From Candidatus Obscuribacteraceae bacterium (GTDB lineage Bacteria; Cyanobacteriota; Vampirovibrionia; Obscuribacterales; Obscuribacteraceae), in the NCBI GenBank assembly GCA_044229845.1, contig JBGASG010000006.1, positions 224,001 through 288,000 of the forward strand: DNA of 64,000 nt. The letters run 5' to 3'. Below the pieces are notes generated by a model, which was given only the letters and a program-made list of their open reading frames with translations, had not been told where the DNA came from and did no database searches. How positions within the stretch are numbered: the first letter of the stretch is position 1; each line of letters opens with the position of its first letter. Below, piece after piece: positions 1 to 64,000 of the stretch. Both the position numbers and the translations under genes were made by a program.

Positions 1-377
1 TGGTCCTGTCCCTGAAAGTTGTAGACTCCCTGCCAACGGCCGTCGAACACATAAACCACTACGGCTCGGGACACACTGATGCAATCGTGACCGCGAGCAA
101 GGACGCGTTCGATCTCTTCTTCGCCGCAGTGAATTCCGCCGGCGTCTACTGGAACGCATCGACGCGATTTGCCGACGGCTTCCGCTACGGGTTTGGTGCC
201 GAGGTCGGTATCAGCACCAATCGGTTGCATCCACGTGGTCCAGTGGGCGTCGATGGTATCACGACCTACAAATACAAACTCGAGGGACGCGGACACGTGG
301 TATCGGATTACACCGGAGCGGACGCCCAAAAGTTCACGCACAAAGACTTGCCGCTCGACGGAGGACAGGTCCCATAA
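1..377 (+). CDS. proA: Gamma-glutamyl phosphate reductase, 3' part (truncated by window start)
   Basis: Frame open from window start; [28 protein letters not shown] and RGPVG motifs. Confidence 0.95.
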
Positions 378-513
378 CGCAGGAACGCGGCACATAACCC
401 AGGAACGCGGCACATGTCCACACAATCCATCCACAACCCAGGGCGCACCAGGCTGCACGCACAACTTACAACTTAGGACAACAAGCAACAGTAAGACTGA
501 TAGGATAGGCAGG

Positions 514-1350
514 ATGCTAAAAAACAAGAAGGTCGCAGTAATAGGTGTCGGCAAACTCGGTGAAGCTCTCATCTCCGGTTTGCTGAAACAAGGCGATTTG
601 AAAGCAACCGATATCACCGGCAGCGTTGCCCACGAATCATCCATCGAGCGAGTCAAGCAACGGCTCGGCATCGAGTCTTCACTGGACAACAAAGAACTGG
701 TGCGCGGCAAAGATCTCGTTTTGATTTCCGTCAAACCGCAAAACATGGATAAGGTAATCCGCGAGATTGCCGATGTGTTGACACCGGATCAATTGATCAT
801 TTCGGTGGCAGCCTCAGTCACCACCAAATTTATCGAAGAACGTCTGAACGGAATGCCGATTCCCGTGGTGCGCGCTATGCCCAACACGCCGGCCACCATG
901 AACGCCGGCATGACCGGACTCTGTGTCGGCAAGCACACATCTGCGCAACACAAATCTTCCGCCGAAGCAATTTTTAAATGCGTGGGCGAAACTGTGTTTG
1001 TTGATGAGGGACTAATGGATGGCGTCACGGCACTCTCGGCTAGCGGTCCAGCCTACCTCTACGTGATCATCGAATCCCTGGCCGAAGCGGGTGTCAAACT
1101 CGGCATTCCCCGCGACATATCGACGTTGTTGGCGTCTCAAACCATGCTTGGCTCCGCCCGCATGGTGCTGGAGTCCAAAGCGCACCCGGCACTGCTCAAA
1201 GATATGGTAACCACTCCAGCCGGTTGCACAATCGATGGACTCATGGAACTGGAGGAAGGCAAACTGCGTGTCACACTGATCAAAGCCGTCGTCAAAGCCG
1301 CCGAACGAGCACGCGAACTGGTCAATACTCAGAGTTCCAGCGACAAGTAG
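514..1350 (+). CDS. proC: Pyrroline-5-carboxylate reductase
   Basis: IGVGKLG Rossmann motif, SVKPQ, RAMPNTP, SASGPAY, VTTPAGCT; ATG at 514 chosen over the longer ORF. Confidence 0.95.
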   Translation: MLKNKKVAVIGVGKLGEALISGLLKQGDLKATDITGSVAHESSIERVKQRLGIESSLDNKELVRGKDLVLISVKPQNMDKVIREIADVLTPDQLIISVAASVTTKFIEERLNGMPIPVVRAMPNTPATMNAGMTGLCVGKHTSAQHKSSAEAIFKCVGETVFVDEGLMDGVTALSASGPAYLYVIIESLAEAGVKLGIPRDISTLLASQTMLGSARMVLESKAHPALLKDMVTTPAGCTIDGLMELEEGKLRVTLIKAVVKAAERARELVNTQSSSDK

Positions 1351-1375
1351 AAGCACCGCTCCAAGCACGTTTCCC

Positions 1376-2749
1376 ATGACTAGCACAAAGTACACACAAC
1401 CAATCGAGCAATCCTGTTACTGGCTGGCGACGCGGGCACCACGAGACCCAGAGCCGGCTTTGCAAGGAAACAAACAGTGCGATGTGGCAATCGTCGGCGC
1501 CGGCTTCACCGGTCTCTGGACCGCACATTTCCTGAAGCAGCTCGACCCGAAACTGGAAATCGCCATAGTCGAGCAAAACATCTGCGGGTATGGTGCCAGT
1601 GGAAGAAACGCCGGCATCATCAGCTCTTCCATAGATCACTCGCATGCTCTGGCGGTTGCTCACTTCGGTCGCGAGGACGCCGCAAAACTGGCAAGAATTG
1701 GGCACGAAAACATTCGCGAACTGGCCGAATTCGCCCATGACTGCGACGTGGAACTCAGCGGTCAACTATGCTTCGCATTGACTCCAGCACACCTGGAAGA
1801 CTGCCACCACAGTGCCGCTGTAAACGAAGAATTGGGCATCACCGGCAGCAAGGTTCTGTCCGCAGAAGAAGCACGCGCCGAGGTCAATTCTCCCATCTAT
1901 CTCGGCGCCGGTTATTCGCCAGGGGGTGGCATCATCAACCCAATCAAGCTGGTCGACAAATTGCGTAGCACCGCAACCAGTTCTGGTATCACCTTTTACG
2001 AACAGACCAAAGTCAGCAACATAAGTGGTGGCACAATAACCGCCAACGGCGGTTTCCTCAACGCCAATAAGGTGGTGCTAGCCACTGATGCATACACGCA
2101 CCACTTGTTTCCCGAACTTCTCTGGCGATTCATCCCCCTCTACGACTACGTGATCGTCAGCGAACCGCTAACCGCTGCACAACATCAGCAAATAGGCTGG
2201 AGAAACCGCCAGGGCGCTACCGACGGTCGTTCGTTCTTCAACTACTATCGCCTGACTGCCGACAATCGCATCGTCTGGGGAACCAGCGAAGCAGTCTACT
2301 ATCCGCCAAACAAAGTGGAGTTGAGCTGCGATCACTCGCAGCGTCACTACGACGAGCTGCTGGTCAGCTTCGCCCGACACTTCCCATACCTAGCCGATCT
2401 GAAGTTTCCCTATGCCTGGGGCGGTCCGATTGCATCCACCACCCGATTGACGCCATTTTTCGGCAGCATGGAAAACGGCAAGGTGATTTACGCACTCGGC
2501 TACACCGGACACGGAATCGGCACCACCCGCTTGGCAGGCAAGATACTTGCCCACATGGCTATCGCCCGAGAGACAGAACTCACCCAACTCAAAATGGTCC
2601 AGAAGAAACCATTTCCGTATCCACCCGAACCTATCCGCTCCATGGCCGTTAAAGCAGTCACGCGGTCACTGCAGCAAGTCGACGCCGGCGGACAACCAAA
2701 CTCGCTGCTAAAAGTTCTGGACGCCATGGGACTAGGTTTCTCCAGCTAG
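1376..2749 (+). CDS. FAD-dependent oxidoreductase (DAO family, PuuB-like amine oxidase)
   Basis: IVGAGFTGL, GASGRNAG, GYTGHG motifs; upstream of patA. Confidence 0.85.
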   Translation: MTSTKYTQPIEQSCYWLATRAPRDPEPALQGNKQCDVAIVGAGFTGLWTAHFLKQLDPKLEIAIVEQNICGYGASGRNAGIISSSIDHSHALAVAHFGREDAAKLARIGHENIRELAEFAHDCDVELSGQLCFALTPAHLEDCHHSAAVNEELGITGSKVLSAEEARAEVNSPIYLGAGYSPGGGIINPIKLVDKLRSTATSSGITFYEQTKVSNISGGTITANGGFLNANKVVLATDAYTHHLFPELLWRFIPLYDYVIVSEPLTAAQHQQIGWRNRQGATDGRSFFNYYRLTADNRIVWGTSEAVYYPPNKVELSCDHSQRHYDELLVSFARHFPYLADLKFPYAWGGPIASTTRLTPFFGSMENGKVIYALGYTGHGIGTTRLAGKILAHMAIARETELTQLKMVQKKPFPYPPEPIRSMAVKAVTRSLQQVDAGGQPNSLLKVLDAMGLGFSS

Positions 2750-2761
2750 TCAAGCACTCTA

Positions 2762-2944
2762 CCTGAATTGAAGCGATATCGCTTTAGCTCCCCAGCCTCG
2801 CCTGAACTGAAGCGATATCGCTTTAGCTCCCCAGCCTCGCCTGAACTGAAGCGATATCGTTTTAGCTCCCCAGCCTCGCCTGAACTGAAGCGATATCGCT
2901 TTAGCTCCCTAGCCTCCGCTCAACTGAAGCGATATCGCTTTAGG
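2762..2944. repeat. Tandem array of ~4.7 x 39-bp units, each carrying palindrome AAGCGATATCGCTT
   Basis: Unit CCTGAACTGAAGCGATATCGCTTTAGCTCCCCAGCCTCG starts at 2762, 2801, 2840, 2879 and 2918 (last degenerate). Confidence 0.95.
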
Positions 2945-2973
2945 TTTGACGGCGTGGAGAAGCGGCAGCCAGG

Positions 2974-3023
2974 GTTTTACCCGGGTAAAACTCCGATCGT
3001 GCCGAGTTTCACCCGGGTGAAAC
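2974..3023. promoter_or_regulatory. Pair of perfect 18-bp palindromes (candidate operators) upstream of patA
   Basis: GTTTTACCCGGGTAAAAC (2974-2991) and GTTTCACCCGGGTGAAAC (3006-3023). Confidence 0.5.
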
Positions 3024-3210
3024 GAGTGGCTGGGTTCCGGTTTCTTGGCAAGCCACCCGCTCAACCGATATCGCTTTAGCTTTGCTGTGCTGGGACTGGC
3101 ACGCCGAGAAATTTGGGACAAAAAGGCGTATGATCCACGAGCCAAGAGGCTTGGCGCGCCGGAAGGCAGTAAGCCGCGAGGCAAGAGAAGTATCTGGAGC
3201 CGAACGAACT

Positions 3211-4587
3211 ATGCCTCAAGATTTGAAGAAGGCGCAAAACACTGCTGCCGAGGTGATGAATCTGATCAACAAGCAAAAGCTTGATGAGTCGGAGCGCAAA
3301 CGAGTCATCGAAGACTCGGTCAAGTATTGGAAAGAGCATGTCAATGAAGGGTTCCTGCAGTATCGCAAATCGGTTAGCACCGACTACACAGCGGTCGAAT
3401 GGGAAGATGAAGGCGCCGTCTTCCGAGATATCAACGGAAAAGAATTCATTGATATGCTGGGCGGCTTCGGCATCTATAGCGTAGGGCACCGGCACCCCAA
3501 AGTGCTCGCCGCCGTCGAAAATCAATTGAAGCGCCAAGGCATTCATTCGCAAGAACTGATCGATCCGCTGCGCACCTATTTGGCACACCTGGTGGCATTG
3601 ATCACGCCGGGTGAGTTGCAGTATTCGTTTTTCAGCAACTCAGGCACCGAATCGGTGGAAGCATGCCTGAAGATGGCGATGCTCACCACCGGGCGCCACC
3701 ACTTCGTCGGCGCCATCGGCGGGTTTCACGGGAAGACCCTGGGGTCCCTGGGAGGTACTTCGAAAGCGGTATTTCGCGAACCATTCCTGCCGCTTCTCAA
3801 CTGGAGCCATGTTCCGTTCGGTGACGTCGATGCACTGAAAACGTTTCTTCACAGCTGTGACTTCTCCGGCGACAAGGTAGCAGCAGTCGTGCTGGAACCG
3901 GTGCAGGGCGAAGGCGGAATCAACGTTGCGCCCCGCGGATATCTGCCGGCGGTGCGTGAGCTGTGCGACAAGTATGGCGCGATGCTGGTGCTCGACGAAA
4001 TTCAGTGCGGCATGGGACGCACGGGCAAGATGTTCTATTGCGAGCACGAAGGAGTGACTCCCGATCTGCTGGCGCTCGGGAAGGGATTCGGCGGCGGCGT
4101 CATGCCGATTGGTGCCTGCGTAGGCACACCCAAAACCTGGGAGCGGTACATCGAGAATCCGTTTTTGCACACCACTACATTTGGTGGCAACCCGCTGGCC
4201 TGCGCCTCGGCGATCGCCACCATTTCGGTCTTGCTGGAAGAGAATCTCGTCCAGCAAGCTCAGGAAAAGGGCGACTACATGTTGCCGCGGCTTAACGAGC
4301 TCGCTAAGAGTTATCCCCAGGTGATGAGCAGCGCACGCGGAGTCGGACTGATGCTGGGCATGGAGTTTGTCGATCACGATATGGGCTATGCGGTGGCAAA
4401 AAATCTGTTCCAGCGCAATATTTTGATCTCCGGAACATATATCAATGCCCGCGTGTTACGCATTGAACCACCGCTGGTGATCAGCTACGAGCAGATTGAT
4501 AAGTTTCTCAAAGCCCTCGAAGAGTCGCTTGCACAAGTCTACAAAGAGAAAGGTATTCAGACGACCGCAGCGTCTGCCTCACGCTGA
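3211..4587 (+). CDS. patA: Putrescine aminotransferase (class III PLP aminotransferase)
   Basis: HVNEGFLQYRKSV, FSNSGTESVE, EPVQGEGG, DEIQCGMGRTG, LGKGFGGG, HTTTFGGNP; GGAG upstream of ATG 3211. Confidence 0.88.
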   Translation: MPQDLKKAQNTAAEVMNLINKQKLDESERKRVIEDSVKYWKEHVNEGFLQYRKSVSTDYTAVEWEDEGAVFRDINGKEFIDMLGGFGIYSVGHRHPKVLAAVENQLKRQGIHSQELIDPLRTYLAHLVALITPGELQYSFFSNSGTESVEACLKMAMLTTGRHHFVGAIGGFHGKTLGSLGGTSKAVFREPFLPLLNWSHVPFGDVDALKTFLHSCDFSGDKVAAVVLEPVQGEGGINVAPRGYLPAVRELCDKYGAMLVLDEIQCGMGRTGKMFYCEHEGVTPDLLALGKGFGGGVMPIGACVGTPKTWERYIENPFLHTTTFGGNPLACASAIATISVLLEENLVQQAQEKGDYMLPRLNELAKSYPQVMSSARGVGLMLGMEFVDHDMGYAVAKNLFQRNILISGTYINARVLRIEPPLVISYEQIDKFLKALEESLAQVYKEKGIQTTAASASR

Positions 4588-4640
4588 GCGTATGAGCCGT
4601 ATAATTTAGTGGACGGCTCAGGAAACACAGGTATCTTCAG

Positions 4641-5186
4641 ATGGCAGTAATTGCGGTGGACATGGATGACGTCGTGGCGGACGCGCTTGGCGAACATCTG
4701 CGGCGTTACAACGAAATGTTTGGAACCACGATCGAACGCACGCATCTCAACGGCAAACCGCTGCGTCATATTATTCCTGCCGAGCACCGGCAAGCCGCCC
4801 ACGATCTGTTGCACCAGCACAGTTTCTTCGAGCAGTTACATGTGCTGCCCGGGGCTCAGGAAGTATTGCACGAACTGAGCCGCACGCACGAAGTATTTTT
4901 TGCCAGCGCCGCTATGGAAGTGCCTTGCTCGTTTGCCGCCAAGTTCGATTGGTTGCACAAGCATTTCGCATTCATTCCGCCGTCCAACTGGGTATTTTGC
5001 GGCGACAAACATATCCTCGCGGCAGATTATCTGATCGACGACAACGCGCGTCACTTCCAGAAATTCAGGGGCACCGGCATTTTGTTTGATGCACCGTACA
5101 ACCAGCACGTGACGGGATACGAGCGCGTGCATAACTGGTTCGAGGTGCGCGATTACTTTGCAAAAACGAGTTGCCCGCAACCGTGA
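4641..5186 (+). CDS. 5'(3')-deoxyribonucleotidase (NT5C, HAD family)
   Basis: VDMDDVVAD, FCGDK, LIDD motifs. Confidence 0.85.
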   Translation: MAVIAVDMDDVVADALGEHLRRYNEMFGTTIERTHLNGKPLRHIIPAEHRQAAHDLLHQHSFFEQLHVLPGAQEVLHELSRTHEVFFASAAMEVPCSFAAKFDWLHKHFAFIPPSNWVFCGDKHILAADYLIDDNARHFQKFRGTGILFDAPYNQHVTGYERVHNWFEVRDYFAKTSCPQP

Positions 5187-5267
5187 TTGCGGACAACTCG
5201 GGCCCATCAACTAGCGCCTGCCTGGCGCCTGCCTAACGAAAACGTACTTTTTTGAGAGCTTTGAAAT

Positions 5268-6128
5268 CTAGTTAGCCTTGACTCCGAACAACTTCGGAAT
5301 CGGCACATAGTACGGAACCGGAATGTTCGTCGACACACCTGTGAGTATGTTTCGCAGCGACACATCAATTTGACCGGTCTTCGGATTTTCGATCGCCTGG
5401 AAATCGAACTGCTTCTTGAAGCCCTGGTCGCCGGGCGTATTGAGCATCTTGGTCAACCACGCCACGCCGTTCTTGCCGAACACACCCTCGCGCGCATCTT
5501 CGTACGCCTGGCGAATCTCCTCGACAGGTATGTTTCCATTCAGCAGTCCATTCATAATCGAGCCGGAAACGGCCTTCAGCTTCTGCTCCTGTTCCTGGCG
5601 CAGCTGCTCGGCGCGGTGCTGCTCTCGCTGTTCCGATTCTTGAGGAGTGAGCATTTCGGTTGTCTTGCCGCCGGTATTGGTTTTGATGATGCGGTTGCCC
5701 TGCACTACGACGGTATCGCCGGACGGCATGGTCACATACTGACGATCGCCTTCCTTGCGAATCTGGAACACACCGCCCGTGGAGCTGGTCGTGATAGTCC
5801 CGTCTGCCCCCACTTGCACCTTGGCTATCGCGTTGCCGAATTTATCGAGATTTGCCACCGCCTGCGAACCGTCGCCGTTCGTGCGGAAGATCGAGTTGCC
5901 CGGCAGTTCATTCTGCTGCGGCTTCGAACCGACAACAATCTCTGGACGAAACTTCATCTTCGCCGCCAGCAATCCCAGTCGGTCGGCGAATGAGGGCGGT
6001 TCCGCGCCTTCAAAAGCTACGTCGCCGTACAGGTTTTCCGATGTTTCGGTTTCCGATCCGGCTCCCGCCGGCGGCACCAGCTTGACCTTATTCTCAATTG
6101 GTATTGCTTGCTCTTCCATGAGTTCCAT
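5268..6128 (-). CDS. Hypothetical protein (beta-rich middle, Q/E coiled coil)
   Basis: Long ORF with host-like codon usage; start uncertain (6128 or 6119). Confidence 0.7.
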   Translation of the reverse strand: MELMEEQAIPIENKVKLVPPAGAGSETETSENLYGDVAFEGAEPPSFADRLGLLAAKMKFRPEIVVGSKPQQNELPGNSIFRTNGDGSQAVANLDKFGNAIAKVQVGADGTITTSSTGGVFQIRKEGDRQYVTMPSGDTVVVQGNRIIKTNTGGKTTEMLTPQESEQREQHRAEQLRQEQEQKLKAVSGSIMNGLLNGNIPVEEIRQAYEDAREGVFGKNGVAWLTKMLNTPGDQGFKKQFDFQAIENPKTGQIDVSLRNILTGVSTNIPVPYYVPIPKLFGVKAN

Positions 6129-6302
6129 CCTTTGGTAAATCCTTGCCTGCTGCGTCCAATGTACGTCCGAGCGCGGCGCGCAACAACGAACAAGAATGTG
6201 AAGACCGCTCGCAGGCAGGCACGCCGGTCGGTTGCATAATTCCACAGTTGCCCACCGGGGCGGATACAGTTGCCAAATACATAAGGCTGCTAAGATCTCC
6301 CC

Positions 6303-7148
6303 ATGGCAAATGGAATCAGAGCTTCAGTTTCACTGGCTGGCGCGTTTGCGCTGCTCGCTGTTTCGACAATTTGTTCAACGCCGACCCGAGCAGAGATTCT
6401 GTCCGAAGATAAGAGAGTCATCTCGGGCTATACGCTCGTGTTTCGCAAATTCAATTGGAACAGCCAATTCGGCACCATCCTGGAAATCAAAAAAGGCAAG
6501 CGCCGTGTGCTGCGCCGCCAGGCACACGGCTTGTGGATCTTCTCGATGGACAAACAGGCTGAGTCCTTCGACTTGAAACCGAGTGATCCGGTGCGCGTCG
6601 CCGACTTGAACGGCGACGGCGTTAAGGATGTCGTGATTCAGGAGTGGAGCGGTGGTGCTCACTGCTGTTATACCTACGACATTTACTCGCTTTTGCCCGG
6701 CGGTCTGAAAACCATCTGGCACTGCGACGGCGGCGACGGACATCTAGCAATCGAAACACCCAAGAAAGGCCCGGCGGTGCTGGTTATAGAAGATGCCAGC
6801 CTGGCGTACTGGGTAACCAGTTTTGCCGACGCACCGATTCCCAAAGTCTATCTGCGCTGGACAGACGGTGCGTTCCGCGTTGATGCAAAAAGAATGCGCA
6901 AACCAGTCGATCCCCAGAAATTCAAAGAGTGCGCCGCTGATCCAAATTCTATTGCATCGGCAAAATACTTCGTGCAACTGGTTTACGAAGGACACGCGGA
7001 CAAAGCCCTGGAAGTGCTGAGCAAGCTGTCGCCGGCGGAACGAAAAGAGTTTCTCAAAGGATTCAATGAAAACTTCAGGAAGAGTCCTCACTATTCGCAG
7101 ATAATCGCCCTCAGCGATCCGCGCGCGATCCGCCGCCTCAAAGGTTAG
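6303..7148 (+). CDS. Secreted hypothetical protein with FG-GAP/VCBS-like DLNGDG and SGGAHCC motifs
   Basis: N-terminal signal peptide (..TRA-E); ADLNGDGVKD; WSGGAHCC. Confidence 0.75.
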   Translation: MANGIRASVSLAGAFALLAVSTICSTPTRAEILSEDKRVISGYTLVFRKFNWNSQFGTILEIKKGKRRVLRRQAHGLWIFSMDKQAESFDLKPSDPVRVADLNGDGVKDVVIQEWSGGAHCCYTYDIYSLLPGGLKTIWHCDGGDGHLAIETPKKGPAVLVIEDASLAYWVTSFADAPIPKVYLRWTDGAFRVDAKRMRKPVDPQKFKECAADPNSIASAKYFVQLVYEGHADKALEVLSKLSPAERKEFLKGFNENFRKSPHYSQIIALSDPRAIRRLKG

Positions 7149-7365
7149 TGGCACACGCTTTTGTAGCGCGCGCGTTGCTTCGCACAGGGCGACATTGGCT
7201 AGCATGACTCAGTCCAAGCAGCAACACGCAGCTGATTGCCGCCACCAGCATCGGCAATCCGAATGTTCGGTCGGCATGACGCCAGATCATCTCGTTGGCC
7301 CAGAAAGCGACAACGACAGAGACACCGATCAGGATTCCATAGAGAGTTGGCAGTACCGATTTCAT
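7138..7365 (-). CDS. Small two-TM membrane protein
   Basis: Two hydrophobic segments; GAGGAG RBS upstream. Confidence 0.55.
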   Translation of the reverse strand: MKSVLPTLYGILIGVSVVVAFWANEMIWRHADRTFGLPMLVAAISCVLLLGLSHASQCRPVRSNARATKACATNL

Positions 7366-7583
7366 GCAATGCTCCTCGAAGTGGTGTCTCCATCATCACT
7401 CCCCCTCGATTTCAGGACATCGGGAGCAAGGCGGAATCTTCGTAAGTGTGGATTGAATCAGAAGGACTAATCTCGTAACCTCGGGTTCACCCCAGGTCAC
7501 CCCTACCGACCACCCCAACGCCACTTACCCATGCCAGCCGGTGAATGGCCGGACGTGTAGAATGCGAAAAGGAGCGAGATGAC

Positions 7584-8942
7584 ATGTTTCAGCGTCCGCG
7601 CAGATACGAACAAGACCGCTTGCGAGAAGCGCCGCCGCGCCCTCTCTGGCTGCGGCGTTCCGATAGCTGGCGGAGCCGGCAGTTTGAGTTCGAGTTCAAA
7701 GCGATCGAATGCGAAAGGCGCCGGGTCGCTAAAGATCTTCATGACGAAATTTTACCGTCGCTGGTGCGATTGATTCGTTCTATCCAGAAGCATGAGCGCA
7801 CCGGACCGCTACTCGATGAATTGCACAGCACGGTGGCGGCGTTCCGCGATTTGCTGGGCGAGCTGCACCCGGTCGAACTGGACGAGTTCGGACTGGTGGC
7901 AGCCCTCACCAACATCACCAGTCGCCATGCTCGATTGAGTGGACGCTTTATCGGGTTTATCGAGCGGGATGAAGAGTGCCCGCTTTCCGAGTTGCAGCAA
8001 CTCGCAGTATTCCGCGCCATGCAGTGCGTGTTGCGCATGTTCGCCAGGTCGGAAAACGACATATTGATCATTACCTACGACCGCATGGCGACGGGCTGCG
8101 CGATCGCCGTTCGCTGCGTCGACAAACGTGTCTCATCGGCGCGCTGGCTCTCAGCGGAGCAACCGGAGTTCGTCATGTTCGAGTCATGGTGCGCTCTCTC
8201 CGGCGCCAGCGCCGAGCTGGGCACCAGCCCGGCCTGCGGATTTCCGCGCGATCTGCTGCTCTCCATAAATGAACAACCTGGCGACATTTGGGGCGGTGCT
8301 TTAACCGCGGGTGAAGGTGGCGGCGACGATCAATCCTTCTTCGAAGCAATGGCGGTAGCAGCCGAGCGCAAAAGGATCTCAGCGGAAATCGACAGCTTGA
8401 TCATGCCTCATCTCGACAGGATTATCACCCTGTCCGAGCAAGCCAACGACAATCGACTGGCCATGGAGATTCGCCAGCGCATCGAAGTGATCGCAACCGG
8501 CGTTGCCGGCATCATGTCCGAGTTACACCGCCGGCTCCTGGCCGAGGCTGGATTGGTTTGTTCAATAAAGAGTCTGGTCGAACGCTTTCGGCAAGCGACG
8601 GGCATCGAAACGGCGCTGTTCACCAACATCTCGCCCGCCGAGATCAATCTCACCGCCGACTGCAACCTGGCACTATATAGAGTCACCCAGGAAGCGCTCA
8701 ACAATGTCGAGAAACATTCACACGCGTCGCGCGTGCTGGTATCACTGCACCGAACCGCTGGGCAGCTGACGGTGTCAATCGAGGACAACGGGCGCGGCAT
8801 CACAGAGAAGCAGGTAACCCAGTCGCGCGGACTGCGCAATATGAGCGAACGCGCGGACGGCATCGGCGCACAAGTTACGTTCAGCAAGTCGATCTCATTC
8901 GAGAGCGGAACTTTAGTGTCTATCAGCATTGCATTGGACTAA
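7584..8942 (+). CDS. Cytoplasmic HisKA_3 (NarX/DegS-type) histidine kinase with internal tandem duplication
   Basis: ERRRVAKDLHD H-box; C-terminal QEALNNVEKHS, IEDNGRG, GLRNMSER boxes; AAGGAG RBS; no TM segment. Confidence 0.85.
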   Translation: MFQRPRRYEQDRLREAPPRPLWLRRSDSWRSRQFEFEFKAIECERRRVAKDLHDEILPSLVRLIRSIQKHERTGPLLDELHSTVAAFRDLLGELHPVELDEFGLVAALTNITSRHARLSGRFIGFIERDEECPLSELQQLAVFRAMQCVLRMFARSENDILIITYDRMATGCAIAVRCVDKRVSSARWLSAEQPEFVMFESWCALSGASAELGTSPACGFPRDLLLSINEQPGDIWGGALTAGEGGGDDQSFFEAMAVAAERKRISAEIDSLIMPHLDRIITLSEQANDNRLAMEIRQRIEVIATGVAGIMSELHRRLLAEAGLVCSIKSLVERFRQATGIETALFTNISPAEINLTADCNLALYRVTQEALNNVEKHSHASRVLVSLHRTAGQLTVSIEDNGRGITEKQVTQSRGLRNMSERADGIGAQVTFSKSISFESGTLVSISIALD

Positions 8943-9073
8943 CAGCTGCGAGAGACCCACGTTGCAGAAACAGCGATTAGGGTGATCCCCAGGTCGACAT
9001 TGAGGAGGCGCTGAGTATCAGCGCTGCCGGTGCTTGAAATAATCGACTTCAGGCTGACCTGGGGGATTGCTTT

Positions 9074-9652
9074 ATGGCATCAATCAACTTTCACACGCGC
9101 GAAATTTCCTGCAAACTCGTTTACTACGGCACTGGACTTGGTGGCAAGACCGCCAATCTGAAATATATATACAGCCAGCTGGCACCGGACACGCGCAGCG
9201 AAATAATCTGTCTGGAAACCGATACCGAGCGTACTCTGTTCTTCGATTATCTGGGACTGGATCTGGGTAAAGTGCAGGGTTTTACGACACGATTTTCACT
9301 CTACACTGTGCCGGGGCAAGTGGAATACAACGCCAGCCGCAAGCTAATCTTGAACGGAGTGGACGGCATCATCTTCGTCGCCGACTCCGACGTGTTGCGC
9401 CGCAAAGACAACATTTCTTCATTGCAGAACATGATCGAAAACCTGATGGAGTTCCGGGTTTCGCTGGACGATATTCCGTGGATATTGCAGTATAACAAGA
9501 GGGATCTCAACAACGCCATGCAAGTAAGCATGATGGAAGCAGATCTCAATCTTGGCGGAGTACCGGCGTTCGAGGCGATCGCGTCGGAGGGTTTGGGCGT
9601 ATTTGCAACACTCAAATCACTGGCGAAACAGGTCCTCAACCGCCTGGCGTAG
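9074..9652 (+). CDS. mglA: MglA-family small Ras-like GTPase
   Basis: KLVYYGTGLGGKT, RTLFFD, YTVPGQ, GVDGIIFVADS, QYNKRDL match MglA signatures. Confidence 0.9.
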   Translation: MASINFHTREISCKLVYYGTGLGGKTANLKYIYSQLAPDTRSEIICLETDTERTLFFDYLGLDLGKVQGFTTRFSLYTVPGQVEYNASRKLILNGVDGIIFVADSDVLRRKDNISSLQNMIENLMEFRVSLDDIPWILQYNKRDLNNAMQVSMMEADLNLGGVPAFEAIASEGLGVFATLKSLAKQVLNRLA

Positions 9653-9725
9653 TGGCACCGACTTGACGGAACGCGGTAACAGGGGATTGTGAGGAACAGA
9701 AGATGGGCACTGTGAGGAGCAGAAG

Positions 9726-10421
9726 ATGGGCGTTGTGATCGCGGACGATCAAGAGCGTGAGCGCACCTGGCTCAAGGAATTGATTGGCAATCATCTCGCC
9801 AACCTGGCACCAATTTACGAAGCTCATGACGGGCAGAGAGCCGTCGAACTGACTATCGAACACAAGCCGCCGGTGGTGTTTCTCGATATTGAGATGCCGG
9901 TCTTGTCTGGTATCAAGTCGGCGGAGCGCATTCTTGCGGAGCTGCCCCACACCGGAATCATTATTCTCTCCAATCACTCGGACGAAATATTTGTTCGCAA
10001 GCTGTGGAAGCTGGTACCATCGGATGGCGCGTTCGGCTATGTATTGAAGGACTCCACCGATCAGCAGGTGGTGGACGCGGCGCGCGCGGTGCTCGGCGGC
10101 GACTGCTGGATTCATCCGCGCATCCAGCGCATTATCCGACGCACCGAATGCGGTGCTACCGGACTGACCGACGGCGAGTTCGAAGTTCTGGTATACATCG
10201 CAATGGGGTTCACGGACAAGGCGATTGCACGCCGACTCTACATCACCGAAAAGGCTGTGCAAGCACGTTTAAAATGCCTGTACACAAAACTGGGAATTCC
10301 CATCAAGGGCGCCTCCGACGAGGATGAATACAATCACCGCTGCCGCGCTCTCAATCTCGCGTTCCGCAGGGGGTTGATCAACCGCGCCGAACTAACCGAC
10401 TGGGAAGAGCAAATCTGGTAA
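9726..10421 (+). CDS. NarL/FixJ-family response regulator (REC + LuxR HTH)
   Basis: IADD, FLDIEMP (phospho-Asp), GYVLKD, LTDGEFEVL..GFTDKAIA..L. Confidence 0.92.
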   Translation: MGVVIADDQERERTWLKELIGNHLANLAPIYEAHDGQRAVELTIEHKPPVVFLDIEMPVLSGIKSAERILAELPHTGIIILSNHSDEIFVRKLWKLVPSDGAFGYVLKDSTDQQVVDAARAVLGGDCWIHPRIQRIIRRTECGATGLTDGEFEVLVYIAMGFTDKAIARRLYITEKAVQARLKCLYTKLGIPIKGASDEDEYNHRCRALNLAFRRGLINRAELTDWEEQIW

Positions 10422-10451
10422 ACCTTCCGGCACTGCGTAAGTGCCGGCGGT

Positions 10452-11549
10452 CTAGAAAATCGGGACGATCTTGTCGGCGTCGAACGAAACATCCTCGCCG
10501 TCAACATCAATTTCAGGCAGCGCCGGAAACTTGACGCCATACGGCTCCACAATTGTCTTCAGGCGCACCACCGCCGTGCGCCAGTTTTCGTAGCGCTGTT
10601 CCAGGGTCAGAATTCCGAAGCCAGCCGAACGTGCCACTTCTTCTAATTGCCTCTGCGCCGGCAAGAACGTCGCCGGCAGATGCCAGAAGTCCTCCGGCGG
10701 CTCATAGAGAATGCCGGAAAGAAACACGAAGCCGGCACGAAACTGTTTCGTGATCACTTCTTTGTCCTCTTCGGACAACCTCGGCAAAATCTCTTTCAGC
10801 AGCGCCAGACAGAAACTCAAATGGCGACCTTCGTCTCGTCCGATGTTCTTGAAGGCTTCCTTGAACACCGGAATATCGGTGGTTTCGTACATGCTGTGGA
10901 ACAGCGTCGACGAAGCAACCTCTCCAAACAAGAACGAGCTAAACAAAATACCCATCGGATAATGCTCGACGGCTTTCTTGTAGCCGTTCCAGTAGCGTGC
11001 TCCGTTGTGGTAGAGCCATTCGATGTTGTTTTTGGCGAGCTTCCCGAGCGGTCCTTGCCACTCGTAGCTGTGCAGCGGACCACCGGGCGTCAATTTGCTG
11101 ATGGCACGCCCACAAACCTCTTCGTGATTCATCTCATCGCGAGTGACGGAGAAAAAACACTTGCGAACCGGGTCTTCCTCGTGCACTTCGTAGGCATGAA
11201 TCATCGCGCGGGCGAATACCGCCGGTCCGGAAGCATCGAAAACAGACAGCAACGCCCACCAGTAGGAGATTGCCTGGCGCTGGTCGATGGTCATGCTTTC
11301 GACATCAAGCGTTTCCCAAGGCAAACGGCTGGGTGACCAACCTGGGTCACGGGCGTTCTCGTAAATCTCGGCCAGGCGCGGAGTTTCTACCCGCCAGTCA
11401 AACGGAAAAAGATTGAGCTTGTCGGTAATGGCAGGCGCCGACTCGGTATCAAGAAGAATCTTCTCTGGGTCAGGCATGCGCTCGTGCTTACTGGGAGCAG
11501 CCTTGATCTGCGACTCGAGATTAGACAAGTTACTTTTCTTGGCAGGCAT
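10452..11549 (-). CDS. Ferritin-like di-metal carboxylate protein (R2/AurF-like superfamily)
   Basis: Two DE-x-x-H motifs (RDEMNH, RDEGRH) plus candidate D (VFDASG) and E (FGEVAS) ligands. Confidence 0.75.
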   Translation of the reverse strand: MPAKKSNLSNLESQIKAAPSKHERMPDPEKILLDTESAPAITDKLNLFPFDWRVETPRLAEIYENARDPGWSPSRLPWETLDVESMTIDQRQAISYWWALLSVFDASGPAVFARAMIHAYEVHEEDPVRKCFFSVTRDEMNHEEVCGRAISKLTPGGPLHSYEWQGPLGKLAKNNIEWLYHNGARYWNGYKKAVEHYPMGILFSSFLFGEVASSTLFHSMYETTDIPVFKEAFKNIGRDEGRHLSFCLALLKEILPRLSEEDKEVITKQFRAGFVFLSGILYEPPEDFWHLPATFLPAQRQLEEVARSAGFGILTLEQRYENWRTAVVRLKTIVEPYGVKFPALPEIDVDGEDVSFDADKIVPIF

Positions 11550-11608
11550 GGCTCTAAGCCCTATCTCCGTATGAGCGATTGACCCTATCTAGTCTACGAT
11601 CTTTTGCC

Positions 11609-11624
11609 TCACCGCATATGGTAC
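11609..11624. promoter_or_regulatory. NrdR-box-like site upstream of the ferritin-like gene
   Basis: TCACCGCATATGGTAC; 12/13 core identity with the site upstream of nrdA. Confidence 0.35.
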
Positions 11625-11707
11625 CGCCGTTAAGCAAGGGCTTTTCGGGCAAAAATTCGGTCGTTTTTATCCCAGCCCCTCACCCCTCAACCCCTCCTGA
11701 AAAGCCC

Positions 11708-11812
11708 AAGCGATATCGGTTGAACCTCGCGGACTCAAGCGATATCGCTTGGGTTTCTCCGACCTGAAGCGATATCGGCTCAATTTCCAGAGCCAAAGCG
11801 ATATCGCTTGGG
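11708..11812. repeat. Four AAGCGATATCG(C/G)(T/C)T palindromes spaced 29-30 bp
   Basis: Cores start at 11708, 11737, 11767 and 11796 with divergent spacers. Confidence 0.9.
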
Positions 11813-11873
11813 TTCTGGCGGACGGCGCAGAAGCCCAGCGGGCTTGGTTTATTCGTACTTGGGGAGAAAAGAT

Positions 11874-11956
11874 TGCCGGAGGTCGGACTTGAACCGACAC
11901 ACCCTTGCGGGCGGTTGATTTTGAGTCAACTGCGTCTGCCATTTCGCCACTCCGGC
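11874..11956 (-). tRNA. tRNA-Leu (CAA)
   Basis: Reverse complement GCCGGAG TGGCGAAATGGCAGACGC..GTTGA CTCAAAA TCAAC..long variable arm..GGTTCAAGTCC..CTCCGGC A; CCA not encoded. Confidence 0.95.
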
Positions 11957-12016
11957 ACGGAATGGGATTTTCCATTTTACTATAAGGGAATCAGGGGATC
12001 GCGCAGGGGCAAGCTG

Positions 12017-12862
12017 TTGGCAACAAAGGTTGCAATCATTGCTGGATTCGAACCGTTTGCGGAGTTTGACAAGAACCCGAGCGGAGACGCGGTAGCGTTC
12101 ATTCAGCAGTACTGTCAGGGCTTTGCGGCACAATCTCTTGTCTTGCCAGTATGCTGCCAATCGAGCTGGACTTTTGTGAAGCAGGCGGTAGACAAGCTAC
12201 CGCCAGATGCAGAGTTTGCTCTTGTGATGGCCGGAATGGCAGACAAACGAGAAGCAATCGAAATTGAGCGGTTCGCTCTCAACTGCAAGGACTACCGCAT
12301 TCCAGACAACGAAAAACATCAGTGGACCGGCGAAGAGATCGTCGAAGGCGCCGACACGGCGATTCGCAGTCGGCCAGTCGACAAGCAGTTGCTTGACGAT
12401 TTGCTCGCGAAAGGCTTCAACTGCCGCATCTCAAGCCATGCCGGGACTTTTGTGTGCAACGAGGTCTACTTCAGGGCTCTGCTCGATTGGCAGAACGACC
12501 CGCGCTGCGCGGGCGTCGTTTTCGTGCATGTGCCGCCACCCGCCAATTACCGGGAGCCCAACGCAGTCGGCAAAGCCGTTTCTCGCGCATTCCGCAATCT
12601 CGGGTCTGGTGCTTCTGCGCATGCTGGCGCCCGTCCGATTGCAGGAAAGAAGGGTTCTGGCGGGGGTTCCGGGGCCGGTAAGAACAAAAAGGTGAATTCG
12701 GCGGGCCCGGACGAGCCAGATGACGTATATCCTATATACAGATACGCGGAAGCTCTGTCTCTGATTGCCCGTTACCTTCTCAACTCGCCGAAAGGGTTGC
12801 CCAGTGGAGCAGACGTCGCTAGAAATACTCCGAGTCGACGATCGCATACGTCCAAAAGATGA
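12017..12862 (+). CDS. pcp: Pyroglutamyl-peptidase I (C15) with low-complexity C-terminal insert
   Basis: GFEPF..NPS, IERFALN, AGTFVCN (catalytic Cys), FVHVP; start estimated (TTG). Confidence 0.85.
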   Translation: MATKVAIIAGFEPFAEFDKNPSGDAVAFIQQYCQGFAAQSLVLPVCCQSSWTFVKQAVDKLPPDAEFALVMAGMADKREAIEIERFALNCKDYRIPDNEKHQWTGEEIVEGADTAIRSRPVDKQLLDDLLAKGFNCRISSHAGTFVCNEVYFRALLDWQNDPRCAGVVFVHVPPPANYREPNAVGKAVSRAFRNLGSGASAHAGARPIAGKKGSGGGSGAGKNKKVNSAGPDEPDDVYPIYRYAEALSLIARYLLNSPKGLPSGADVARNTPSRRSHTSKR

Positions 12863-13382
12863 GGACGACGGCATCCGGCGTGCTCTGTTTCTTTGCCACA
12901 GCATGCAGCCCTATTGCGCCAAGCAAGTGCGGGTGTTCGTGAAACGCTGCCGCGACGGCGAATTTGGTCCAGACGTCGAGGAATCGGTGAGAGGCGATGT
13001 TCCAGACTGGCAGATTGCTGAAGCAACGAAAGAGCTGCTGACGCTCAGCCTGCACATGACAGGCATAGATCAAGGCGCGCTGAATGCGCCGGTCTGGCTG
13101 ATCGAGTTTCTGATCGAAAGCTTGAAGGAATCGGATGTGATCTTCCCGGACCCTGGTGTTGAGTCGATTATCGCTGCCTACGGCGAGATCGATGATACTG
13201 ACCTGAAGGATGCGTTGGCTGGAAAGTTGCGCGCCGTGCTGGGCATTCCACCTGATGAAAACGCTCACAACGCCTGGTTGGAAATCTTGGAAACGATGCG
13301 TCCCATGCGCAACGAACTGCTCTTGTTCTCGCTGACGCAGCCTCCCGACACGCTCAGACAGCATCTGCAATCGAACGCCTGA
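12804..13382 (+). CDS. Hypothetical helical protein
   Basis: ORF with GTG start after AAAGGG; overlaps the pcp 3' end. Confidence 0.6.
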   Translation: MEQTSLEILRVDDRIRPKDEDDGIRRALFLCHSMQPYCAKQVRVFVKRCRDGEFGPDVEESVRGDVPDWQIAEATKELLTLSLHMTGIDQGALNAPVWLIEFLIESLKESDVIFPDPGVESIIAAYGEIDDTDLKDALAGKLRAVLGIPPDENAHNAWLEILETMRPMRNELLLFSLTQPPDTLRQHLQSNA

Positions 13383-13496
13383 CCGAGGCGGCAACGCCAA
13401 GACATGACATACGAACGGCTGACAGGGCGGCGCGCGTTCCTGCTAACATATGCCCCGAACAGCTGGCAGCAAGCATAATGCAGCGGGGGCAGGCGA

Positions 13497-15005
13497 ATGA
13501 GCCGATACATTCTCAGCGTTGATTCGGGCACCACTAGTTGTCGCGCGATTGTTTTCGACAGTCAGGGAAAAACAATCGGCGTCGGACAACATGAATTCAC
13601 GCAGTTTTTCCCAAAACCAGGTTGGGTCGAACATGATGCGGAAGAGGTTCTCAAAGTCCAACTCCAGTGCATCAGCGACGCGATCGCGGCGGCGAAAATC
13701 AAAGGCGAAGAGATTGCCGCCGTCGGCATCACAAACCAGCGTGAAACAACCGTCGTCTGGGATCGCAAAACGGGAAAACCCGTGCATAAGGCAATCGTCT
13801 GGCAGGACCGCCGCACGCAGGATGTGGCGGATGCATTGAAGCGCGAGTCAAATGTGTTTCGCGAAAAGACGGGTTTGGTACCGGATGCGTACTTCTCCGG
13901 ACCAAAGATTCAGTGGATACTCAAGAACGTCAAAGACGGCGAGAAACGCGCGCGCGCCGGCGAACTGGCTTTCGGAACTATTGATACCTGGCTGATCTAT
14001 AACCTCACCGGCGGCACGGTGCACGCCACGGAATCGAGCAACGCCTCGCGCACCATGCTCTACAACATGCATACGATGGATTGGGACGACGAGCTGTTGG
14101 CGCGGTTGTCGGTACCGCGCGCCATGATGCCGCAGGTTCTCGACTCCAACGGTGACTTCGGCACCACCAGAAAAGAGGTGGTCGGCTTCGAAGCTCCGAT
14201 TGCCGGCGTACTGGGAGACCAGCAAGCGGCACTGTTCGGTCAGACGTGTTTCGAAACCGGCAGCGCAAAATGCACATATGGAACCGGTGCGTTTCTGCTC
14301 ATTAATATCGGGCATGCACCGCATCTGGTGCCCGGGCTTTTAACTACGTTGGGCTGGAAGCTGGCAGGAGAGAAACCCACTTATGCGCTGGAAGGCGCCA
14401 TATTCATTGCCGGTGCGGCAGTGCAATGGCTGCGCGATGGACTCGGAATTATTGCGTCCAGCGAAGAAACGGAAGCGCTGGCGAAATCAATCGACAGCAA
14501 CGAAGGCGTGTATTTCGTGCCGGCCTTGGTAGGACTCGGTTCGCCGTGGTGGAACTCCGATGTGCGCGGCACCATTACCGGCATCACTCGCGGCACGGGT
14601 CGCGCGCACTTCGTGCGGGCGGCGCTGGAGTCGATGACTTACGGAGTTGCCGATGTGGTGATGCGCATGCGGGAATACGATCTGCCGGTCGTCGATCTGC
14701 GTGTCGACGGGGGCGCCACCAAGAACAACTTCCTGCTGCAGTTCCAGGCTGATGTTCTGCGCTTGCCGGTCGTGCGTTCCTCGCAAGTGGAATCGACGGC
14801 ATGGGGAGTAGCGGCGCTGGCCGGCTTGAAGGTCGGACTGATCAAGAGCAAGAAAGAACTTGAAGAAGCGTGGCAGAAGGGACAAAAGTTCGAAGTGAAA
14901 AATGACCGCGGCGCCGACTATTCAGGCTGGCAAGCGGCATTGCGAGCCACCTTCGCTCAGGCTGGTCAGTTTCTTCCCGTCGAACCGCCGGCAGTGAAAG
15001 TGTAG
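13497..15005 (+). CDS. glpK: Glycerol kinase
   Basis: DSGTTSCR, GWVEHD, GITNQRETT, GDQQAALFGQ, KCTYGTG, VDGG. Confidence 0.97.
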   Translation: MSRYILSVDSGTTSCRAIVFDSQGKTIGVGQHEFTQFFPKPGWVEHDAEEVLKVQLQCISDAIAAAKIKGEEIAAVGITNQRETTVVWDRKTGKPVHKAIVWQDRRTQDVADALKRESNVFREKTGLVPDAYFSGPKIQWILKNVKDGEKRARAGELAFGTIDTWLIYNLTGGTVHATESSNASRTMLYNMHTMDWDDELLARLSVPRAMMPQVLDSNGDFGTTRKEVVGFEAPIAGVLGDQQAALFGQTCFETGSAKCTYGTGAFLLINIGHAPHLVPGLLTTLGWKLAGEKPTYALEGAIFIAGAAVQWLRDGLGIIASSEETEALAKSIDSNEGVYFVPALVGLGSPWWNSDVRGTITGITRGTGRAHFVRAALESMTYGVADVVMRMREYDLPVVDLRVDGGATKNNFLLQFQADVLRLPVVRSSQVESTAWGVAALAGLKVGLIKSKKELEEAWQKGQKFEVKNDRGADYSGWQAALRATFAQAGQFLPVEPPAVKV

Positions 15006-15006
15006 T

Positions 15007-16026
15007 GTGAAACGCCGTCTGAGCAGATTTTTCAGATTGGTACGCGTGCTCGTCAATGAGTTTCGCGTCTTCTTCACTTGCGTGCTCATCGCCTTCGTCG
15101 GGTCGACGCTGCTCCTGTACTACGTGTATCCAAAGCAGGATCTGCCGCAGCACCATGCAACATTGCTGGGCGCCGCCTATGACACGCTGCAGATGATCTT
15201 CTTCGAATCCCCGATACCGTTTGAAGATGATTGGCGACTGATACCTCTGTTTTTTGGGCTGCCGTTGCTCGGTCTTCTGGTAGTCGCCGAAGGTGTGGTG
15301 CACCTGGGCAACCTTCTATTTCAAAGCAATCTCTACACGAGGGAGTGGCAAAAAATGCTGGCGGCAACATATGAGAATCACATAGTTGTGTGCGGACTGG
15401 GCAACGTCGGTATGCGCGTTGTGCAACATCTGCGAGCAATGGACCAAGACGTTGTTTGCATTGAGAAACAGCCGGATGCGCCGTTTCTTGCCGAGATGGA
15501 AGAGCTGGGTGTGCCCTGCATCGTCGCCAACATTCGCAACACCCAGGCGCTGGAAGACGCGAACGTGCGCAAGGCGAAAGCCCTGATAGCGGTAACCGAT
15601 GATGACCTGGCCAACATGGAAACTTGCCTGAATGCCCGCGAGCTTGTCCCGGGAATCAAAGTTGTGATGCGCATGTTCGATCAGAAACTGGCGGAGAAGT
15701 TCGAGCGCTCCTTCGGCATTCCATCGTTCAGCGCCTCCGCATTGTCGGCACCGGTGTTCGCACTGGCAGCGATGAGCGGAAACATCCTGTCGTCGTTCGA
15801 GTTTGGCGGCCAGATTATCAACGCGATCCAGATTCCCATTGAGGATGGAAGCATCCTGCACGGATTAACCGTCGATGATGTCAGACAGCGTTATGGAGTG
15901 ACCGTGCTGCTGCATGAGCATGGCGGGCAGAACGATTGGAATCCCGCCGCCCAGACAGTGTTGCAGTCGGGCACCAAGCTTTTGGCGATCACGGATTCAC
16001 GCAATGTCCATCGCGTGCTGGGTTAG
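15007..16026 (+). CDS. Potassium channel-family protein with TrkA-N/RCK domains
   Basis: N-terminal TM helices; HIVVCGLGNVG; VTDDDLAN; RCK-C. Confidence 0.85.
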   Translation: MKRRLSRFFRLVRVLVNEFRVFFTCVLIAFVGSTLLLYYVYPKQDLPQHHATLLGAAYDTLQMIFFESPIPFEDDWRLIPLFFGLPLLGLLVVAEGVVHLGNLLFQSNLYTREWQKMLAATYENHIVVCGLGNVGMRVVQHLRAMDQDVVCIEKQPDAPFLAEMEELGVPCIVANIRNTQALEDANVRKAKALIAVTDDDLANMETCLNARELVPGIKVVMRMFDQKLAEKFERSFGIPSFSASALSAPVFALAAMSGNILSSFEFGGQIINAIQIPIEDGSILHGLTVDDVRQRYGVTVLLHEHGGQNDWNPAAQTVLQSGTKLLAITDSRNVHRVLG

Positions 16027-16034
16027 GTGTTGGG

Positions 16035-16322
16035 TTAGGCGCTGTCTTCCAGTTCGTCCTGGCACTGCTCGCACTTGCTGACCAGGCGGGAAAGGCGCAT
16101 CTTCATGCCCTGGGCGATGCTGGCCACAGAACCGATACTTGGATTGCGTTTTCCAGTTTCTACATTACTTAGAAAAGCGCGATCCACTCCGGAGTCCGCT
16201 GCCAGTTCTTCCTGGGACAAGCCGAGCTTTTTCCGACGCTCACTGATCACCTTGCCGAGGCAAACATATAGATGTTCGTGCTTCTTTGTGGTTTTCGCAG
16301 CTTTCGTGGTTTTCTTAGGCAT
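16035..16322 (-). CDS. XRE-family HTH transcriptional regulator
   Basis: LSQEELA..SGVDRAFLSNVETGKRNPS. Confidence 0.9.
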   Translation of the reverse strand: MPKKTTKAAKTTKKHEHLYVCLGKVISERRKKLGLSQEELAADSGVDRAFLSNVETGKRNPSIGSVASIAQGMKMRLSRLVSKCEQCQDELEDSA

Positions 16323-16580
16323 AGGTAAAAATCTCGCAATTCCTGTCTCACGTCTGACGATAGACGTAGAAGTTGGCCGTGAGTTGCATCTTTTTCTTGT
16401 GGTATTTCAGCCACAAGAAACGGCACAAGTCCGGAGAGATCATTCTTCTGTCCATCGGGTTCTTGCGGAAAATACGGTCGAAAAAAAGTTGGAACTTTTC
16501 CGAAAAGCACTCCGTCTCAGCTGCCGGAAACCCGGAAACCAATATTCTGACTATTTACAGTTTTAGAGGCACTAGCTCAC

Positions 16581-16832
16581 ATGTCTGGACAAGAACACGA
16601 GCACCAAGACGCAAATCAGGCCGGACGCGCCAACCACGGCACACCGTTCCGCGGCGAGTCCCTGGCGGATGCCATGGATCGCAGTGCTCATGAATTACAG
16701 CTGCTGGCGAATTTCTACCACCAGCATGGTTACCTGGACAGGGCTCAGGAGATCTATCAGACCATCTTGCGGATTCGCGGGGAACGGGACGCCCGCAATG
16801 GTGTTAATGACGCTGACGTCAAAGAAGCATAG
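16581..16832 (+). CDS. Small protein with a single TPR motif
   Basis: LANFYHQHGYLDRAQEIYQTILRIR; AGAGG RBS. Confidence 0.65.
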   Translation: MSGQEHEHQDANQAGRANHGTPFRGESLADAMDRSAHELQLLANFYHQHGYLDRAQEIYQTILRIRGERDARNGVNDADVKEA

Positions 16833-16903
16833 GCGTACAAGCCACTCCAAGCCCACCCAAATCGCTCAAGGCGCGGTCACAAAACAAAGACATATGAATT
16901 GAG

Positions 16904-16928
16904 AAGCTCAACGGTTTTCGTTGAGCTT
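16904..16928. terminator. Hairpin between convergent genes
   Basis: AAGCTCAACG-GTTTT-CGTTGAGCTT. Confidence 0.6.
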
Positions 16929-16951
16929 TGTCATTTTCAGAGCGCCGTAGA

Positions 16952-17401
16952 TTAGCGCTTACCGTCACCATCGCCGCCGCAGTCTGAACTCAGCCAGAAT
17001 GTCAGCTTCTGATGCAGCTGGTCGTAAGTGAACGGCATGGCGAGGTAGTCATCCATACCGGCACTCAGGCAGTTATCGAGTGTGGCTTTGACGTGCCCGG
17101 TAATACCGATTACCGGAGTGCGCTTGCCGGAGGTCTTCTCCCTCTCGCGAATTTTTCCGGTGCAAATGCGCCCGTCGATTTCGGGCATCTGCCAGTCCAT
17201 TACGACGATGTCGAACTGCGCTTCATCAAGGGCTCGCAGACCCTCGGCGCAGCCGCGAACCACCTTGAATCTGATCTGAAGTTTGCTCGCTAATAATTCA
17301 AAAATTCGCGGATAGTCGGGCGAATCGCCGATGAGCAGAACGACAGGTTGAACCTTTTGCCCGGCACTAATCGAATTAGGTCCGTCTTCCTTGTTCGTCA
17401 T
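16952..17401 (-). CDS. Single-domain response regulator (REC)
   Basis: FDIVVMDWQMPEIDG, TPVIGITG, AGMDDYL; the conserved Lys appears replaced (LAMP). Confidence 0.8.
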   Translation of the reverse strand: MTNKEDGPNSISAGQKVQPVVLLIGDSPDYPRIFELLASKLQIRFKVVRGCAEGLRALDEAQFDIVVMDWQMPEIDGRICTGKIREREKTSGKRTPVIGITGHVKATLDNCLSAGMDDYLAMPFTYDQLHQKLTFWLSSDCGGDGDGKR

Positions 17402-17570
17402 GTCACACCCATGTTTGCACAAAACATGACTTACCCAAGGAAATAAAGTTTCCACGGCTGTGGTTGATCGGCAACAAACAGCTGAGCCGTAAGGCGCCAC
17501 CGATAACGGTGGCTGTCCGGCAAGCGCATGGACAGCCGCTTTTGAAGAAAATACCCATTCGGGCACACAA

Positions 17571-17604
17571 GAAGAAAGCCCTGGCCGAAGCCAGAGCTTT
17601 CTTC
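17571..17604 (-). terminator. Intrinsic terminator downstream of nrdB
   Basis: Minus strand GAAGAAAGCTCTGGC-TTCG-GCCAGGGCTTTCTTC, cUUCGg loop. Confidence 0.7.
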
Positions 17605-17701
17605 CTGTCCCAGTCAAAACCAGTGCCCGACGGCGTACCTTCATCCACTGCCGGGCTCACCCCTGCGCGCAGCCATCACGACTGCATCGCAGAGAGTGCG
17701 A

Positions 17702-19066
17702 TTAATCCCAGCTGAGTGCACCGCCTGTTTGATAGTCGATGACACGCGTCTCGAAGAAGTTTTTCTCTTTTTTGAGATCGAGCATTTCGCTCATCCAGGG
17801 GAAGGGATTCTTCGCGCCTGGATATTGCTCAGTCAAACCAATCTGTTTGCAGCGACGGTTTGCCACAAATTGCAGGTATTCGGCGAACATTTGCACGTTC
17901 AGTCCGAGAACTCCGCGCGGCATCGTGTCGACCGCATATTGATATTCTAGATCGACTCCTTCACGAATCAACTTAATGATTTCTTGTTGAAGGGCGGTCG
18001 TCCAGAGATGCGGATTTTCGATCTTGATCTGGTTGATCAGATCTACACCGTAGTTGAGGTGCATCGATTCATCGCGCAAGATGTACTGGAATTCTTCGGA
18101 TGCACCAGTCATCTTGTTCTGCCGTCCGAAGCTGAGCATTTGCACAAATCCGACGTAGAAGAAGATGCCTTCCATGATGATGTAATAGCCGATCAAGTTG
18201 CGCAGAAGGCGCTGATCTGTGGCATCGGTGCCGGTGTGGAAATTAGGATCGGCCAGTTCTTCAGTGAACTGCAGTTGGAATGCATCCTTCGCGTGAATGG
18301 ACGGAATCTCGCGATACATGTTGAAAATTTCGCCTTCATCGAGTCCGAGACTTTCCACCACATATTGATAGGCGTGCGTGTGCAGAGCTTCTTCGAAAGA
18401 TTGACGAAGCAGGTACTGACGGCACTCAGGATTGGTGATGTGACGATAGATCGCCAGCACCAGGTTGTTAGCTACGAGTGAATCAGCTGTCGAGAAGAAA
18501 CCGAGGTTGCGTTTGATGATTTGACGTTCGTCATCGGTCAGACCGTTGGGATCTTTCCAGAGCGCGATGTCGCGGCTCATGCTGATCTCTTGCGGCATCC
18601 AGTGGTTGGCGCAAGCATCGAGATACTTCTGCCAGGCCCAGTCATATTTGAATGGCACTAGCTGGTTGAGGTCGGCGCGGCAGTTGATGATGCGTTTTTC
18701 GTCGACGCGAATGCGGCGTGCGTTGAACTCGATGTTTTCCAAACCTGTAACACCACCTACGGTGCTGGCTGCTTCAGCACCTTTGTTGGTTGATTCGGTT
18801 GGAACCGACGGAGCCATTGTCACTGAGCTAATCCCCTGTGTTGTAGTTCCAGTAGGAGCGGCTGGCGGCGTGCAGTCGATTGCGGCTTCAACTCCGACAG
18901 CGTTGGTAGGTTCAGCTGTTGGAACAACAACAGCATGTCCGAGCGGCGGTGGCGGATTTATTGGTGATTCGATACTCGGTCCGGTGCCGAAAATGCCCCG
19001 GTTGGTCAACTCTGTGCTCTGCCATGGACGAACGGAATTAGAACCGCTGCCACTATTTGAATTCAT
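17702..19066 (-). CDS. nrdB: Ribonucleotide reductase class Ia beta subunit with long low-complexity N-terminus
   Basis: [16 protein letters not shown] (radical Tyr present), [21 protein letters not shown]. Confidence 0.96.
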
Positions 19067-19306
19067 CCCTGTCCCCTTTCTAACCATACCATACATCTGT
19101 ATGATGCGCCTGTCAAGTCTTTTCGCTGCGCCGGATATTCGTTCAATCACCTGCGAATATCACTGCAGCTGTCGTTCTGGTTGTTTCGTCTCCGATCTAG
19201 TTTGATGCTTTCGTGAGATTGAACTGCTCGGTCCGTTCCACGTTCCCCCAATCAGCCGCACGACCAACACGGCCCAGTGAATTGGTCGTGGGCTTATCGG
19301 AGTGAT

Positions 19307-22147
19307 TTACTGGCAAGCTTCGCAGTCAGGATCGGTAATGGAGCATGCCTTAGGAGAGGCTGACATGTCTTCCATCATTACCACTGATACTGTCAGCGGC
19401 ACCTCACTGGAAACCTTGTTGAGCGCACCGGTGGTGACGGTGGATTTCTCTGCGTAGGTTGCACCGATTGTCCGCAGGTAATAGGTTGTTTTGAGACCAC
19501 GTTGCCATGCCAGCTTGTAAGTCTCATCCAACTTCTTACCGTTGGGTTGAGCGATATACACGTTGAGGCTTTGTGCTTGATCGATCCATTTTTGCCGGCG
19601 CGAGCCCGCTTCGATGAGCCACTTCGGATCAACTTCGAAAGCGGTTGCATAAAGCTGCTTCAATTCGGCGGGAATGCGCTCGATCGGCATCACGGAGCCG
19701 TCAAAGTATTTGAGGTCGTGCACCATGACTTCATCCCACAGTCCAAGCGCCTTCAGGTCTTCGACCAGGTAGGTATTGAGCACGGTGAAATCGCCTGAGA
19801 GATTGGACTTCACATAGAGATTCTGGAAGGTCGGCTCGATACAAGGGCTGACGCCGATGATATTGCTGATGGTGGCAGTCGGTGCAATCGCCAGCACGTT
19901 GCTGTTGCGCATACCGAACTTGGCGATGTGTTCGCGGACCGGTGTCCAGTCAAGACGCACGGTGCGATCTTGTTCGAGCACTCCGCCGCGAGCGGCTTCG
20001 ACTAATTTGATGCTGTCGATGGGTAGAATGCCTTGATCCCACAGAGAGCCTTTGTAAGTCGCGTAGGTGCCGCGCTCTTTAGCCAGTTCGCTGCTGGCGT
20101 ACAAGGCGTAGAAGCTGATTGCTTCCATGCTGTAGTCGGCGAACTCGACGGCTTCTTGCGAAGCATAAGGAATACGCAATTTGAGCAAAGCATCCTGGAA
20201 GCCCATGAAACCAAGTCCGATCGGGCGATGTTTCAAGTTGGAGTTGCGAGCTTTCGGCACGCTGTAATAGTTGATATCGATAACGTTATCGAGCATGCGC
20301 ACTGCAGTTTTGCAGGTGCGTTGCAGTTTTTCCAGGTCCAGTCCGTTTTCAGTGACGTGAGCAATCAGGTTGATGGAACCGAGGTTGCAGACTGCAGTTT
20401 CTTTATCAGAGGTATTGAGCGTGATCTCGGTGCAAAGGTTGGAGGAGTGCACGACGCCGACATGTTGTTGCGGGCTGCGCAGGTTGCAGACATCTTTGAA
20501 GGTGATCCATGGATGTCCGGTTTCGAAGAGCATGGAGAGCATCTTGCGCCATAGGTCGAGCGCTTGCACTTTCTTGAACTGTTTGATTTTGCCCATCGCG
20601 GCCATGCTTTCATACTTTTCGTACGTCTGGCGGAAGGCGGCACCGAACTTGTCGTGCAGATCCGGCACTTCATCTGGTGAGAAGAGTGTCCACTCTTGAT
20701 CGGCGTGCATGCGTTCCATGAACAGATCAGGCACCCAGTTGGCGGTGTTCATGTCATGCGTGCGGCGGCGGTCGTCGCCGGTGTTTTTGCGCAACTCTAG
20801 GAATTCTTCGATGTCGAGGTGCCAAGTCTCCAGGTACGCACAGACCGCACCTTTTCGCTTGCCGCCTTGATTGACGGCGACAGCGGTATCGTTGACGACC
20901 TTGAGGAACGGCACAACGCCCTGGCTCTTGCCATTGGTGCCTTTAATATGAGCACCAAGGGCCCGGATGGGCGTCCAGTCATTCCCAAGTCCGCCACTGA
21001 ACTTAGAAAGAAGGGCATTTTCTTTCATAGCATCGTAGATACTTTCGAGATCATCCTGGACGGTGGTCAGGAAGCACGAAGATAGCTGCGGTCTGTGTGT
21101 CCCAGAGTTAAACAGAGTAGGAGTGGAGGAGATAAAGTCAAACGAGGACAGGAGTTCGTAGAACTCGATTGCGCGCGCTTCCCGATCAACTTCGTTGAGC
21201 GAGAGTCCCATCGCAATGCGCATCCAGAAAGCTTGCGGCAACTCGAAGCGGCGACCATTCGTGTGAAGGAAATACCGATCGTAGAGGGTCTGCAGTCCCA
21301 GATATTGGAATTGCAGATCGCGATCGGCCTTGATCGCTGCTCCCAGTTCCGCAAGGTTGAACTGGGATATGCGCGGATCGATAAGACCGGCTTCCAAGCC
21401 ACGCTTGACGTACTCAGGAAAGTACTCGGCGTAGCGAACTTTCATTTGGGCGTGTGTTTGCGGCTCGCCGATCACTTCGTGACGGATCTGGTCGAGCAGG
21501 AGGCGCGACGTGGCGAACGCATAGCCCGGATCGCGTTCGATGAGAGTGCGCGCACTCATGATGGCGGACTTATATATGTCGTCTTGCGGAACGCCGTCGT
21601 ACAAATTGACGATCGTGCCATTGTAGATTTCTTGTACAGAAACTTGATCGCCTAGTCCGGCGCAAGCTTCTTCGATGACTGTGCGCAAGCGCTGGTAGTC
21701 GATGGCAGTGGTGGTGCCGTTAGCCAACGTCATTTTCAGTTCGGCGGTGGGAACTCCCAGTTCTTCCTGGGCTTTCGCTCTCTCTTGCGCGCGCGCTTCT
21801 CTATATAGAACATAACGACGTGCCACTTCGTGTTCACCCGAACGCATGAGCGCCAGTTCGACCTGGTCCTGGATGAACTCGATGTGCACGGTGCCGCCCT
21901 GCGGCTGCTGGCGCATCAATTTGTCCACAACTTGCTGAGTCAGCTTCTGGACGATGTCGCGAACGCGCGAACTGGTCGCTTCGTTGTCCGCACCGCCGCC
22001 AGCGATGAACGCTTTGTGCAGAGCGATTTGAATTTTGCTCGGATCAAATCCGGCCACTTTTCCGTCACGACGAATGACTTTGTAGTTGGCATATTTGGTC
22101 GATTCTTCAGTGACCGGTTGAGATAACATCGCCTGTATCTGCGTCAT
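19307..22147 (-). CDS. nrdA: Ribonucleotide reductase class Ia alpha subunit, two N-terminal ATP cones
   Basis: VIRRDG ATP cone, TPTLFNSG, QLSSCF, SSNLCTEI, APTATIS, KTTYY, C-terminal CEACQ; start MTQIQ after GAGG. Confidence 0.97.
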   Translation of the reverse strand: MTQIQAMLSQPVTEESTKYANYKVIRRDGKVAGFDPSKIQIALHKAFIAGGGADNEATSSRVRDIVQKLTQQVVDKLMRQQPQGGTVHIEFIQDQVELALMRSGEHEVARRYVLYREARAQERAKAQEELGVPTAELKMTLANGTTTAIDYQRLRTVIEEACAGLGDQVSVQEIYNGTIVNLYDGVPQDDIYKSAIMSARTLIERDPGYAFATSRLLLDQIRHEVIGEPQTHAQMKVRYAEYFPEYVKRGLEAGLIDPRISQFNLAELGAAIKADRDLQFQYLGLQTLYDRYFLHTNGRRFELPQAFWMRIAMGLSLNEVDREARAIEFYELLSSFDFISSTPTLFNSGTHRPQLSSCFLTTVQDDLESIYDAMKENALLSKFSGGLGNDWTPIRALGAHIKGTNGKSQGVVPFLKVVNDTAVAVNQGGKRKGAVCAYLETWHLDIEEFLELRKNTGDDRRRTHDMNTANWVPDLFMERMHADQEWTLFSPDEVPDLHDKFGAAFRQTYEKYESMAAMGKIKQFKKVQALDLWRKMLSMLFETGHPWITFKDVCNLRSPQQHVGVVHSSNLCTEITLNTSDKETAVCNLGSINLIAHVTENGLDLEKLQRTCKTAVRMLDNVIDINYYSVPKARNSNLKHRPIGLGFMGFQDALLKLRIPYASQEAVEFADYSMEAISFYALYASSELAKERGTYATYKGSLWDQGILPIDSIKLVEAARGGVLEQDRTVRLDWTPVREHIAKFGMRNSNVLAIAPTATISNIIGVSPCIEPTFQNLYVKSNLSGDFTVLNTYLVEDLKALGLWDEVMVHDLKYFDGSVMPIERIPAELKQLYATAFEVDPKWLIEAGSRRQKWIDQAQSLNVYIAQPNGKKLDETYKLAWQRGLKTTYYLRTIGATYAEKSTVTTGALNKVSSEVPLTVSVVMMEDMSASPKACSITDPDCEACQ

Positions 22148-22454
22148 TTCTTTGCCTTTCCTCTGGGCGCAAGTTGTTTCCGTGGAGGGCAAACCAAAAC
22201 CATATCTATCGATATACCATACATAGGCATGGTAACATACGTGCAAGCAGTCTAGCCACTTGCAATTGGTTTTCAGATTTGCCCTAGAACGCGAGAGCAA
22301 TTAGATACGTCGCAGATATCAATCAGCGATGTATCATCACAAGTTTTTCCGGGTTGCCTTCTCTGATTCAGACTTTATCTGCACCTAATGAAACTTAGGT
22401 TTTATCGGTCTTTCTGAAGAGGGGCGACACCCGTAGTGGTTGTGATGAAGAGTA

Positions 22455-22470
22455 ACACCGCATGTGGTGT
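22455..22470. promoter_or_regulatory. NrdR box (candidate)
   Basis: ACACCGCATGTGGTGT, a near-palindrome resembling acaCwAtATaTwGtgt, upstream of nrdA. Confidence 0.6.
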
Positions 22471-22860
22471 TTGTATAGGAATTTGTTGGACTACCGCTGT
22501 ATATCCAACGCCCCGAAGCTGGCAGCCACGACTGTTTCAGGCTAGATTAAAGATGCCGCTTTAGATCCCTGATTTTATCGGCGGCGCCTGAAATATATGC
22601 GCAAAAGATCTGGTGGTGGCAGATGCGATACCAGACCAGATCTTTAGCCGAGATCTGATGCCATCAAATTTGGTGCCCTGAGATCGATCATATCGGACGT
22701 TTTGTCAACGGCGCAGAAAGCCCATTTCCGTTGAGTGTCTTAAAAAGCAGTTCAGCCGATTCCGCCTATTGGAAATCACGTTAGCTGCAGATCATTCACC
22801 GTGCATTCAGTTACGCAGCAACGGGTCGACGTTCGTTCCAATTGCGGCGCGGACCTTCGT

Positions 22861-23637
22861 TCACGTGCCGGCACGCAGCTGCTCAACCAGCATGGGCAGC
22901 AGATTTCCAGAGGGTCCGGCAAGAAACAGATCAGCCACTTCTGTGATCGGCGTTTCATCTGGATTGACTTCGACCACAAAAGCATCAGCATCCTTCGCAG
23001 TATAAGGAAGCGATGCCGCCGGATAGACGATGCCCGAAGTGCCGACCACCAGCACCACATCGGCGGCGCGCACCAGACGAGACGCGCGTTCCATCGCGCC
23101 GGGCGGCAACATCTCGTTGAACCAGACAACGCCCGGACGCATCAGCGATCCGCACTCGGTGCAGAGCGGCGGTTCCTTTAGATCAAAGGCGATTTCCGCC
23201 GGCGCCGGATGGCGCTGCTCGAAACAGAAGAAGTCCAAGATGTTGCCGTGCAACTCGACAATGTCGGTCGAACCGGCGCGCTTGTGCAAGCCGTCCACGT
23301 TCTGGGTGACTACCACCACCTCCGGTATCAACGACTCCAACCCGGCAATCGCATGATGTCCCGGATTCGGCTGCACCTCCAGCACCTTCTTGCGGCGGAA
23401 GTCATACCACTGCCAGACCAGCGGCGGATCCGAAAGAAATCCTTGCGGCGTCGCCAACTTCTCCGGCTCATAGGTTGCCCACAGTCCGGTGAGTGCATCG
23501 CGAAACGTCGGTATGCCGCTCTCCTTGGAGACACCCGCTCCCGTCAGCACCACCACTTTTTTAGCCGCTCTTAATTTAGCGGCGGCCGTTTTTATATCTT
23601 TTTGGAGATCAGCAGGGGGCACCATCGGCAACACCAC
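22861..23637 (-). CDS. cobB: NAD-dependent protein deacylase (sirtuin)
   Basis: TGAGVSKESGIPTFR, TQNVDGLH, ELHG, RPGVVWF, GTSG.VYPA. Confidence 0.93.
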   Translation of the reverse strand: MVLPMVPPADLQKDIKTAAAKLRAAKKVVVLTGAGVSKESGIPTFRDALTGLWATYEPEKLATPQGFLSDPPLVWQWYDFRRKKVLEVQPNPGHHAIAGLESLIPEVVVVTQNVDGLHKRAGSTDIVELHGNILDFFCFEQRHPAPAEIAFDLKEPPLCTECGSLMRPGVVWFNEMLPPGAMERASRLVRAADVVLVVGTSGIVYPAASLPYTAKDADAFVVEVNPDETPITEVADLFLAGPSGNLLPMLVEQLRAGT

Positions 23638-24198
23638 TCATGGCGACTTCCGCCGCGCATCCCATTCTTCCCGGAGCATCGCGAAGAGCAAAGTATCGCG
23701 CCAGTGACCCTTGATGTTTTTGTCTTTGATGAAGTGCCCTTCCTGACGCATGCCGCACTTGCGCAGCACGCGCGCGGACCCGACGTTTTCGGCGTCGCAT
23801 GTCGCCCATGCACGATGCAGTTTCAACTTGTCAAAACCAAAATCGATAAGCGCCTGCGCCGCCTCGGATCCAAAGCCGAGCCCCCAATAACTGCGATTGA
23901 AGCAATAACCGAGATCCGCCTGCCTGGGATCGAATTGCGCCACCCGTATGCCGCAGGCACCAATCAGTCTTTCCTCTTCTCTATGAATGACCGCAAATTC
24001 AAAAATCGTCCGCGGATTCGCTCGCTGCGCCAGAAGCACCCGGTCGATGAAGGCGAGCGTCTGTTCAGTGGTATTCGGTCCCCACTCCATATACTTCACG
24101 ACTTCCGGGTCGACGGAATACTTATGGACTTCTTTCCAGTCCGTTTGCTTGAAGTCGCGCAATTGCAGGTTGGCTGTTTCGATCAGCACGTCTCTCAT
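23638..24198 (-). CDS. GNAT acetyltransferase (RimJ/RimL family)
   Basis: DLGYCF..YWGLGFGSEA, NVGSARVLRKCGM.QEG. Confidence 0.9.
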   Translation of the reverse strand: MRDVLIETANLQLRDFKQTDWKEVHKYSVDPEVVKYMEWGPNTTEQTLAFIDRVLLAQRANPRTIFEFAVIHREEERLIGACGIRVAQFDPRQADLGYCFNRSYWGLGFGSEAAQALIDFGFDKLKLHRAWATCDAENVGSARVLRKCGMRQEGHFIKDKNIKGHWRDTLLFAMLREEWDARRKSP

Positions 24199-24336
24199 GA
24201 CATCCTTGTCGTGTTGTGCCTGTTCATCTACATCAAAAGGATCTCTTAAATGAACGGGTCTAGCAACGCTTCTATTGTTAGGATTGCGTTTTCGAAGAGT
24301 AGCTAAATTGATATTTGCCCCCTGGAGGTAAGCGCC

Positions 24337-24753
24337 ATGCCGGAAGTGACAGTCGTCGCCAAACCGCAAGGTCTGCAGCATGAAATCAAGACCGCCCATC
24401 ACACCCTGCTGGCGGACGCAGGCAAAGACATCGGCGGCACCGAAACCGGACCCGATCCACACGAACTGATGCTGGCGTCGCTCGGTGCCTGCACCTCCAT
24501 GACTCTGCAGCTGTTCGCCAAAAAACGCGAATGGAATTTGACCAGCGTCAATGTCAAGCTGCGCGAAGAACGCGTCGACGATCCACAAAATCCCGGCAAG
24601 CAAATGTCCAAGATCACCCGCGAGGTTCATCTCGAAGGCGACCTCACCCTTGAGCAACTAGAAACCCTGAAGGGCATCGCCAACAAATGCCCCATCCATA
24701 AATTGCTCACCGAATCCAACAAACAGATCGAAACCTCTGTCGCCAAAGGCTGA
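24337..24753 (+). CDS. OsmC-family protein (YhfA-like)
   Basis: GGTETGPDPHEL, LGACT, KCPIH; GGAGG RBS. Confidence 0.9.
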   Translation: MPEVTVVAKPQGLQHEIKTAHHTLLADAGKDIGGTETGPDPHELMLASLGACTSMTLQLFAKKREWNLTSVNVKLREERVDDPQNPGKQMSKITREVHLEGDLTLEQLETLKGIANKCPIHKLLTESNKQIETSVAKG

Positions 24754-24760
24754 CAGCCGA

Positions 24761-24837
24761 AGCCCAAGCGATATCGCTTCAGTTCAAAGAGCCCAAGCGA
24801 TATCGCTTCAGTTCAAAGAGCCCAAGCGATATCGCTT
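24761..24837. repeat. Tandem 29-bp repeats (x~2.7) with palindrome AAGCGATATCGCTT
   Basis: AGCCCAAGCGATATCGCTTCAGTTCAAAG at 24761 and 24790, partial at 24819. Confidence 0.95.
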
Positions 24838-24869
24838 TAACTCTAAGTCTCCACGTACGGGGAATTTTT

Positions 24870-25271
24870 GTGCAGGAAGAGCTTCCCAATCTCAAAGTAA
24901 TTCTCAAGAGGTTCGAAGAAGCCGACGAGCTTCGTACATTCGAAAAGGGGAAGTTCGAAATCGTACATTTGGGTGGCATGACCATCGGTCGCGCCACCTA
25001 CGAGCCGGGTTGGAAATGGTCTGAACATGTCGGGCTGGCAGCCAACACTCCGTACTGTGAAGTCGAACACGTCGGGATGGTGATCTCCGGCACGGCCACT
25101 GCCGCTATGGTCAACGGCGACATCATCGAGTTGAAGCCGGGCAATCTGTTTCACATTCCGAAGGTCGCGCACGACAGCTGGGTCGTTGGCGATGAACCGT
25201 ACGTTTCTCTACATTTCCTCGGCGCCGACCACTACGCAAAGCCCGAGGAAGAAACAGCTCCAGACGCCTGA
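24870..25271 (+). CDS. Cupin domain protein
   Basis: EPGWKWS, CEVEH, HDSWVVGDEP. Confidence 0.85.
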   Translation: MQEELPNLKVILKRFEEADELRTFEKGKFEIVHLGGMTIGRATYEPGWKWSEHVGLAANTPYCEVEHVGMVISGTATAAMVNGDIIELKPGNLFHIPKVAHDSWVVGDEPYVSLHFLGADHYAKPEEETAPDA

Positions 25272-25277
25272 TCGTCG

Positions 25278-26108
25278 ATGCTTGATCTTCCACAGTTCGA
25301 AACGCATTTGAAGACTCGAGTCTTAGGGCGCTCTGCTTGCGCCAATGAGCTGTGGGACGAAATCGATTCCACCAATAGCCGCGCCGCTCAACTGGCAGCA
25401 AGCGGCGCGCCGGAAGGCGTAGTGGTAATGGCCCGCTTGCAAACCGCGGGACGGGGTCGTCAGGGCCGTACCTGGGTTTCGCCGCCCAACTCCGGAATCT
25501 ACATTAGTTTCCTCCTGCGCCCGACACTGCCACCGCAGGCGGTGCCGCTCATGAGCCTGGCAACCGGCGTAGCAGTTGTGGAAGCAGTCGCCAACGTGAC
25601 AGGATTGGCAGTCGGTTTGAAATGGGTCAACGACATCGTCGCCGACGGCAAGAAAGTCGGCGGCATCCTCGCCGAAATGACAACCAGCACAGATCCCGCC
25701 AACCCCGGCGCCGGCAGCAATCGATCGCTGGTCGTCGGCGTCGGTCTGAACATCCATCTTGAAGAAACCGACCTGGACGACGAACTGCGACAACGCGTGC
25801 AGTGGCTTGAGGGACTTGCAGGGCAGGCAATTGATTACAATCTGTTGGCGGCGGAACTTTGCCTTTGCCTCGAAGAGCGCTATTTCGATCTGCGCAACGG
25901 CGACCGCGGGAAAATCGTCGATATGTGGAAGAAACGGTCCGTAACCCTGGGCAAGGAGATTCGCGCCACTTCAGGAAACACCATTGTCGAGGGCGAAGCC
26001 GTTGACATCGATGAAAACGGAGCGCTTGTTCTCAGCACCGCCGATGGTAATATCAAGCTGCACGCCGGAGAGATATCGATCCGCAACCTCGATGGTTCAT
26101 ACTGCTGA
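25278..26108 (+). CDS. birA: Biotin--protein ligase (no N-terminal HTH)
   Basis: DSTN, QTAGRGRQGRTW, KWVND, KVGGILAE, GVGLN. Confidence 0.93.
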   Translation: MLDLPQFETHLKTRVLGRSACANELWDEIDSTNSRAAQLAASGAPEGVVVMARLQTAGRGRQGRTWVSPPNSGIYISFLLRPTLPPQAVPLMSLATGVAVVEAVANVTGLAVGLKWVNDIVADGKKVGGILAEMTTSTDPANPGAGSNRSLVVGVGLNIHLEETDLDDELRQRVQWLEGLAGQAIDYNLLAAELCLCLEERYFDLRNGDRGKIVDMWKKRSVTLGKEIRATSGNTIVEGEAVDIDENGALVLSTADGNIKLHAGEISIRNLDGSYC

Positions 26109-26117
26109 GACGCGCCG

Positions 26118-26759
26118 ATGCAACTGGATCCTAACGAAATCAAAGCCGAGTCGGAGCAATTGATCCTGACGGCAGGCGGAAAAATAAATGACGAACTGCC
26201 GCCGCTGGCGCGCACGAAAATGCGTTCGCGCGAACAGATTGTCGCGCGGGCGCTGGTAATGAACGCGATGATGCAGATTTACTTTGATGCGCCGATAGAA
26301 ATAATCGACGGCTGGATTTACGACAACGGACTGACCGAGCATGTGTCGCCCGCCGAAAGTGAACTTCTCTCGAAACGCACCGAAGACCTTGCGCACAAAG
26401 AGAAGATAGACCTCTACTGGTACATCGAAGGTGTCTGGACACTCATGTGGGTAGGGCATCTCATAGATTCGCTGCCTTTTGATCGAGGCGTCGAAAATTT
26501 TCTCGCCGCCCTCGCCCCCGATCTGCAAAATAACGAGGACGGCACAAAGTTTCAATCGACGATGCGCATTCGCCCCTTCCCCGACTTGTTCAAAATGCTC
26601 GACCTGTACTACAGACTGCACTGGTACACGCGAGACGGTTTACTGCACGAATACGACACGGGCAACTTCAACCATGACCGCATAATGGAACGACGCCGCG
26701 CGCTGGAATGGGTGATGCAGCCCTCGGTCGGTTGGGACGATGCACGGTTGCTGGCATGA
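26118..26759 (+). CDS. DUF4272-like protein
   Basis: DLYYRLHW...ERRRALEW C-terminal pattern. Confidence 0.7.
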   Translation: MQLDPNEIKAESEQLILTAGGKINDELPPLARTKMRSREQIVARALVMNAMMQIYFDAPIEIIDGWIYDNGLTEHVSPAESELLSKRTEDLAHKEKIDLYWYIEGVWTLMWVGHLIDSLPFDRGVENFLAALAPDLQNNEDGTKFQSTMRIRPFPDLFKMLDLYYRLHWYTRDGLLHEYDTGNFNHDRIMERRRALEWVMQPSVGWDDARLLA

Positions 26760-27424
26760 AACAATACAAGTTTCTCGGCTGGATCACTGTCTTCTACGTC
26801 ACCATGCAACTCGTCTGCGATGTCACCGCCGGCAAGATCGTTCAGCTCTTCGTATTTCCGGTTTCAGTAACAGTCCTCTACTTCCCAATCACATTCATCT
26901 TTGCCGACGTGCTCACCGAGGTGTACGGCTATGCAGTGGCGCGCAAGACACTGTGGACGGTGATGGCCTGTTCCATTACCGCAGGACTCATCTACCAGCT
27001 GGTCGTCTTTCTTCCACCCGCCCCAGGCTTCGCGGGCAACGAAGCTTATACACGCGTGCTCGGACAGGTGCCGCGCATTTTGCTGGGTGCCTGGATCGCA
27101 GTTTTTGCCGGTGAAATTCTCAACGACTTCGTCCTCGCGAAAATGAAAATCTGGACCGACGGCAAACATCTCTGGTCGCGCCTGGTCGGTTCCACACTCG
27201 TGGGACAGTTCGTCAACACCATCCTCTTCTACACAATCGCTCTGGGCGGCATACTCCCCACCGCACTATTGATCGAATCGATCCTCTCCGGCTGGCTGCT
27301 GAAAGTCGTCGTCGAAATCGTCATGATCCCGGCAACATATGTGATCGTCAACAAACTGAAAGCAATCGAACAAGTCGATTTCTTCGACCGCGACACTAAC
27401 TTCAATCCGTTCAGCGCGCACTGA
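26756..27424 (+). CDS. Queuosine precursor transporter (VUT/YhhQ family)
   Basis: DVLTEVYG, PRI, GSTLVGQFVNT, D.DTNFNPF; ATGA overlap with upstream gene. Confidence 0.88.
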   Translation: MKQYKFLGWITVFYVTMQLVCDVTAGKIVQLFVFPVSVTVLYFPITFIFADVLTEVYGYAVARKTLWTVMACSITAGLIYQLVVFLPPAPGFAGNEAYTRVLGQVPRILLGAWIAVFAGEILNDFVLAKMKIWTDGKHLWSRLVGSTLVGQFVNTILFYTIALGGILPTALLIESILSGWLLKVVVEIVMIPATYVIVNKLKAIEQVDFFDRDTNFNPFSAH

Positions 27425-27453
27425 CTGGCGCGCACTAAATGCGGTGGCACGCG

Positions 27454-28197
27454 TCAGGCAGCCTTACCCATTTTCGCGGCCGCTTCATGCACCGCTTTGT
27501 CGAGCCTTTCGATTTCGTCGCCGCAGCCGCATTTCGTCAGCGACTCAAGAGGCTTTCCTTCAGATAGAGCAACGATATTGCGCCGCACTACGTGATAGCG
27601 CTTATGGCACGAGCCGCCCATAAAGATAATCATCAAGAGCCAGGTCAGACCGCCGAATACCGCAACAAATACGCCGCCGGTGGAGATGGCCCGCACAAGA
27701 GCCATGAACATGCCGAGCACAGTTTGCCCTTTCATCTCATCGACAGTTCCGGAAAGGTTTCGGCTTGCGTTCGACCACTCATCAACTGATGCTGAAAGTT
27801 TGTCGGCACTCGGCTTGCCGGCATCGCACTGCTCTTTGTATTGCTTGAAAGCGGCCAGCAGTTTGGTCGAATCGCTTTTCAGATCTGCATCCTGGTTGGG
27901 GCGACCGTCTTCAATCGCTAATTTACCCACAGCGGCTGCCGCCGCCGGAATCTCGGCCGCTGCTCTCTCGTGCTGCTGCAGGACACTCTTGTCCCTGGTG
28001 GCTCCATAGACAATCAGAGCATTGGATGCACGATCGACAGCCGAAGAGAGCCCATCGCCAGCCTTCCGCAGCGCATCGCCGCGGTGAGAGGCTCTGTCAA
28101 TCTCGGCTTCCACGGCTTTCGGATCGCCGACGATCCAGCCCGCCGCACCAGCAACAATGAGCGGAACCAGTCCGGACAACAAGATTTTTAGCCACAT
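27454..28197 (-). CDS. Membrane protein: TM, helical extracytoplasmic domain, TM, HAMP-like tail
   Basis: Two hydrophobic segments; GDEIERLDKAVHEAA HAMP-like end. Confidence 0.6.
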   Translation of the reverse strand: MWLKILLSGLVPLIVAGAAGWIVGDPKAVEAEIDRASHRGDALRKAGDGLSSAVDRASNALIVYGATRDKSVLQQHERAAAEIPAAAAAVGKLAIEDGRPNQDADLKSDSTKLLAAFKQYKEQCDAGKPSADKLSASVDEWSNASRNLSGTVDEMKGQTVLGMFMALVRAISTGGVFVAVFGGLTWLLMIIFMGGSCHKRYHVVRRNIVALSEGKPLESLTKCGCGDEIERLDKAVHEAAAKMGKAA

Positions 28198-28261
28198 AAT
28201 GACAGCCTCGGCTTTTAAACGTCAGCCCAGTCTATCAACAATAGGCATAGGTGTATTGGAT

Positions 28262-28819
28262 CTATTCGTACTCGATGATGGCGAAAACGTCTGTGCCGGT
28301 AGGCAGCTTCGAGCGGCCTTTCAAGAAACCCAGCTCGACTACAAACCCAACACCGACCACTTCGCTCTTCAGCGTTTTCATCAATCGGCACGCTGCGGCA
28401 GCAGTGCCACCAGTGGCCAACAGGTCGTCAATGATGACCACACGCTGTCCCGGCTCGGTCGCATCCATATGGATTTCCAGACTGTCCGTGCCGTACTCCA
28501 GTTCATAAGATTCACGTTGTACTTTGTGCGGCAGCTTGCCCGGCTTGCGAATCGGAATGAAACCGATACCAATGCGGTGAGCAATCGCCGGTCCGAGAAT
28601 GAAACCGCGAGCTTCGATGCCGGCGATATAGTCCAGCTTCATCGGGGCGTATTTCTCGGCGAATACGTCAATCACATAGCCGAATGCTGTCGGATCCTTG
28701 AGGAGCGTTGTCAAATCCTTGAAAACGATACCCGGTTTTGGGAAGTCAGGAATGTCACGAATGGTGCTCTTCAGCCAGTCAGCCTTCTCGCGGGTGACGG
28801 GCAGCATTTGCTCTTTCAT
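28262..28819 (-). CDS. apt: Adenine phosphoribosyltransferase
   Basis: IPDFPKPGIVFKD, IEARGF, RKPGKLP, LEYG, IIDDLLATGGT. Confidence 0.97.
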   Translation of the reverse strand: MKEQMLPVTREKADWLKSTIRDIPDFPKPGIVFKDLTTLLKDPTAFGYVIDVFAEKYAPMKLDYIAGIEARGFILGPAIAHRIGIGFIPIRKPGKLPHKVQRESYELEYGTDSLEIHMDATEPGQRVVIIDDLLATGGTAAAACRLMKTLKSEVVGVGFVVELGFLKGRSKLPTGTDVFAIIEYE

Positions 28820-31491
28820 ACTTCGGATTCAACCTTCATGGCGCTCGGCTGGACGGGCGATGGATCTGACGGCGCGGTAGCCGCAGGCGCTTGCAACTCG
28901 AGTGCATTGGGGACGACTGCTAATTGTATCTCGGAGAGCTCGGTCTGCGCGCACCAGAGCCGAAATTCGGCGATTTGCGCCAAACTACTTGATAATTGAC
29001 GAAACTCCGGAAGCTCTTCGGGCTTGCCCGCAGGCTGGTCCACCAGGTCAACAAAGAGCATGCCGTCCTCGGCAAACCAATCGATGACGTGGATCTTCTT
29101 CAAGATGGAGAGTGCCAACGCCACACTCATCTTATCCACCGAAAGCGCAGCAGCCAGACGATCAGGATCGGCCTGGCCTTCTTTATGATTGACCGCATAC
29201 TTCACCAGCGCATACAGCTTGCGCAACATGGTGGTGGCATCAGGCGCCTCCGACTGCAATGCGCCGATCAAGTACACATGCTGCGCGGCGCTCTTGCGCA
29301 CCAGAGCACGAAAGACTTGAAGCGACGGCGGATATTGCCAGAGCACCAGGTGGGTCTGGTCGGTGACATCGCAGCGGCCGACGAGAGTGTGCCCGGGCAG
29401 TTTCTCGCTGGTCTCAGCAAAGAGAGCAACTTTGTCGCCAAGCTTACGAACAGCTGCGTCCAGAAGACTGCGCGCATCAGAGTGCTCGCGCAAATCCTTC
29501 CAGGAAATCGGTCGGCTGGCGAAACGAGCATTTGCCTGCGCGGCACCGGCGGCTGCATCAGGCACCGCGGTTTCGCGCGCGCCATCAGCGGCCGCCGCCG
29601 GCACGACCGGCAAATCCATGGTATCGGAGAGTTTCGTCGATTGCGCGTTGGCAGCCAGAGTTTCAGCGCGCGCGAGATCCGCGGGAGCCACTTCCACCGC
29701 CATCCCCGGAGCCGCTGCCGGCGGTGTCATATCCATTTCGGCTTCCACTTCGACCACGTCACGCAAAGCAGCATCGCGCCAGTCACAAAGCACCAGCTGC
29801 AGTCGGTCGACACCATTGTATGTGTTGATCTCGGGGGAAAAGGCAATATCGACTTGATCGCCGATTTGCGGAATGCGCCCGCGCGAGTTCCACATTACAC
29901 ATTCGAATTCATCGGCACCGCCCGACACGGTGATGCGATGGTGCTTGCCTTCCTTGCCCAGAACACGGGTCGCGACGCATTCCAATCCTTCGCTGACGAA
30001 GACCGGCTTGCGATTACCCATCCCGAAGGGTGCCAGGCGAGACAAGCTGCGCGCCAGAGGCTGCGTCAGATCGCGCGGCTCCAAAATGCAATCAATTTCC
30101 AGCTGCGATTTGCGCGCTTGACCCTGCAAAAGACGCGTGCAGGTATCGACAACGGCGCGGCAGAATAATTCGGCTTTATCCAGTTCGACGGTGAATCCGG
30201 CCGCCGCTTTGTGGCCGCCCCACTTCTGCGCCAGTTGCTCGTTGAGCTTCAACGCCTGATGCAGATCGATGGACGGGACGCCGCGCGCCGATCCTTTGAT
30301 GACTTTCTCGCCTTCATCCATCTCGGCAATGAAAACAGGAACTGAGTATTTCTCGACCAGTCGCGCCGCCACAATGCCGACAACGCCGTGGTGCCAGCCC
30401 TCGCCGTAGATGGCAATGGCGCGATCTATAGATAGGTTGCAGGTCTGCTGAACTTTCTTGTCCGCCTCGAAGAAAACTTGCTCGCACAAATCCTGGCGGC
30501 GAGTGTTCTCCATTTCCAGCGAGCGCGCAATTTCCTGCGCACGAGTTTCGTCGCTGGTGGTCAAAAGCTCAACGGCAGTGGTGGCATCGGACAGACGGCC
30601 GGCTGCATTCAGGCGGGGCGCCAGTCCAAACCCGACCAGATCCGTTCCTTCCTTATGTCCAGCCAGCTCCAACAAGGCTTTGATGCCCGGTCGCTGCGAA
30701 TTGATCAGCTTCGGCATACCCACCTGGACGAGATAGCGATTCTCTCTCACCAGGGGCACCATGTCGGCGATCAAGCCCAAAGTGACCAGGTCGAGCAGAT
30801 CGTCGATCATCTCCGGCTTGCCGCTATCGATCAAGAGCGCCTCGGCAAGCTTGTAGGCAACGCCGACTCCGGAAAGATCAAAGAGCGGGTGGTCGTCGGA
30901 GAGATGCTTGGGATGCATGATTGCCACCGCCGGCGGCGCCATATCGGGCAGCGCGTGGTGATCTAATATGATCGTCTCCACACCCAGCGATTTGGCGAAA
31001 TTGATTTCGGCAAAATTGGAAATTCCGCAATCGCAAGTGATGATCAGCTTGCTGCGATGCTTGCTGGCCAGCACGCTGACTGCTTTGAGGTTCAGTCCGT
31101 AACCTTCGGACGCACGGTTAGGAATGTAGAAATCGACCCGCGCCCCCAGTTCACGCAAGACCGTCAGCATCACGCAGGTGGCGGTGATACCATCGACGTC
31201 GTAGTCGCCATACACGGTGATCTGCTCATTCTGCTCGATCGCCTGTTTGATGCGTGCTACCGCCCGCGGTGTGTCGGCGAAGGACAGCGGGCTGGAAGTC
31301 TGGCACTTGTCCGGTTGCAGATAAGCCTCGGCTTCGACTGCCGTCCGCACGCCGCGATTTAACAAGAGCCGAGCCAGCAGTGCCGAATTATCGGCTGCTG
31401 CAATCAGCTCAGCCGTCGGCTGTTCGTCAGTTGGCATCACCCAATGCCGGGACGGCAAGCCCCGACGCGAACTTTCCATAGCTATCGACAT
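28816..31491 (-). CDS. recJ: Single-stranded DNA exonuclease RecJ with C-terminal extension
   Basis: YGDYDVDG, TCDCG, LDHH, PRLNAAGR, GVVGIVA, GGH.AAAG, PFGMGN. Confidence 0.95.
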   Translation of the reverse strand: MSIAMESSRRGLPSRHWVMPTDEQPTAELIAAADNSALLARLLLNRGVRTAVEAEAYLQPDKCQTSSPLSFADTPRAVARIKQAIEQNEQITVYGDYDVDGITATCVMLTVLRELGARVDFYIPNRASEGYGLNLKAVSVLASKHRSKLIITCDCGISNFAEINFAKSLGVETIILDHHALPDMAPPAVAIMHPKHLSDDHPLFDLSGVGVAYKLAEALLIDSGKPEMIDDLLDLVTLGLIADMVPLVRENRYLVQVGMPKLINSQRPGIKALLELAGHKEGTDLVGFGLAPRLNAAGRLSDATTAVELLTTSDETRAQEIARSLEMENTRRQDLCEQVFFEADKKVQQTCNLSIDRAIAIYGEGWHHGVVGIVAARLVEKYSVPVFIAEMDEGEKVIKGSARGVPSIDLHQALKLNEQLAQKWGGHKAAAGFTVELDKAELFCRAVVDTCTRLLQGQARKSQLEIDCILEPRDLTQPLARSLSRLAPFGMGNRKPVFVSEGLECVATRVLGKEGKHHRITVSGGADEFECVMWNSRGRIPQIGDQVDIAFSPEINTYNGVDRLQLVLCDWRDAALRDVVEVEAEMDMTPPAAAPGMAVEVAPADLARAETLAANAQSTKLSDTMDLPVVPAAAADGARETAVPDAAAGAAQANARFASRPISWKDLREHSDARSLLDAAVRKLGDKVALFAETSEKLPGHTLVGRCDVTDQTHLVLWQYPPSLQVFRALVRKSAAQHVYLIGALQSEAPDATTMLRKLYALVKYAVNHKEGQADPDRLAAALSVDKMSVALALSILKKIHVIDWFAEDGMLFVDLVDQPAGKPEELPEFRQLSSSLAQIAEFRLWCAQTELSEIQLAVVPNALELQAPAATAPSDPSPVQPSAMKVESEV

Positions 31492-31558
31492 GCCTTCCCT
31501 CGCTGAAGTCGATACGCCGGACATATCCGATCAACAATCTGCGAATATATTTTTGGCG

Positions 31559-31574
31559 CCACCATATGTGGTGC
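31559..31574. promoter_or_regulatory. NrdR-box-like site upstream of recJ-apt
   Basis: CCACCATATGTGGTGC fits C.A.AT.T.G of the NrdR consensus. Confidence 0.5.
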
Positions 31575-31659
31575 CGTCCCGCGTGCCCAAAGCATACTCG
31601 ATCGCCCGGGACGACGCGGATTAAATCCAGGTTGGATCCGGCAACAGCGGACTTAGAGA

Positions 31660-31989
31660 TCAGTGGCGACGGGCCTTCTTGAGAGCGCTGGTATAAATCT
31701 CTTCAATACGCTCAGGGCGCGCATCATCAGGCCAGTTTTCCAGGTTGATCTCAATCACCGTCGTATAAGACGGACCGTGCGGCCAGGGCAGAGCCCAGCC
31801 CGCAAACCAGATCACCGGAAACAGCAGAACGTGAAATGTCACGGCAACACAAAAAGCTTCACCCAGGGGCACCTGTTCTTTGAACCATTCGGCACATCTG
31901 CGATATAACCGAGTCTTGAGAGGCTCGGATTTATAGGCGAACGCTTCCGGCACGTCAGGGTTAGGAGATGCTTGTTTTTTCCAGACCAC
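31660..31989 (-). CDS. Small single-TM protein
   Basis: GTG start with AGGAG RBS; TM segment with a TonB/TolA-like HVLL motif. Confidence 0.65.
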   Translation of the reverse strand: MVWKKQASPNPDVPEAFAYKSEPLKTRLYRRCAEWFKEQVPLGEAFCVAVTFHVLLFPVIWFAGWALPWPHGPSYTTVIEINLENWPDDARPERIEEIYTSALKKARRH

Positions 31990-32093
31990 GCGCTCCTGAT
32001 GCCCTCAGCGATGGTAGTATGTGGTCCATTCTGACATATCATAAGTACTCAGATATGGCTGAGCCGGCTATGAATTCCACTGCGGAGGCAGTT

Positions 32094-32846
32094 ATGCGCC
32101 TGAAGCAATCCGGAAAAAACCAGCGAATCATGCGCCTGCGCGCGCTGGCGCTGCTGCTTTTGCCGATTTGCGGGTTTACCCTGATTTTTTCCTGCGGTTC
32201 GCCCCCGGCATGCGCCCAGGAAGATATCTATGGTCCGTCTAATCTACTGAAGTCGATGAAGACCCCCTTCAACGCACCCAGCACAAACGACGGCAGCGAC
32301 TCCAATACCGGCGCCATCACTTTAAGTCGTTCTCATAGCCCGCTTCAACGCGGGCTGGCCAGTCGCCTCATTCAGTCGCGCCTCTACCTCCCAGGACGGA
32401 TGGTTCTCGGGAAGCCCGCCGAGTTCGTTGTCAAAGGGAGACCGGGACAATTCGTCGCACTTGCCATGGCCGACAAAAACACCGGCGCCAAGCCGGTTTT
32501 TGGTCACGACCTGCGCCTGGGCTCCGACAGAAAACTGGTGGCAGTGGGGCAGATCGGCGAGACGGGCGTGACATCGCTGATGGTTGAAACACCTGTGCAA
32601 GGCGACTTGATCGGCGAGCGCTGGTTTTTTGAAGCAGCATTGTGGACGCATCCGGATTTCAGTGATCTAGAACTGGCGCAGCCCGTGCCCGCCGATGCCA
32701 CCGCCGCTGCCGAAGTCGATAAAGCCAACGGCGTGCTCGTCGGACCGGACATCGAATATAAACGCGGCGTACGCATCGTCCCCGATGCCACCTTGCCCAT
32801 GCAACGCGCCAGCCGTGGTACCGCTCTGGATTCAGGGAGACCCTAA
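32094..32846 (+). CDS. Secreted hypothetical protein
   Basis: Signal-peptide-like N-terminus; GGAGG RBS. Confidence 0.7.
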   Translation: MRLKQSGKNQRIMRLRALALLLLPICGFTLIFSCGSPPACAQEDIYGPSNLLKSMKTPFNAPSTNDGSDSNTGAITLSRSHSPLQRGLASRLIQSRLYLPGRMVLGKPAEFVVKGRPGQFVALAMADKNTGAKPVFGHDLRLGSDRKLVAVGQIGETGVTSLMVETPVQGDLIGERWFFEAALWTHPDFSDLELAQPVPADATAAAEVDKANGVLVGPDIEYKRGVRIVPDATLPMQRASRGTALDSGRP

Positions 32847-32850
32847 GGCC

Positions 32851-34353
32851 GTGAAAGCAATTCTGGTGCCGCTGGACAATCGCCCGGTCACTTATTTGTT
32901 GCCGCGGTTGGTGGCCAACATAGCCGGCGTACACGCGACGCTTCCGCCGCGGCACCTGATGGGCTCACTGCAGCGTCCATCTAATGTCAACGCTCTCGGC
33001 GACTGGCTGGACAGTGCACTTAAAGACGAAAAACCCGACGCCCTGCTGGTGTGCCTGGACAGTTTGCTGTACGGCGGATTGATACCATCTCGCCGCACCG
33101 AAGACGCAGTCGCCGATGTTCAGAAACGCTGCGATGTTTTGATGCGCTGGAAGAAACAGAACCCGTCGCTCAAATCAGTCCTCGCGCAATCAAGCATCAT
33201 GCGCATCTCGGACAATTACGACAACACCGAAGAGAAAGAATATTGGAATCGCTTCGGGCGCGAGATATTTGGCTGGTCGGAGTTGCTGCACAAAGTGCAG
33301 CGCGGAGACAGCGTCGCTGCGGCAGCACTGAGCGTGGCTGAGTCGCGCGTGCCACAGGCAATTCGCGATGACTACATGAAGACGCGCATGCGCAACTTTC
33401 AAATCAACCGCCAGTTGGTCAGTGCCGTCAAGGCTGGAGCGCTGGATTTCCTCGCTCTGTCACAAGATGACTCCGGCGAATTCGGCTTGAATGTCGTGGA
33501 ACGAGACAAATTGGTGGCACAAGCCCAGTCCGAAGGGGTGACACCGAAAGTAATGGCATACGCGGGAGCCGACGAAGTATTGTTGACCTTGTTCTGTCGC
33601 TGGCTGGTTTCGCAAAGCAACAATGAACGGCCCGCAGCTCGTGTCAGTTTCTCACCTTCAATGGGCGAGAGCATCCCCAGTCGCTACGAAGGTCAAACGA
33701 TTGGCGAAAGCATCCGCAATCAGCTGCGCGCCGCTAACATCGAGGTGGTGGAGAGCGAACAAGGCTGCGATTTCACAGTAGTCGTCCACACTTCCGGAGA
33801 TCGCCAGGGCGATCACATCCTTCTCAATGGTCAACCGGACCTGCGCGATTTGAACACAAGAACATCCGTTGAAGAAACCATGAAGTTGCTGCGCGAATGC
33901 AACAAGCCTTTTGTGCTTTTGGACGTGGCGTACTCCAACGGCAGCGATCCGATTTTAGTCGATGCCCTCTTTGAGGAACCCGATCTGCTCGATAAGATGT
34001 GGGGTTACGCCGGCTGGAACACCTCCGGCAACACGTTCGGCTCTGGACTGGCCATTGGCGTCGCGCGCTGGTTCGCCACCCGCAAAAATGTTCCACCTGA
34101 GCAAGCCGATCGCGCCCTCAAACAATGCCTGTTCGTCCGCTTCGCCGACGACTGGGCTTACCAGACACAGATTCGCAAACAACTAAACGGCCCGGTGCAA
34201 CCCAACGATCTCGCACCACTGATGACACCGCTTTTCAGCACCATCGGCAAAGCGCTCAAGTATCAACCGGAGTTTGTCAAGCTCGGTCTGCCCTGGCAGC
34301 GCACGTTCGAAGTCGAAATCGATGTCGAACAGCCCGTCGGCATTGCCACGTAG
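32851..34353 (+). CDS. DUF4127 family protein
   Basis: PLDNRP, YGGLIPSR, QDD, GADE, DVAYSNG, YAGWNTSGN, DDWAYQ. Confidence 0.85.
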   Translation: MKAILVPLDNRPVTYLLPRLVANIAGVHATLPPRHLMGSLQRPSNVNALGDWLDSALKDEKPDALLVCLDSLLYGGLIPSRRTEDAVADVQKRCDVLMRWKKQNPSLKSVLAQSSIMRISDNYDNTEEKEYWNRFGREIFGWSELLHKVQRGDSVAAAALSVAESRVPQAIRDDYMKTRMRNFQINRQLVSAVKAGALDFLALSQDDSGEFGLNVVERDKLVAQAQSEGVTPKVMAYAGADEVLLTLFCRWLVSQSNNERPAARVSFSPSMGESIPSRYEGQTIGESIRNQLRAANIEVVESEQGCDFTVVVHTSGDRQGDHILLNGQPDLRDLNTRTSVEETMKLLRECNKPFVLLDVAYSNGSDPILVDALFEEPDLLDKMWGYAGWNTSGNTFGSGLAIGVARWFATRKNVPPEQADRALKQCLFVRFADDWAYQTQIRKQLNGPVQPNDLAPLMTPLFSTIGKALKYQPEFVKLGLPWQRTFEVEIDVEQPVGIAT

Positions 34354-34367
34354 TTCAGTTCCAAGTA

Positions 34368-34958
34368 TCAGTCCACCTCGGCGTCGGATAACTGTTTGTC
34401 GGCGCATCGGACTGACTGCGCATCAGCCTGGATAGCGAGTTCGCTACCTGAGTCAATTGACTCACCGATGAGTGAATCGACAATGGTTTCTTCTCCTCTG
34501 CCTGAATCCTTCGATTCTCTTCTTCGCGTCAATCGCTCCACCACTGGGTAAAATGCTGGTCCGAAAAGACAGAGCAAGCAAGCAACGCTTGTGGCGACGA
34601 CGATTGACCAATGACCATCATGGCGAAACATTAAACGGTCAAGAAGTTGGATCACGCAGCAGGCGAGCGCAATCCCTGCACCAAACGAAAATACAGCACT
34701 GATGGACGGCAATGAGTTCGACAAAAGCGTTTCAAACAGCGTAGGTCTAGACGATGGACCAGCCTTGTTGACAAATTTTGGAAAAAGAAACTCCTTGTAG
34801 AATGCCACGAGCGACATAAATCCGCCGAGCGCGAAAATTGCTACCCACTCCCGCCGCTCCAGGTACTCTAAAAGGCGGTAGTTCCGAAGACAGCCGATGA
34901 AGAGGATCACACCGCTTCCGAGAACGAGGGCACATGCTACTTTGTCGCTCCAACGCAT
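34368..34958 (-). CDS. Hypothetical ~4-TM membrane protein (candidate immunity/cargo cassette)
   Basis: ATG overlaps the TGA of the duplicated NLDLLKKLGFVD* fragment; hydrophobic segments. Confidence 0.7.
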   Translation of the reverse strand: MRWSDKVACALVLGSGVILFIGCLRNYRLLEYLERREWVAIFALGGFMSLVAFYKEFLFPKFVNKAGPSSRPTLFETLLSNSLPSISAVFSFGAGIALACCVIQLLDRLMFRHDGHWSIVVATSVACLLCLFGPAFYPVVERLTRRRESKDSGRGEETIVDSLIGESIDSGSELAIQADAQSVRCADKQLSDAEVD

Positions 34959-35000
34959 CAGTCCACAAACCCCAGTTTTTTGAGCAAGTCAAGATTGCTC
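34956..35000 (-). repeat. Direct repeat copy 2 of the 3' end of the JAB-like gene
   Basis: Encodes SNLDLLKKLGFVD*; 41/45 nt identical to 36316-36360. Confidence 0.92.
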
Positions 35001-36308
35001 TATGACATGTTTGCTCTTTCTGCATTTGAACTCATTCGATCTCTGTTTCTCCCTTGCCGAGGCTAGCAAGGTCCTGATCTCCTCTGTTGGTGGAGCTGAA
35101 TTGCAAATCTCAATGACTCTCCGAAACTCGGCTGCCGCCTCACAATACTTCGACTGACAGGTGAGTGAATCCCCTAGCATGCTATCAGCGCGCGCCATCA
35201 GCAATAAGCGGTCAGGCAAGTAGTCCCAGACAGGGCGTTTCAACACACTGAGTTCTTCACCAAAGGAGGTCTCTGCGCCTCGGAAATTGGCTCGGCGATA
35301 TTGAATCTGCCCGACACCATCCAGGCTGCGGACAATTAGGATTTGACATTCAGGATACACATCCATTACGCGCGCCGCAGCGAGCGCCTCGGCATACGTC
35401 CGTTGAGCCTCGGGCAAGTTGTTCCGCAGTGAATAACAGTGCGCAAGCTTCAGCTTAAGCCTAACAAAATAAGTGGGGGAGATCTGCAGATAAGTGGGGG
35501 AGATCTGCGCATTCGTGCGCAACGCAACTTCCAACAAGTGAGTAGCGAACGCTGTATCGCCGCATCGAAGAGCTGTATCGGACTCTAGCTCCAGCATACC
35601 CACCTTGTCTTCAACAGTGTGCATCGACGCAGTAACATCTTCAAAGGCTCGCTCGGCTGGAGCCTTATTTCCAGCACGTAAGCTGATCTCCCCCAACTTA
35701 AACAATGCTGCAGACCTGGTGAACCGATCGGCGGCCGACAAGAGTGGCTCCAGCACAACGCGGGCGTGCTCAAGTTGCTTCTTACTGATGTACGCGTCAG
35801 CGATTTCGATACCGCTCGGGCCTAAGTCTGCTGGCGAGATCCTTCTTAACAAAACAAGCGTCTTACAGATGGAATCTCGCACCGCGAGGCTGGAATTGCC
35901 GCCCATAATCAGTTTGTGCGCCGATGCTATGCTCTCCGCGATTGAATCTCGTGCAAGCTTTTCCTGGTTCCGAATTGCATATATTTGACCTAAACCGGTA
36001 GTGCTGCGCATGCGGCTCTCAAGATCTCCGCTTTTCGCAGCAAGACTGCTTGACTCTTTGTAGTACTGAAGGGCTTCATCAAGAGCACCACGGTTTAGAG
36101 AGCTATCTGCAAGTTGCAGTCCCAATCTAGTTTTGCTGGCCGAGTCGATCGCGATTTGGTACTGCAACCTTGTGGGTAATATAAGCCAGTCAGTCGGGTA
36201 AACAGCCAACAATACCAGACAAGCTAGCGAACCCACAGCTGCAATAACTTTGCACTTGGTCGCTCTTTCAGGAAGAGCCAGCTCAATGGGACGCATGTAT
36301 TTTGTCAC
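34989..36308 (-). CDS. TPR protein with N-terminal TM anchor
   Basis: Repeated TPR helices (LGQIYA, LGEISL, LAHCYS, VGQIQY, LGDSLT); internal 21-bp duplication; start uncertain. Confidence 0.75.
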   Translation of the reverse strand: MTKYMRPIELALPERATKCKVIAAVGSLACLVLLAVYPTDWLILPTRLQYQIAIDSASKTRLGLQLADSSLNRGALDEALQYYKESSSLAAKSGDLESRMRSTTGLGQIYAIRNQEKLARDSIAESIASAHKLIMGGNSSLAVRDSICKTLVLLRRISPADLGPSGIEIADAYISKKQLEHARVVLEPLLSAADRFTRSAALFKLGEISLRAGNKAPAERAFEDVTASMHTVEDKVGMLELESDTALRCGDTAFATHLLEVALRTNAQISPTYLQISPTYFVRLKLKLAHCYSLRNNLPEAQRTYAEALAAARVMDVYPECQILIVRSLDGVGQIQYRRANFRGAETSFGEELSVLKRPVWDYLPDRLLLMARADSMLGDSLTCQSKYCEAAAEFRRVIEICNSAPPTEEIRTLLASAREKQRSNEFKCRKSKHVIEQS

Positions 36309-36315
36309 CCCGCAT

Positions 36316-36360
36316 CATCAGTCCACAAAGCCCAATTTTTTGAGCAGGTCAAGATTGTTC
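36316..36360 (-). repeat. Direct repeat copy 1 (3' end of JAB-like ORF)
   Basis: Encodes NNLDLLKKLGFVD*. Confidence 0.92.
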
Positions 36361-36704
36361 CCATCCGGTATGAATCTGCCCCTAGACGTAAACTGTCCTA
36401 GTTGAACTATTCGCCCTGCCTTGTTTGCTTCAACGTAGTCTGCATCCTTTGCATGGTAATCAACTTTGTAGAGCATCAGGCTATTGTAGGTCGCACCGGC
36501 CGGCGGACTGCCCGGAATTTCGTCTCCTTTGTGGGCAGACGGCGTCAGCAACACCTGCACAAACTGCTTACCCTGGTTTGAAAACGCCGAGCTATGCATA
36601 AAGCCTTCGTAGGTCCGACCAAGTGTCAAATCGTCGGGCGAGAAATTCCAGTAGGCCTTGTCTTTCGACAGCGGATGTGAGTGCCCGTGCGCTAAGATGG
36701 TCAT
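36318..36704 (-). CDS. JAB/MPN (DUF4329-like) metal-binding C-terminal part of a toxin-like gene; separate ORF or frameshifted 3' half
   Basis: HGHSHP...NFSPDD motif; ATG overlaps the upstream TGA. Confidence 0.6.
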   Translation of the reverse strand: MTILAHGHSHPLSKDKAYWNFSPDDLTLGRTYEGFMHSSAFSNQGKQFVQVLLTPSAHKGDEIPGSPPAGATYNSLMLYKVDYHAKDADYVEANKAGRIVQLGQFTSRGRFIPDGNNLDLLKKLGFVD

Positions 36705-37798
36705 AGGCTGTCCCCGAAAGCGATTTTCCAATTCTCGATACCAAGCGGTTCTTGAAGCTCGGAGTTCCCGTCTTTAACGCCTGGATTGAACCACACTCGA
36801 GACATGTAGATTTTGTCGCCTACTTGGGCAAATGCAAAATTGAATTCGCCCTGATTCCGCCGTGGATCGTTGATCAGAGAAGAGTATGTTTCCAGAATTG
36901 CCTTGGGAACACTTTTTACCTCGTGAATTTCGCCAGAGACCTCCCACTTATCGATGTAGTCGCGCAGTTGCTTGTCTCCTTTTGCCTGGTGTTTAATCAA
37001 ATCCGACACAGGCGAATTCTTTGCTTTTTCCCAAGTTCGCCCACCGGACGACGGAGCTAAATTGCTGCGAGAGTCGTTTCCGGCGTCGGCAATGACGGAG
37101 TCAGTGTCATAGGTTGTTGTTGCAGGAGCTGCTTGTTCGCCCTGAGCCTTTGCTTCCGGCGTATAGCCGGCATCGGACATCGTGCCGCCACCGGCTCCGA
37201 ATGCAATCAATCTCGCCTCCGGCGATAAATGATGCCGCCGGAGCGCATCTTCTTCAATATTCGACGTGTAGCGGTTCGCTGAAGGATGAGGCACGGGCTC
37301 CGGATCGTTTGGAGTTAGTACGCCTAGTGATTTCTCATTCGTAGGTCCGCCGCCAGGTCCGCCGCCAATACCCGAATCTCCGCCAAGTTTGTTGAGCGCG
37401 CCGGCTGCCCATTGCCTAGCTTTGTTGAGTATGTAATCAATCGAAAAGGCTCCTTGGAGTCGCTCTACTTCCTCGGCGCTAGCATCACTGTCAAAGACTT
37501 TTTTGAGCCCCTGCATGAAGGACGGGCGTGCCACGTATCGTTCGCCTTTGGATGTGTGCTCTTTGCCTGCCTCGGCATCCTCCAGCACAAACTCACTAAC
37601 AGCCCTGCTGCCTTTCGAGACGGACGACAAAATCCTATCCAACTGCCCCGAGAAGGATGTGAAAACCGGCTCGTAGGGAGCCGCCTGCACTTCATCAGTT
37701 ACCGATTCTGCGGCCAGTTTGCCCGACGTAAAGGGTTTGCTCTCCCCCTCCGCGCCACCCTCAGCCTTTCTTTCGCCTCGCTTCGAATTTTCCAACAC
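36701..37798 (-). CDS. Hypothetical effector/toxin-like protein, N-terminal part
   Basis: Low-complexity N-terminus, Gly-rich linker; ends with a GEFNFAF beta-strand region resembling a JAB N-terminal half. Confidence 0.65.
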   Translation of the reverse strand: MLENSKRGERKAEGGAEGESKPFTSGKLAAESVTDEVQAAPYEPVFTSFSGQLDRILSSVSKGSRAVSEFVLEDAEAGKEHTSKGERYVARPSFMQGLKKVFDSDASAEEVERLQGAFSIDYILNKARQWAAGALNKLGGDSGIGGGPGGGPTNEKSLGVLTPNDPEPVPHPSANRYTSNIEEDALRRHHLSPEARLIAFGAGGGTMSDAGYTPEAKAQGEQAAPATTTYDTDSVIADAGNDSRSNLAPSSGGRTWEKAKNSPVSDLIKHQAKGDKQLRDYIDKWEVSGEIHEVKSVPKAILETYSSLINDPRRNQGEFNFAFAQVGDKIYMSRVWFNPGVKDGNSELQEPLGIENWKIAFGDSL

Positions 37799-38052
37799 TC
37801 TCGCGACTCCGCACCATCATAGCTATATACCCAGAGCTATTAGACTCTTCCTCGCCCCGTCGAGCACGAAGTGGAGACAGCGCCTGCCACCTCCTCGGTC
37901 GGCATCTGCCGTCAGTAGCACCAAAGGTGATGGCATAGGTATTTCAGAGTTGATCGAACACGCTGGAAGGTCGGCATTGCCACGTAGTTTGCACACGCTC
38001 TGTACTATTCTGATAGCACCCCTAACCAGAATCTGCAGCCGAGGCAGTGATC

Positions 38053-38928
38053 ATGGCAGAAACTCTTGCCGATGGCGGGCCCGCGCATGCTCACCATGCG
38101 AACCTGCCCGACACCAAAATTTTCGGCGAAGCGCCTGAAGCACCGGAAGCGCCGGGAACCCTGGAATACGCCGGCAACCTGAGCTACGCCGCTGCGGTCG
38201 GCGCCGACATGGCGGGCTTCGACAGAGTCGCCATGTCGGGACCAGAAACAGCATCGAAATACCTTACTAACGTCTCGATGTTCGAGTCCAGCGACTACAA
38301 AAGCGCTTACCGAGCCAGCAATAGAGCCACTCCCGAACGCGAAGCCGAAGTGCTCACTAAACACTTCGATGCCATCGCCAAACTGTCCGGCGACTCTAAC
38401 TTCATCTCCAGGGAAGCCATAGATCAGTTCGTGCATGCCAACTCAGCTCGTTTGCCCCGCGGCGAGGTATCCGCGCTCATGAGCGCTGCGCTCAACGCAG
38501 AACGCATCCAGCGCTCCAATAATGATGGTTGGTGGCATGATTCGAATGCCGACGGCAGCAAAATTTCGCGCGCCGACATCCAGAAGTATCCGCAGCAAGA
38601 GCGACGACTGATCGATCAAGAACGCGGCATGCAATACATGGCTGACGTATTCAAAAATCTGCCGGGCGATCCGTCCTCTCATCAGATGAGTCTCGCCGAC
38701 ATGCGCAACTTCATCGAGCAGCGTCGCTTAGCCAACGCGCCCGCGGGAGAGCTTGCACTTGCTGAAGCCGCGCTGAAAACCATGACGGAACACGCGAACA
38801 AGTCCGGCGGCGATCCGGAAGCTTTCCGGCTAACGATCAAAAACTTCAATAGCGTCTTCGAACCGCGAGTGGAGATTGACGGTCAGACCTACACTTCGCA
38901 ACAGCTCCACCGCCGCCCTCGACGCTAG
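38053..38928 (+). CDS. Hypothetical protein with EF-hand-like loop-helix repeats
   Basis: GDSNFISREAI, ADGSKISRADI, SHQMSLADM; GAGG RBS. Confidence 0.65.
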   Translation: MAETLADGGPAHAHHANLPDTKIFGEAPEAPEAPGTLEYAGNLSYAAAVGADMAGFDRVAMSGPETASKYLTNVSMFESSDYKSAYRASNRATPEREAEVLTKHFDAIAKLSGDSNFISREAIDQFVHANSARLPRGEVSALMSAALNAERIQRSNNDGWWHDSNADGSKISRADIQKYPQQERRLIDQERGMQYMADVFKNLPGDPSSHQMSLADMRNFIEQRRLANAPAGELALAEAALKTMTEHANKSGGDPEAFRLTIKNFNSVFEPRVEIDGQTYTSQQLHRRPRR

Positions 38929-38995
38929 GGACGTAACGCAGCCTTGAAGAGGCTGACAAGAGATGCTAGACTTTTGAGTGTTCTGAGGTCTCGCC

Positions 38996-39196
38996 ATGGC
39001 TACCAAACCGCGCAAAACCCGAGCTGGAGCCCGCAGCAGTGCGTCGACGGTTGCCTGTCGATACGTCGTTCCCTCGGTGTCAACAACATCAGCATTTGCT
39101 TTCTTTGCCAACAACGAGGAAGCGAGAAAAAAGGCGCTGCTAGTGTTTGGCAAAAGCACTAAAGCGCTTCAAAAACCGCGCAAGAAAAGGGCTTGA
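38996..39196 (+). CDS. Small basic protein
   Basis: GAGG RBS; stop overlaps the next start (TTGA). Confidence 0.5.
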   Translation: MATKPRKTRAGARSSASTVACRYVVPSVSTTSAFAFFANNEEARKKALLVFGKSTKALQKPRKKRA

Positions 39197-39924
39197 ACGA
39201 TCTTCTCGACACTTTGGAAGCGATGCTCTCGCGCTTCAAGGCTGGTGGCTCGATCGACGTGATTGAGTCGGGACGACAAATCACTCATTCGCAACCCCAA
39301 AGAGCCACACTCTCGATTCCAAAGGCGAACCGGGCCTCCGAGATTAGACATGCTTGGGAGAAAAATAGAAGGAGTATTCCAAGGACTGGAATTGTGTTTC
39401 CGGATGGATCGGTAATGACCATTTTGTTTGAGTGGCAAAAGCCACCAATACCACGAGCATTGCAGCCAGTAGCATCGCATATTTCCTATTTCGATTCCCA
39501 CGGCGAACTCTCTGCGTTTGTCAATCGCTACTCGTACTGCTTTTTTCCCAATTCTGAAAGTGCAGAGGCGATAGGATATTTCCGCTATGACTTTCACTCC
39601 GATGCGATGGGTGAAGGAGATTTAGGAGAGCATGCTTACTTCCACCTGCATCATCGAAAAGTGGAACGTGGCTTTAGACTTGCCACTGGACCAGTTACAG
39701 ACTTCGACAAAGTTGTCTCCGGGATCGAAGGACACCTTGCTCCCATTCAGAGAAGGAATCGTCTGAGGAAGTCTTTTGAGCAGGGAAAATTCAATGAACT
39801 GCTGTTTGATTTGACAGTCGACGGAATAAAGAGACTTCACGGCGAAATACTGCCCCGAAAAGCAGACGTGAGCAACTTCAAACACAAGGAAAAGTACGAA
39901 GAGTTTCTGAAGACTTACGAGTGA
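39193..39924 (+). CDS. Hypothetical protein with RYD...H.H motif (DUF2290/TumE-like)
   Basis: FRYDFH...EHAYFHLH...FRLATGPV; AT-richer codon usage by eye. Confidence 0.6.
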   Translation: MNDLLDTLEAMLSRFKAGGSIDVIESGRQITHSQPQRATLSIPKANRASEIRHAWEKNRRSIPRTGIVFPDGSVMTILFEWQKPPIPRALQPVASHISYFDSHGELSAFVNRYSYCFFPNSESAEAIGYFRYDFHSDAMGEGDLGEHAYFHLHHRKVERGFRLATGPVTDFDKVVSGIEGHLAPIQRRNRLRKSFEQGKFNELLFDLTVDGIKRLHGEILPRKADVSNFKHKEKYEEFLKTYE

Positions 39925-40784
39925 TCGTCTAGTCCAATCATCACGAGAGTGCCGAAGTGATCGGACGGATAGACGCCGTCAACCGCCTGGTTGATCAGGC
40001 GGTGCGATTTCGCAGACAAACCCTTTGAGAGAAACACTGCGTCGATGCAGACCGTCGGCTTGCCACCTACGTGATACGTGGGCGAAAGCGTTGCCGCAGT
40101 TGCCGGCTTCGTGAGCAACGCTTCCGCATTGTGGAACCCGGCATTCTCAAAGCATTTCCACGCGTCGCTACCAAGCTCGCAATTGAAATCACCAACCAGA
40201 ATGCGATTTCTTCCCGGACATATCGATTCGATCTGCTTAACCACCAATTCGGCCGACTTCTTGCGCGCCAGCGGATTGAGCGGGAAGTGAGTGTTGAAGA
40301 CGCAAAACTGCGTGCCACCACCTTTAGCCCGTAACATCGCCCACGTACAAATACGCTTGTACATGAGGTCCCAGGTGTTCTTGCTGCTGTCCGGCGTGTC
40401 GCTCAGCCAGAACGTTCCACTCTTCACCAGTTCCAACTTGGTGCGGTCATAGAAGATCGGACAGAACTCGCCTTTCTCCTTTCCGTCATCACGACCGACT
40501 CCAATAAACGAGTGGTTGGGCAGTAACGGCGCGACAAAATTCAACTGCTCCTTCGTCGGTTCCTGCAGGCAGATGACATCGCTCTCTTGCTTGGACAGCA
40601 GTGCTTTCAAAGCCGCTTTGCGTTTCGTCCAGCCGTTCGGAAAAACTCCCGCGTCCGATCCGACCTGGATGTTCCAGGTGAGCACTTTCAGGAAACTGTT
40701 AGAAGCTTCGCTCGCTCCGGCGTTCGTCATCATCAGCAGCAGGAAGACGAAAGCAAGCGCACGCAGGGCGTTTCGTGCAAGCAC
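39915..40784 (-). CDS. Secreted endonuclease/exonuclease/phosphatase family protein
   Basis: TWNI, CLQE, GRDDG, TFWLS, NTHF, GDFN, IDAVF, PSDH. Confidence 0.9.
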   Translation of the reverse strand: MLARNALRALAFVFLLLMMTNAGASEASNSFLKVLTWNIQVGSDAGVFPNGWTKRKAALKALLSKQESDVICLQEPTKEQLNFVAPLLPNHSFIGVGRDDGKEKGEFCPIFYDRTKLELVKSGTFWLSDTPDSSKNTWDLMYKRICTWAMLRAKGGGTQFCVFNTHFPLNPLARKKSAELVVKQIESICPGRNRILVGDFNCELGSDAWKCFENAGFHNAEALLTKPATAATLSPTYHVGGKPTVCIDAVFLSKGLSAKSHRLINQAVDGVYPSDHFGTLVMIGLDDHS

Positions 40785-40791
40785 AATCCAG

Positions 40792-41307
40792 TTAGTACTC
40801 TGGCGCGTTGTCGTGCGAGAGCACGAAGTGCGGACCGCCGCTCGACTGCTCATCGGTCAACATCAGTCCGTCGTGCGCACCGCCGATGATGGCATAGTCT
40901 TTGCCCCCGTCCACGCAGGTGTATTCGATGACGCCGGGAGCCAATCCTTCACGCGAGCCGTGGCGCAAGGACTCGGCATCCTTTCTTGTGCCGTTCACCG
41001 GCAAAATTAGCCCTTGCTTGGGATCGGTGGAGAATACATTGCTGTAGCCGGCATAATCAGGGGACTTGAAACTATCATCGATTTTTTCGGGATACTTGCC
41101 GTTGTGTGCCTTGCCGTACGCCTCGACGGCACGCTGAAACTGCAGCATGTTGCCCTTAATCAAATTGTCCCGCGGTTCCAGCTGCACAGGTTCCGCGTTG
41201 TTCTTGAACAGTTTCCTGGCGTAGTTATCCGTGCCGCAACCGGTCAAAACCGTGACGCAGGCTACTGCCGCCACCAATATCCGAATCGACGCAGAGAATA
41301 ACTTCAA
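40792..41307 (-). CDS. Lipoprotein with pseudopilin (GspG)-like domain
   Basis: Lipobox LTGC; NMLQFQRAVEAY...GKYP. Confidence 0.6.
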   Translation of the reverse strand: MKLFSASIRILVAAVACVTVLTGCGTDNYARKLFKNNAEPVQLEPRDNLIKGNMLQFQRAVEAYGKAHNGKYPEKIDDSFKSPDYAGYSNVFSTDPKQGLILPVNGTRKDAESLRHGSREGLAPGVIEYTCVDGGKDYAIIGGAHDGLMLTDEQSSGGPHFVLSHDNAPEY

Positions 41308-41408
41308 GTGACATTCCTCCGGGCAAGACGTTCGCCAATACTACCATTGCCGTCGACACTAAACCGCCCAACCTGGCTATAATGCAGCCAGGGGACTATC
41401 GACCTTTA

Positions 41409-42548
41409 ATGAAAATTCGCTCTCGCCTCAGAGTATTCCTTGCCATCGTCTGCGCCAGCATGACCCTGCTGGTCTCGATGGCTGCGCCGCCGGCGCCTGG
41501 AGCCGTGGAGACATGGGAAAAGCTCGACAAACGCCTCAAGGGACAGATATTTCAGCTGAACATCGGCATCAAAATCAAGGTAAAGGGAGAGTACGCCCAG
41601 CTCACGGACGTGTCGCCCAAGTACAAATTTGCGGTTTTTGGCACCACCCCCGACGATAAAGGCTTCCGGGTGGTAGGTTTTGGGTCGTCATTCCCAATTC
41701 GCACCGCCAAAGGCGACAAGACCTATTTCTTGACGAACCGTCACGTCGTGGATTCCGGCGAAGGCATTGTCCAGGAAAGCCAGCGTTTCTTTGCAGCAAT
41801 GAGGTTAAATGCTCAGCAGACTGCCGGTTTCACGTCCGCAGAGCAGCGATACAAAGACATGATGGCAATCGTTAACATGTCCCAGAAGAAGGATATGAAT
41901 TTTGCCGAGCGAGCTATTTACAACAGCACGGTCGATGGTATCTGGGATACGTACGAAAACAACCTGTCCACCAAAGCCGACCCGCAGCGCAAGCAGTTTC
42001 AAAAATACCTGGCCATGGCCGGCGTCGAGTCGGAGACTGGTTATTTCCTGCACTCACCAGGTCCGGTCACGCAGCCTGCACTGCAGGCTCAGCTATACAA
42101 AGTGGCTCGCACTGATGCCGAGCCCGATCTCGCCGTCTTGACCGTAGGCGACTCGGCGCTCCCCAAGCTGGACTTAGATACAGTGACGCCTTCAGAAGGA
42201 CAGGAGATTCAGGTGATCGGCTATCCACTGGCATCCGATCAAATCGACGCAGACTCAGGCACTTATTACGCTCCCACATTTACAACGGGACGGGTGTCGC
42301 GCGTGGCACCGCGCTTGCTGCACGTCGATGCACCAGTCACCGTCGGCAACAGCGGCGGTCCCGTCGTCAGCCTACGGGGCAAAGTGGTCGGCGTAGTGGC
42401 GCGACGCGCCATGCTACCGCATACGATGAATGGTCAAGTTGTGCAAGCTGAGCTGCCGAACTTCGGCGGCGCCATCACCGTGCAGTCCAACAGTGATGTA
42501 ATGAGCCGAATTTTCTTTGCTGCAGCGGGCGGTTGCCAGTTGTACTAG
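41409..42548 (+). CDS. Secreted trypsin-like serine protease (no PDZ) with large insert
   Basis: TNRHVV, DLAVL, GNSGGP catalytic triad. Confidence 0.88.
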   Translation: MKIRSRLRVFLAIVCASMTLLVSMAAPPAPGAVETWEKLDKRLKGQIFQLNIGIKIKVKGEYAQLTDVSPKYKFAVFGTTPDDKGFRVVGFGSSFPIRTAKGDKTYFLTNRHVVDSGEGIVQESQRFFAAMRLNAQQTAGFTSAEQRYKDMMAIVNMSQKKDMNFAERAIYNSTVDGIWDTYENNLSTKADPQRKQFQKYLAMAGVESETGYFLHSPGPVTQPALQAQLYKVARTDAEPDLAVLTVGDSALPKLDLDTVTPSEGQEIQVIGYPLASDQIDADSGTYYAPTFTTGRVSRVAPRLLHVDAPVTVGNSGGPVVSLRGKVVGVVARRAMLPHTMNGQVVQAELPNFGGAITVQSNSDVMSRIFFAAAGGCQLY

Positions 42549-42588
42549 AATTTCATCCACATAGTTTGTGCCTGAATTCGAGGGGTCC

Positions 42589-44709
42589 ATGCAAGTAACG
42601 CATAAGTTCTTGACGCTGATTACGGTGTCATTCGCAATCGCACTCGCTGGTTGCACGACGACGACACACACAACCACGACGACAACCACAACAACCACCA
42701 GCAGCGGTGACACCGCATCCGGTGGCGTGCTTCCCGAGTTCAAGGCACCATATCCGGGGAATTACACGACCGCCATGGTCGGTGATGCTGAAGTGCACGA
42801 AGGCAGGTTCCCGGTCGGCAAATTTGGCGGCACGCTGGTGCGTCCGATTGTCGGCTCAGATCCCAAGACCTTCAACTACTGGCAGGCAGACGACTCTTCG
42901 TCCCGTATGCTCGCCGGTTATATGTTCTCGGGACTGGTTGTCGACGATCCTTACAACGGCGATATCACACCCGATCTGGCTGAAGAAGTTAAGGTGATGC
43001 CGGACAACGTCACCTACATCACCAAGCTGCGCAAGGGGCTCAAGTGGTCGGACGGTAAACCGATCACCTCCGCCGACGTTGCCTATACATGGAACACGAT
43101 CATCGCCGGTGGCTATGGAAACAGCTCGCTGCGCGACGTCACCCAGATCGAAGGGAAATCACCGACCGTCACGGTCATCGATGAGCTGACAAATAAATTC
43201 GTGACACCAAAACCATTCGCTCCGTTCCAGAGATTGCTTGGCATTCCGATTGCGCCCAAACACGTTTTCGAACCGATTACCAGCAAGCCGGACGGGCATC
43301 AACGGTTCGGCGAGAAGTGGGCTCAAACTACCGATCCCGCAAAATTGGCTTCCTTTGTCACGTCGGGTCCGTTCGTCATCTCGCGCTTCGTCCCATCGCA
43401 ACGGGTGGAACTGGCGCGCACTGAAAACTATACCTTGTTCAACAAAGACGGACGCCGCTTGCCCTACCTGGACAAACAGCTCTTCGTTTTCGTTCCTGAA
43501 CCGAACACATTGCAGCTGAAGTTCCGCAATAAAGAGATCGACGTAACGACTGTTCGCGCCCGCGATTTGCAGACGCTTCTGTCTGAGCGCGAGAAAGGGG
43601 ATTTCCAGATCTATCGCCTCGGCCCTACCTCGGGTTCTACGTTCATCATGTTCAATATGAATCAGCGAAAGAACCCCAAAGGGGAAGCTTACGTCGATCC
43701 GATCAAATCAAAATGGTTCAACGACAAGAACTTCCGGCAAGCTGTAAATCATGCCGTCAATCGCGATCTGATCATCGCCAACTATTTCAAAGGCATCGCT
43801 TATCCGGCTTTCACATCTGAGTCCCCCACCAGCCCCTGGTTCGATTCCGCATTGCAGCCATTCAAGCCGGATCTGAAGATGTCCAGCGACCTGCTGACTC
43901 AATCCGGTTTTACAAAGAAAGGCGATGTTCTCTACGACAAGGCCGGAAACAAAGTCGAATTTGACCTAGTGTACGCAGCAGCAAGTCCTTTCTATGAGGC
44001 TTGCGTGCAGCAGTTGAAGGATGACCTCGGTAAGCTGGGGATCAAAGTCAACTCGCAAGCCATGGAATTCAATGCTCTGATCGACCGGATGGATGTTTCG
44101 AAGAAGTGGGAATGCTCGATATTCTCGCTGACCGGCGATCCACTCGATCCGCATGGCGGCACCAACGTCTGGCGGACGGACGGTAGATTGCACCTGTTCG
44201 ACCTGCGGTTCGAGCCGGGACAAACAACCACTAAGGTCACCGATGCCCGTCCCTGGGAAAAGGAAATCGACACTATCTATACGAAGGGCGCGCAGATCTT
44301 CGACAAGGCTGAGCGCAAGAAGGTATATGACCGCTACCAACAAATCGTCTATGACGAAGTACCAATGATCTACCTTGTTACACCAACTGCATTGCTCGGA
44401 GCGAGAAACACCGTCGGCAATTTCGCGCCGACGCCGCTTTCCTCATCGGTTGGTGACGGCTTGCACAACATCGACGAGATCTACAAGACAGACGCCACAG
44501 GTACTGGTCCAGAGCCGGAGAAGTTGAGCCCGAAGACTGCCGCGCCGGCGCCCGACACAGCGACCCCGACGTCGACGACTACCAGTTCAACAACAACGAC
44601 AACCGGGACAACCCCAGCCATTCCCATGACGGGTCCCGGTGCCACCACAACTGATGCAGCGACATCACCGGTCACACCAGCCAAGACGAAACCGGAACGC
44701 AAACCGTGA
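42589..44709 (+). CDS. Peptide/nickel ABC transporter substrate-binding lipoprotein (family 5), Thr-rich termini
   Basis: Lipobox LAGC, DPKTFN, LRKGLKWSDG, GPF, FRQAV. Confidence 0.92.
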   Translation: MQVTHKFLTLITVSFAIALAGCTTTTHTTTTTTTTTTSSGDTASGGVLPEFKAPYPGNYTTAMVGDAEVHEGRFPVGKFGGTLVRPIVGSDPKTFNYWQADDSSSRMLAGYMFSGLVVDDPYNGDITPDLAEEVKVMPDNVTYITKLRKGLKWSDGKPITSADVAYTWNTIIAGGYGNSSLRDVTQIEGKSPTVTVIDELTNKFVTPKPFAPFQRLLGIPIAPKHVFEPITSKPDGHQRFGEKWAQTTDPAKLASFVTSGPFVISRFVPSQRVELARTENYTLFNKDGRRLPYLDKQLFVFVPEPNTLQLKFRNKEIDVTTVRARDLQTLLSEREKGDFQIYRLGPTSGSTFIMFNMNQRKNPKGEAYVDPIKSKWFNDKNFRQAVNHAVNRDLIIANYFKGIAYPAFTSESPTSPWFDSALQPFKPDLKMSSDLLTQSGFTKKGDVLYDKAGNKVEFDLVYAAASPFYEACVQQLKDDLGKLGIKVNSQAMEFNALIDRMDVSKKWECSIFSLTGDPLDPHGGTNVWRTDGRLHLFDLRFEPGQTTTKVTDARPWEKEIDTIYTKGAQIFDKAERKKVYDRYQQIVYDEVPMIYLVTPTALLGARNTVGNFAPTPLSSSVGDGLHNIDEIYKTDATGTGPEPEKLSPKTAAPAPDTATPTSTTTSSTTTTTGTTPAIPMTGPGATTTDAATSPVTPAKTKPERKP

Positions 44710-46640
44710 ACAAGTTGCTCGTCTTAGCGACAATCTGCGCAGTGTTTCTAACCGGTTGCGTGCGGAAACCAGCGGCTCAGGTCGCTGGACCGCCATTGCC
44801 TCCCGATAAGATAACAACCGCATTCGGCGTCCACGACTTTCCGAATCCTGGTCCGCACAAGATTGTCGAAGTCACCGAAAAGGACGGCACAAAGAGCGAA
44901 TACCTTCAGGCTCGCGGAGACGTCGGCAAATTCGGCGGTGCGTTCAAAGTATCTATCTTTGGTTCCGGACCGAAAACATTCAACCCCTGGGATGCATCAG
45001 ATGTTGAAAGCGGTGGACTGGCGCTGCTCATGTTTGACCGTTTGGTGGATATTGATCCATGGACGGGCAAACCCTACCCGAAACTGGCAAAGTCGGTTGA
45101 AGTCAGCAAAGACAATCTGGAATACACTTTCGTTTTGCGCAAGGGATTGAAGTGGTCCGACGGCAAACCACTGACGGCCGACGATGTGGTTTTCACGTTT
45201 AACGATCTGGTCGGCAAGGGCTTCGGCAACACCAGTAACCGTGACGTCATTTCGGTCTACGGTGAATATCCTAAAGTCTGGAAAGTCGACGACCTGACGG
45301 TGAAGTTTCGCACCGCACACCCCTTCGCACCATTTCTGGTGGCAATCCACTCGATTCCGATTGCACCAAAGCACGTCATGGAGAAATACACCAAGGGAAA
45401 GCCGGATGACTTTCGCAAGGTATGGTCGGTCAACATGAACCCGTCGGAGATGGTATCCAGCGGTCCGTTTATTCTCGAACAGTATGTGCCATCCCAACGA
45501 GTGATTTTGAAGCGAATCAATACTTATGGCATGGTGGATAAGGCTGGCAACAAGTTGCCCTATCTGAATCAGTTCGTCGAATTGATTGTGCCCGACCAGA
45601 ACACGATGGTTCTGAAGTTCCTCGGCAGAGAGATCGACCTTCTGGATGTGCGCAGCGTACGCGGTCTCGACGCGGCTCCGCTTATGGCGAAGGAGAAGTC
45701 GCTCGACTTTACGATGTACAACCTCGGCGCGGATGACGGCACGTACTTCCTCATGTTCAACATGAACCAGCGCATCAATCCAAAGACAAAGAAACCGTAT
45801 GTAGATCCGATCAAGCAGAAGTGGTTTAACAACGTCAAATTCCGGCAGGCCGTCAGCCACGCAATCAACAGAGCGCAGATCATAAACAACGTGGCGCGTG
45901 GAGTCGCGGTGCCTCTGTATACAGCTGAACCGACATCCTCCCTGTACTACAATCCGAAGCTACAGCCCTTCCCTCAAGATTTGGAGCTATCGAAGAAGCT
46001 CCTTGCCGAGGGCGGATTTGTTCTCAAGGATGGCGTTCTTCACGACGCAGACGGACACCCGGTTGAGTTCATTCTGCAAACAAACGCCGGCAACCTCACC
46101 CGAGAAGCAATCTGCAATCACGTAAAAGATGTCCTCAAACCATTGGGCATCAAGGTCAACTTCCAGCCCATCGACTTCAATATTCTGGTCGGGAAAACTG
46201 AAGATACTCTCGATTGGGAAGGGATTGTCATGGCACTCAGCGGCAGCCGCCTTGAGCCGTACGAGGGCGCCAACGTATGGAAGTCCGACGGACGCTTACA
46301 CATGTTTGATCAGCGGCTGCCTAATGAACAGGGCAAAGTCCTGGCGCCGGACGCTCGCCCCTGGGAAAAAGAAATCGACAAACTGTTCGATGACGGCGCC
46401 ACCACAATGGATCCAGCTAAACGACGGGCAGCCTACGACAAGTATCAAGAGATCGTTTACGAACAGCAGCCGTTCATTTATTTGATCTCTATTCTCGACC
46501 TGACGGCTATGAGAAACAGCGTCGGCAATTACAAACCCAAACCCTGGGGCGTCAGTTATACACCCATGGGAAGCATGCACAACATCGAAGAAATCTACTT
46601 CAAAGACAGCCAGCAAAAGCCAGCGGAGTCAGCTAAATAG
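44706..46640 (+). CDS. Peptide ABC transporter substrate-binding lipoprotein (paralog)
   Basis: Lipobox LTGC; same motifs as the upstream paralog. Confidence 0.92.
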   Translation: MNKLLVLATICAVFLTGCVRKPAAQVAGPPLPPDKITTAFGVHDFPNPGPHKIVEVTEKDGTKSEYLQARGDVGKFGGAFKVSIFGSGPKTFNPWDASDVESGGLALLMFDRLVDIDPWTGKPYPKLAKSVEVSKDNLEYTFVLRKGLKWSDGKPLTADDVVFTFNDLVGKGFGNTSNRDVISVYGEYPKVWKVDDLTVKFRTAHPFAPFLVAIHSIPIAPKHVMEKYTKGKPDDFRKVWSVNMNPSEMVSSGPFILEQYVPSQRVILKRINTYGMVDKAGNKLPYLNQFVELIVPDQNTMVLKFLGREIDLLDVRSVRGLDAAPLMAKEKSLDFTMYNLGADDGTYFLMFNMNQRINPKTKKPYVDPIKQKWFNNVKFRQAVSHAINRAQIINNVARGVAVPLYTAEPTSSLYYNPKLQPFPQDLELSKKLLAEGGFVLKDGVLHDADGHPVEFILQTNAGNLTREAICNHVKDVLKPLGIKVNFQPIDFNILVGKTEDTLDWEGIVMALSGSRLEPYEGANVWKSDGRLHMFDQRLPNEQGKVLAPDARPWEKEIDKLFDDGATTMDPAKRRAAYDKYQEIVYEQQPFIYLISILDLTAMRNSVGNYKPKPWGVSYTPMGSMHNIEEIYFKDSQQKPAESAK

Positions 46641-46641
46641 C

Positions 46642-47610
46642 ATGTCCATACCGATCTACATCCTCAAGCGCTTTCTGCAATCGATTCCATTGCTGATCAT
46701 CATCTCGATCATGAGTTTCACGATGCTGATGATGGCGCCAATCGATCCGCTAGCGCAATTGAAAGCAAACCCTGCTATCTCGCAGGCGGCGATCAAAGCG
46801 GAGGAGGAACGGCTTGGATTGAACAAACCCCCGATCGAGCGCTATGGCCGTTGGCTGGTTGCTCTGCTGCAAGGAAACCCGGGCACGGCCGTATCCGGAG
46901 CACCGGTGGCCAGTCTGTTGATGGATCGCGCCGGCAACACATTGCTTTTGAGCAGTCTCTCGATTTTCTTCACCTGGCTATTTGCAATTCCAATGGGCAT
47001 TTACGCCGCTGTGCACCGCCAGAAGTTTCTCGACAAACTGTTCAACATGATCAGCGCAATCGGTATGTCGATGCCGCCGTTTTTCTTCGCTCTCCTTTTG
47101 CTGATGGGAGCGTTGGCAACCGGATGGTTTCCGATTGGCGGCTTGACCAGCCCCAATCACTTCGAGATGGACTTCTGGCATCAAAGACTCGACATCGCGC
47201 ACCATCTCGTGATTCCAACCACCGTATTGACCTTCATCGGGCTGGCCGGTATTCAGCGCCAGATGCGCGGTAATCTGCTCGATGTTTTGCGCGCCGAGTA
47301 TGTCCGTACAGCTCGGGCCAAAGGCTTGCCAGAAAATCGTGTCCTTTACGCACACGCATTGAGAAATGCGATCAACCCACTCATTACATTCCTCGGATTT
47401 GAATTCGCGGCTCTGCTCAGCGGCGCAGCACTGACTGAAACGGTGCTCGCGTATCCAGGGCTGGGTCGATTGACACTGGAAGGCGTGCTAACCAAAGACA
47501 TGAACCTGGTAATGGCCTCTCTCATGCTGGGCGCCGTCATGCTGATCGCCGGCAACTTGATTGCAGACATTCTTCTCAAACTGGTCGACCCCCGAATCAC
47601 CCTGGAGTAA
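46642..47610 (+). CDS. Peptide ABC transporter permease (OppB/DppB type)
   Basis: EYVRTARAKGL, HALRNA, DPRI. Confidence 0.93.
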   Translation: MSIPIYILKRFLQSIPLLIIISIMSFTMLMMAPIDPLAQLKANPAISQAAIKAEEERLGLNKPPIERYGRWLVALLQGNPGTAVSGAPVASLLMDRAGNTLLLSSLSIFFTWLFAIPMGIYAAVHRQKFLDKLFNMISAIGMSMPPFFFALLLLMGALATGWFPIGGLTSPNHFEMDFWHQRLDIAHHLVIPTTVLTFIGLAGIQRQMRGNLLDVLRAEYVRTARAKGLPENRVLYAHALRNAINPLITFLGFEFAALLSGAALTETVLAYPGLGRLTLEGVLTKDMNLVMASLMLGAVMLIAGNLIADILLKLVDPRITLE

Positions 47611-47623
47611 CAGGCAGACACCT

Positions 47624-48766
47624 ATGTCAGTTGATCAAAGCGAACTGCCTTTGTTAGAGCCAAAGCCGAAACCGGTTGAGGAAAACATTCCGCTGCGCAA
47701 AACGCCCTGGCAAAGGCTCTGGGAAGATCGCCTGGCGCGCATCGCGTTGATTCTGCTGGGCGTTCTGTACTTGGCTGCAGCACTGGCAGATCCGCTTTCG
47801 CCCTACAGCATGCACTACAGCGATCCGGAACTGGGCAACGCGCCCCCCACCGAGGTTTACTGGAACGACGAGAAAGGGAACGTGGTCAATCCCTACGTTT
47901 ATCGAATGGAACGCACATTCGATCCCATGACCTTGAAACAAACATATTCGGAAGTGCGCGATAAGAAGTACGAACTGAAGATGTTTTATCCAGGCGAGGA
48001 TTATCATATTTTCGGGATCATCCCAGGAAACATCCACCTCTTCGGCGTTGATTCGCCCGCTCACATATTCATACTCGGCACCGACATCAGTGGGCGAGAC
48101 AACTGGTCGCGTCTTTTCTTCGGGGCCCAGAAAAGTCTGACCATCGGGTTTCTCGGGCTATTCATCGCCTTCCCGATTGGTATTGCCTATGGTGGGCTTT
48201 CCGGTTTCCTGGGCGGGCTGGTCGACAACTGGATGATGCGCATCGCGGAAGCGGTGATGTCTATTCCAAGTTTCTACCTGCTGATCGGACTGGCAGCAAT
48301 ATTGCCGCCCAAGATGACCAGCTCCGAGCGCTTCGCATTAATCACAGTCATCCTGTCCTTCATCGGCTGGGCGGGATTGGCTCGGATCATCCGCGGTATG
48401 GTGCTATCCATCCGCAACGAAGAGTTTGTGGAAGCGGCGCGCGCCGCCGGCATGCCCGAATTCTGGAACATGCTCAAACACGTCATTCCGCAGACTGCGA
48501 GCTTCCTGATTATCTCAGCCACGCTGCAGGTCCCCAGTTTCATCCTCTCCGAAAGCGGCTTGAGCTTCCTCGGACTGGGTATTCAGCAGCCTGATGCCAG
48601 CTGGGGCAACATGCTCAAGGAAGCCCAGGACAACGTCAATGATTTGCTCGACCGCCCCTGGCTGATTACGCCGGGCATTGCGATCTTCATCACGATCCTC
48701 TGCTTCAACACTGTAGGCGATGTGCTCCGCGATGTCTTAGATCCGAAACTCCACGGTTCCAAATAG
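47624..48766 (+). CDS. Peptide ABC transporter permease (OppC/DppC type)
   Basis: LGTDISGRD, EFVEAARAAG, ESGLSFLGLG, SWG.ML, GD.LRDVLDP. Confidence 0.93.
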   Translation: MSVDQSELPLLEPKPKPVEENIPLRKTPWQRLWEDRLARIALILLGVLYLAAALADPLSPYSMHYSDPELGNAPPTEVYWNDEKGNVVNPYVYRMERTFDPMTLKQTYSEVRDKKYELKMFYPGEDYHIFGIIPGNIHLFGVDSPAHIFILGTDISGRDNWSRLFFGAQKSLTIGFLGLFIAFPIGIAYGGLSGFLGGLVDNWMMRIAEAVMSIPSFYLLIGLAAILPPKMTSSERFALITVILSFIGWAGLARIIRGMVLSIRNEEFVEAARAAGMPEFWNMLKHVIPQTASFLIISATLQVPSFILSESGLSFLGLGIQQPDASWGNMLKEAQDNVNDLLDRPWLITPGIAIFITILCFNTVGDVLRDVLDPKLHGSK

Positions 48767-48801
48767 CCAGCGCGCAACGCGCACAAAGGATGCAACGCCA
48801 A

Positions 48802-48990
48802 ATGGAACCAGCCCAGATTATCGAAATCGCCCTGCTCGCCTCTGTTTGCATCGGCGCCTGCGCGATCAGCTGGAATTCTCTGCGCAACTGGCGCGGCAGT
48901 CGTTTCCTATGCGATGACTGCCGGTTCAACGATCCAGAGCTATGCAAGAAACGCGAACGCGGGCGCGCACTGATCTGCACGGCGTATGAA
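48802..48990 (+). pseudogene. Small TM + Cys4 (CDDC..C..C) protein lacking its own nearby stop; end approximate
   Basis: First ~63 aa look like a real membrane-anchored Cys-rich protein; the ORF then continues as an antisense shadow to 50016. Confidence 0.4.
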
Positions 48991-50313
48991 TGTATAACGC
49001 CGCCAGCCAGGTTCGCGGATCCATTTAGATTGTCCGTTCTCGTCTTTGCCGTACGCAGCATCTATTTGTTGCTGGTCGCGTTCTTTGATCTGGGCGTACG
49101 CCTCGGGACTGTTCAAATAAAGCTGCGTGCGATACGCCTGGCTGTGGCGGAAGTACGCTTTGGCTTCAGCATCGAATTCCCACGGAGACTCGGGCTGGGT
49201 TTCGTGCAGGTGGGGCATCAAAGCGCGCTCGCGCATCTCCTCGCCCGTCAGGCGGTCGGCCTTGTCCTTGTCGACTTTGTTGCCCTCGGCATCGAGATAA
49301 TTGCCTTTCTCATCACGGCGCTCATATTGCTTGGTGTCGTTGTTCCAGGAATAAAGTTGGTTGTTCTTGGTTTGAACAGCCCATTCGTCCTTGCCGATCT
49401 TTTGATAGCCGAGCTTCTCGTAGTAACCGTCGCCACCATGCTCCTTATCGGAAAAGTCCTGTCCGTGGTGTGCAATCTCGTGTTCGATGACTTTCTGTTT
49501 CGTCGCGGTATCGAACTCCTGCAAGTTCACAGCCCAGAACTCATGCTTACCTGCGAAGAAACCTCCAGTGGCGGCTGCGGGACCGTCAGTGAAGTTAACC
49601 TTGAGGCGCTCATCTTTGTCTCCGGTCAAACTGTCCGGCTGCGAACGATAGAGAGCATCGCTGAGAGTGTCCAGTTCTTCAAAACTCGGTTTGCGCACCG
49701 TATAGGTGTCGTCACCATCCTTGTGCTCTTGTCCGACATTGGTATTGATGTCGACGTTGAATGTATCTTCTACTTCTTTGATGCGCTCATCGCGCTTGCG
49801 CTCCAGCTGCTGCGCATAGTTGCCGTCGGTAGTTGTGAGGACATCGCGCTGCTCGTTGGGTATGCCGTTCTCGTGCGGATGCTCCGGCTTAACTTCGTAG
49901 TAGAAGCGATACTGAATCTGCCCGTCCTTATCGCGGGTCACCTCCACGTCCATATCGAACTTTTTGGCTTCTTTGGTGGCGTCCTTACGGGCGGCCTCAA
50001 GCTCGACGTCACGTGAGGAGTCGCCGCCTTTGCCTGCCTGACCTTCCGGTTTGCAGCTATCGCCCCGTCCTGGCGTTGCTCCATCGCGCGGGTCGAATAT
50101 GTCGAGATGATGGAGGATGTCCTGACCTATCTGTTTCAGGTCATTCAAATTGAGGTGCATGATGTCGGCGAGGGTGGGCAGCTCTCGCACGATCAGCGGC
50201 TGGCTCTGACCACCCTGCGTATTGTCCGACGCCGGCGGAACGATATCGTTGCCGTGGCATTGGACGACTTGCTGGTCAGATGACGCAGACGTGGCAGTCT
50301 TAGAGTCTCCCAA
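48940..50313 (-). CDS. Zincin-type metalloprotease-like protein (HExxH), possible effector
   Basis: IEHEIAHH plus distal ESPWEFDAE; TTG start with GGAGG RBS; acidic low-complexity N-terminus. Confidence 0.7.
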   Translation of the reverse strand: MGDSKTATSASSDQQVVQCHGNDIVPPASDNTQGGQSQPLIVRELPTLADIMHLNLNDLKQIGQDILHHLDIFDPRDGATPGRGDSCKPEGQAGKGGDSSRDVELEAARKDATKEAKKFDMDVEVTRDKDGQIQYRFYYEVKPEHPHENGIPNEQRDVLTTTDGNYAQQLERKRDERIKEVEDTFNVDINTNVGQEHKDGDDTYTVRKPSFEELDTLSDALYRSQPDSLTGDKDERLKVNFTDGPAAATGGFFAGKHEFWAVNLQEFDTATKQKVIEHEIAHHGQDFSDKEHGGDGYYEKLGYQKIGKDEWAVQTKNNQLYSWNNDTKQYERRDEKGNYLDAEGNKVDKDKADRLTGEEMRERALMPHLHETQPESPWEFDAEAKAYFRHSQAYRTQLYLNSPEAYAQIKERDQQQIDAAYGKDENGQSKWIREPGWRRYTFIRRADQCAPAFAFLA

Positions 50314-50807
50314 GGAGCCTCCAGAAAAAGAATAGTAAGGGAGCGAACACGGAGATGATACGGAGCCGCGGGGCTCAGCGAACGAATTGCGGGAAGGGGG
50401 TTTGTGGCAATATAAGCCCATTTCGCGCAGAAGTCAAGAGTCGACTTCTGCACGAATTTTATACCCGGCGGCTTGCTGGCGGGGGCCGCTCGATAGGCAC
50501 CTAGGAAAAAGTTGATCTATACGATAACTCGTGTAAGGCACCGACCTGCGAATGGCAGTGCCCGCAAACCCAGTATTCATGCGCCTTACGCCGCAGATTG
50601 AACTTTTCAGCCCCGGTTTGACCGGTTACCGTATAACGCAACTTTTTTCCAAGCGCCGTTGAGCACCCCCCCGCACCACAGCCGAAGGGTAGACAATCCT
50701 AGCTAAAATCTCCCAAGCAACATTAGCTTTGCAAGAAACCTGTGCAAAACCACTTGCGCGATCGCATTTCCCGTGATACCGCCGGCGGTGGCACCCCGAA
50801 AATGACT

Positions 50808-50848
50808 CAAGCCCCTTGCCGGTTCACCCACCGGGCACAAGGGGCTTG
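50808..50848. other. Strong intergenic hairpin
   Basis: CAAGCCCCTTG (50808-50818) / CAAGGGGCTTG (50838-50848). Confidence 0.6.
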
Positions 50849-51142
50849 CTCCTGTACTTTTACTATCTACCGACCTGCAGGTCACATCTAATGCTTCATC
50901 ATGTATGTCGGGGCTATATTTCAGCTTACCCGCTAGCTAACAGATGGAGAGCTGCGATCATGTAAATACAATAGCAGAGGGATATGCCGATGGGAAGATG
51001 CTTAAGAGAAGATTAAGGTGCTCTTGAGAACACCCACCCGATGGCTACCAGTGACGCTTTCGGGCTTGACAAAAACCCTATGTCTTAGTCCGGATATACG
51101 ATCTACGATAGTTTCCAGACAGCCACTATATGCGGTGCTTAT

Positions 51143-54100
51143 TTATGCACCAGCAGCGGTACCGCCTGCACTGCTCTCGCGTCCCAGCAGATTGAGGAAG
51201 ATTTTCACTAACCGCGGATCCCATTCTTTATTGGCACCATCCGCAATCAGTTTCATCGCCTCTTCCTTCGAAAGCGCTTTGCGATATGGGCGGTCGCTCG
51301 TCATAGCCACGTAGGCATCCGCAAGAGCAACGATGCGCGACTCGAGCGGAATCTCTTCGCCTTTCAATCCTTTCGGATATCCCGTCCCGTCCCAGTGCTC
51401 GTGATACGCTTCGACCACGGACGCCACCCGGAACAAATGCTTCGCCGGCTCCAAAATCTTGGCACCGATAGTCGGTGCAGTTTCGATAATTTTGCGCTCT
51501 TCTTCCGTGAGCGGACCTTTCTTCTGCAATATCTGTTCGTCGACGGCAATCTTGCCGACGTTGTGCAAAATCGCCGCCAGCGAAATGATCGTCGAATGAT
51601 CTTTGGATAAATGCAGCGAAGCCGCAATCCGTGTAGCGTAATCAGCGGCGCGGGGCGACCGCTCGGTTGTGTACGCGTCGCGTGCCTCGATCATTTTAAC
51701 GACGGCGCCGAGAATACCCAGCAATCCGTGTTCGGCAATTAGTTTGAGATCGATGGAAGCGAGTTCTTCCGTCTTCGGTTTCAGGGGGGCATCGCGCTTC
51801 GGTTCCGGGACGGTCTTCTCGCCGCTTTCATCGAGCGTGGGCAAGAGGTCTTCGGACACGGAGCAGACCTGGTTTCTTCCCCGGTGCTTCGCCAGATAGA
51901 GCGCCTGGTCGGCAAGTTCAGTCAGGTGCGCCGCGTCTTGCGCGTCGACCGGATAGGTCGCCACGCCAATCGAAGCGGTAACCGTCCCGATGCCTTCAAC
52001 TTCCTTCTCTCTAATAGATGCGCACATACGGTCGGCAACGATGCGGGCGCCGGCAACATCGGTTTCCGGCAACAGCACCACAAATTCCTCGCCGCCGTAT
52101 CGGGCGGTCGTGTCGACGTCGCGGATGCTCTTCTTCAATACAGCGGCAATATGTTTAATCGCGGCATCACCAAATTGGTGACCGAGCGTATCGTTGATCT
52201 TCTTCAGAAAATCCAGATCGAGAATGATGTACGAGAACGGGTGACCGAATCGTTGGTTACGATCAAGTTCTCGAACCAGCTGTTCCTGGAAATAACGCCT
52301 GTTGTAGAGCCCCGTCATCGGATCGGTGACCGCCTGGCGCTCAACCTGCTCGAATAGTTCTTTGTGTGTTACCACCACCGCCACTCGGTCTGCCAGATCC
52401 TGAATCATCTTCATGTCTTTGACGGCAAACGGGCGGGCGCGCTCGCATGACACCATGCACAGCGCACCTTTGAAGCTTTCGCCCTGTACGAGCGGCACCA
52501 GAGTGATCATTTTGATCATGCCGGGCGGCACGATTTCCAGCGGCGCCAGCTTTTCCCGAATATCATCGGGATAAAGAATGATTATCTGCCCCTTCTGCAA
52601 ATGCTCCATGACCGCTTCAAATAGTTGCTCGGCGAAGTGGGCAGTGAGCGGTTCTTCGGCATTAGTCAGATCGCCGGTGATCTTCGAATTGACGAATGAA
52701 TTGTTTTGCTGATCGAAGAGCGATACCACGCAGAGATCGAGTTTTAAGTGTTCGGTCAGCAAATTGACCAACGTCTCGAAAATCTGATCCAGTTCTTTAA
52801 TAGATTGACGGATTTCTTGGCTGACGCGGTTGATCAACTGTTCGCGAGCGCGGTCGGCGCGTATCTGCGCAATCGCCTGGTCGGCACGAATAATGCTGGC
52901 CAGGTTACCGGCGATGGTCAATGCCAGTTCTCTATCCTGCGCGCGAAATGCGGATGTGCCGGGCGAGCGCTCCCACAATCCCAGAACGCCCAGGCGCTCG
53001 CCTTCCGACAAAAGCGGCACGATCAGCGCGGTGTCATGTCCGAAGAATGGATCGCCTTTGCGCGTGTATTCTGCGTTGACGACTTTACCGCGACCGGATT
53101 CGAAGACCTGCACAAATGGATTGTCTTTGGCCGAGAGATCGACGGTTTCAGACTGGCTGGAATCAGCCATTTGCGATTGCAGATTTTGCTCTTCTTCATT
53201 GAATAAATAGATCTGCGAATGCGTGAAGCCCATGTGCTCCGCCACCAGCATAACTGACTTGGCGAGCGTGTCCTGGCTGCGCTGACCTTTGGATTCTCTG
53301 AACAGGGACGAGATCTCGTTGATGAGTTTCATCTCGTCGGCGTCTTGCTCGATCTTGGATAAGTCGAATGCTTGTTGGACGACGAAGGACAGTACTTCTG
53401 CGACGCTTTGCAGAATAGCTGCGTCTTCTTCCGACCAATCGCGCGTTGAAGAGCACTGCTGCAGTTCTAGAAACCCGCTGAATATGCCGCGGCAACGCAA
53501 CTGGGCAACCAGACGGGCTTTCACGCCGCCAAGTTCGACCAGTGACGCCAACGTCGGCGACATTTTGTGCAGCTTCTGATCCTGTCCCGTGTCGGGGTTT
53601 CCGATAACGCCCGTGCCGCCCTCGTCCGGGAAGCGCGAGAGGAAGTCCAACACGATTGCGGTTGATTCTTGCGAACCGAGGTTGGTGCCGCTGAAGCAAG
53701 TGTGCCCGTTCGGCGCGTGTTCGTTGGTGACTGTCAGCTGGTCGCCGACGACCTGCCAGATCAAACCGCGGTCGGCATGACTGACGTCCGTCAGCCCTTC
53801 AATCGTCATCTGCAAAATCGACGACAGGTCACTGGAGTGACGCAGTTGCCCGACGATATCGCGAATAATCTTCTGGGCGTCGGGCGGAAACACAATCCGC
53901 TCTTCGTCCGATATATTTGTCCAGACCTGCCGCAGGTCCTTCAGTGCTTTGTTGTCGCGTTTTTGCTTGGACTTGTCTTTGTCCTTATCCTTGTCTTTAG
54001 GCGGCGCCGGAACACTGAGTCCTGATACCGGATCTGGTGCCGTATCAGGAGGCACAATCGGTCCATCTTCCGAGGACATCTGAGTCAGATCGACATAGCG

Positions 54101-54781
54101 CGCATTCGCTTCAGGTGTTTCGTTGTGCCCGTCACCATTGCCGTTTTTCACCGGAATCACAGGCAAGGGCGGCGGCTGTGTTGCCGTCGCTGTCGCAGTC
54201 GAAGTCTTCACTTCGCCTCCGGCTTTAATCACCGGCCAGGCAACCCGCGCTTCCTGCACGAATTGCGCGGAACTGTTGGCTGCGGCAGCATTGGCGCGGG
54301 CATCTTCCAGATTGTTCGCCTCCGGCAGATCGACGAACTGCCAGAGAGGAAACATCAGCTGGTAGGCGCGGCGCACCGTCAGGGGATCACAGGAGCCCAC
54401 GCACTGGAACGTTCCCCGGGAGTCGTCTTCGCCGCCGGCATTGTCGAGCTCGCGACCGTAGAGGACCAGGCACAAAGATTTGCTCTCCACCATGAAGCAA
54501 AACTCGTCATGCTTGTCTTGCCTGTCTTCGGAAAACATTGAGACACAAAAGGCATCGGTCATCAGCTGGCGGTAACCTGGACCTTCTGGAAGCAGGCGGC
54601 GCGCGCTGCGGCTGGACCAGAATGTAAAAATCGGAGACCATCCCTGTTTCAGGACCATTCCCTCGATTTTGCGAATGAAAAGCAGAAACAATTCGGGCGG
54701 CAAATGGCTCACTGCCAGCGATCCGGGGCCGGACTGCTGGACGAGCATCATGAAAAGTTGGGAGCGGTCTCTATCAGCCAT
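51143..54781 (-). CDS. Multi-GAF diguanylate cyclase with C-terminal HD-GYP domain and DICT-like N-terminus
   Basis: TDPMTGLYNRR, DLDFLKKIND, RYGGEEF with RxxD I-site; HEHWDGTGYP; three GAF-like repeats. Confidence 0.92.
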   Translation of the reverse strand: MADRDRSQLFMMLVQQSGPGSLAVSHLPPELFLLFIRKIEGMVLKQGWSPIFTFWSSRSARRLLPEGPGYRQLMTDAFCVSMFSEDRQDKHDEFCFMVESKSLCLVLYGRELDNAGGEDDSRGTFQCVGSCDPLTVRRAYQLMFPLWQFVDLPEANNLEDARANAAAANSSAQFVQEARVAWPVIKAGGEVKTSTATATATQPPPLPVIPVKNGNGDGHNETPEANARYVDLTQMSSEDGPIVPPDTAPDPVSGLSVPAPPKDKDKDKDKSKQKRDNKALKDLRQVWTNISDEERIVFPPDAQKIIRDIVGQLRHSSDLSSILQMTIEGLTDVSHADRGLIWQVVGDQLTVTNEHAPNGHTCFSGTNLGSQESTAIVLDFLSRFPDEGGTGVIGNPDTGQDQKLHKMSPTLASLVELGGVKARLVAQLRCRGIFSGFLELQQCSSTRDWSEEDAAILQSVAEVLSFVVQQAFDLSKIEQDADEMKLINEISSLFRESKGQRSQDTLAKSVMLVAEHMGFTHSQIYLFNEEEQNLQSQMADSSQSETVDLSAKDNPFVQVFESGRGKVVNAEYTRKGDPFFGHDTALIVPLLSEGERLGVLGLWERSPGTSAFRAQDRELALTIAGNLASIIRADQAIAQIRADRAREQLINRVSQEIRQSIKELDQIFETLVNLLTEHLKLDLCVVSLFDQQNNSFVNSKITGDLTNAEEPLTAHFAEQLFEAVMEHLQKGQIIILYPDDIREKLAPLEIVPPGMIKMITLVPLVQGESFKGALCMVSCERARPFAVKDMKMIQDLADRVAVVVTHKELFEQVERQAVTDPMTGLYNRRYFQEQLVRELDRNQRFGHPFSYIILDLDFLKKINDTLGHQFGDAAIKHIAAVLKKSIRDVDTTARYGGEEFVVLLPETDVAGARIVADRMCASIREKEVEGIGTVTASIGVATYPVDAQDAAHLTELADQALYLAKHRGRNQVCSVSEDLLPTLDESGEKTVPEPKRDAPLKPKTEELASIDLKLIAEHGLLGILGAVVKMIEARDAYTTERSPRAADYATRIAASLHLSKDHSTIISLAAILHNVGKIAVDEQILQKKGPLTEEERKIIETAPTIGAKILEPAKHLFRVASVVEAYHEHWDGTGYPKGLKGEEIPLESRIVALADAYVAMTSDRPYRKALSKEEAMKLIADGANKEWDPRLVKIFLNLLGRESSAGGTAAGA

Positions 54782-54975
54782 CTGTGAGTAACCAGGCGAG
54801 CTTCCCCGCCGTTTCCTGCATCCCCCATTTCTTCTGTTACCCGGCTTTCCAGCCCACTAACCATTAGCTATAGATATGGCCTTAATACTAATTACCTGAG
54901 ACTTGTCCCGAACATGGAAAACGGGCGACAATGGGTCCTTTCCGTCTTTTGTAATGCCTGGGGGCGCCACTGGCT

Positions 54976-55626
54976 TTGGACCCGAAGATTTACCAGGAAA
55001 ATGTCGATTTTTGGGACAGGGCTTGGAAACCAGTCAAGACCCCGTACACCCAGATGCCCGACCTGCCTTACATCGAGAAGGTCCCGTATCGGCTCAATGC
55101 CGCAAAATGTCAGCAGGTGCTCGATTTAGGCTGCGGAAGCGGCTGGCTGTCGATTTTTCTGGGCAGGGCCGGAATCAACGTACTGGGCGTTGACATCGCC
55201 GACCAGGCCATTAATTTAGCCCGCGCCTGGGCAGAGCAGGAAGATCTCGTTCACGTTAAGTTCGAGGTCGGGGATATTTCGTCGATGAACTACAAGCCGG
55301 GTTCATTTGATGCGGTCGTCGCCAACTCGATTTTTGAACACCTGCCACACGACATGGCCGACCGGACGCTCAGTGACTTATACAAAATTTTGAAACCGGG
55401 CGGTCTGCTTTTCGCCTGCTTCGACAAGGTCGGCGGTGGACCCGGTGAGTATTACGAACTGGAAGACGGCACGCACGTCTACACGGACAAAGGTCGCAAG
55501 GGCATGCTGCTGCGCTACTTCAGCGATGATGAATTGCGCGAGCTGCTCGACGATTGGGTGATCGAATCGTTTGACACCATAGAAAGTGGCAGTCGCATCG
55601 TCTGGGCGAGCACCCGCGAAGGCTAG
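54976..55626 (+). CDS. Class I SAM-dependent methyltransferase
   Basis: VLDLGCGSG, GVD, FDAV, LKPGG. Confidence 0.88.
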   Translation: MDPKIYQENVDFWDRAWKPVKTPYTQMPDLPYIEKVPYRLNAAKCQQVLDLGCGSGWLSIFLGRAGINVLGVDIADQAINLARAWAEQEDLVHVKFEVGDISSMNYKPGSFDAVVANSIFEHLPHDMADRTLSDLYKILKPGGLLFACFDKVGGGPGEYYELEDGTHVYTDKGRKGMLLRYFSDDELRELLDDWVIESFDTIESGSRIVWASTREG

Positions 55627-56744
55627 TTCTCTTCGGTATCAGATGCGGTGCGCGCCAGTACCTGCACTGAACGATAGGGAATCGATGCAAAGACATCGGT
55701 GTCTTCCAAGAACTCGTTGCCTGGCTCATTGCGGCAGAGCGCGGTCAACTTCACGTCCTCCGTCACGCGCAATTTGTATTCGCTAACCGTGCCCTGATAG
55801 CTGCAAGTGGTGATCCGCACCGGCAAGCGATTGCCACTGCCTGCGATACTGTCATTATCGGTATGCAGATGCACATCATTAGAGCGAATCCAGATATCCA
55901 CATCACTGCCGGTGGTGACAGGAAAGGACGGTGCGACGGCCGTAAGCTCGACCGAGTTCTTAACCTTAACCCGCACCAGTTGGCTTTCCACGTCGATAAC
56001 CGTGCCACTGAAAACGTTGGTTTCGCCGATGAAGTCGGCAACAAAAATCGTGCGCGGATACTCGTAAATCTCTTGGGGCGTTCCCAATTGCTCGAGATGA
56101 CCAGCCGACAAGACTGCGATCTTGTCGGATAACGCCAGCGCTTCCGATTGATCGTGGGTGACCATCACGAATGTAATGTCGAGGTTCTTTTTAAAGCGCG
56201 CCAGTTCTTCCTGCATCTCATCGCGCACTTTCGGATCCAGCGCCGAGAGCGGTTCATCGAGGAGCAGCACCGAGGGACGGTTGACGATGGCGCGCGCGAA
56301 GGCGACGCGTTGCTGTTGTCCGCCCGATAGTTCGCGCGGATAGCGATCTTCTTTGCCTTTGAGGCGCACCAGGTCGAGCGCCCATTTGACCCGCTCCGGA
56401 ATCTCCGCCGGCGGACAGGACTTTTGCACCTTCAAGCCGAACGCAATATTGTCCACTACGTTCAAATGCGGAAAGAGCGCGTAGCTCTGGAACACCATAT
56501 TGACCGGACGCCGGTGCGCAGGCACTTTCGCCATGTCCTTGCCGGCGATGAACACTTGCCCGCGTGTCGGGAACTCGAAGCCGGCAATCATTCGCAAGAG
56601 CGTTGTTTTGCCGCAGCCCGACGGACCCAGCAACGAAAAGAAATCGCCGGCATCGATATCGATGCTGACGTCTTTGACCGCGGTCATGCCCCCGAAGTCT
56701 TTACTGACGTCAACGATTCTGACGGCCTTATCTGCTTGGCTCAA
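55623..56744 (-). CDS. potA: Polyamine ABC transporter ATP-binding subunit
   Basis: GPSGCGKT, FQSYALFPH, LSGGQQQR, LLDEP, VTHDQ, TOBE tail. Confidence 0.85.
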   Translation of the reverse strand: MSQADKAVRIVDVSKDFGGMTAVKDVSIDIDAGDFFSLLGPSGCGKTTLLRMIAGFEFPTRGQVFIAGKDMAKVPAHRRPVNMVFQSYALFPHLNVVDNIAFGLKVQKSCPPAEIPERVKWALDLVRLKGKEDRYPRELSGGQQQRVAFARAIVNRPSVLLLDEPLSALDPKVRDEMQEELARFKKNLDITFVMVTHDQSEALALSDKIAVLSAGHLEQLGTPQEIYEYPRTIFVADFIGETNVFSGTVIDVESQLVRVKVKNSVELTAVAPSFPVTTGSDVDIWIRSNDVHLHTDNDSIAGSGNRLPVRITTCSYQGTVSEYKLRVTEDVKLTALCRNEPGNEFLEDTDVFASIPYRSVQVLARTASDTEEN

Positions 56745-58372
56745 CTGCCGGACTTTCCTTTCATGTCCCGAATGAGAAATGCGATTTGCAAATTTAGCAG
56801 AACTTCCGGCGAATCGATGTCAACTTTCAAGATGTCGGCAATTTGCTCGAGCCGATACCGCATCGTATGGCGGTGGATAAACAGCGCCTTGGCAGCGGAG
56901 TTGAGATTGGCGCCCTGTTGCAGGTAGACGCGCAGAGTCTCTACCAGTTCGCTTTCCCATTCGGTATCGTAGGACTCAAGAGGGGCCAGGCTTTCTTCGT
57001 AAAACCGGTCCAGCTCATAATGGTCGATGAGCAGATAGAGCAAGCGCTTGATGCCCAGGTCACCGTAGCCGAGCACGAATTCCTTGCCGGGATGAATTGT
57101 GGAACCGATGATCAGCGCCTGCCGCGCCTCTCGATAAGAATCCGAGACATCCAGCAATGTGGCGGCCAGGCGCCCGGCGCCGACCTGCACGACCAGCTCG
57201 GGTTTACGAGCTTTCAGTGAAGAAACCAACTTGTCGGCTTCCTGCTGCCAGGTGGTGCCGTTCTTGGCGTGATATGGCAGGACGAAAACTCGTTGCGCTT
57301 CCACCTCGACCCAGGCAATCGATTCATCTAAAGGCGCCAGCGCTTCCTTGGCGGACTGCTCGGGGATCATATTGAGCGCGTAGATCAAAAATCCATCGCA
57401 CAGATCAAAGCCGTATTGCTGCTCCAGACGTTCTTGATCACCGGTGGAAACAACCCTTCCCGAAATCAAATCTTTGAGCAGTCCGCGATGCGTGGCGGCA
57501 AACGTGGACACCTCACGGCGCCTGTGACTGAAGTCGACCAGTGTGGCCAGCGCCGCCGGTCCCAGGTATTCGGAGATGCCGGTCACATCATCGGAGGGAC
57601 GGATCATAACGGAGAGATAGCCGACCACAACGCCTTCGAACAAAATGGGCATCACCAGCCGGCGCCCGATGCGCACAGGCTGTTCAGGAAACACCGTCGG
57701 CTCGTCTTCTTGCGAACGCCACTGGCGATTGATTTCGTCCGCGATTTCTTCGGTGAGCACCTTCTGTTGATTGAGCGGTGTTGGTCCCAAATTCTCGGCT
57801 GCCAGAATTTTGAAGTCGGTGTCTTCCACCGCCACCGGGCGGTTGATGATGCGGGACAACTCCTCCACCAGGGATGAGAGACCGCCCTCCAGAACCAGCG
57901 AAACAAAGTATTGATGCAGTCTCGACGAAGCTTTCTTGATCTCGCTGAGAAACGCTCCGCGCACTTCATCCACGATCCCCGAGGCATCACCAATGCCGGA
58001 CAGTGCAATCAGGGGAGTTTTGGCCGCGACGCAATGCTGCTGCAGGCGCTCCAGTTCTATATCGACACCGACGGATTGCTGCGACGGCCTGACCGCGCCG
58101 CCCGATCCGACACTGGCTAAAGCCGCCTGCGGTGCCGGTTTGACGACCAGCAGGCCGGCCAGCTCCTTGAGCTGCGCGGAGTCGGCGATCACGATATCTT
58201 CGGCGCGTGACACAACCAGCGTGCCGGGACGCGCGCTGGTCATGCCGGAAACAACCTGTGCCACCTGGCGATCGAGCAACTCATCGCCATAGACGACACT
58301 GGCTTCCGACAACGCTTCCGCGCTAAGCAACTGGCGCAGAGTTGGCTGTAGAACTACGCGACCCGCAGTCAT
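56741..58372 (-). CDS. PucR/CdaR-family transcriptional regulator
   Basis: C-terminal AAKALFIHRHTMRYRL HTH; SYREA; GAF-like middle. Confidence 0.9.
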   Translation of the reverse strand: MTAGRVVLQPTLRQLLSAEALSEASVVYGDELLDRQVAQVVSGMTSARPGTLVVSRAEDIVIADSAQLKELAGLLVVKPAPQAALASVGSGGAVRPSQQSVGVDIELERLQQHCVAAKTPLIALSGIGDASGIVDEVRGAFLSEIKKASSRLHQYFVSLVLEGGLSSLVEELSRIINRPVAVEDTDFKILAAENLGPTPLNQQKVLTEEIADEINRQWRSQEDEPTVFPEQPVRIGRRLVMPILFEGVVVGYLSVMIRPSDDVTGISEYLGPAALATLVDFSHRRREVSTFAATHRGLLKDLISGRVVSTGDQERLEQQYGFDLCDGFLIYALNMIPEQSAKEALAPLDESIAWVEVEAQRVFVLPYHAKNGTTWQQEADKLVSSLKARKPELVVQVGAGRLAATLLDVSDSYREARQALIIGSTIHPGKEFVLGYGDLGIKRLLYLLIDHYELDRFYEESLAPLESYDTEWESELVETLRVYLQQGANLNSAAKALFIHRHTMRYRLEQIADILKVDIDSPEVLLNLQIAFLIRDMKGKSGS

Positions 58373-58632
58373 AAGTACATCACTTGCAATTACTACTTCA
58401 ATTGTAATACGCCGACATTACCAGCCAGCCCCGCGGGCTGCTGACAACCCAACCGTCCTTCTCGGACATAGGCATCTGTCGTCATAGAGACGGCTTTTCA
58501 TTAAACTGACAAATTTTTCACGTGGCCCTATTGAGCTTGGCAACCGTTTTCGGCAGAATTAATTCACCTTCATCCACTTGGCTCCGGTCACCCCATGCGC
58601 GTTGTCCACGCAGCATCTAGAAAGACGCACCC

Positions 58633-58797
58633 ATGAAACCCTACGTCAAATCCTTCGAGGACCGCCTGATCGGCATCTTCGAACAGAAAGCCGAAGAGTT
58701 CAGCCGTTTCGCAGAAGAAAGACCCCAGACCGCCATCGTTACTAATCAGCTCGCCGGACTTTATCGTGACCTCGTCGCTTCCATGCGTAAGTCCTAA
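58633..58797 (+). CDS. Small 54-aa protein not in the ORF track
   Basis: MKPYVKSFEDRLIGIFEQKAEEFSRFAEERPQTAIVTNQLAGLYRDLVASMRKS*; strongly C-ending codons; tandem TAA G TAA; followed by a terminator. Confidence 0.75.
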   Translation: MKPYVKSFEDRLIGIFEQKAEEFSRFAEERPQTAIVTNQLAGLYRDLVASMRKS

Positions 58798-58825
58798 GTA
58801 ATCCTCCAAAATCCACACTGCTTCA

Positions 58826-58852
58826 AAAAAGGGCGCACTTTGCGCCCTTTTT
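58826..58852 (+). terminator. Intrinsic (bidirectional) terminator
   Basis: AAAAAGGGCGCA-CTT-TGCGCCCTTTTT. Confidence 0.85.
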
Positions 58853-58877
58853 GCATCGCCGCCCCGTCTCACACCCC

Positions 58878-58941
58878 AAGCGATATCGCTTTAACTCCGC
58901 GGAGCCTCATCCAAGCTCAAGCGATATCGCTTGAGCTTGGA
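58878..58941. repeat. Two AAGCGATATCGCTT palindromes, the second extended to a perfect 32-bp palindrome
   Basis: 58878-58891; TCCAAGCTCAAGCGATATCGCTTGAGCTTGGA at 58910-58941. Confidence 0.93.
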
Positions 58942-59082
58942 CACCCTGACATGGAGGCTAATCTAATCGGTGCACCAGTCGGGCGTTTTGGTCGTTTCTT
59001 AGTGAATTTCCCATGGACATGGCTTGTCAGAGGGTTTATTCTTTCCACACTTGATTTCTGCCTCTAACTCCCAGGGAGAGCA

Positions 59083-59349
59083 ATGTTCGAGACATTAGCC
59101 ACGATTATCGCCACCGTTGTTGCGGTTTATCTGCTGCTGACAGCCGCGTTCCCCGACCGTTTCGTGCCCAAGCGCAAGAACAAAGATGAGTTCTACGGAG
59201 CTAACGAATGGGGCGTCTACGAGGGTGCCTCCACCGACGTGCCGAAGGCGCATAAGACGATCAAGAAACCAAAGCCAAACGGCAAAGAACGCGTCATCGC
59301 CGGCAGCGGCATGTACGCCATGGGCAAGGGCATCAGCTTCCGCAGATAA
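59083..59349 (+). CDS. Small N-terminally anchored protein
   Basis: TM helix then basic tail; GGGAG RBS. Confidence 0.7.
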   Translation: MFETLATIIATVVAVYLLLTAAFPDRFVPKRKNKDEFYGANEWGVYEGASTDVPKAHKTIKKPKPNGKERVIAGSGMYAMGKGISFRR

Positions 59350-59392
59350 GTGGCGGGCACTGCATGTGGTGCTAGTTCTCTGACGCGATCGA

Positions 59393-59980
59393 TTACTTGA
59401 CGAGGCGCTGCACAGCCTTGAATTGCTCCGTGCCGGCTTCGCGCAGCATCTCGAACAGCGCGATTTCCACGCAAGATGGAATCGCTCCGGAAGACATCAT
59501 TTTTTCCCAGCCGATGTCACGATTGCGCTGCGACCGGCTGGCGATGGCGTCCGACACGACATGCACGACATACCCGTGCTCCATGAGTTCGTGCACCGTC
59601 AGCGACACGCAAACGTGAGCCTCGATGCCGCAAACAATGATCTGTGATCGTCCCAGGTTCTCGACGGTGTCAAGAAACCCGGTCGCCTGACAGCAGGAGA
59701 AGGCGTTCTTTTCGAAATACTTGTGTTCGCCCAGGCAAGCTCCGATTTCGGAAATCGTCTTGCCCAGCCCCTGCGGATACTGTTCGGTGAGGATGACGGG
59801 AATCTTGAGAATCTTCGCCGCTTCCGCGAGGATGGTAATGTTGCGCGTCAGGATGTCGAGGTCGCGCAGCTGCTTTCTGAAACCCTCTTGCACATCAACG
59901 ATGAGCAATGCTGCCTCTTTGGCGTCAAGAATGCGCGACGTTGCCGGTGCAACCTCCGACTTGTTTTTGGTCTTTTGCAA
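59393..59980 (-). CDS. Isochorismatase-family hydrolase (YcaC/ISOC-like)
   Basis: IVDVQE, TEQYPQGLGKT, K..FS, GIEAHVCV. Confidence 0.9.
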   Translation of the reverse strand: MQKTKNKSEVAPATSRILDAKEAALLIVDVQEGFRKQLRDLDILTRNITILAEAAKILKIPVILTEQYPQGLGKTISEIGACLGEHKYFEKNAFSCCQATGFLDTVENLGRSQIIVCGIEAHVCVSLTVHELMEHGYVVHVVSDAIASRSQRNRDIGWEKMMSSGAIPSCVEIALFEMLREAGTEQFKAVQRLVK

Positions 59981-60109
59981 TTCGCTAGTCCTAATATCGA
60001 TGAACAACAAGTTTATTCCCTATCGAGAAGGCGGGCAACGATCCTTTAATTGGCATTAACAGGCCGGGCGCTAAGCGCCTGGCGAGTATGGTATAAACAC
60101 AGGAGATAT

Positions 60110-60182
60110 GGGGCGTTAGCGCAGTTGGTAGCGCGCTTCAATGGCATTGAAGAGGTCACCGGTTCGACCCCGGTACGCTCCA
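60110..60182 (+). tRNA. tRNA-Ala (GGC)
   Basis: GGGGCGT/ACGCTCC acceptor with G3-U70, anticodon loop ATGGCAT, GGTTCGACCCC T-arm; upstream TGGTATAAA -10. Confidence 0.96.
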
Positions 60183-60190
60183 AGTCTTTC

Positions 60191-60223
60191 AAGAGCTGGT
60201 CTTTGCGGCCAGCTCTTATTTTT
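60191..60223 (+). terminator. Terminator after tRNA-Ala
   Basis: AAGAGCTGG...CCAGCTCTT followed by a T-run. Confidence 0.75.
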
Positions 60224-60273
60224 CGTCCACACACCTTAACAGCAGGAAGTCAGGACGAGCCCTAGCTGCGGGT

Positions 60274-61089
60274 TCAGTAGCCTTCGGACTGGTAATCGAG
60301 TCCAGCCGCCAGTTCTTTGACGCGTTCGACGGAAGACTGCACCGTGCCGTCATTGCGCAACTCCAGCCAACGGTAGCCAGGAGCGGCGCGATCCAGCGAA
60401 AAGTCCTCGGTGCGCGGCTCGAATTGCACGCAGGTTGAAGGCGAAGCCATGAGTTTCACCTGGTTTCTCATGCCGTCGAACTGTTGATGAATGTGCCCCC
60501 ACAAGACCGCTCGCACATTCTCGTGACGATCGGCGACTCTCCAGAAGTCTTCGGAGTTTTCGACGCAAATGCCGTCCAACCAGGCGGCTCCCACGGGCAC
60601 CGGATGGTGGTGCATGCAGACCAATGCATGTTTGTCCGGATTTGCCTGCAGCGCCTCGTCCAACAAATCCAGCTGGTCCTGCTCCAGGCGCCCACCCACT
60701 TCGTTTTCAACCAGCGTGTCGAGCATGACGATCAGCCAGTCACCCGAGACGATCACCTTATCCGGGCGAATATCAGCCGGGCTCTGCTCGAACGCATCGT
60801 GCATGACGCCGCGCTTGTCATGGTTTCCCGGCAGGAAATAGGCCGGTGCTTCCAGCACCGTGAGCGCCCGCGCCAGGCGACGATAAGACTCACCGGTCTC
60901 ATCCTGTGAGAGATCACCGGTTAGCAAGTAGAGGTCGGGGGTGCCCCGCTGTTCCAGTGAAAGGTGCAGAACCTGGCGAAACGTGTCCGAAGTGTCAACG
61001 CCCATGAGGCGTCCTTCGGACGCTCCGAAGAAGTGCGTGTCCGTGAATTGCACTATGCGCAATGGCTGTCCACTGCCGTTGTTCTGCAT
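60274..61089 (-). CDS. cpdA: 3',5'-cyclic AMP phosphodiesterase
   Basis: TDTH, TGDLSQD, PGNHD, HHHP, WGHIHQ, SPSTCVQF. Confidence 0.92.
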   Translation of the reverse strand: MQNNGSGQPLRIVQFTDTHFFGASEGRLMGVDTSDTFRQVLHLSLEQRGTPDLYLLTGDLSQDETGESYRRLARALTVLEAPAYFLPGNHDKRGVMHDAFEQSPADIRPDKVIVSGDWLIVMLDTLVENEVGGRLEQDQLDLLDEALQANPDKHALVCMHHHPVPVGAAWLDGICVENSEDFWRVADRHENVRAVLWGHIHQQFDGMRNQVKLMASPSTCVQFEPRTEDFSLDRAAPGYRWLELRNDGTVQSSVERVKELAAGLDYQSEGY

Positions 61090-61205
61090 GAGGGCACTCT
61101 TTCAAACTCATACAAGCTTACCTCAGTGACCCCATTTCTTGTAGTGGAGGGTTGGGGAACGGCGAGCGGGGCGATTGAAGCGTCAAACCGCTAAAATTGC
61201 TAGTT

Positions 61206-62072
61206 ATGCGAAAGAGTCTGGTTGCCTTAGTTTTACTCGCAGTTGGGCTGCTGTTAATTTTGCTGCAACTGGTAGGCAGCGTGCCGGATTTACTGAAAAC
61301 CGTCGGACTCCACGTGCAAACCCCAGCCAGCTATGCCTTCCCTGAATACGACCGGGCTTTGAAATCCTGCGTCAAGGGGAACCTGGTCGACTACAAAAGC
61401 TTGCAACAATCCGGCGATCTGGGCGCCGCGGTAAAGGCTTTGGAGACCATCAGTCCGGACAAATTGAGCAACGACGAAGATAAGCTGCCCTTCTGGATCA
61501 ATGCTCATAACCTGTTGGTCCTGAAAAATATCTCGGACCATTACCCGATTGTAGACACCCGCCAACTGGGACAAAGCACCAGCATGCGGCGCTTCATCGT
61601 GGGCGGCAAGCTTTATACAATTCAGGATATCGAGATTGACAAGCTTTATCCGCTTGCCACCAAATATGATGCGCTGTCAGTGTTTCTGATCAGCAACGGC
61701 GCCCGGGGCGGGCCGCCTTTGCTCGACCACGCCATTCAGCCCTCGGCAGGCAAGACCGAAGCAGAGCGAGCCGCTCGCGCCTTCGCCACCGACCCGCATA
61801 ACGCCTCACTGGATGAGACCAAAACTTCCTTCTATATTTCGCGCTACTACAAAATGGTCGACCGAACTTTGAAACGTGACTATCCAAATGCATTCGCTCT
61901 AGTGGGTTCATTCTTGCCTGAAGACATGCGCATGATCATCGGGCTTCCCGGTGAAAAGCTGCGTTATTTCAGCGAATTCGACACCCGGTTGAACGATTGC
62001 TCGCAGCCGATTCCTCAGCCCAGTGCACAGCCCCCCGCAGATACGAAAGAAGTACAGCATGCCGCGCCATAA
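61206..62072 (+). CDS. DUF547 domain protein
   Basis: VDY..L, FWINAHN, PPL, IS.YY. Confidence 0.8.
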   Translation: MRKSLVALVLLAVGLLLILLQLVGSVPDLLKTVGLHVQTPASYAFPEYDRALKSCVKGNLVDYKSLQQSGDLGAAVKALETISPDKLSNDEDKLPFWINAHNLLVLKNISDHYPIVDTRQLGQSTSMRRFIVGGKLYTIQDIEIDKLYPLATKYDALSVFLISNGARGGPPLLDHAIQPSAGKTEAERAARAFATDPHNASLDETKTSFYISRYYKMVDRTLKRDYPNAFALVGSFLPEDMRMIIGLPGEKLRYFSEFDTRLNDCSQPIPQPSAQPPADTKEVQHAAP

Positions 62073-64000
62073 GAGCAACCTATCGATAGTGGCTGCAGCC
62101 GGACTGATGGTGGCTTGCTGCACCTTCGCCTGCGCCAGCCGCGCGCCCGGGCCCGATACCATATCCGGTGTGGCGGGCGGCAACTCATCGCCATCGCCCC
62201 TGTCCATCGCCCAGGCACCGCCCTCGGTATCTCTGGAACCGTTGCCCAACAAAGAGTTTCTTCAGAAAAACTCCATGCTGCTCATTTATCCCAGAGCCGA
62301 CGCAGAGATCAACGCGCCATCCACTTTCTTTGTCGGCGCCACAGCTCCCGGCAGCACGCTCACCTTGAACGGCGCACCCGTGCGCACCAACGCGCAGGGA
62401 TTTTTCGCTCACGTCGCACCACTGAAGCGCGGGCAAAACCAGTTCTCGCTTGTGCGCAGCGGACAGACAGCAGATGCCATCACTCTGAAAGTGAAGCGAC
62501 CGGCGGCTCCCTCGGCCATGTCCGGTCCCCTCAAGATCGATAGTGCCTCAGCTCATCCAGCGGAAGATATCGGCGTCACGTCCGGCGATATCGTGCCGTT
62601 TTCCGTACGCGCCCACGCCGGCTCCGCCGTGGCAGTCTTCGTCGGTACCAAGAAAATCCCACTTACCAGCGCTGCTGCCGGCAAAGTGAATGTCGGGCTC
62701 AACACTACATTTGGTGTCACTTATCAGGCTGGTGTCTCCCGTGATCCCAATCTCTACGTGGGCTTCTACAAGGTGCAGCCAGGGGACGCTTTCGACCACG
62801 CGGCACCTAAATTTGTCGCCAGCAAAGGCGGGCAAAGTACACAGTTCGTCTCCAAGAAAACCATAACGGTGTTTGCGCAACCGAAGATTTTGCAAACCGC
62901 CCATCCTGAAACGATCGTCCGCCTCGGTCCCGGCGCCGCGCGCACGACGCCTGCGCCTGAGGGGGTGCGGCTGCTGGTGGACGGCTATTACGGCACCCAG
63001 ACCCGGTGCGAACTGGCACCCGGCAAGCATGTCTGGATCGACCGCGAAGACCTGAAAGAAGATGCAGAACCGGGACGTCCGCCGCTGGCTACTGTGCGCA
63101 CGATGAACCTGGAATCGGATCCGCTCAGCGCCCGCATTGTCATCCCACTGGACCAGCGGCTGCCCTTCCAGATCGACCAAACTCTCAACCCTAATCGCCT
63201 GACCCTGAAACTTTATGGTGCCACGGCCGATACCGATTGGATCGGACCCGCCCCGCCCACCGGCGCGCCCGGCGCCGCGGGACAGAGTGGCGCGCCCGGT
63301 GCCGGCGCCGAAAAGCCGGAGGGCAACCTGATACCGGGCAGTCGCCAGGAAGAATCAGCTCTGATCAAAAACGTTGTCTGGAGACAGACGTCCGACCGGG
63401 TCTATCAGGTGGTCGTCGATCTCAAGCTCAAGCAGCAATGGGGCTTCTGGGGAGACTACGAAGGGACCAATCTGGTTTTGCATGTGCGCAGGCCACCAAA
63501 TGTGGTGCCGGGTTCCGGCAGTTTGAAGAATTTGATCGTTTGTGTCGACCCCGGGCATGGCGGCAAAGAAACCGGAGCCTTCGGACTTACCGGCGTGCGT
63601 GAGTCTCAAATCAACCTGGCTATCGGACTGAAGCTCAAAGAACTGCTCGAGCGAGCCGGCGCTACCGTGATCATGACGCGCACCAGCGACGATATCACCG
63701 TTTCGCTGCCGGATCGGACAAACACGGCAGCTGCCGCCAACGCCAATCTATTGATATCCGTGCACAACAACTCCTTGCCGGACGGGCGTGATCCGTGGAA
63801 AGAACGCGGAACCTCCACCTATTATTATCAGCCGCAATCACTGGCGCTGGCGCGCACTCTCAAGGACAACGTCGTCGGTTCCACAGGATTTCCCGATTTC
63901 GGTACCCGCTACCAGAACCTGGCCCTGTGCCGCCCCAGCAAGATGCTCGCCAGCCTCGTTGAAGTAGGCTTCATGATTCACCCGGACGAATATGCTCAAC
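62059..64000 (+). CDS. N-acetylmuramoyl-L-alanine amidase (Amidase_3), truncated by window end
   Basis: Same reading frame from ATG 62059 through VDPGHGG, E..INL, MTR, ISVHNN, LVEVGF. Confidence 0.9.
   Translation, partial: MPRHKSNLSIVAAAGLMVACCTFACASRAPGPDTISGVAGGNSSPSPLSIAQAPPSVSLEPLPNKEFLQKNSMLLIYPRADAEINAPSTFFVGATAPGSTLTLNGAPVRTNAQGFFAHVAPLKRGQNQFSLVRSGQTADAITLKVKRPAAPSAMSGPLKIDSASAHPAEDIGVTSGDIVPFSVRAHAGSAVAVFVGTKKIPLTSAAAGKVNVGLNTTFGVTYQAGVSRDPNLYVGFYKVQPGDAFDHAAPKFVASKGGQSTQFVSKKTITVFAQPKILQTAHPETIVRLGPGAARTTPAPEGVRLLVDGYYGTQTRCELAPGKHVWIDREDLKEDAEPGRPPLATVRTMNLESDPLSARIVIPLDQRLPFQIDQTLNPNRLTLKLYGATADTDWIGPAPPTGAPGAAGQSGAPGAGAEKPEGNLIPGSRQEESALIKNVVWRQTSDRVYQVVVDLKLKQQWGFWGDYEGTNLVLHVRRPPNVVPGSGSLKNLIVCVDPGHGGKETGAFGLTGVRESQINLAIGLKLKELLERAGATVIMTRTSDDITVSLPDRTNTAAAANANLLISVHNNSLPDGRDPWKERGTSTYYYQPQSLALARTLKDNVVGSTGFPDFGTRYQNLALCRPSKMLASLVEVGFMIHPDEYAQ

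Follow-up and report, generated by a model that had tools for sequence, protein, structure and literature searches.

A repeated gene tail in an Obscuribacterales genome, most likely the scar of one putative toxin gene replacing a related one

Sequential displacement has been described in the T6SS arrays of Vibrio cholerae, where a new effector module replaces an old one and the partner gene of the old effector is kept downstream (PMC5361080). The sections of that report dealing with displacement describe a shifted-back 3′ end of the old effector, propose homology-facilitated illegitimate recombination, and report no integrase. In Rhs and CDI loci, orphan CT/immunity modules are described as toxin-gene remnants and immunity genes downstream of the main toxin (PMC3150448, PMC3967940). 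In staphylococci, strings of esaG or tsaI partner genes lie behind a polymorphic toxin and are reshaped by homologous recombination (PMC9484751), while integron and Xer-associated poly-immunity arrays are described as genes bounded by short repeated sites (PMC5361080, 10.64898/2026.07.13.738213). Finally, the Tox-JAB-2/DUF4329 and Tox-JAB-1 families carry a C-terminal JAB domain with the residues E, H[ST]H, S and D, for which a nuclease-like activity was proposed (PMC3482391).

The locus considered here lies in a 64,000-nucleotide stretch of DNA (the window) from a sludge bacterium, Candidatus Obscuribacteraceae. A JAB gene is followed on the minus strand by a TM-TPR gene and a 4-TM gene, and the original prediction held that partner genes are stacked or swapped as cassettes by recombination at the repeated 3′ end of the JAB gene. 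Its observation of the repeat is confirmed by the present analysis and its interpretation is partly supported. The tail repeat is most likely the scar of one putative toxin gene replacing a related one, not a working cassette-swapping machine, and scars of this kind are already known from the evolution of such loci.

The first copy of the tail, R1 (36294..36360, minus strand), takes in the resident JAB gene's 3′ end and a decayed start (MMRGDKIHASH followed by a stop) that resembles the start of the 4-TM gene. The second, R2 (34933..35000, minus strand), is an untranslated JAB 3′ end of 13 codons plus stop, directly preceded by an in-frame TAG, together with the 4-TM gene start. As predicted, positions 36316-36360 and 34956-35000 are offset by 1360 and differ at 4 of 45 nt, with 3 of the 4 differences synonymous in the frame that ends NNLDLLKKLGFVD or SNLDLLKKLGFVD and a stop; the similarity reaches 68 nt at 82% when the whole of R1 and R2 is aligned (E 2e-10 against the genome). 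The proposed origin of R2 from a diverged coding homolog is also upheld (P = 0.033 for at least three of four synonymous differences, 0.01 for three of three). The LxxLGF[VIA][DEQ] tail is the conserved end of this JAB subfamily, and none of the 25 longest of 246 inverted repeats falls on R1, R2 or R3.

R3 (34360..34376, minus strand) consists of the 10-bp core GTGGACTGAT, which spans the VD codons and stop of the 4-TM gene, plus a weak likeness to the post-stop bases of R2. The core has three copies in the window where they had been reported, against a shuffle mean of 0.08, and three were reached in none of 100 shuffles. The 5.16-Mb genome has 11 copies, with ~10 expected for a random 10-mer by simple arithmetic, and the word by itself is therefore not rare. 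The third copy is moderately supported by the alignment of R3 with R2 (18 aligned columns, score 24, matched by 52 of 5892 background windows). R3 against R1 gave a score of 20, matched by 570 of the same 5892. Among the genome's ORFs of at least 150 aa (n=3784), the GTGGACTGAT ending is confined to the 4-TM gene, and a single other ORF has GTGGACTGA at its end. R3 is probably a third remnant, genuinely related though weakly alike.

The 4-TM gene (34368..34958, minus strand) encodes a 196-aa membrane protein in which three hydrophobic segments lie above threshold and a fourth is visible by eye. Its TGATG coupling to R2 and its end in EVD and a stop are as originally described. The same JAB-TGATG-4TM coupling is present at two related loci, L056 and L082, where it is the native state. 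Family architecture suggests that the 4-TM gene is a partner or immunity gene, here of the displaced JAB gene, and likewise that the JAB protein is a putative nuclease- or peptidase-like toxin. Only close alleles were found among 4-TM homologs, and homology to other partners is not claimed, forced alignments giving a weak 16-30%. Complex prediction for the JAB domain and the 4-TM protein returned a score of 0.00, which is no answer and counts neither way.

Between R1 and R2 lies a kinase-less TM-TPR gene (34989..36308, minus strand; Pfam TPR; 435-439 aa, and 431-439 aa across alleles), the stop of which is inside R2 and which carries an in-frame 21-bp duplication near 35469. Its product aligns at 37% over 401 aa with the kinase-TM-TPR protein C19, up to the C-terminus of the latter. 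The gene is a kinase-less copy, corresponding to the C-terminal half, of Ser/Thr kinase-TM-TPR genes found next to related JAB loci, a kinship that the original prediction overlooked. This speaks against its earlier description as an immunity-like partner, the C-terminal half of a kinase-TM-TPR gene not being a typical immunity gene. TM-TPR alleles share 84-100% identity, and the frame remains open across alleles that are 84% identical, so this is a maintained gene as opposed to debris.

Stacking or swapping of cassettes at the JAB stop is not supported. Gene order is identical in the congener G001 and in the contigs of four runs; the contigs of all four, which drop rare variants, hold no joint skipping 1360, 590 or 3634 bp; and the tail recurs downstream in just one of 17 related loci. 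As the prediction had noted, no recombinase is encoded nearby: none of the 16 genome matches to PF00589 (tyrosine) or the two to PF00239 (serine) lies in the window, and the nearest on the contig is ~170 kb away. An active array, with a recombinase encoded elsewhere acting site-specifically on the 10-bp core to add or swap partner genes, would account for three core copies sitting at gene ends, could draw on the 16 tyrosine recombinase matches elsewhere in the genome, and would suit one TM-TPR allele (P0056) that ends in KHVK and a stop without running into R2. Nevertheless, the R1/R2 differences track the protein code and not a DNA site, and with the shared order, absent joints, rarity of the repeat and distance of any recombinase, this explanation is highly improbable. 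Genes here are bounded by short repeats, like those of the integron and Xer-associated arrays as described, rAID among them. Unlike in those accounts, there is no linked recombinase, no variable content was observed, and the sites are coding remnants.

In this genome, the putative toxin gene is broken by a frameshift of one base near 36736, which had been overlooked and which splits it into an N-terminal piece (36701..37798, minus strand) with a conserved ~115-aa family module, a low-complexity linker, the first half of the JAB domain and no Pfam family, and a C-terminal piece (36318..36731, minus strand) with the HSH..S..D metal motif. The catalytic Glu and the HxH part are in different ORFs. 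In G001, the gene is intact, and at least two distinct frameshift alleles exist. Assembly error was considered and rejected, since the contigs of all four runs match the window across the site, three of these runs not being flagged as a possible source, and the 128-aa piece is found on 24 contigs.

The JAB/MPN identity proposed earlier holds for both fold and metal motif. E44, H99, H101, S113 and D116 are invariant in seven of seven aligned rows, and in a 28-row alignment E, H101, S and D remain invariant with H99 at ≥90%. The predicted structure of the intact G001 allele (pLDDT 89.8) found MPN/RadC-type chains as its top 16 of 48161, and the best structural matches were deubiquitinase-type JAMMs (best Z 7.4, rmsd 3.8, 139 aligned; a Z <8 is weak singly). 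The top rows of a Foldseek search were also MPN proteins, none at E <= 0.001. In a test for Tox-JAB-2/DUF4329 (PF14220), the window protein had no Pfam family; among the seven aligned members, DUF4329 was matched by two (best 3e-05), Prok-JAB by one, and Toxin-JAB1, weakly, by one. Atlas feature matches of 0.91-0.92 were obtained, with DUF4329 and Toxin-JAB1 clusters as neighbours. In collections from which close records may be missing, a metagenome scan for the domain gave 117 pattern matches, of which none could be confirmed, and scanning viral sequences for the tail gave no match. The window protein thus shares a C-terminal JAB domain and its motif with the Tox-JAB families as described, but differs from them in its unannotated N-terminal module, which is free of RHS or known secretion domains, and in having TM-TPR and multi-TM partners in place of Imm-NTF2-2 or Imm65.

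We consider it reasonably probable that the locus is a recombination scar in a polymorphic-toxin-like locus, with R2 being what is left of a JAB homolog that was displaced or deleted while its 4-TM partner was kept. A related gene, JAB2, would once have formed a coupled pair with the 4-TM gene behind it and would then have been replaced by JAB1 and the kinase-less TM-TPR gene. This could have happened through an incoming allele that used the conserved 5′ module as its anchor and was joined illegitimately at the TPR stop, or through a deletion within a tandem JAB1..kinase-TM-TPR-JAB2-4TM locus; the two routes give the same product and are indistinguishable here. The last 13 codons of JAB2 may have survived because they plausibly hold the translation start context of the 4-TM gene, and the partner gene would have been retained with them. 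R3 would probably be an older scar of like kind. The unit would now be largely fixed and spread between strains by ordinary homologous recombination, with JAB1 repeatedly inactivated.

Tail-keeping deletions do occur in kin of this locus. For example, the JAB gene of L058 in G001, compared with C15 in the present genome, lacks the catalytic part and keeps its last ~17 codons and partner, and in an X14 allele, 109 bp stand in place of 623 bp of the JAB domain, again with an intact tail. Alleles of the locus differ by 13-16% in parts (P0057; X14 records 28 and 29), which is enough to supply the R1/R2 divergence. Patchy identity to G001 (72-100%) and the mosaic X13 and P0057 alleles point to homologous exchange. 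The intermediate, JAB2-4TM alone, was not found in G001, the contigs of the four runs, or the genome and metagenome scans.

As in the Vibrio arrays, as far as these are described, a 3′ remnant of an old effector is followed by a retained, coupled 4-TM gene. In contrast to those arrays, the displaced tail is almost identical in sequence to that of the new gene and so reads as a direct repeat; in addition, no T6SS marker was found here, the gene in the middle derives from a receptor and lacks the kinase, and no intermediates were seen. The Rhs/CDI orphans likewise place a remnant and a partner gene downstream of the main toxin gene. In those loci, a complete toxin tip has the shared sequence at its 5′ border, whereas with only 13 terminal codons left, the present remnant cannot supply a new toxin. 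Unlike the esaG and tsaI strings, which are described as paralogous immunity repeats, the two downstream genes here are unrelated to each other.

A lower-GC unit of 3.63 kb, not recognized in the original prediction, lies at the 3′ end of the DUF4127 host gene (32695..34353, plus strand; Pfam PF13552, E 1e-119) between exact 20-bp direct repeats. The left copy (34336..34355), also present in G001, includes the last codons and stop of DUF4127, and the right copy (37970..37989) is ~170 bp upstream of the JAB gene; the 14-nt core occurs only twice genome-wide. Insertion of the unit at DUF4127 is suggested. The DUF4127 gene is present in 35 of 41 genomes and the unit in only two of 104 family genomes, and the genome scan gave two loci, one of which (L101) differs from the window exactly as G001 does and was not counted as independent. 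No empty site was seen in G001, the genome and metagenome scans, or the contigs of the four runs, and in 18 other genomes the genes right of the unit were not found in the 1.5 kb next to DUF4127. A metagenome scan for the 20-bp repeat found no match, Rfam gave zero matches, and promoter and terminator scans gave signal at shuffle level only.

Certain features count against the scar reading, the missing intermediate and empty site among them. The junctions all fall close to JAB-type stops (within ~45 nt), and each of the two downstream genes finishes at a tail copy or beside one, a tidier pattern than would be expected of random deletion; L055 is likewise bracketed, by a ~40-bp repeat of its upstream gene's 3′ end; and the TM-TPR gene is maintained. 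Brackets of this sort would also be left by one-off single-crossover insertions of DNA circles with a JAB-type tail, through RecA-type or microhomology crossover without a dedicated recombinase or ongoing shuffling. The inserted pieces would be the TM-TPR gene, the 4-TM gene at an earlier time, and, at DUF4127, the unit as a whole, left between direct repeats of 45-68, 10 and 20 bp, respectively. Three nested or adjacent segments each with a direct-repeat bracket, the bracket at L055, and the completeness of both downstream genes up to their ends fit such insertions. However, donor circles must already join the tail to the TPR, brackets occur in three of 17 loci (one a plain tandem paralog), the window's bracket score is reached by 39 of 1500 random genome regions, and 10 bp is short for RecA. 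Such insertions are judged unlikely.

The more useful by-product is a protein family of Obscuribacterales, so far unannotated, in which the N-terminus is conserved and the C-terminus varies (JAB at this locus, other tips elsewhere), with membrane partners and neighbouring receptor kinases, in line with the polymorphic-toxin-like character first proposed. Its N-terminal module has eight matches in this genome, 13 in G001, and occurs in 29 of 104 family genomes, with differing C-termini and protein lengths of ~240 to 2300 aa. The module belongs to no Pfam or NCBIfam family and has no Atlas match at 0.9, and Pfam found nothing on nine of nine paralogs and neighbours. The next ORF has at least two predicted TM segments in 21 of the 24 loci where it could be called (6 of 30 were left out because it was missing or cut, and many loci are orthologs), and about half of the downstream partners are on the opposite strand. 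Three loci exclusive to G001 (L055, L056 and L061) have no match in the present genome, the L057 site holds other genes there, and L060 matches one flank only, so no insertion boundary was mapped at these five. A defence-system reading was set aside, PADLOC giving only weak TPR and AbiEi matches.

Kinase-TM-TPR genes stand beside five of six JAB loci in the two genomes (paralogs, not independent), at L057 directly upstream of the JAB gene on the same strand. VipB, VirB4-type and FlhA-type families, as markers of T6SS, T4SS and T3SS, were not found in this genome (88% complete); an eCIS tube search had no positive control. The lack of these export markers also weighs against the scar reading, as do some partners on the opposite strand and the membrane nature of the partners, which would be uncommon for a nuclease acting in the cytoplasm. 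The neighbouring kinases, the lack of export markers, the often convergent partners and the deubiquitinase-type structural matches would suit a signalling or host-interaction module, as opposed to toxin and immunity, in which a JAB protein works together with a membrane protein and a kinase-TM-TPR receptor of the Hanks type, with a decaying duplicate in the window. The JAB protein would then be a peptidase or deubiquitinase-like enzyme, a matter of function that is compatible with the scar reading. On the other hand, ~117 kinase-domain matches in the genome make kinase proximity partly expected, and conflict loci typically show what is seen here: a constant N-terminus joined to differing C-termini, presence limited to certain strains, tandem pairs, and inactivation that recurs. 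The Atlas neighbours, moreover, are DUF4329 and Toxin-JAB1 clusters. A signalling module is distinctly unlikely.

A bolder combination is very doubtful: an undescribed, exported polymorphic effector family in Obscuribacterales, sensed by the Hanks-type receptors, with kinase-less decoys and 4-TM proteins as immunity captured serially by recombination at the effector stop codon. A title-level search, with subscription literature mostly outside it, found no paper on such an Obscuribacterales family. If toxic, the family would constitute a polymorphic toxin system of a little-studied sister lineage of the cyanobacteria that is common in sludge, and a maintained kinase-less TM-TPR gene beside an effector would be an unusual decoy-type partner.

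With respect to base composition, the region is AT-richer than its flanks, as noted by eye originally (GC 0.515 at 34368-36731 versus 0.551 for the window), and only two of 308 2.4-kb windows are equally low. GC3 is 0.54-0.59 at the locus versus 0.66-0.68 in four neighbouring genes, and a fifth neighbour (39193-39924) is lower still than the locus, at 0.49.

The locus is best read as a toxin-gene remnant with a retained partner, lying in a small island and belonging to an undescribed polymorphic family, with the roles of toxin and partner being putative. Its anatomy, fold, family pattern and allele variation were all observed. The last 45 nt of the JAB gene (R1, 36316-36360) recur at 34956-35000 (R2), and direct comparison bore out the four differences reported earlier, three of them synonymous. 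This bias (P 0.033 for at least three of four) upholds the suggestion that R2 stems from a diverged coding homolog. The similarity reaches 68 nt and continues beyond the stop codon. The region is, as had been judged by eye, AT-richer than its flanks, if only mildly.

All three noted copies of the 10-bp core are present in the window, where shuffled sequence holds 0.08 on average. Genome-wide, the word occurs 11 times in 5.16 Mb, which is about chance, so the case for the third copy (R3) depends on its position at the stop of the next gene, a 4-TM gene, and on its alignment with R2. That alignment goes slightly past the core, and its score is matched by 52 of 5892 background windows, compared with 570 of 5892 for R3 and R1. 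The 4-TM gene is the sole long ORF with such an end among the 3784 genome ORFs of at least 150 aa. Judged from these comparisons, R3 is probably a genuine third copy.

The original prediction held that cassettes are stacked or swapped at the JAB 3′ end, a reading that now appears unlikely. No joint skipping 1360, 590 or 3634 bp was found among those listed for contigs of four runs from four studies, although contigs hide rare forms. Depth does not drop across the unit in these runs, apart from uneven cover in one (X14). The proposed search of relatives also went against the idea, as a downstream repeat of the final 45 nt is present in only one of 17 related loci, namely the window itself. Gene order is identical in a congener, G001, but with just three differences between 34310 and 37000, this genome is a weak test. 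Divergent alleles in X14 (about 90% in the 3′ part of JAB and 86% in the 5′ part of the TM-TPR gene) lie on contigs that stop at R1, in agreement with an unchanged order. The single recurrence of the tail, together with the lack of PF00589 or PF00239 matches in the window, in keeping with the predicted absence of a nearby recombinase, counts against an active site-specific array, which is very improbable. The locus also departs from an integron-like array in showing no linked recombinase of these two families and no reuse of the site at related loci.

The original prediction did not record that the window's JAB gene is in two pieces. At the corresponding locus G001 has one continuous frame of 488 aa, whereas the window lacks one base near 36736, so that the catalytic Glu and the HxH motif fall in separate ORFs. 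Contigs in all four runs examined, out of 24 listed, agree with the window across this site, so the frameshift is a real allele. A second frameshift allele is represented by P0046/P0049, and an X14 allele has 109 bp in place of 623 bp of the JAB domain. Its repeated loss would suit a toxin whose partner has gone or no longer matches, or plain disuse. The JAB tip carries an E, HxH, S, D motif in alignment and has a confident predicted fold whose best structural matches are MPN proteins (Z up to 7.4); a Foldseek search with the model gave no match at E ≤ 0.001. It occurs in 8 of 104 family genomes and in 38 cluster representatives, and the LxxLGF[VIA][DEQ] tail is the conserved C-terminal end of one JAB subfamily.

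Likewise unrecorded, the TM-TPR gene (34989..36308, minus strand) corresponds to the C-terminal half of a gene of the Ser/Thr kinase-TM-TPR type, with 37% identity over 401 aa to a paralog on contig C19, aligned to its end. This nearest relative lies divergently upstream of an intact JAB paralog (L022, C19 291465-295619), whose extended tail overlaps a convergent TM gene. TM-TPR allele P0056 ends in KHVK*, which would fit either TAG at 35000-35002 being the original stop, immediately followed by R2, or a strain that has no R2. Kinase-TM-TPR genes adjoin five of six JAB loci in the window's genome and G001, as a non-toxin signalling module would have it; about 117 kinase-domain matches across the former genome, with clusters on C8 and C13, weigh against such a module, which is improbable.

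R2 probably evolved as coding sequence and would thus be what is left of another JAB gene's 3′ end, with the 4-TM gene as that gene's likely coupled partner. The decayed MMRGDKI start behind R1 would then be a trace of the resident gene's own partner. The resident JAB gene and the kinase-less TM-TPR gene may have replaced this second JAB gene through allelic displacement or through deletion in a tandem locus. The latter route requires the order kinase-TM-TPR then JAB, which is found at locus L057. A tail-keeping deletion is exemplified by L058 of G001, where two tandem units of family gene plus TM partner stand against three at L023 in the window's genome (C15 150999-157749), between shared flanks of ~490 bp (5′) and ~260 bp (3′); the L058 JAB copy has lost its catalytic part and retains the tail. 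Counting against displacement or deletion, neither an intermediate form nor an empty site turned up, the junctions sit neatly at gene ends, and the TM-TPR frame is kept open across alleles at 84% identity. An exact 20-bp direct repeat (34336-34355 and 37970-37989), absent from the original prediction, flanks the 3.63-kb unit, its left copy being the end of a DUF4127 gene. A similar arrangement at L055:5925-8543, where a family gene and a convergent 4-TM gene lie between ~40-bp copies (90%) of the upstream gene's 3′ end, also counts against displacement or deletion and favors insertion by a short-homology single crossover, which is nonetheless rather unlikely. This L055 region has no match in the window's genome.

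Family members share a ~115-aa N-terminal module, with 8 matches in the window's genome, 13 in G001, and no Pfam, NCBIfam or Atlas assignment. It is found in 29 of 104 family genomes, with mostly weak scores outside this genus. Relatives carry the label Candidatus Obscuribacterales, and a title-level literature search returned no paper describing the family. C-termini vary between members; tips at L023:7970-9148, L055:6323-7837, L064:4645-5568 and L061:4546-9396, to which Pfam assigned no family, bear putative His/Cys peptidase-like or kinase-like motifs, as judged by eye. The next gene has at least two predicted TM segments in 21 of 24 scorable loci, many being orthologs and about half convergent. 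At L056 and L082, a JAB gene with the same type of tail is TGATG-coupled to a 4-TM gene; L082, from another genus (G072), is a near-identical copy of the L056 pair and flank, reflecting transfer or bin contamination. Against the reading of the locus as a displaced toxin gene, no export system was found among the families searched (VipB, VirB4, FlhA) in the 88% complete genome.

The locus would work like the displacement arrays of V. cholerae T6SS clusters (PMC5361080), but on the marker searched (VipB) it does not belong to a T6SS. The JAB tip resembles Tox-JAB-2/DUF4329 (PMC3482391); the carrier and immunity partner described there are absent at the locus, so the gene is not assigned to that family.

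Two unannotated genes lie to the right of the unit (38047-38928 and 39193-39924, both plus strand); the second is low in GC3 (0.49) and may have been acquired as well. Some alleles lack two in-frame tandem duplications, one of 21 bp (35469-35510, TM-TPR) and one of 12 bp (37343-37354, JAB linker). Between 29000 and 49000, identity to G001 (L021) in 500-bp steps ranges between 72% and 100%, which suggests recent homologous exchange or mixed bins. Finally, a 3.7-kb contig in a Bdellovibrionota bin (L101) is 98.7% identical to the locus and shares the differences of G001; it is probably misbinned.
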